Shown: positions 1-64,000 of the stretch, piece by piece
Position numbering within the stretch: the first letter of the stretch is position 1
Layout: each line of letters begins with the position of its first letter
From: the human T2T-CHM13v2.0 reference genome, Homo sapiens
Length of the DNA: 64,000 nt
Reading direction: 5' to 3' (one strand)
Assembly (NCBI RefSeq): GCF_009914755.1
Contig: NC_060932.1
Translations under genes and position numbers: made by a program
Notes under the pieces: generated by a model
What the model saw: the letters and a program-made list of their open reading frames with translations, nothing else
Told to the model about the DNA's origin: nothing
The model's database searches: none

Positions 1-577
1 CCATCAAGGACAGATTTTTTTTAATAAAAGCAGTTTGGGGATGATCTGATCTAAAATATGTTGCCTAGAATGTTCACAATTTACTTTAGAAAACATTAAA
101 GCATTAATGTTTCAGAAAGCTCTAACCAGGTTTTACATTAAAAAAAAAAAAAAAAAAGTCTGACTTACAATTCAAACTCTGGCCTGCAGGAATTTACCAT
201 GGGAGGTCCTGGGGGCACTTCTATGGGAACAGGCAATCAGCTCCCAGCATATCCAGAAAATAAGGGAATCCTCATCACCCTGCCCAGAGCGTCAAGTCAA
301 AGGACAACAACGTGGGTTTGACAAGGGACCCCCAATCAAGTCACAAAAGGGGTCTAAATTTCATACAAGATCTTTGGTCATTCCAGTGTCTTGCTGGGGG
401 TATATTAAAAACAATAGTTAATGATTCTCCCAAGCAGTGGCCTGGAGACCCCAACTTCCTTTGCGATATGGGGATAATTGTATTTTTTCTGCCTTGCTGT
501 ACTGGGGAAGTTGTTGTAGAAAGAAAGTGAGATATCAAATGTAGAAACATTCTATAGATAGATTGACGGACACATAG

Positions 578-800
578 ATGGAACGAAGGGAGACAGGAAG
601 GAAGGAAAGAAGGAACGAAGGGAGACAGGAAGGAAGGAAAGAAGGAAGGAAGGGAGGAAGGAAGGAAGGAAGGAAGAAAGGAAGGAAGGGAGGGAGGAAG
701 GAGGAAGGAAGAAAGGGTACGTGGTTGCATGAATGGATTGATGGATGAATGGGTGGTTGTTTGCATAAATGCATAGATGGATAAATGGATAGATAGACAC
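578..800. repeat. (GAAG)n purine tract followed by degenerate (ATGG)n
   Basis: Visible tetranucleotide arrays; they explain the PSFL/SIHP low-complexity ORFs. Confidence 0.9.
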
Positions 801-2058
801 ACATAATGGAATAAGTGTTATGTGCCAAATATCATTTGAAGGAGGGAAGTAACTAGCTAAAACTTGAGAAAACATGTTCATGATCTCCCAATTTTTTAAA
901 GAAAGTTTCTGGAAGAAATAGGAATTTAAATCGTTTTCAGATGAAGCAACTTTGAGTACTGAGAGGGGCAGATACTGGCAGCACAGGTAGGGGTGTTGCC
1001 AGGGTCTGGATGAATGTAGTCTGTGCCTGTGAGCAGGAGTACATTCAGGATGGTGGGTATGTTTTACCTGTTGAAGGGTGGAGCCATGTATCTAGAATGC
1101 CCCTGTATTATCTGAAAGCTAAGTCAGACAATAGGAACTCTGGAGTCTTCAAAAGAGGTGTCAGACACAATTGAGCTACAAGAGAATTACTTCTGAATAA
1201 GTTTCTAATGCTCAACATACTTTTAATTACTTGTTCCAGACTTTTCTATTCTAAGGAATGTAAACTCCATCAAAACAGGGATGGTGAATTTTCCATTTAT
1301 CCCTAAATCTGCAACACCGAAGGTATCATGCAGAGTGGGAACTCACTCAACATTTTTTAAAGGACTTCACATTTTATTCTTTTGTCAAAGCTTCCAATTC
1401 TTCCTGCTGTCCCTGGACCCCGGACTGACCCAGGGTTCTTTCCTCTTAGATGAAGGCATTCCTGGTAGGATTCTTTCTTTACCGGATTCCTATCTTCCTC
1501 CCTCCCTTGAACCTCTTCCTCAACGCTGGCCTGTTTCAGATGTCCTACTGCTGTTTCTGAATCAATAGCTCTGGATGGATAGCAAGCTCAGGGTTTTTCT
1601 TGCTATTTTTACTTGCTCGCCCTGCACAAGAGAATATCCCCTAGACTGGACCAAGGACAACTCCCGGTCAAGTTTCTCAACAAGAACTATTAAAAGACAC
1701 TTAACCCCTCCACTCATAAAAATGTGAAATATCACTTGGTCTTTACAACTGGGGCTACTGTGGTGGATAATCGCATTTCTGAAGTGAATGGCATAGGTTA
1801 TAATGAGCAATTGGGGAAAAAAAGAAACATTAACCATGATTCATACCACAAATTGAAGGTAGGACAAGTAGTTCTTGAACATCCTGATTAGATTTTAATC
1901 TTGTTTTAGCAGCAGCAGCTCAAGTTAATGTTTGCTCGGTGCAATAACATCATGTGGATTGACACATGGGTAATTATGCTATTTATCTTCTTACGAAACT
2001 CTCTCAACTGGGGAGCTGTGATTATTCAGTGCTTGAGAAGGCTGGGGACAAAAAGTCA

Positions 2059-2352
<294 letters not shown>

Positions 2353-3408
2353 AAAAGGGCAAGAAGTCCTTGACTAATGAGGTTGGTGCGAAGCGGGAAA
2401 TACTTGTTCTACCAGTGGGAAAGGTGGCTTGTTTCTCCAGGCTTTTACACCCAGCACACTCTGCCTCTCCAGCTCTCTGCTCTTCAGACAACCTGGATTA
2501 ATGAATCTCTCCATCTCACATTCATTTTCCATCTCAAAGGAGCCTCCTAATTGGCTTCAGGTCTCTTCCCCTCCACTCCAGCCTCCTAGCTGTTTTTAGA
2601 ATGACCTGCTACCCTGTTTTTATTCTATGTTTAAATCTCTCTCAATTATGTCCTTACTCATTAACTTCTCTTAATCTCTCTCTCATTTACTCATTAGATC
2701 ACTTCCTAACATGTAGTAAGTGACTACTTTTCTAAGACACAAAGCTAATCACATTACTCACTTGCTTAAAAAAACCTTTTACTGGCTTTAACCTATAGAA
2801 TAATAGCCTCATAACAGTCTATCCAAATGCTCCATCATCAGCTGCCATTTACCGTTCAAAAGGTCTTTGCTGTCACACTTCGCAAGAAACCTAAACTCTG
2901 TGCACCTAACCTTCTTTATTTTGTTTGATACGTGAACCAAGGCCCTAATGACTGGCAAGGCCTACAAAGATGGGAAACCCTCACTAGTAAGAGTGACTCA
3001 GAGGAACAGATGACAACCCTTGGGAAAGAGGACAAAAGCAAGACTAGAAAGCTGAAGGAAATGAATTTGCACTCCTAGGTCCTAGATTTGAATATGTATA
3101 TTTGGATATATGTATATCTGAATAGGTACAAGTATAGATATAGATATCTACACAGAGATATATAGATATAGAGAGAGATAGATACATAGATACATATCCA
3201 TCCCTACATCCCTTTCTGCTCTTCTTCCCAGTAAAACCCATTAAGGGAGTTCTTTGTATTAATTTCTCTACACTCTCACTTTTGATGTGTCCCCAGGTGA
3301 CTAAATTAGGCCTCACATCTATCATGACTCTGAAATTTCCTTATTAACTTTATGAGTGGTTTCCTGCTGGTTGAAGTCAAGGACCAATTCTCTGTTCTCC
3401 TACCAAAC

Positions 3409-3961
3409 TGTGATGGTGAATATTGAGTGTCAACTTGATTGGATTGAAGGATGCAAAGTGTTCTTCCTGGGTGTGTCTGTGAGGATGTTGCCAAAGGAGA
3501 TTAACATTTGAGTCAGTGGATTGGGAAAGACAGACCCATCCTCAGATTGGGTAGGCACCATCTAATAAGCTGCCAGAGTGACCAGAATAAAAGCAGGCAT
3601 GAGGACTGTGGAAAGACTAGACTGGCTGGGTCTTCTGGCCTCCATCTTTCTCCTGTGCTGGATACTCCTGCCCTCAAACATCAGACTCCCAGTTCTTCAG
3701 CTTTTGGACTCTTGGACCTACACCAGTGATTTGCCAGGGGCTCTCAGGCCTTTGGTCACAGACTGAAGGTTGCACTGTCAGCTTCCCTGTTTTGGAGGTT
3801 TTGGGACTCAGACTGACTTCCTTGCTCCTCAGCTTGCAGATGGCCTATTGTGGGACTTCACCTTGTGATCACGTGAGTCAATACTCCTTAACAAACTCCC
3901 TTTCATATATACATCTATCCTGTTAGTCCTGTCTGTCTAGAGAACCCCGAATAATAATACA
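3409..3961. mobile_element. MLT2A/B-like ERVL solo LTR
   Basis: Starts tgtgatggtgaatattgagtgtcaacttgattggattgaagg, ends ctagagaacc...aataca, degenerate 5-bp TSD caaac/ctaac. Confidence 0.88.
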
Positions 3962-4210
3962 CTAACCGCTCAGTAATAGTTGACATGTCTGACTCTTCAC
4001 TGCTTTATGAAAAACTCTATTCTATGGGCTTGCTTGACACCAACCAAGCTGGCTTCGGCCTATTTTACTTGAATATTTTTCAAGCTTTTCTTAGATTCTT
4101 CCTCCTCTAGGACCTCTAGGAGTTGCAATGGACTGGGGCTCAGCTCTCTTTTCTGAAGAGTGAATGCATAAGGAGAAGAGATTGTATCCATTGCCAGATG
4201 GTACATGCCC

Positions 4211-4555
4211 TGTCTCTTAGTCCTTTTGGGCTGTTATAACAAACCACCATAGACTGGATGGCTTATATACAACATAAATTCATTTCTTGTAGCTCTGAAG
4301 CCTGGGAAGTTCAAGATAATGGGGCAGGAAGATTTGGTGTCTGGGAAGGGCCATCTCTCACTGTAACCTCATATGGAGGAGGGAGGCAAGGTTGCTCTCT
4401 GGGGCCTCTTTCACCAGGGCACTAAATGCCATTCATGAGGCCTCTATCCTCATGTGCTAATCACCTTCCAGGGGCCTCACCTCCAAATATACTCATGTTG
4501 AGGACTAGGATTCAACATAAGAATTTGCGGGGAACCCCAAATCCAGACCATCACA
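4211..4555. mobile_element. MaLR LTR (MLT1A-like)
   Basis: tcttagtcc..gggctgttataacaaa...catagactggatggcttat...caacataagaatttg. Confidence 0.8.
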
Positions 4556-4886
4556 CCATCTCTATGCTAAAAACTCTGAAATTTACATGGTTAGCTGGGT
4601 CTTCTCTCTGAACTCCAGATATGTATTCCCAATGCTCAGGCCAAAATATAGAAGAACCCCTCTCCTGCCCCACAACATGCATCAGTAATGCTCTTCAGTG
4701 GCATCTCCAAAACCTTCCCCAAATAGCTCATTTTACCACCTGCACAGTCACCACCTTGGTCCCAGTCCTTCCTCCTCACCTGGACTCAGGCAGCCACCTC
4801 CCACCTGGCCCCCACACCTGCCAATTTGCTCCCCTAAATCTGCCAGAGGAATACTTTTGAAAAACTTTTGCTGGTGTTTCATTTTT

Positions 4887-5245
4887 TTCTTAGTCCATTT
4901 GGGCTGCTATAACAAAACATCATAAAGTGGGTGGCTTATGAACAACAGAAATTTATATCTCACAGTTCTGGAGCCTTGGAAGTCCAAGATCAAGGTGCCG
5001 GCAGATGCGGTGTTTGGCAAGGGCCTCTTTCTTTATAAAGGGATCTGTTCTCACTGCATCCTAATATGGAGGAAGGGAAAACAAGCTCCCTTGGGCTTCT
5101 TTTATAAGGGCACTAATCCCATTCATGAGGGCTCCATGCTTATAAGCCAATCACCTCCACAGCTGCCACCTCTTAATATCATCACTTTGGGGTTTTGGAT
5201 TTCAGCATATGAATTGTAGGGGGACACAATTATTTCGACCATGTA
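4887..5245. mobile_element. MaLR LTR (MLT1A-like)
   Basis: tcttagtccatttgggctgctataacaaaa...tctcacagttctggag..aagtccaagatcaaggtgccggcagat. Confidence 0.85.
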
Positions 5246-6349
5246 ATTACTCCTAGAATAAAATCCAAGCCCCTGACTCCATCCCTCACTGGCCTTCCCA
5301 ACCAGTTTCCTCTCTCTTTCTAATCTCAGCTGTCTTTATTTTGCCCCACAGATGCTCTCTTCAGTACCCTTCAAACAAGGCATGATGCTTCCTACCACAG
5401 GAAATTTGCATATACTGTTTCTTTGTTTTAAATCCCCTCTCTTCCCCAACAGACTTGTGCTTGTTAGTTTCTTTCTCAACATCCAAGTTTCAGCTCAAAC
5501 GTAATCTTCTCAAAGATTTTCCCAAACTCCCTAAGACAAGTACTCTATCATAATAACATACTCTGTCTTACTAGTAGCCCTTTTCAATATCTATGTATTG
5601 GCTGTGTGTCTGTGTGTCTTTAAGAGTTATACCGCCTATCTCTGCTAGAATAAAACTTTCTTGAAAGGAGCCATAATTATTTTTTAACTATTGTATCTCT
5701 CATGCCTAGAACAGTGGCCTGTTGTAGAAATAAATTCCTCTCTAGTAAGTTATGGATCATGTGGTTGCTGATAGAGACACAGCCCAAAGGCAGCCCTCCT
5801 GGATGTAACCCACAAAGCCAGTTGAAAAGCTCACAGCTATGTGTTCAATTGCATCCTCCAATACATGAATAAGTGCATCGTCTTTAAGTGCTATCATCAA
5901 GCACCCATACACTGTAAAATAAGGGGGAAAAAACTCCAATAGTAACCTACTGCCTGGAGGGAAAAGACATCCTTGCCTCAGTTTGAGTTCTCTGCTTACT
6001 GCTGTGTGAAAACTGGGTCAGGTCGTTTTTCTTCAACAGGTATCTCCTCTGAGCCTCAGGGTCATCATTTGTAAAATGTGGATAATAAGCTCACCTATCA
6101 GAGACCTTGACTCTAAAGATTATATATTTTTATGTGGTTAAGGCACAGTAGTGGCCATCTCTCACTTTCACTTATCTGAAAAACAAGAGCTTTCTCCCTT
6201 TGATTGTGAACTGGTAGGGTCCAGGGCACTGACCCTGCAAGGAAGACAGGAGCTCCATCCCCTCCTACCAACTCCCCTTTTCCCAGAAGGCCCTTCCAGG
6301 AGAATGTAAGGCGGCAGGAATCAGCAAAGAGTAGGCTTCAAAACAGGCT

Positions 6350-6752
6350 TGTTCTAGTCTGTTTGCACAGCTTTACTAGAATTGCCTGAGTCTGGGATTT
6401 TATAAAGAGCAGAAGTTTATTTCTCACATTTCTGGAGGCTGAGGAGTCTAAGGTCTAGGCTCAGGCAGGTTCTGTGTCTGATGAGGGCTGCTCTCAGCCT
6501 CCAAGATGATGCCTGGTACACTGCATCTTCTGGAGGAAGGAACTCTGTGTCCCCACATGGCAGAAAGTAGAAGGGCAAAAAGGTGACAGCTCTGTCAATC
6601 AAATTCTTTCAAAGGGCACTTAATCCCATTCATAAGGGCAGAGGCCACATAAATCTATAGGCTCCCAAAGGCCACATCTCCTAATACTCTTGCATTGTGG
6701 ATTACATTACAACATGAATTTTAGAGGGTACAAAAACATTCAAACTGTAGCA
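6350..6752. mobile_element. MaLR LTR (MLT1A/MSTD-like)
   Basis: tttatttctcacatttctggaggctgaggagtctaagg...caacatgaattttagaggg...acattcaaactgtagca. Confidence 0.8.
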
Positions 6753-9700
6753 AAGCTTACCGATCTCCTGCCCCAATCTCTCCTCCTAACTTCCACCATC
6801 CACTATGGAAGGAAACTGCTCTTCTGGCATGCCTCTTAGGGAGGAGAAGAGGTGGTTCACTGAGCCCACTTGACCATGGTCCTCCAATACCTGAAGGACT
6901 GCAAGTAAAGGAACAGCTATGCTAGGAAGGCTTCCCGGTCTGCGGAGCCAGTCAGATGAGTGTTAAACACTTGCTCCCGCATGCCTGGGCTTCCTCTTCT
7001 ATAAAATCCACATGTGGCCCTAGCAGGGACAATGGAAAGGACAGGAGGGGCAGTCATTTAATGAATTACTGGTCACACACACCCACGGATGGCAGAGAGG
7101 TGTGCAACACAGACCTTCACATGGAGCTGGAGTCATGTCACCCAGTCCAGAGAGACCACTTGGCTGCTTCAGCTCCTCTCTCCATCTGGGCTGTTAGGTC
7201 CTTTATGCAGCAATAAAGTCTTGTGGTTCTCTTGGGCCTCACTCAGTGCTGAGCAGAAAAACAGTGCTCACTGAATAAGTGCTAATTGACCCACAGAGGG
7301 AAAGAAGAAGTGAGTGACTCCTTCCTGACTTAACTTTTTTTTTTTCTGCTTAAAACCAATCTACACCACCTTAGGGAAATGGCCCAGTTTCTGAAAGGCA
7401 GTGCTGGTAACATAATATTCTTGGAGAGAAGGCAGTGCTTTTCCCAGGTGAGATGACCTCTCTGGACCTGCAGCCAGGAGGCCTGCATTCCATTCCTGCT
7501 CTTCCACTCAGCACGGGCTTCTTCCTAGACATGTCGTTCCACCTCTTCAGTGTCTACAGTGTGGAAAGGTTCATCATAAAATTGGCCTCACTATGTGGTT
7601 GAAGGAGTCTGATAAAACACATTTGTGAAAGATGCTAGCAGAGTATTGGGCATACATAGGAACTCAGAAAAGGTTGGTTGTGGAAGGTTTCAGGCAATCT
7701 AAGGTTATTAGAAAGTGCTGAGGCTTGGAGAGGACTCTCTGGCATGGGCTTTCAGGATAAGCATCCTGGAGGCAGGAGGGAAGGAAGACTGAGAGGGGAA
7801 GACCAGAGAAAGGACACTGGTCCCCCCAAGGTGGGAAATGAGCAAACTCACACTGAGGCAGTGGCTGGGGATGAACGGGGGAGAAGCATGGGAGGGGCTG
7901 AAGCAGTGGAATAAAGAAGTCACCCATCTCAGCACCTGAGAAGTTTCCACATTTCCAAAGGGACCAATATGTCCAGGGATGCTCATTCCCACGTGGACAC
8001 CAGCTGGTTGGTGACAGTGTGGGGCTGGGCGGTGCTTTAAAGCCGGATGAGCTTCAGGGGCTGCAGGGCAGCTGATTGAGCAGAACTTAGAGTGTGAACA
8101 CCTCCAGCCTTGCAGGTCACTTGAATTTTTCATCTCTCTGTCCTCTCTTTGTCACTCAATAATGTAGTCAAATGGTGCCTGGAACTGTTTTCTTCTCTTG
8201 CGGGTTCTGAAGAGCCCTCTGCAATGAATGGTGAGGGCCCAGCTTCCTGGCTTGGGAGGGCAGTGTGATTGAAGGATCTTGAGTAGAGGGCCGAGCTCTG
8301 GCATCAGAACGTGGAGGCAGATCTCCAGCGGCTTCCCAGGGTCTTTCTCCACTCAGACCTGGATGGCTTGGGTGGCTTTGTTCACACGAAAAGGCCAGTC
8401 TGATGCCCAGTCTCACAAGGTGATGTTTTGTGATGGGCCTACTCTGACCTTCAGGGATTAACAATCCACCGGGCAGATAAGAAAGGATTCTGAAAACAGA
8501 GAAGCACAGATCCCAAGCAGGACGAGGGGTACAGCCTGTGTGGGTGTCAGAGCCCCAGCAGGGTGAGCAAGATGTCCACACAGAGGGGCGGGACTGGCCA
8601 AAGAGCTCAGAGTCTGTGCTGGGTAAGGATGCCTGCTTGGAGGTGTCAGAGCCCAGTCAAGGTGAGAAAAACACAGTGTGGAGGCAGAGCCATGCAGAAA
8701 GAGAGGGGAGAGGGCAGCCTGCTCAGGATGACACGGCCTCAGTGGGTGAGAATGACTTCCGGGAAGGGCCACAGGGGTTGGAGGTGGCCTGGGGGGTGTC
8801 AGAGCCTGGATCAGGTCGGGGGTATAACAGCAGTGGCAATGGGAGTGTACAGGGAATTGGTGAAATAAATAAAGATATTAGGACAATGGAGCCCATTTCT
8901 CATTGTTGAAAGACAGAGTTACAAATGTGGAAAGAGAAAACTAGAAGGAACCTGGTGGTTTTTGGCTGGAGTTGGAGGTATTGATTTAAAGCCATTTTCC
9001 ATCTATAGATAGATAAAAAATAAATATAGATGCAATATGGGATCTCAAGGAAGGATTCATCACTTTTTGTTTCATGCTAAAATGAAACAATTCCACTCAC
9101 ATGGATTTCCAGGTGGAACGAGGATTGGAAAGTGACTTCTCTGATTTACTTAACTGGAGCCAGAGCTTGGGGCTATCCTCTTGGTGGGCAGAGACCACTC
9201 ACCCTGGACTCTCCTACACCACCTCTCACACCCTCTGAGCAATCAGAAGCTCTTGTCGTCTCCATCTACTCCAATCCCACCCATAGCCCCTTCCCCACCT
9301 CCCCTCTTCTCTTTGCCAGGCTCCTTGAGTGGGTTTCCATCATCTTCTACTCCTCCTGTCCTCACTGCTGGATGGAGGGGACGGGAAGCCCTTTGGATCT
9401 TGAGGGTGGAGGAATGGAAGCATGAAAGAGCGGTTTAGCTTGAGGACTGGAGATCCAAAGAGCAGTGAGCCCCTATACCCCCTGAGTCCAGCTTACCAGC
9501 AGGCTGCCTGTGCCTTATCTAAGATGGGGCACAGGGGAGGAAAGGCAAGTGACTGATCCTTCCCTGCCTGTTGTTATGTCGCTGAAAGCTACCTGGCCAC
9601 AGGAGGCTCTGGGAACTGTAAGGAAAAGGGGTCATAGAACAGCTCTCTCAGCTCAATGCTAATAATGCAAATGATGATGATAATGGCGATGCTGCTGATA

Positions 9701-11365
9701 ATGCCAGCTTTTTTTTAATACTTCCTACATGTCAGATATTGAAATACCTTTCATAGAATAATTGATTTAAACTTCCCTCCAAACTTATAAAGAAGGCACT
9801 ATTTATGTTCCCATTAAGAGAGGGGGAAATCAACATGTCGAGATGCTTTTGAAACTTGTCCAAAGCATACGCTGGAAAGTGGGAGAGGAGGGCCCATGTC
9901 CTTCCAAGTCAGGAGTCGGACCCTTACTGTAAATGTGCTTTCCGTCTGACTGCATTGGGGCAGCTCCCACAGCAGTGGTAGAGCTGAGTCGACCCTCAGG
10001 ACACGTGGGAGCCAGAGAGTCAGGGCAGAGGGTGCAGTAGTGGCCTGGGAGGATGTCCTGGCCAGAAGGGCAACTTTGCAGGGAATGGTAGGGCACTCAG
10101 AGAACTGAAGATCCTTGAGTGTGTCTATGAAGAAGGACTTGGAGGTGTAATTCATAGAGCTGGGCCTGAAGAGGCGGCTGAGGACGGACCATGAGTGCCT
10201 GTCAGGGCATTCAGAGACCAGATGGCCACAGGCATGGAAGGAGACTCACTGTCTACAGCTTCCAAGTCTTGGCGTAGGCATGCTCAGAAAATGCACAGCA
10301 GGAAACCACGGTATTGCTGTAATCTAAAGTTTGGAGGAACTCACCTCCTTAGGTGGGCATCAGAGGAAAGGTGGCTAAAATCAACCCCAGAGAGGGAGGA
10401 AGCCCCATCTCTGTCACTCAGTCCCATGGGGTATATGTGCAAGATCATCAATTGCTTGAATGTTCCAGACACAGAGAATGTGCCTGTTAATGAGCACCCT
10501 TAAGAGGCTTCCTAACCAGAGGTCCCAGAAAAATGGATGCTAAATGGAGAAAACCCGTGAAAAGCATGCACTCAATCACACAAAGAGCTCCTGTTTTTAC
10601 CAGAGGGCTAAGAAACTCATCTAACGCTGCTAACAGACTATCTTAGACTTAAAAATAAGTCATTAAATGACGAATCGAGTAGCTTCCGGCTAATAAGGAA
10701 TGCATTCTGAATCTCATCTAGTTCTGCAGTGAAGGAATGAGCCATAGGGCAGGCCACGTATGGGGAGTGAAACACTCAGGGCTTCCCTCTCAGGAGAAAA
10801 CCTCCAGCCAGGAAATTCCTCCCACCTGCTGAGTAAGTGGCTGGGCCTCTGCAGCTGAGGCCCCAAGAACCAAAGGCAGGTGAGGCTTGGGCTTCCAGGA
10901 CACAGGAATGAAAACAGGACCACGGAAGCTGAACGATCCATCTGTAGGTTGCCACCTTTCCTTTCCAGGGGTCAGCAGACTAGAAGGTCCAGGGTTTTCT
11001 GAGCACCCTTACAGCTGGCAGCAGTTCAGGGAGGCTTCTCAAGGCCTCCGCACAGGGCCCCAGCTCAGGGTACAGAGACTGCAGGCAGCTGTTAGGGAGG
11101 ATGAGATGCTAGGGCAGCTCCTGAAGGTGGTTGGACCCCAGGTAGAGATGAGTGAGATTGTGCAGGTGGACGCTCTCCCCTGGGAGTCTAGAGAGACTCC
11201 ACTGGGAGCCAGTTCTGTCCCTGGGGCTCAGTCTTAGCTCCTGCAGATGCTTTAGTTGAAGTAGCCCCTGAGGCAGGTATGCTGGGCACCCTCCAGCATA
11301 GGACCTTGGAGAGGAATGGAAGGGGCGCCTTATGAACTGCCTCCCTCTTGCACTAGGGTGTGCCA

Positions 11366-11665
11366 TTTTATTAATAGTATTATTATTTTAAGACAGGGTC
11401 TTGCTCTGTCATCCAGGCTGGAGTGCAGTGGCATGATCATAGCTCACTCACCAGACCTACCTCCTAGACTCAAGTGATCCTCCCACCTCAGCCTCCCTAG
11501 TAGCTGGGACCCACAGCCATGTACCACTAGGCCATTTTGATTTTTTGTAGACATGGGATCTCACTATGTTGCTCAGGCTGGACCAAAACTCCTAGGCTTA
11601 AACAATCCTCTCACTTCAGCCTCCCAAAGTGCTAGGATTACAAGTGTGAGCCACTGAGCCTGGCC
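11366..11665 (-). mobile_element. AluJ
   Basis: agacagggtcttgctctgtcatccaggctggagtgcagtggcatgatcatagctcac... with AluJ diagnostic features. Confidence 0.9.
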
Positions 11666-14600
11666 TAGGCAAGTCATATCAGACACCCCTTCTCTTCTCT
11701 GGGCTTCATCTCCCTGTCCCTGCAGTAAGGAGGTGGGAAGAAATCATCCCTCAGAGCCTCTAATATTTGTCTAACTCCGTGGCTTCTCAGCCCAAGTAAT
11801 CTGGTCTGCTAGCTGGGTTAACTTGTACGTTGCCTGGTGCTATCTCAGAGTTAACCCAGCCCAGCCCTGGGGACAGTCTGGTTTTCCTGCCAAAACAGGC
11901 TGCCTCTGGCACTTCACCAGCCCACTCCAGCAGGACAGGGATTAGGGGTGAGACAAGTGAAGAGCTCGCCTGTGGGGGAGAAGTATGGGTGAGCCACAAA
12001 TATTCTCAAGATGAATATGTCAATGCAGTATTTTTTAAAAATCAGAATCAATGCAAAAAATCCATGATGAACAAAATACCAAATTTTAAGTAAAGGATCA
12101 GTGTTGCCAGTTTCTTTCTTTGCCTTCAGCACTAACCTGGCTTCACAGAGCACCCTTTATTGATCCTGTCTGGACTTAAAATTGTGTCCTTCACAGCATC
12201 TCCGATAAACCTCACTAAAACCCTTGGGGGTCAGGATTACGTCTCCCTGCTTGCAGGCAGAGAAGTCAGGTGCCTTCTTCTGGGGACTAGTAATTGACTG
12301 GACACTGGTTCTGTCTGATCCCTTACCCCACACTGTTCTTTCCAGTGGTGTCCGTCTAAGGGTGTTCATAGCCCACTGGTGGACATGGATAGACACATTT
12401 TTCAGTGTAATCATCTTATTTTCATTTTATCATCTGATTTAAAAATACAGATGTTATGCCTCATGAAGAAGTCAAATATAAATTAAGGCAAAAATCAAGG
12501 TGCTGAATTTAAAAAATGGTCAACATGTTTCACGGGCATGGCAGCCATCTGCAGTCTGAGGGCACCTTCTTGCTGTTTGATCTTGGCCAAGTGGCTTTCC
12601 CTTTCTGAACCTTTAATTGTTTCAACTACAGAATTGTCTCTAAGCCACCCTACAGCTTCAGTATTCTTTAGCTTGGGACTTATTTCTCTGTTGTCTCTCT
12701 TAATTCCTTTCAGGGAACTGTGGCTACTTAGGGGTCCCAGCAGGCTGGTCCTGGGTATGGTCTGTCCCCGACCTGAGGTCTGGCTGCTCCTGGTTGTCAC
12801 CAGAACAGTGGCAGACTTGGTAATACAAGAGGCTCAGCCCCATCCAGGACCTGGGATGATGACAGCCCAGCCTGTGTCTTCCCATCCCTCGTCTCAATTC
12901 CAGTGGATAGAGGTTAGTACAAGTCCCCTTGGAGCTTGGCCGGGGCTGGGCCTCTGTCCTCCTCATCTCCTGGTGTGTTATCTTGCAAGCAGCAGCAATT
13001 CCGGATTGGCATTCCAGTGGCACCTGCTCTTGAACTCATTTCACCTGGAGCTCTGGGCAACCCCACCATCAAGAAGAAAGAGAGCACCCAGGCTCTTCTT
13101 CCATCTCTGCACTCCCCTGCTACTGGATCTGGGGAGCATCGACTTTGAGTCTTGAATGCTTCATCTTTCAAACGCAGAAGTATCAATTCCTGCCTCAGAT
13201 GCTGGCCACGAGGGCCACATGAAACAGCGTTCCTACAGTGTCTAGGCCAATGTCTGCCCTGTAGAAGATGATTCATCATTGTCACTTCTCTTTTCTCCCC
13301 ACCTCACTCCACCCCTGCTGCTACCCAACTGTGACCTAAAAGATTCTCTTTGACACAAGCCACGTGACCTGTTCCTTTACCATGTTTCTCTTAGTAACCA
13401 CCTGGTACCCCGCATGCTGTTCTCATTATCCTCCCGAAAAACGAAGCCCCATTCCTCAGCTTTAAACTATGAATCCCCAGAAGCTAGTGCAGTTTCCCTA
13501 GGCTGACCCCATTTAAGGGTGCGTCCTGAGCCCCTGCCGTGCCTGGAACATTCTCTGCTTGAAGACCTCTCGTGGCGGGGGCTCAGGTCCTTCATGGCTG
13601 TGCTCACTGTCTCTGGGCCTTTCTGACCAAGTGTTTTCATGAATGCCACCCTGAGAACCACCATCTCCTAACTTTACTCATCCACTCCTTTCTTGGACTC
13701 TCCCTTCAGGTGTCCACATTCAGCTGTGAGGCATCTGACGTTCGCTTTTCCAAGAGGAATAGTTTTTTGTGTGTCATGGGCTAAGTCCACCCAGCATTCT
13801 CCAATGTACCCCCGTGGGCTTAAATTCCTCCTTGTGGCCCTCAGAAACCCTTGTTGTGCTATGGCAGGCAGGGAGTTGAGTGGGGTTGTGTGTCCTGATT
13901 CCTTCTGTGGGATCAAATTCCTTAAATGTATCCCTTCTGAGAGAGGGTGCATTTTGCCTTCTGCAGGCCTGCTGCATGTCCTCAAAGGATCATCTCAACA
14001 GGTTCCCGTGAAAATCAGACAACTCCTATGCCCTGAAAACAAGATTCTGAAAAACAGAACCGAAGGGTCCCCAGGGTGGAGTCCCACAGAAGGAAGAGCT
14101 CCTCATTTCCTGAATAAGATGAGGAGAGGTCCCAAATGCGGTTCAGCCTCACCCTACATCCAGTTGTGTGGGGTGGTTGGGTGCGAGAGGCCAAGCCTCA
14201 GAGACTTCATATTTCATAGCAGGATTTGACTCCTTGCTGCTGTGAAGCCTGGGGGCGGCCCTTCTCCCCTGCCGCTAAGTCCTTCCCTGTGAAGATGGGG
14301 CGAAAAGCACCTGCTCCCCAGGACTGTGGTGAGAGAAAGTGTGTGAGGCCCCAGGCACTCAGTGGGCATGCTCACTGGCAGATGATAGTATCTTTATTTC
14401 TACTGTGGAGTCTTCTATAATACCTATAAATTTTATTTATAGCTCTAATCAAATTCAATTGCCAGATTCTGTTCCATGCATGTCTGTCTCTGTATGTGTT
14501 GCCCAGAAACACTCTTTGGGAGTTAATTATAGACCAGTCTCCTAGACTGCGAGCTCCTTGAGAATGGGCCTGTATCCTGTTCACTGTCGGATCCTCAGCA

Positions 14601-15018
14601 CCTGACCCGTGTTTGCTCAGAGTGAAGGACTGTCGTTTGCCCACTATGCCCCACCCACTCGGACCATGGAGAATAGCCCCGCTCTGAGTGGCAGGGAGCT
14701 CTGTCATCCCTGCCAACTTCTCTATTCTTCACTGACGACAGGGGGCATTCCAGAAGGGAACCAAAGTGAGACCAGGCCAAACAACCTCACAAATGTCTCC
14801 ATGGCAACAGCTTGTCCTGCCACACACAAAGGATCCTGGCTAACTATGCAGCCAAAGGTCAAGTTGTCAGTGTGAGGCCTCTTAGCCAAGCATGCCTCTC
14901 AGAACAAGGCTAACCTTCCTCATTCTCACTCCTTTTTTCCCAAACATCAGGATTGTAACTAGTGAAGACAATAACCAAGAACACCTTAGGAGGAATGCTT
15001 GTAGAAATGGGGAACTAG

Positions 15019-15650
15019 AACACTTTTACACTGTTGGTGGGAGTATAGATTAGTTCAACCATTGTGGAAGACAGTGTGGCAATTCCTCAAGGATCTAGAA
15101 GTAGAAATACCATTTGACCCAGCAATCCCATTACTGGGTATATACCCAAAGGATTATAAATCATGCTACTATAAAGACACATGCACACGTATGTTTATTG
15201 TGGCACTATTCACAATAGCAAAGACTTGGAACTGACCCAAATGTCCATCAATGATAGACTGGATTAGGAAAACGTGGCACATATACACCATGGAATACTA
15301 CACAGCCATAAAAAAGGATGAGTTCATGTCCTTTGTAGGGACATGGATGAAGCTGGAAACCATCATTCTGAGCAAACTATCGCAAGGACAGAAAACCAAA
15401 CACCACATGTTCTCACTCATAGGTGGGAACTGAACAATGAGAACACTTGGACACAGGGCAGGGAACATCACACACCAATGCCTGTCGTGGGGTTGGGGGA
15501 GGGGGGAGGGATGGCATTAAGAGAAATACCTAATGTGAATGACGAGTTAATGGGTGCAGCAAACCAACATGGCACATGTATACATACATAACAAACCTGC
15601 ACGTTGTGCACATGTACCCTAGAACTTAAAGAATAATAATAATAATAAAA
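15019..15650 (+). mobile_element. L1PA 3' fragment (ORF2 end plus 3' UTR) with 16-bp TSD
   Basis: ORF2 tail WIRKTWHIYTMEYY..MFSLIGGN, (AAT)n tail, TSD agaaatggggaactag (15003-15018) / agaaatggggaattag (15651-15666). Confidence 0.95.
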
Positions 15651-17489
15651 AGAAATGGGGAATTAGTTGGTCTGGAAATGTCTGTGTCTGGTATTACTTC
15701 ATTGTCTGTGCCTTTTCAGGCCTCAGTATCTGGAGAACAGATACATCACTTACCCCATGTTCCCTCTCTTCCGAAATGAACTTTCAAGCCAGCTTCGCAG
15801 ATAGCCCACTATCTTCAACCACATACACTACCCTCATAACCCTAGCTTCACAAAATAGCACCATCAAAGCAACCTGAAGACAAATGTTCAAAATTGGTAA
15901 GAAAAGAAAAGGAAGAGAAACAAAATTATGCCCCTAAAATAGCGTGTCCTCAACCACGTCAAAGATGCAACCAGAAATACACCCTCCCTCCTTTTAATGA
16001 TTTAATGAACAGCTTCTCCTTTGCCCTGGAGAACATTTCTGAAAAACACAGGTTAGTGTCAGCTCTCTTCACCTCACCAGGAGAGTCCAGGAGGGACATA
16101 GACAAAGGTGGCCCAGAGTGAGGCTGCTGTCTGCTGGCTTAGAGCATGCTTCTGTGTCCTGTGTCACAGTGTAGGGAGGTGGGGCATTCTCCAGGGAGTG
16201 GGAGACGGGAGATTTGTGCATGACTTTGGGCAAATTGCCTCACCCCTCTGACAGTTTCCTAATGAATGGAAGGGCAAAGATCTATGCCTGGCCCATCACA
16301 GTTGTGTTGCAAGGAACAAATGATAAAGCTTAAAGGAACATGCTTTGAAAAATAGGTAAGCACCCACTGGTTTAAAAAGAAGTGCTCCTCTCCTTGAATT
16401 AAAGTAAACAAATGAGCAAAGTTGACTCAAGTGTTCTTAAAGGGTGGCAAAGAGACTCTTGTAAAGGATGGTTTAGTTTGCCCTACTTTTAAAAAATTTA
16501 ATCCTCACCCAAATCCTGTGAATTAATGTTGTCAATTTTAGTTAATGGAGGAGGAAACTGAGGTTACTTGGTTATTCCTTTGATGTCTCCAGTTTTGAGC
16601 AACTGGAGTGCACTGGGCGGCAAAGGGATGGGCTGCAACACTAAAGCCAAGCAGCTGGGCAGTTCTTAGGGATCAGAGAGAGGCTAATCAACAAATGAAC
16701 GGGGGTCACCCAGCACTGCAGCCTGGCTGCACTCAAGCTGGGGAAGTTCTTCCAAGTCCTAGACCACAGAAGCCAGGGCTGCCGGTCACCAACCTGCCCC
16801 CAACAAGAAAGCATGCAGGTGCCCTGCGCAGAAGGCAAAGTGGTCCCTGAGCCAAGGCCAATATGGCAGAATTCTACTCATTCCCCTTCCTCCAGCTGGA
16901 AGAGGAGTGAGCTTGTATGACCAACCCTATATGGGAGAAACCCCATGTGGGCCCAGGTATCCCAAAACACACCTCGGAGGTCTTTGGGAAACCCCTGGTC
17001 TCATCCATTATTTATTGAATATCTGCTGTGTATTTATTGAACATCTACTGAACCAGGTGCTGAGTTTCTCCAAAACACAGAATCAACTCTTTCTGTACCT
17101 ACCCTATGGCATTCTAAGAAAGAAGGGGTTTGCAGAGATGGACCCTCAGGTTGTAGCAGTTGGCAGAAAGCAAGTAGGAAGGGCTGCCTAGAAAGTGCTG
17201 GTCACTCCAGGTTTGAGCCCAACTCCTTGGGCCACTTGAGTGAATTATCTGTTTCTTCCCAACCCAGGAAAGCATCTTTCCAAGCTCACAGTAGTGAGGA
17301 TGAAGCATCTCATCTTTGAAGATCTCAAAATCTGTGGGGACATCTGAGTCCTGTTCTGGGTTTACCTAAACACTGAGCCCCAAGGTTTGGGTTGAAATAT
17401 ATGGGACTCAGGAAAACTGAGCAGCAGGAGGCCTCAATGGTGCTTAGCCTGGGAGGGAGACAGCAAAGGAAGTGTGGGTAGGGCAGAGA

Positions 17490-17630
17490 TCTCTAAAATC
17501 TGCTGGGGAGACTTCAAACACTGATTATTCCATACCATCTCCCAGAGACCCTGATTCAGTGGTTCTGGAATAGTTCCCTAGAATCTATACTGTTATAAAT
17601 AAAGTTCCCCTATGAATTTTTACCATCAGG
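17490..17630. mobile_element. MER5A-like hAT-Charlie relic
   Basis: cccagagaccctgattcagtggttctggaatagttccctagaatctat...aagttcccc. Confidence 0.55.
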
Positions 17631-18159
17631 CATATCAAGGGACTCACCAGAGAAGTGGTATGAACTCTTGTATCCAAATACTGGGCTCCACACTTAGAAT
17701 TTTGGGAAAATCACTCTTTCTTTCTGAGCCTTGTTTTTCCCATTTGTGGGGGAAAAATAAGGATTTGGATTACACCAGATATTCCCAGGTGTGGGAATTA
17801 CGAACTGCTAATTACAAAATAATAATTATTGGGAACTATATAAGGGAGGTGAGCCAGATCTTTATTTTGTCAAGTAAGGATATAAAAAACAAAGAAGTAA
17901 ATATTACTCTACACACACACACACATACACACACACACCCCACATTCTCTTTCTCTCACTATTATTTCTCACAGTATGAGTCATTTTAAACCCTAAAAAT
18001 TAGAGAGATTCCAGTCTCAGAATGAAAAGCCATCCTTTCAATGCAACACATTTGGGTTGGTTTTCTGTCCAGCTCACATTGTTGACCTCTGGTCCCACCT
18101 GGCAGGTGAACACCTCACCCTGTACCAGTAATTGGGAACTTCAGGCCTGTGACTGCCAG

Positions 18160-19270
18160 GTTTCTGACAAAGAACTTTTACCTAAAATATACAGAAAACT
18201 CTTGAGACTCAAAAATTAAAATCAGACAACTTAATTTTTTAAAATGGGCAAAACATCTGAACATAAACTTCACCAAAGAAGATATTCAAGTGGAAAATAA
18301 GCATATGAAAATATGCTGGATATCATGTTATTAGGAGATTGCTAATGGAAGCAACAATGAGATACCACTACGCACCTATTAGAATGACCAAAATCCCAAA
18401 CACTAACAGCACATAATGCAGGTGAGATGGTGGAGCAACAGAAACTCACTGCTGGTAGGAATGGAAAAGGATGCAGCTATTTGGAAGACCAATTTGGCAG
18501 TTTCTTACAAAACTAAACATGTTCTTACCATGCGATCTAGCAATTGTGCTTCTTGGTATTTACCCAAAGGAGTTGAATAATCACATCCACACAAAACCCT
18601 GCACAGATATGTTTATAGCAGCTTTATTCATAACTGCCAAATCTTGGAAGCAACCAAGATGCCCTTCAGTAGGTAAATGGATAAATTCTGAAACTTCCAG
18701 GCAATGGGATATTATTCAGCACTAAAAAAAAGGGGGTTATTAAGCCAAGAAAAAGCCACAGAGGAATCTAAATGCAAAATACTAAGTGAAAGAAGCTAAA
18801 TTGAAAAGGCTGTATGATACCAACTAGATATTTTGGAAATGACAAAACTATGGAGACAATTTTAAAAAACCAGCAGTTTCCACAGGTTAGGAGAGAAGAG
18901 GAGTATGAAGAGGCAGACAACAGAGACTTTTTAGGGCAGTGAAACTCTTCTGTATGATCTTATAATGGTGGATAATGGCATATCAGTATCCATTAGTCCA
19001 AACCCATAAAGTGTGCAACAGCAAGAGTGAACCCTCATGTCAACTGTGGATGTTGGGTGATAGTGACGTGTCAATGTAGATTCATCAACTGTAACAAACG
19101 TACCGCTAGGGTGTGGGATTTGGAAGGTGGGTGGGTGGGGGAGGCTGTGTGTGTATGTGGGTGGTTGGGGGTGGGCAGGGAGCACATGGAAATCTGTACC
19201 TTCCTCTTAATTTTGCTGTGAATCTAAAACTGCTCTAAAACTTAGTCTATTTCATACAACAACAATAAAA
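18160..19270 (+). mobile_element. Old L1M (L1MC/L1MB-like) 3' fragment
   Basis: ORF2 remnant MFIAALFITAKSWKQPRCPSVGKWIN; 3' end gctgtgaatctaaaactgctctaaaa. Confidence 0.85.
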
Positions 19271-20247
19271 ATGAAATAGAATAGTAAATGTTCGATCAAG
19301 CACACTTGATCAGGTAGATATTTTATTTCAAAACCCTTGCTTTATATATGTATGCATGTACTGAGTCACTAAGAAATTACACCTCTTACTGTGGGTCATG
19401 GTCAGAAAATGTTAAAAGTCACTGGATGAGAGTATTTCTGAGGTCCCTGAGATAGTTTCTTCAAATGAAAAAGGGTATTAGAGTAATACCCCTGCATCTT
19501 CAATGGTTGTGAAAACCAACTGAGATGGTAAACGTGAGAAAGACTGAGAGGGAGGCTGTCTCATTCTGCACCAACAGGAATGGCTTCTTTTGGACCCCTG
19601 ACACCCATCCAGCCCCAGAATCAGCACCAGCTGACTGAACACAAGGAATGGGTATCAGATTTCATTTTTAAATCATTGCAATAATACTTCTTTACCCATG
19701 GAAACATCAAACTTCTTGAAATGTTTATGTTCCCAGTTTCTAAATCAATTAGAGGCATCCAGAACAGGGGATCACACAAAGGAAGTTCTTGATAAACATC
19801 TACTGCTTTAGTCTGTAAGTGGCTAACAGCTTGGGTGAATGGACAAATTAATGAATGGATGAATCAATGGATCGATCAGTCGGTCCACCAGTCAATCTGT
19901 CAGTCAAGAACAAATGCAGGAAGAGTATTGGTGACTCATTTGGCCTCTAGATGCAGTTTAACAGGAAAGGTTCTGCTAAAACCTTCCAACTTGCTTCACT
20001 CCCTCCCCACTGTGATCCTGCATAAATGTGCACATCTAAATGTCTGCTTCCATATGAAGGGAGGCTAATGAACGGCCCTGGACTAGCTCAGTCTGGCACA
20101 CACATTCACTCCCTCGTTCATTCACCAGGTGGGCTGAACATGTGGACTGTGTGCTACGGTTCTCACAAGAAAAAGATACATCCCAGTGCTTGAGGAGTTC
20201 ACATTCAGGTGGAAGTCGAATACAAGAAATCAATCATCAAGAGGAAC

Positions 20248-21265
20248 TCAAGAGAAGGAAACTTGGATTTATTGAGCACCTGTTCAGGCAGGGCATGTCG
20301 CATACACACATGCACTTGATGCCATTTATTTCAGAGACAGAGCCGCCTTGGAGATACAAATTTCCCAGCTCTGGTCAGTGCCCTGGCCAACTGCCCATCA
20401 TTAGGGAAACACAAGTGGATGGTCACCACATCCACTTGTTTTATAATTAATATAATTGAAACCAACAAGAGGAACTTGAAGGGGCCTTACACAGTTTAGA
20501 AGACAAATTAACACTCAAGGGCTGCCTCTTCAACATAGGTTTTCCCATCTTTGGCCAAGACATATGATCCCACAAAGCCATTGCCAACCCACAGACATTA
20601 TTTCACTTCTGTGAGCTTAGAGCACTGAGGTGGCTGGAGTGCACCCTGAGGGCTGATTCTGTGTTTTCCAAATGCACGTCCCGTCGGGAGGTGGGAACAT
20701 TCCTCATGGTTGCAAATTCTTTCTCTTTCTGCTTCTTTACTCTCTCTGGACAGTGGTGGTGTTTGTATTATTTCTCCTGGGTGATCTCCGGGCATGACTG
20801 AGAATGAAGCCCATTGGCTCATTTTCTTAAAGTTTTTCTTTTGAAGAAAGAGGTAAATTTGCCAAGTGTCTGGTCAGGGTTTTGTAGCACCAAGAGTTTC
20901 CTTAAAATGGGCAGTTACGCGTCAGATGGGGGCTGTCAGAAGAATGAAGAAACAATCTCCTGCCCCACGAATCAAGTTTTCCCAACTTTAAAGGAGTGGA
21001 AAAGAACTCACAAAGCATCAGCATATGAAATAATAATAATAATTAACAACAACAATAATATTAATAATAATCTGACCGACCGGCAGCGTCTGTTGGATTT
21101 AATAATTTTGAGGTCTCTCAAGAAAATAAAACAAAAAGCAAACGATAAAAGAAAGAAAAAAAAAAGGAACACATGGCTGAAGTCTTTCAAGACCTCTGGC
21201 TTCCCACTGGGCTCTGAGTTCAAGTTTCAGAAATCCACTGCAGTCTTCTGGCTTTCCAGAGTCCT
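20248..21265 (-). other. COL22A1: COL22A1 3' UTR (about 1 kb; end approximate)
   Basis: Sequence after the stop has no recognisable interspersed repeat and contains a U/A-rich tract near 21030-21070. AATAAA signals on the minus strand lie at 20325-20330 and 20268-20273. The end is inferred about 20 nt past the distal signal. Confidence 0.7.
20268..20273 (-). terminator. Polyadenylation signal AATAAA (distal; a second one at 20325-20330)
   Basis: tttatt on the + strand about 1 kb downstream of the stop codon. Confidence 0.7.
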
Positions 21266-62754
<41,489 letters not shown>

Positions 62755-62837
62755 CTAAAAAAGACAAGGCAGAAAGCTAGTTTCTTGTGCATCTAGACAG
62801 AGGTCATTAGCACCCTCTGCTTTGAATACAAAGCAAT

Positions 62838-63243
62838 TGATATGGTTGGTTATCTGTCCCCTCCAAATCTCATGTTGAAATGTGATTCCCAATATTGTAG
62901 GTGGGCCCTGGTGGGAGGTGACTGAATCATGGAGACAGATCTCTCACGAATGGTTTAGCACAATCCCCTTGGTGATAAGTGAGCCCCCACTCAGTTCATG
63001 CAAGATCTGGTTGTTTAGAAGTCTAGGACCTCCCCACCTTTACTCTCTTGCTTCTGCTCTTGCCATGTGACACACCTGGCCTTCCTCTATGATGGGAAGT
63101 TCCCTGCGGTCTCATCAGAAGTCAAGAAGATGCTGGTATCATGCTTGTACAGTCTACAGAACTGAGCCAATAAAACCTCTTTTCTTTATAAATTATTCAA
63201 CCTCAGGTATTTCTTTGTAGCAATGTAAAAACATCCTAATATA
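62838..63243 (+). mobile_element. MST (MaLR) solo LTR
   Basis: tgatatggttgg...ccaaatctcatgttgaaatgtgattcccaat...caggtatttctttgtagcaatg; TSD gcaat/gcaac. Confidence 0.88.
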
Positions 63244-63629
63244 GCAACACACAGATCTTACATTCTGTGCCCCTTCCTAGCTTCCTGAACCATAAATATT
63301 TCAAATGTGCTTCTGCCTCTTCATCAGGCTGAGCTATTCTCTGGGAATACATGATGTTCAGAGAATAGCATCCACATTTTAGGACGGGCCAATGCATTAG
63401 CCAGGCAGTCACCCCTTTGAAAACAGTAAATGAACTCACTTCAGGATGGGCATTTTCAGCTAATATCAGGCAACATTTCAGGACAAAAAGTAATAAATGG
63501 ACAACTCGATTTATCTTCCAGGAGATTAGGAAGGCAATTGCTGTGTCAACTCAAGGGTGAAGAGATGCACAGATGGATGAATGGAAGAAGACTTCTATGC
63601 AGCCGAGCAAGCAGCTCAAAGTGAGCTCC

Positions 63630-64000
63630 AGGCACACTTTTGCTGGGGACTCTTGCATATGCTGTTTCTTCCCCCTACATTCTAGTCCCTCACATATGCA
63701 CAGGCCTCATACCCTCCCATCCTACAGGTCTTAGCTCAGATATCAGCTTCTCAGTGAAAGGTTTTCTGCCTACCAGACCCAAAACTGAAAGACCTACCCT
63801 TCCTCATCCCTGCCCTGGGGAGGTCCCTTTTCTGTCTACCTTCCTCCATAGCACCTGCAAAAATCTGACATGCTAGTGTTTATTGATTTCTCATTTATTT
63901 AGTGTTCCTCATTGGAACACTAAATTTAGTTCCTCATTGGAACTAAAACAGTACCTGGGATATAGTAAATAATCAATATTCTTGAATAAATGAATGAATT
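63630..64000 (+). mobile_element. L2 3' end relic
   Basis: aacagtacctgggatatagtaaataatcaatattcttgaataaatgaatgaa L2 tail. Confidence 0.7.

What the first reader, a model, noticed from the sequence alone, without database searches (positions are those of the whole stretch)
169..11304. Fossil of a lost PIDD1-like gene (LRR-ZU5-ZU5-UPA) downstream of COL22A1
Seen: eight or so decayed, exon-like segments on the minus strand, separated by repeat-filled intervals, many with AG/GT borders and all with stops or frameshifts. Established: PIDD1, the PIDDosome scaffold that activates caspase-2, has the order LRR-ZU5-ZU5-UPA-death domain. Inference: most segments match PIDD1 (recalled from memory) in that order over about 10 kb. 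Similarity is low and introns are present, so this looks like an ancient paralog inactivated in place (a unitary or unprocessed pseudogene), not a retrocopy. I do not recall an annotated gene here. If an intact ortholog exists in other vertebrates, it would be a second PIDD-like scaffold that humans have lost.
Basis: partly seen in the sequence, partly recalled or inferred. Interest (0 to 1): 0.92.

Follow-up and report, generated by a model that had tools for sequence, protein, structure and literature searches.

The report
Decayed LRR exon, not PIDD1-like
Just downstream of COL22A1 lies one short, broken remnant of a leucine-rich-repeat exon from an unidentified dead gene, but nothing here supports the proposed fossil of a second PIDD1-like gene.

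Summary
One of the reported "eight or so" segments is real; the PIDD1-like reading is not supported.

**The real segment.** On the minus strand, 11013-11304 is a 292-nt exon-like stretch.
- It has a polypyrimidine tract plus AG on one side and GTAAGG on the other.
- One frame carries a single TAG and reads 3-4 leucine-rich repeats.
- One unit (11112-11165) is a perfect canonical LRR. About 3e-4 such matches are expected per 64 kb, and none occurs in 200 kb of control DNA.
- The DNA is single-copy and has no recognisable human parent gene.

**The PIDD1 claim.**
- Pfam found no ZU5, UPA, PIDD-peptidase or Death domain in 273 minus-strand frames.
- Genome-wide model scans, searches of solved structures and a 24-species PIDD1 profile also found none. 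That profile recovers every exon of the true PIDD1 locus.
- A spliced, frameshift-tolerant chaining test puts the region in the middle of 48 control segments. The same test still detects PIDD1 after 40% simulated decay.
- The relic matches the generic LRR consensus, not PIDD1's own repeats.

**Limit.** The PIDD1 profile barely sees even intact ankyrin ZU5 exons, so a very old, very diverged paralog cannot be excluded.

**Verdict.** This is an unannotated pseudogenic LRR exon of unknown parentage, of low interest.

The parts
11013..11304 (-). Exon-like remnant (292 nt = 1 base + 97 codons) encoding about 3-4 leucine-rich repeats, with one in-frame stop
   Evidence: Frame read. Pfam LRR_4 E 1e-4 (22.9 bits) and LRR_8 E 0.0019 on the read-through. 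PIDD1-profile LRR positions 118-167 match at 11.9 bits, the top hit of the whole window in six frames. LRRC58, LRRD1 and LIC10831 are the best PDB hits.
11112..11165 (-). Perfect canonical LRR unit LHNLTHLYLGSNHLQELP
   Evidence: The only regex match in six frames of the 64-kb window, with 0 matches in 200 kb of control DNA and 3.2e-4 expected per 64 kb. It scores 27.6 bits with the generic LRR-unit profile, against a control maximum of 7.6.
11109..11111 (-). In-frame TAG stop that disables the LRR frame
11305..11325 (-). Acceptor-like site: polypyrimidine tract (11308-11325) followed by AG (11305-11306)
   Evidence: Sequence read. No splice-site scoring tool was available.
11007..11012 (-). 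Donor-like GTAAGG directly after the last full codon of the LRR frame
   Evidence: Sequence read
11366..11670 (-). Alu element (sense on the minus strand, A-rich tail at 11366-11390) inserted about 60 nt upstream of the acceptor-like site
   Evidence: Alu-type translations and matches to Alus in the PIDD1 locus. Tail read. 11530-11669 is masked in the supplied table.

Best explanation
Window 11013-11304 (minus strand) is a dead, non-functional remnant of one internal exon of a multi-exon gene. That gene encoded cytoplasmic-type 23-residue leucine-rich repeats.

- Shown: the remnant keeps splice-like borders and the LRR register, and it carries a stop.
- Shown: it has no recognisable parent or paralog elsewhere in the human genome.
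- Shown: the remaining roughly 11 kb of the reported interval has no detectable coding ancestry.
- Inferred: the rest of the gene has been deleted, overwritten by repeats, or decayed beyond recognition.
- Inferred: the relic is an unprocessed pseudogene fragment, either inactivated in place or an old partial duplicate.

Its parent family cannot be named from LRRs alone, and nothing ties it to PIDD1.
For: **LRR identity**
- Three or four units lie in one frame with the correct spacing.
- The canonical unit is expected 3.2e-4 times per 64 kb and about 15 times per genome. It occurs once in the window and 0 times in 200 kb of control DNA.
- An L..LP sits in the correct register just before it (chance 5.8e-4), and an L..L..L.L lies upstream (chance 1.7e-3 over 12 registers).
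- Pfam LRR_4 gives E 1e-4.
- The PIDD1-profile LRR hit scores 11.9 bits. The next best hit in the window is 3.0 bits. The maximum in 200 kb of control DNA is 7.3 bits, or 2.5 bits in the LRR part of the profile.
- The read-through tile scores 28.9 bits with the generic LRR-unit profile, against 5.7 for the best of the other tiles among 10662.
- 263 library proteins match at E<=1e-3, and all 40 examined are LRR proteins.

**Exon-like borders**.

**Single copy, no human paralog**: the DNA matches only itself, and the best other human protein-level match has E 0.03.

**Nothing else recognisable**.
Against: - Every Pfam LRR score is below the curated cut-off (22.9 against 27 bits). In the whole-frame context the hit drops to E 4.1.
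- The large E-values (best 7e-31) and add up many repeat-to-repeat stretches. The best single stretch is only 20.3 bits, i-E 0.0049.
- The generic LRR-unit profile was built from proteins that the relic itself had pulled out, using a regex the relic matches. Its high score therefore largely restates the regex match.
- With a profile of PIDD1's own units the tile is unremarkable (6.4 bits, rank 3 of 10662).
- My register arguments were chosen after seeing the sequence.
- No intact relative was found in a library that does hold vertebrates: 406 candidates, 0 at E<=0.01.
- I could not test conservation, so the exon status rests on sequence features alone.
Confidence: 0.7

Rival explanations
1. 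One reading: the whole of 169-11304 is an in-place fossil of an ancient PIDD1 paralog (LRR-ZU5-ZU5-UPA, death domain beyond the window start).
For: - An LRR exon remnant of the right class sits at the 5' end of the interval, on the right strand, with intron-type borders.
- PIDD1's LRR exon is among the sequences it matches: tblastn E 0.005 in a 14-kb database and 11.9 bits with the profile.
- The negative tests have limited reach. When PIDD1's own LRR exon is decayed to about 12 bits, a median of only 2 of 10 other exons (range 0-4) stay individually visible.
- The PIDD1 profile gives only 7-9 bits on intact ZU5 exons of 3 of 8 other human ZU5 loci and 2.5 bits or less on the other 5.
- Pfam UPA does not find PIDD1's own UPA.
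Against: - 0 of 182 frames (1-14000) and 0 of 91 frames (13998-20300) hit ZU5, UPA, Peptidase_S68 or Death.
- No candidate for these four models lies in or near the window, even at E<=10 genome-wide.
- No ankyrin, UNC5 or PIDD chain is hit by any whole frame at E<=10.
- The PIDD1 profile finds nothing outside the LRR segment in the window, and nothing in the 8-kb flank where a death domain should lie.
- The chaining test on profile columns 312-913 gives 66.5 and 65.5 against a control median of 64.5 and maximum of 80.6 (19 and 22 of 48 controls score higher). PIDD1 decayed by 30-40% beats all controls in 8 of 8 runs.
- The plus strand of the same DNA scores higher than the minus strand.
- The relic resembles consensus LRRs, not PIDD1's.
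- 0 of 150 best library relatives have a PIDD1-like C-terminal part.
- I found no paper describing a second PIDD-like gene (listings only).
Confidence: 0.04
2. Chance: leucine-rich translation of CTG/CAG-rich non-coding DNA that happens to fit the LRR consensus, with fortuitous AG and GT nearby.
For: - About 15 exact matches to the canonical unit are expected by chance in a whole human genome read in six frames. A scan of every window will therefore meet some.
- All Pfam scores are below the gathering cut-off.
- 20 of 182 frames gave some unrelated Pfam hit at E<=1, so weak hits are common.
- No homolog-specific match was found.
Against: - The flanking units keep the LRR register in the same frame. 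The joint chance is about 2.5e-15 per position, or about 1.5e-5 per genome (my multiplication of the figures, chosen after the fact).
- The LRR frame has 1 stop, against 4-5 in the other two frames.
- Splice-like borders bracket exactly the LRR-reading stretch.
Confidence: 0.12
3. Remnant of a ROCO-type (LRR-Roc-COR, such as MFHAS1-like) or other specific LRR gene family, not of an unidentifiable one.
For: 25 of the 40 best library hits are LRR-Roc proteins, and 24 of those also have COR-A.
Against: - These proteins rank first because their many near-consensus repeats add up (up to 16 stretches per protein).
- No Roc, COR or Ras signal appears in any of the 273 frames scanned.
Confidence: 0.05

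Closest known systems
PIDD1 (LRR-ZU5-ZU5-UPA-death domain; locus confirmed at G000:C11 about 850.7-856.0 kb)
   Same: Cytoplasmic 23-residue LRRs of the LxxLxxLxLxxNxLxxLP type, encoded in a multi-exon gene. The relic aligns to PIDD1 profile positions 118-167.
   Different: No ZU5, UPA, HFS-peptidase or death-domain remnant, and no colinear signal. The putative exon is 97 codons, whereas PIDD1's main LRR exon covers profile positions 102-240. The relic is not specifically like PIDD1's repeats.
Other cytoplasmic LRR proteins hit in the Protein Data Bank: LRRC58, LRRD1, SHOC2, Leptospira LIC10831
   Same: Same repeat class. LRRC58 gives the longest single alignment (query 6-92, 20.3 bits) and LRRD1 gives E 1.6e-5.
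   Different: Similarity is at consensus level only. The best human genomic match outside the locus has E 0.03, so none of these is the parent.
Unprocessed or unitary pseudogenes of the human genome
   Same: A disabling stop, retained intron-type borders, no poly-A or intronless structure, a later Alu insertion nearby, and no living copy in the genome.
   Different: Only one exon is recognisable. An intact ortholog elsewhere, which defines a unitary pseudogene, could not be sought with these tools.

Membership tests
PIDD1-like (LRR-ZU5-ZU5-UPA-DD) | N-terminal array of cytoplasmic-type LRRs | tested here: met
   About 3-4 units at 11013-11304. They are generic and not PIDD1-specific.
PIDD1-like (LRR-ZU5-ZU5-UPA-DD) | Two ZU5 domains downstream of the LRRs | tested here: not met
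   PF00791 hits 0 of 182 frames at E<=1. None of the 24 genome-wide matches at E<=10 lies in the window. No ankyrin or UNC5 chain is hit. The PIDD1 profile finds nothing. Power is limited for a decayed, diverged paralog.
PIDD1-like (LRR-ZU5-ZU5-UPA-DD) | HFS autoprocessing region (Pfam Peptidase_S68) | tested here: not met
   PF10461 finds PIDD1 itself (44.9 bits). None of its 25 matches at E<=10 is near the window, and it hits 0 of 182 frames.
PIDD1-like (LRR-ZU5-ZU5-UPA-DD) | UPA domain | tested here: inconclusive
   There is no PF17217 hit, but that model also misses PIDD1's own UPA. The PIDD1 profile, which does cover it, finds nothing.
PIDD1-like (LRR-ZU5-ZU5-UPA-DD) | C-terminal death domain | tested here: not met
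   None of the 41 PF00531 matches at E<=10 lies in or near the window. The PIDD1 profile gives at most 1.6 bits in the 8 kb before the window start.
PIDD1-like (LRR-ZU5-ZU5-UPA-DD) | Segments colinear with PIDD1 over about 10 kb | tested here: not met
   The spliced, frameshift-tolerant chain score is at control level: 19-22 of 48 controls score higher at J=10 and 30-33 of 48 at J=14. Decayed PIDD1 is detected in 8 of 8 runs up to 40% change.
Leucine-rich repeat superfamily | Tandem units fitting LxxLxxLxLxxNxLxxLP with a period of about 23 residues | tested here: met
   One perfect unit plus flanking partial units in register.
Leucine-rich repeat superfamily | Score above Pfam's curated cut-off | tested here: not met
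   LRR_4 scores 22.9 bits and LRR_8 18.4 bits, against a cut-off of 27 for both.
Unitary (in-place) pseudogene | Disabling mutation and retained exon-intron borders | tested here: met
   TAG at 11109-11111, with AG and GTAAGG borders. This holds for one exon only.
Unitary (in-place) pseudogene | No functional copy in the same genome | tested here: met
   The DNA matches only itself, and the best other protein-level match has E 0.03. Only the best candidates are scored by that tool.
Unitary (in-place) pseudogene | Intact ortholog at the syntenic position in another species | not testable with these tools
   No vertebrate genomes other than this one are held. Passages of a cattle GWAS paper list only COL22A1 and FAM135B for the interval, which is weak evidence because only named genes are given.

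The most novel reading that the evidence does not exclude
The LRR exon is the last legible piece of a second PIDD-like scaffold gene (LRR-ZU5-ZU5-UPA-DD) that early vertebrates had 3' of COL22A1 and that the human lineage lost. Its ZU5, UPA and DD exons would have diverged and decayed below what any profile used here can see. A milder version is more likely, at about 0.35: an in-place fossil of some other multi-exon LRR gene that survives intact in other vertebrates.
Probability: 0.04. Interest if true: 0.75.

Novelty: new member of a known kind. Interest (0 to 1): 0.17.

Why it matters
As it stands, this is one more unannotated pseudogenic exon fragment in an intergenic stretch. It has some use for annotation and as a marker of an old gene loss or partial duplication between FAM135B and COL22A1, but it is not surprising. 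It would matter only if comparative genomics showed an intact gene at this position in other vertebrates. That would date a lineage-specific loss of an LRR gene. In the unlikely case that the gene proved PIDD-like, it would reveal a lost second caspase-2-type scaffold.

Tried and rejected
I then used stop-to-stop frames and stops read as X, and neither found anything beyond LRR.
2. tblastn of every open frame of the PIDD1 locus against the window gave only Alu-to-Alu matches plus the LRR match.
3. Whole-frame searches of solved structures gave Alu-exon hits (gamma-tubulin complex component 2 isoform, about 2100-2340). They also gave weak Fab heavy-chain hits (E 0.02) in another frame over 11024-11371, which I take as chance.
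4. The exhaustive library search returned LRR proteins ranked by how many consensus repeats they have, so it could not name a parent gene.
5. The word-based search for intact relatives found none.
6. A first chaining run with a 6-bit jump penalty was too permissive, with random DNA scoring about 200, and I replaced it with stricter settings.
7. A weak LRR-like piece at 12249-12272 (5.4 bits) is within the control range and was dropped.
8. Literature searches found no second PIDD-like gene and no pseudogene described between FAM135B and COL22A1. "PIDD2" hits were control-engineering papers (listings; passages).
9. Earlier findings of this scan were not open to the session.
10. More control DNA could not be fetched, so controls are limited to 200 kb plus the rest of the window.
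11. The plus strand was not scanned against Pfam.
Full report
**What was claimed.** It read them as a fossil of a PIDD1-like gene with the order LRR-ZU5-ZU5-UPA, lying 3' of COL22A1. The supplied RefSeq table shows no gene in 1-20247.

**The observation.**
- I listed stop-to-stop frames and scanned all 182 minus-strand frames of at least 25 aa in 1-14000 against Pfam (123, 59; counted).
- Twenty of the 182 gave some hit at E<=1. Nineteen of these were unrelated families with E>=0.025, about what chance predicts.
- One frame, 11112-11387, hit five LRR families, the best being LRR_8 at E 0.0021. No frame hit ZU5, UPA, Peptidase_S68 or Death.
- Whole frames with stops read as X added nothing.
- Read in three frames and as DNA, the LRR frame has clear structure:
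  - One frame then runs 97 codons, with a single TAG (11109-11111), to 11013. It ends on a codon boundary directly before GTAAGG (11007-11012).
  - The frame reads ...LPQGLLQLKHLQELRLS..SLSRLPGESVHLHNLTHLYLGSNHLQELP*HLILPNSCLQSLYPELG..., about 3-4 LRR units.
  - The other two frames have 4-5 stops over the same stretch.
  - An Alu (about 11366-11670) sits 60 nt upstream.
- So the 5'-most segment of the report exists as described.

**Is the LRR signal more than chance?**
- Individual scores are modest. The read-through segment gives LRR_4 E 1e-4 at 22.9 bits, below the 27-bit cut-off. The best single alignment to a solved structure is LRRC58 at 20.3 bits.
- The striking E-values of the PDB search (7.6e-6) and of the exhaustive library search add up many repeat-to-repeat stretches. 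The library search gave 263 proteins at E<=1e-3, with a best of 7e-31. I do not take these at face value.
- Three controls are more telling:
  1. A 913-position profile built from 24 mammalian PIDD1 proteins scores the segment at 11.9 bits. This is the top hit among 3174 six-frame fragments of the whole window, and the next best is 3.0 bits. In 200 kb of arbitrary human DNA (10761 fragments) the maximum is 7.3 bits, and 2.5 bits within the LRR part of the profile.
  2. The unit LHNLTHLYLGSNHLQELP fits the canonical pattern exactly. From control residue frequencies this is expected 3.2e-4 times per 64 kb and about 15 times per genome. It occurs once in the window and 0 times in the controls.
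  3. The residues before it keep the LRR register (L..LP, chance 5.8e-4), and an L..L..L.L lies upstream (chance 1.7e-3). Multiplied together these make a chance origin unlikely even genome-wide, although I chose the features after seeing the sequence.
- A generic LRR-unit profile puts the read-through tile at 28.9 bits, against 5.7 for the best other tile among 10662. That profile came from proteins the relic had selected, so it mostly restates point 2.
- I put the reality of the LRR relic at about 85%.

**Is it PIDD1-like?** Every test aimed at the rest of the architecture was negative.
- Genome-wide scans with the ZU5, UPA, Peptidase_S68 and Death models recover the known genes, including PIDD1 itself for ZU5, S68 and Death. 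They list no candidate in or near the window even at E<=10.
- No whole frame hits an ankyrin, UNC5 or PIDD chain at E<=10.
- tblastn with all open frames of the PIDD1 locus gives only Alu matches and the LRR match.
- The PIDD1 profile recovers 13 exons of the real locus at iE 1e-20 to 1e-73. It finds nothing but the LRR segment in the window, nothing in the 8 kb before the window where a death domain should lie (maximum 1.6 bits), and nothing upstream. Pfam also finds nothing in 91 frames of 13998-20300.

**The colinearity test.**
- The claim is about weak matches in the right order, so I wrote a profile-to-DNA chaining alignment that allows introns, frameshifts and stops. I restricted it to profile columns 312-913 (ZU5 to DD).
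- With a 10-bit jump penalty, the minus strand of 1-10000 scores 66.5 and that of 1001-11000 scores 65.5.
- The 48 control strand-segments have a median of 64.5 and a maximum of 80.6, and 19 and 22 of them score higher than the target.
- The plus strand of the same DNA scores 76.3 and 78.1.
- With a 14-bit penalty, 33 and 30 of 48 controls score higher.
- The same test beats every control in 8 of 8 runs for a PIDD1 locus carrying 30-40% simulated neutral change. At 45% it does so in 6 of 8 runs (J=10) and 3 of 8 runs (J=14).

**Is the LRR itself PIDD1-like?** With a profile of PIDD1's own units the tile ranks 3rd of 10662 at 6.4 bits. Of the 40 best library relatives, 25 are LRR-Roc proteins and 0 carry ZU5, UPA or Death. 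None of the 150 has a PIDD1-like C-terminal part.

**Limits of the negatives.**
- When PIDD1's LRR exon is decayed to about 12 bits (35% change), a median of only 2 of its 10 other exons (range 0-4) stay individually visible.
- The mammalian PIDD1 profile gives just 7.4-9.4 bits on intact ZU5 exons at three other human ZU5 loci. I take these to be the ankyrin genes, a label recalled from their positions. It gives 2.5 bits or less at the five remaining loci.
- Pfam UPA misses PIDD1's own UPA.
- A paralog that split from PIDD1 early in vertebrate history and then decayed could therefore escape all these tests. What can be said is that no positive evidence exists beyond LRRs, which many unrelated families share.

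**What it is.**
- The DNA is single-copy.
- No other human locus resembles the peptide better than E 0.03.
- No intact relative turned up in a library that demonstrably holds vertebrate proteins: 406 word-sharing candidates, 0 at E<=0.01, with vertebrates shown to be present.
- The best reading is an unprocessed pseudogene fragment: one internal exon of a dead multi-exon LRR gene, either inactivated in place or an old partial duplicate. The rest of the gene has been deleted, overwritten or decayed. It has no function.

**Literature.**
- Searches for a PIDD paralog, for "PIDD1-like", "PIDD-like", "LRDD-like" and "PIDD2", and for a pseudogene between FAM135B and COL22A1 found nothing relevant (listings only).
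- Passages of one cattle GWAS paper (PMC12075139) list only COL22A1 and FAM135B in the interval.
- I read no supplements. I could not see GENCODE, Dfam or conservation tracks, any of which may already describe this element.

**Verdict.** This is a new member of a known kind and of low interest.

Noticed in passing
window 586-719 (and the frames 341-817 and 552-1091, minus strand): A GGAA/TTCC-type simple repeat produces long, proline/serine/leucine/phenylalanine-rich open frames (158 and 179 aa) that look like coding sequence but are artefacts of the repeat.
   Followed up: no
window 12487-13155, plus strand: This is the longest open frame of the region (222 aa, stop to stop). It is leucine/serine/proline-rich and lies just upstream of the relic on the opposite strand. 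The plus strand was not scanned against Pfam.
   Followed up: no
window 11024-11371, minus strand, the frame read from 13300: A frame overlapping the LRR relic gives weak matches (E 0.02-0.6) to about 40 antibody Fab heavy chains over about 115 residues. I took this as chance, amplified by the many near-identical chains in the databank.
   Followed up: partly
window about 2081-2363: The translated Alu matches residues 206-245 of an isoform of gamma-tubulin complex component 2 in solved structures (E 9e-4). The databank protein evidently contains an exonised Alu, which is a source of false protein hits when non-coding human DNA is searched.
   Followed up: no
G000:C11 about 851.7-852.6 kb (L009:5747-6607, minus strand): Pfam's UPA model (PF17217) finds the UNC5-type loci genome-wide but not PIDD1's own UPA region. 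The PIDD1 profile covers that region strongly. Pfam-based absence of UPA therefore says nothing about PIDD-like genes.
   Followed up: partly
window 1-11000, plus versus minus strand: In the chaining test the plus strand of the target scored higher than the minus strand and near the top of the controls (2-3 of 48 higher at J=10). This is probably a composition effect of the relatively G+C-rich stretch, and it disappears at J=14.
   Followed up: partly

What the first reader, a model, noticed from the sequence alone, without database searches (positions are those of the whole stretch)
10730..11304. Decayed leucine-rich-repeat exon
After a ctctccaag| acceptor at 11305-11306, the minus strand reads QGLLQLKHLQELRLSPRDRTGSQWSLSRLPGESVHLHNLTHLYLGSNHLQELP*HLILPNSCLQSLYPELG, then frameshifted KTLDL and PSLTCLWF. 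LTHLYLGSNHL fits the LxxLxLxxNxL consensus exactly. The long loop after the first repeat resembles PIDD1 LRSLVLKGGQRRDTLGACLRGALTNLPAGLSGLAHLAHLDLSFNSLETLP...LLLSHNCLSELPEALG (recalled). A TAG at 11109-11111 and an apparent deletion of about 10 codons disrupt it.
Basis: partly seen in the sequence, partly recalled or inferred. Interest (0 to 1): 0.75.

Follow-up and report, generated by a model that had tools for sequence, protein, structure and literature searches.

The report
Fossil of a lost LRR gene
A 174-base stretch just beyond the end of the human COL22A1 gene looks like the decayed remnant of a small leucine-rich-repeat gene that reptiles, birds, amphibians and many fish still carry but mammals have lost.

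Summary
Only a 58-codon core (window 11103-11276, minus strand) is supported. It forms two in-phase 23-residue leucine-rich repeats, the first with a 7-residue-longer loop.

Curated Pfam LRR models score it below their cut-offs (17-19 bits against 27). An LRR profile I built from human genes without using the target scores it 30.7 bits. The next best in 104 kb of real DNA scores 7.8, and the best of 36,000 shuffled frames scores 12.0.

PIDD1 is not the closest relative. The closest is an uncharacterised ~266-residue LRR protein family ("LRRC30-like"), found from sharks to birds and in tunicates. None of its 77 named members is a mammal. Its first repeat carries the same loop, and the alignment has no gaps (Anolis: 24/58 identical, BLASTP E 2e-11).

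In the lizard Phrynocephalus forsythii, this gene and the 3' part of COL22A1 lie two locus tags apart on one contig. The human fragment lies 9 kb past COL22A1's 3' end.

Most likely this is an unannotated unitary-pseudogene relic at its original site. The claimed frameshifted continuations, the splice acceptor and the PIDD1 affinity are not supported.

The parts
11103..11276 (-). Core relic: 58 codons forming two in-phase leucine-rich repeats, the first with a loop 7 residues longer than standard. It aligns without gaps to positions 44-101 of the 263-position profile of the non-mammalian 'LRRC30-like' family. T2T chr8:139,697,103-139,697,276.
   Evidence: Family profile: 27.1 bits in a long frame, 33.4 bits for P0002. 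BLASTP to Anolis P0116: 44.7 bits, 24/58 identities, 0 gaps. Independent human LRR profile: 30.7 bits, against a maximum of 12.0 in 36,000 shuffled frames. Single copy in the genome.
11109..11111 (-). In-frame TAG stop inside the second repeat. It aligns to the residue after the conserved proline of the family.
10983..11102 (-). Same frame continued to the next stop (TAG 10980-10982). It looks LRR-like, but homology is not shown. The best alignment needs a 9-position deletion and gains 1.0 bit.
   Evidence: 59/400, 24/300 and 64/300 flank shuffles do as well or better.
10730..10982 (-). No support that they belong to the relic.
   Evidence: No profile hit above 0 bits in any frame. Lax alignments that chain through here are no better than shuffles.
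11305..11306 (-). It is present in the sequence but nothing shows it is a splice site. The family's N-terminal 43 residues would be encoded upstream of 11276, and no trace of them was found.
   Evidence: Upstream-flank shuffles equal or beat the real sequence in 300/300 and 254/300 trials.
11366..11665 (-). Alu element with an A-rich tail, inserted about 90 bases upstream of the core, where the N-terminal coding part would lie.
   Evidence: Read directly from the sequence. The hub's table marks 11530-11669 as masked. The name 'Alu' is my recognition of the sequence; no tool gave it.

Best explanation
The core at 11103-11276 (minus strand) is a molecular fossil. It is what remains, at its original chromosomal site, of the mammalian copy of a small cytosolic leucine-rich-repeat gene. 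That gene encodes about 266 residues and is labelled inconsistently as 'LRRC30-like', 'LRRC40-like', 'lrrA-like' or 'uncharacterized'. It is still intact in cartilaginous fish, gar, bowfin, bichir, coelacanth, lungfish, amphibians, squamates, turtles, crocodilians and birds. The gene was disabled in the mammalian lineage. Only its first two repeats are still recognisable, and they carry a stop codon. The rest has been erased by substitutions, indels and an Alu insertion.

Shown here: the LRR signal, the family match and the absence of an intact human copy. Inferred: that the fragment does nothing today, that the gene was lost on the mammalian stem, and the synteny, which rests on one lizard.
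For: 1. The LRR signal is real. A profile built from 64 three-repeat segments of 23 human LRR reading frames, found with a SHOC2 exon and not with the target, scores the target 30.7 bits. The next best of 1734 real tile-frames over 104 kb scores 7.8. In 36,000 shuffled frames the maximum is 12.0, with 57 at 4 bits or more and 16 at 6 or more. Extrapolating at one halving per bit gives about 1.5e-11 per frame, or about 4e-4 expected in the whole genome. That extrapolation is mine.
2. The family match. When the 150 listed library hits are ranked by best single stretch, small vertebrate proteins come first. Against 96 family proteins the median is 23.75 bits and the maximum 33.7, and 60 of 96 align without a gap across the long loop. 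The maximum against 23 human LRR frames is 16.5 (SHOC2), with LRRC30 at 4.7. The loop positions themselves add +7.07 bits, mainly from the shared S-P start.
3. There is no human counterpart. The bird member P0079 finds LRRC30 on chr18 as its best human match, at 38% identity and only over residues 125-312. The chr8 site is hit over residues 99-177.
4. Distribution. Of 94 rows at E <= 1e-57, 77 carry an organism name, and none is a mammal.
5. Synteny. P0191 is 'JRQ81_010801' and P0284 is 'JRQ81_010803'. Both are from Phrynocephalus forsythii, on a contig of 127,215,305 bases. P0284's three best human matches are the last COL22A1 exons in this window, in order. The human core lies 9 kb beyond COL22A1's 3' end.
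6. Tree. The family follows the species tree and the fragment falls inside amniotes. Forcing it outside tetrapods costs 5.43 lnL (p-AU 0.035). Placing it outside sauropsids is not rejected (p-AU 0.072).
7. CpG observed/expected is 0.07 in the core, against 0.22 in COL22A1 coding exons. This fits long unconstrained decay.
Against: - Curated Pfam models stay under their cut-offs: LRR_8 18.2 and 17.3 bits, LRR_4 19.4, against 27.
- At that E-value, 5 other non-coding frames of the 264 tested gave plainly spurious family hits.
- A profile of extracellular 24-residue human LRRs gives only 10.9-14.0 bits, a level that 1 of 36,000 shuffled frames reaches.
- The family was picked after the fact from 1.84 billion proteins. 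Its best single stretch has a whole-library E of only about 0.004 by my scaling, so the pairwise match alone does not prove this particular family.
- A generic bacterial-type profile with a gap scores as high as the family profile (34.9 against 33.4 bits).
- Other LRR proteins also carry +7 loops at this site.
- No other part of the 263-position family profile is detectable around the core. Uniform decay would not predict this.
- Synteny rests on one species and on the assumption that locus tags follow gene order. A search for a second species found only the query itself.
- The tree nests the fragment inside squamates on a branch of length 4.17, not as sister to sauropsids. The tested groups were named after the tree had been seen.
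Confidence: 0.8

Rival explanations
1. It is a relic of some other leucine-rich-repeat gene, for example a very old duplicated or retrocopied fragment of a mammalian 23-residue-type LRR gene. On this reading, the resemblance to the non-mammalian family is the best of very many LRR proteins by luck.
For: The family was chosen after the fact from 1.84 billion proteins. A generic 23-residue LRR profile with one gap scores 34.9 bits, as much as the family profile's 33.4. Unrelated LRR proteins also have +7 loops at this point. Only two repeats survive, so family-specific characters are few.
Against: None of the 23 human LRR frames tested exceeds 16.5 bits in a single stretch, while the family reaches 24-34. 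The DNA has no paralogue in the genome, and the protein search finds nothing else below E 0.096. The best family is a vertebrate gene missing from mammals, and in a lizard it sits next to COL22A1, the human fragment's own neighbour.
Confidence: 0.1
2. It is a chance LRR-like reading of leucine-codon-rich intergenic DNA with no coding ancestry.
For: All Pfam LRR hits are below their gathering cut-offs. Hits of similar E-value to unrelated families occur in 5 other non-coding frames of 264. The bare 11-residue consensus is expected 0.4 times per window. Three other reading frames are also open here and GC is 0.57-0.59. The very low E-values against repeat proteins (8.7e-9 in the PDB, 8.1e-33 in the library) are sums over 9 to 17 weak repeats and are inflated.
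Against: Three profiles put the core 20 or more bits above every real or shuffled control. The expected number of such hits in a shuffled genome is about 4e-4 (my extrapolation). Chance would not explain the matching loop length or the lizard synteny.
Confidence: 0.04
3. It is a decayed exon of a PIDD1-like gene (LRR plus ZU5, UPA and death domain).
For: The PIDD1 LRR exon from the same genome also has a long loop at the same place and aligns at BLASTP E 4e-5. LRRD1 is the fourth-best PDB entry by summed score.
Against: The PIDD1 alignment needs 16 gap positions in 87. Its best single stretch is 9.7 bits, rank 7 of 23 human frames, and LRRD1 reaches 9.8. PIDD1's loop is longer (12 extra residues rather than 7, read from L048). 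No ZU5 or death-domain hit occurs among the 264 frames. No chr11 hit appears when the genome is searched with the fragment.
Confidence: 0.02
4. The fragment is still used, either as part of an unannotated transcript or as a regulatory element derived from the lost gene's coding sequence. That use would explain why 174 bases stayed gap-free while the rest vanished.
For: Preservation is strikingly uneven. The core keeps 49.2 of the 50.2 alignment bits with no indel, while both flanks are indistinguishable from shuffles.
Against: There is an in-frame stop. CpG observed/expected is 0.07, lower than the window's 0.18. RefSeq lists no gene or functional element here (hub table). Picking the best-preserved piece of an 800-base gene can by itself yield one gap-free stretch.
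Confidence: 0.04

Closest known systems
'LRRC30-like' small LRR proteins of non-mammalian vertebrates. Examples: Anolis carolinensis A0A803SQX9 (P0116), Zosterops borbonicus HGM15179_016026 (P0079), Phrynocephalus forsythii JRQ81_010801 (P0191). Names are as given by sources.
   Same: The first two repeats align gap-free over 58 residues, including the long first loop that opens with S-P. Identity is 36-44%. In the lizard the gene neighbours COL22A1, as the human fragment does.
   Different: The human sequence has a stop codon. It lacks any detectable N-terminal motif, the remaining repeats of the domain and the C-terminal cap. It is not a gene.
Human LRRC30 (chr18p, single coding exon). The gene name is my reading of the locus; chicken LRRC30 beside LAMA1 comes from a passage of PMC10035218.
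   Same: It is the closest intact human relative of the family: 38% identity to P0079 over residues 125-312. It has the same 23-residue repeat type.
   Different: It does not cover the loop-bearing first repeats, and the fragment scores only 4.7 bits against it. Birds have both genes, so they are paralogues.
PIDD1 leucine-rich-repeat exon (chr11, locus L048)
   Same: It has 23-residue repeats with an enlarged loop after an early repeat.
   Different: The loop is longer and the alignment is gapped and weaker (26.6 bits). PIDD1's other domains have no counterpart here.
Unitary pseudogenes of the human genome (Zhang et al. 2010, PMC2864566; abstract and term passages seen)
   Same: A disabled gene with no functional counterpart in the genome, and with working orthologues in other lineages.
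   Different: That catalogue compares human with mouse and other mammals. This loss appears to predate all mammals sampled and survives only as a 174-base piece. Passages searched for 'leucine-rich repeat', 'chromosome 8' and '8q24' did not mention this locus.

Membership tests
Pfam LRR_8 (PF13855) and LRR_4 (PF12799) | Score at or above the curated gathering cut-off (27 bits) | tested here: not met
   LRR_8: 18.2 bits and 17.3. LRR_4: 19.4.
Leucine-rich repeat (general) | Two or more tandem units fitting LxxLxLxxNxL in register | tested here: met
   One exact unit at 11124-11156. A preceding unit in phase has a 7-residue insertion. Custom profiles score 30-35 bits.
'LRRC30-like' vertebrate LRR family | First repeat with the 14-residue S-P loop, followed by a regular repeat at fixed spacing | tested here: met
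   Gap-free alignment to profile positions 44-101. 60 of 96 members align without a gap.
'LRRC30-like' vertebrate LRR family | Conserved N-terminal motif ahead of the first repeat | tested here: not met
   No hit upstream, with or without the Alu cut out.
'LRRC30-like' vertebrate LRR family | The remaining repeats and the C-terminal cap (profile positions 102-263) | tested here: not met
   No significant extension.
'LRRC30-like' vertebrate LRR family | Chromosomal position next to the 3' end of COL22A1 | tested here: inconclusive
   One species only. The two lizard proteins are two locus tags apart on one contig. A second species was not found.
Unitary pseudogene | Intact orthologues in other lineages and no functional counterpart in the same genome | tested here: met
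Unitary pseudogene | Disabling lesions | tested here: met
   In-frame TAG. About four fifths of the coding length is unrecognisable.
Processed pseudogene (retrocopy) | A parent gene in the genome, a poly-A tract and target-site duplications | tested here: not met
   No parent was found. Poly-A tract and target-site duplications were not examined.
PIDD1 / LRRD1 (LRR plus death domain) | ZU5, UPA and death domains downstream of the repeats | tested here: not met
   No such Pfam hit in 264 frames of 70 or more residues. Shorter frames were not scanned.

The most novel reading that the evidence does not exclude
The two-repeat fragment outlived the rest of the gene by well over 100 million years because it was taken over for another use after the gene died. 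That use could be a regulatory element 9 kb downstream of COL22A1 or part of an unannotated transcript. If so, it is a coding-exon-derived conserved element rather than a neutral fossil.
Probability: 0.1. Interest if true: 0.6.

Novelty: new member of a known kind. Interest (0 to 1): 0.45.

Why it matters
- It adds an unannotated, very old gene relic to the human T2T map. RefSeq lists nothing at this site (hub table).
- It points to an uncharacterised LRR gene that is conserved from tunicates and sharks to birds. That gene is missing from all 77 named members' mammalian and teleost ranks, which makes it a clean case of lineage-specific loss with a fossil at the syntenic site.
- It is a methodological lesson. 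Curated Pfam cut-offs and an any-family control would have dismissed the finding as noise. A repeat-class-specific profile, ranking hits by single stretch, and a check of neighbouring genes showed it to be real.
- No paper describing it was found in four full-text searches.

Tried and rejected
I replaced it with all 264 stop-free frames of 70 or more residues.
- That any-family control first suggested the LRR hit was noise. I dropped this reading once class-specific profiles were calibrated.
- Summed E-values against repeat proteins: rejected as evidence, because one query unit matches every repeat of the target.
Only 40 kb was obtained, so the genome-wide expectation rests on shuffles.
- The first build of the human profile used the wrong strand for some loci. 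It was rebuilt.
- Extending the relic downstream, upstream and across the excised Alu with a frameshift-aware alignment: not significant.
- Looking for more repeats anywhere in window 1-20300: none.
- Looking for a second species with the LRR gene beside COL22A1: the collagen query found only itself.
- Literature: the 3 papers holding COL22A1, FAM135B and 'pseudogene' are unrelated by title and abstract. One was read in passages and lists only the two genes in cattle. Of 41 LRRC30 papers, the 15 listed say nothing on a paralogue.
- No structure or complex job was run, because neither would bear on the question.

Full report
**What is in the sequence**

An AG sits at 11306-11305 behind a pyrimidine run. 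There are 92 open codons, a TAG at 11109-11111, then 42 more open codons to a TAG at 10980-10982. The stretch is unique in the T2T genome: a DNA search with 10700-11340 finds only itself. Local GC is 0.57-0.59, and three other frames are also open here. An Alu with its A-rich tail occupies 11366-11665 in the same orientation, about 90 bases upstream (the name is my recognition of the sequence).

**First tests, which pointed to noise**

- Pfam gives LRR_8 at E 0.0021 and 18.2 bits for the 92-residue frame. For the read-through (P0001) it gives LRR_4 at 19.4 and LRR_8 at 17.3 bits. All are under the 27-bit cut-offs.
- The bare consensus L..L.L..N.L occurs once in the window. The mean in 200 block shuffles is 0.405.
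- I scanned all 264 stop-free frames of 70 or more residues against Pfam. The target is the only LRR hit.
- Five other non-coding frames in that scan gave plainly spurious hits at E <= 0.01: 7TMR-DISM 0.0032, DUF2489 0.0066, Ntox37 0.0039, and PT 0.0063 and 0.0012. Real COL22A1 exons scored 2e-11 to 0.0049.
- Searching the genome with the translated fragment found nothing but itself below E 0.096, and nothing on chr11 where PIDD1 lies.
- The very low E-values against solved structures (Leptospira LIC10831, 8.7e-9) and the 1.84-billion-protein library (8.1e-33) are sums over 9 to 17 weak repeats, each with an individual E of 0.4 or worse in the alignments shown. I do not count them.

**Class-specific profiles change the picture**

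The alignments showed two repeats in phase, of the 23-residue intracellular type, with 7 extra residues in the first loop. Pfam's LRR_8 models a different spacing. I built three profiles of three consecutive repeats:
- A, from the 150 listed library hits. It is circular, because those hits were selected by the target.
- B, from 13 segments of human extracellular LRR exons found with PF13855.
- C, from 64 segments of 23 human reading frames found with the SHOC2 LRR exon, not with the target.

Results over 1734 tile-frames covering the window plus 40 kb of upstream genome:

| Profile | Target (bits) | Next best (bits) |
|---|---|---|
| A | 33.3 | 5.1 |
| B | 14.0 | 4.0 |
| C | 30.7 | 7.8 |

Results over 6000 dinucleotide shuffles of 10700-11400 in six frames, 36,000 frames in all:

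| Profile | Shuffle maximum (bits) |
|---|---|
| A | 7.6 |
| B | 11.4 |
| C | 12.0 |

For C the tail falls about fourfold per 2 bits: 57 frames at 4 bits or more, 16 at 6 or more, 1 at 8 or more. Extrapolated, 30.7 bits is about 1.5e-11 per frame, or about 4e-4 expected in a genome of this composition. That is my inference, not a measured rate. Profile B is a result against: in this test the target scores only 10.9, a level that 1 of 36,000 shuffles reaches. No other LRR unit is seen in any frame of window 1-20300.

**Which LRR gene**

I re-ranked the 150 listed hits by best single stretch rather than by sum. Small proteins of 216-343 residues come first, aligned without gaps across the long loop.
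- With one of them (P0079, a bird) as query, 94 rows come back at E <= 1e-57. Of these, 77 carry organism names.
- The named organisms are birds, turtles, crocodilians, squamates, frogs, a caecilian, coelacanth, lungfish, sharks and rays, gar, bowfin, bichir, two tunicates, an oyster and an acoel. None is a mammal and none is a teleost.
- The sources' names disagree: 'LRRC30-like', 'LRRC40-like', 'lrrA-like', 'SHOC-2-like', 'uncharacterized'.
- A profile of 33 vertebrate members (263 positions) matches window 11103-11276 to positions 44-101 without a gap, at 27.1 bits in a long frame and 33.4 bits for P0002. The shuffle maximum is 8.3, and the next real tile scores 5.1.
- Against 96 family proteins the best single stretch has median 23.75 and maximum 33.7 bits, and 60 of 96 are gap-free.
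- Against the 23 human frames the maximum is 16.5 (SHOC2). PIDD1 scores 9.7 (rank 7), LRRD1 9.8 and LRRC30 4.7.
- BLASTP to the Anolis member gives 44.7 bits, E 2e-11, 24/58 identities and no gaps.
- BLASTP to the PIDD1 exon of this genome gives 26.6 bits and 30/87 identities with 16 gap positions.

Caveats:
- The family was chosen after the fact from a vast library.
- The circular profile A, with a gap, scores as high as the family profile (34.9 bits).
- Unrelated LRR proteins also have +7 loops at this site.
- The loop itself adds +7.07 bits, mostly from the shared S-P start.

**No human copy, and a syntenic lizard copy**

P0079 finds LRRC30 on chr18 as its best human match, at 38% identity over residues 125-312 only. 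The chr8 site is hit over residues 99-177. Chicken LRRC30 proper lies beside LAMA1 (a passage of PMC10035218), so the family is a separate gene.

I then queried the library with the last COL22A1 exon from the window. This returned 'JRQ81_010803' of the lizard Phrynocephalus forsythii, on a contig of 127,215,305 bases. Its three best human matches are the last COL22A1 exons of this window, in order, at 76%, 61% and 75% identity. The same lizard's LRR family member is 'JRQ81_010801' on a contig of the same length.

If locus tags follow gene order, which is usual practice and my inference here, the LRR gene lies within two gene models of COL22A1's 3' part. The human fragment lies 9 kb beyond COL22A1's 3' end. 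A second species could not be found.

**Tree**

The family tree of 43 members follows the species tree. The human fragment (84 residues, branch length 4.17) falls inside amniotes, nested in squamates. Holding sauropsids together without it costs 3.80 lnL (p-AU 0.072, not rejected). Holding tetrapods together without it costs 5.43 lnL (p-AU 0.035). The groups follow the accepted species tree but were tested after I had seen the tree. With so long a branch this is weak support.

**How far the relic extends**

I wrote a frameshift-aware profile-to-DNA alignment. Its best path runs from profile position 44 to 125, window 11276 to 11058, with a 9-position deletion after the second repeat. It scores 50.2.
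- The 55 codons up to the TAG score 49.2 on their own.
- Whole-region shuffles give mean 15.2, sd 1.8 and maximum 24.8 (n = 400).
- With the core held fixed and the downstream flank shuffled, 59 of 400, 24 of 300 and 64 of 300 shuffles do as well under three parameter sets.
- With the upstream flank shuffled and the Alu removed, 300 of 300 and 254 of 300 do as well.

Only the core is supported. CpG observed/expected is 0.07 in the core, 0.18 in the window and 0.22 in COL22A1 coding exons, as expected for long-unconstrained DNA.

**Verdict**

The core is most likely (0.8) an in-situ unitary-pseudogene relic of the 'LRRC30-like' family. It has no function today. The uneven preservation leaves a small chance of exaptation. 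Synteny in more species and mammalian alignments would settle the question.

No paper describing this relic turned up in four searches. Zhang et al. 2010 was checked in passages only. Supplements were not consulted.

Noticed in passing
window 10783-10797 (-), in a different frame from the core: The pentapeptide S-P-E-R-E, identical to the hallmark start of the family's long loop, occurs about 300 bases downstream of the core. By my estimate about 0.24 exact 5-residue matches to the family consensus are expected in the neighbourhood, so it is not significant. HMMER scores the surrounding match at -4.3 bits.
   Followed up: partly
window 52839-53096 (+): A short tandem repeat translates as a repeated four-residue motif and draws spurious Pfam 'PT disordered repeat' hits in two frames (E 0.0012 and 0.0063).
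   Followed up: no
protein family (not in the window): The 'LRRC30-like' family has no teleost among its 77 named members, although gar, bowfin and bichir have it. This suggests a second, independent loss in teleosts. Its names in public records are inconsistent and its function is uncharacterised.
   Followed up: no
window 5295-5369 (+): The second-best LRR-like reading in 104 kb scores 7.8 bits with the human 23-residue profile, within the range of shuffles.
   Followed up: partly
window 21011-21226 (-), 24888-25172 (+), 31373-31615 (+): Open frames in the COL22A1 3' UTR and in masked repeats give spurious Pfam hits (7TMR-DISM 0.0032, DUF2489 0.0066, Ntox37 0.0039). They show what E of about 0.003 means for translated non-coding DNA.
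   Followed up: no
G000 chr18:12,238,998-12,239,168 (-), locus L013: A strong LRR_8 match (67.2 bits) has an in-frame TAG in a 334-residue frame. It may be an LRR pseudogene or an intron read-through.
   Followed up: no
window 39859-40107 (-) and 23318-23680 (-): Genuine COL22A1 collagen exons score only 15.7 and 17.0 bits against Pfam Collagen (cut-off 27.2). Single real exons can therefore fall under curated cut-offs just as the LRR core does.
   Followed up: no
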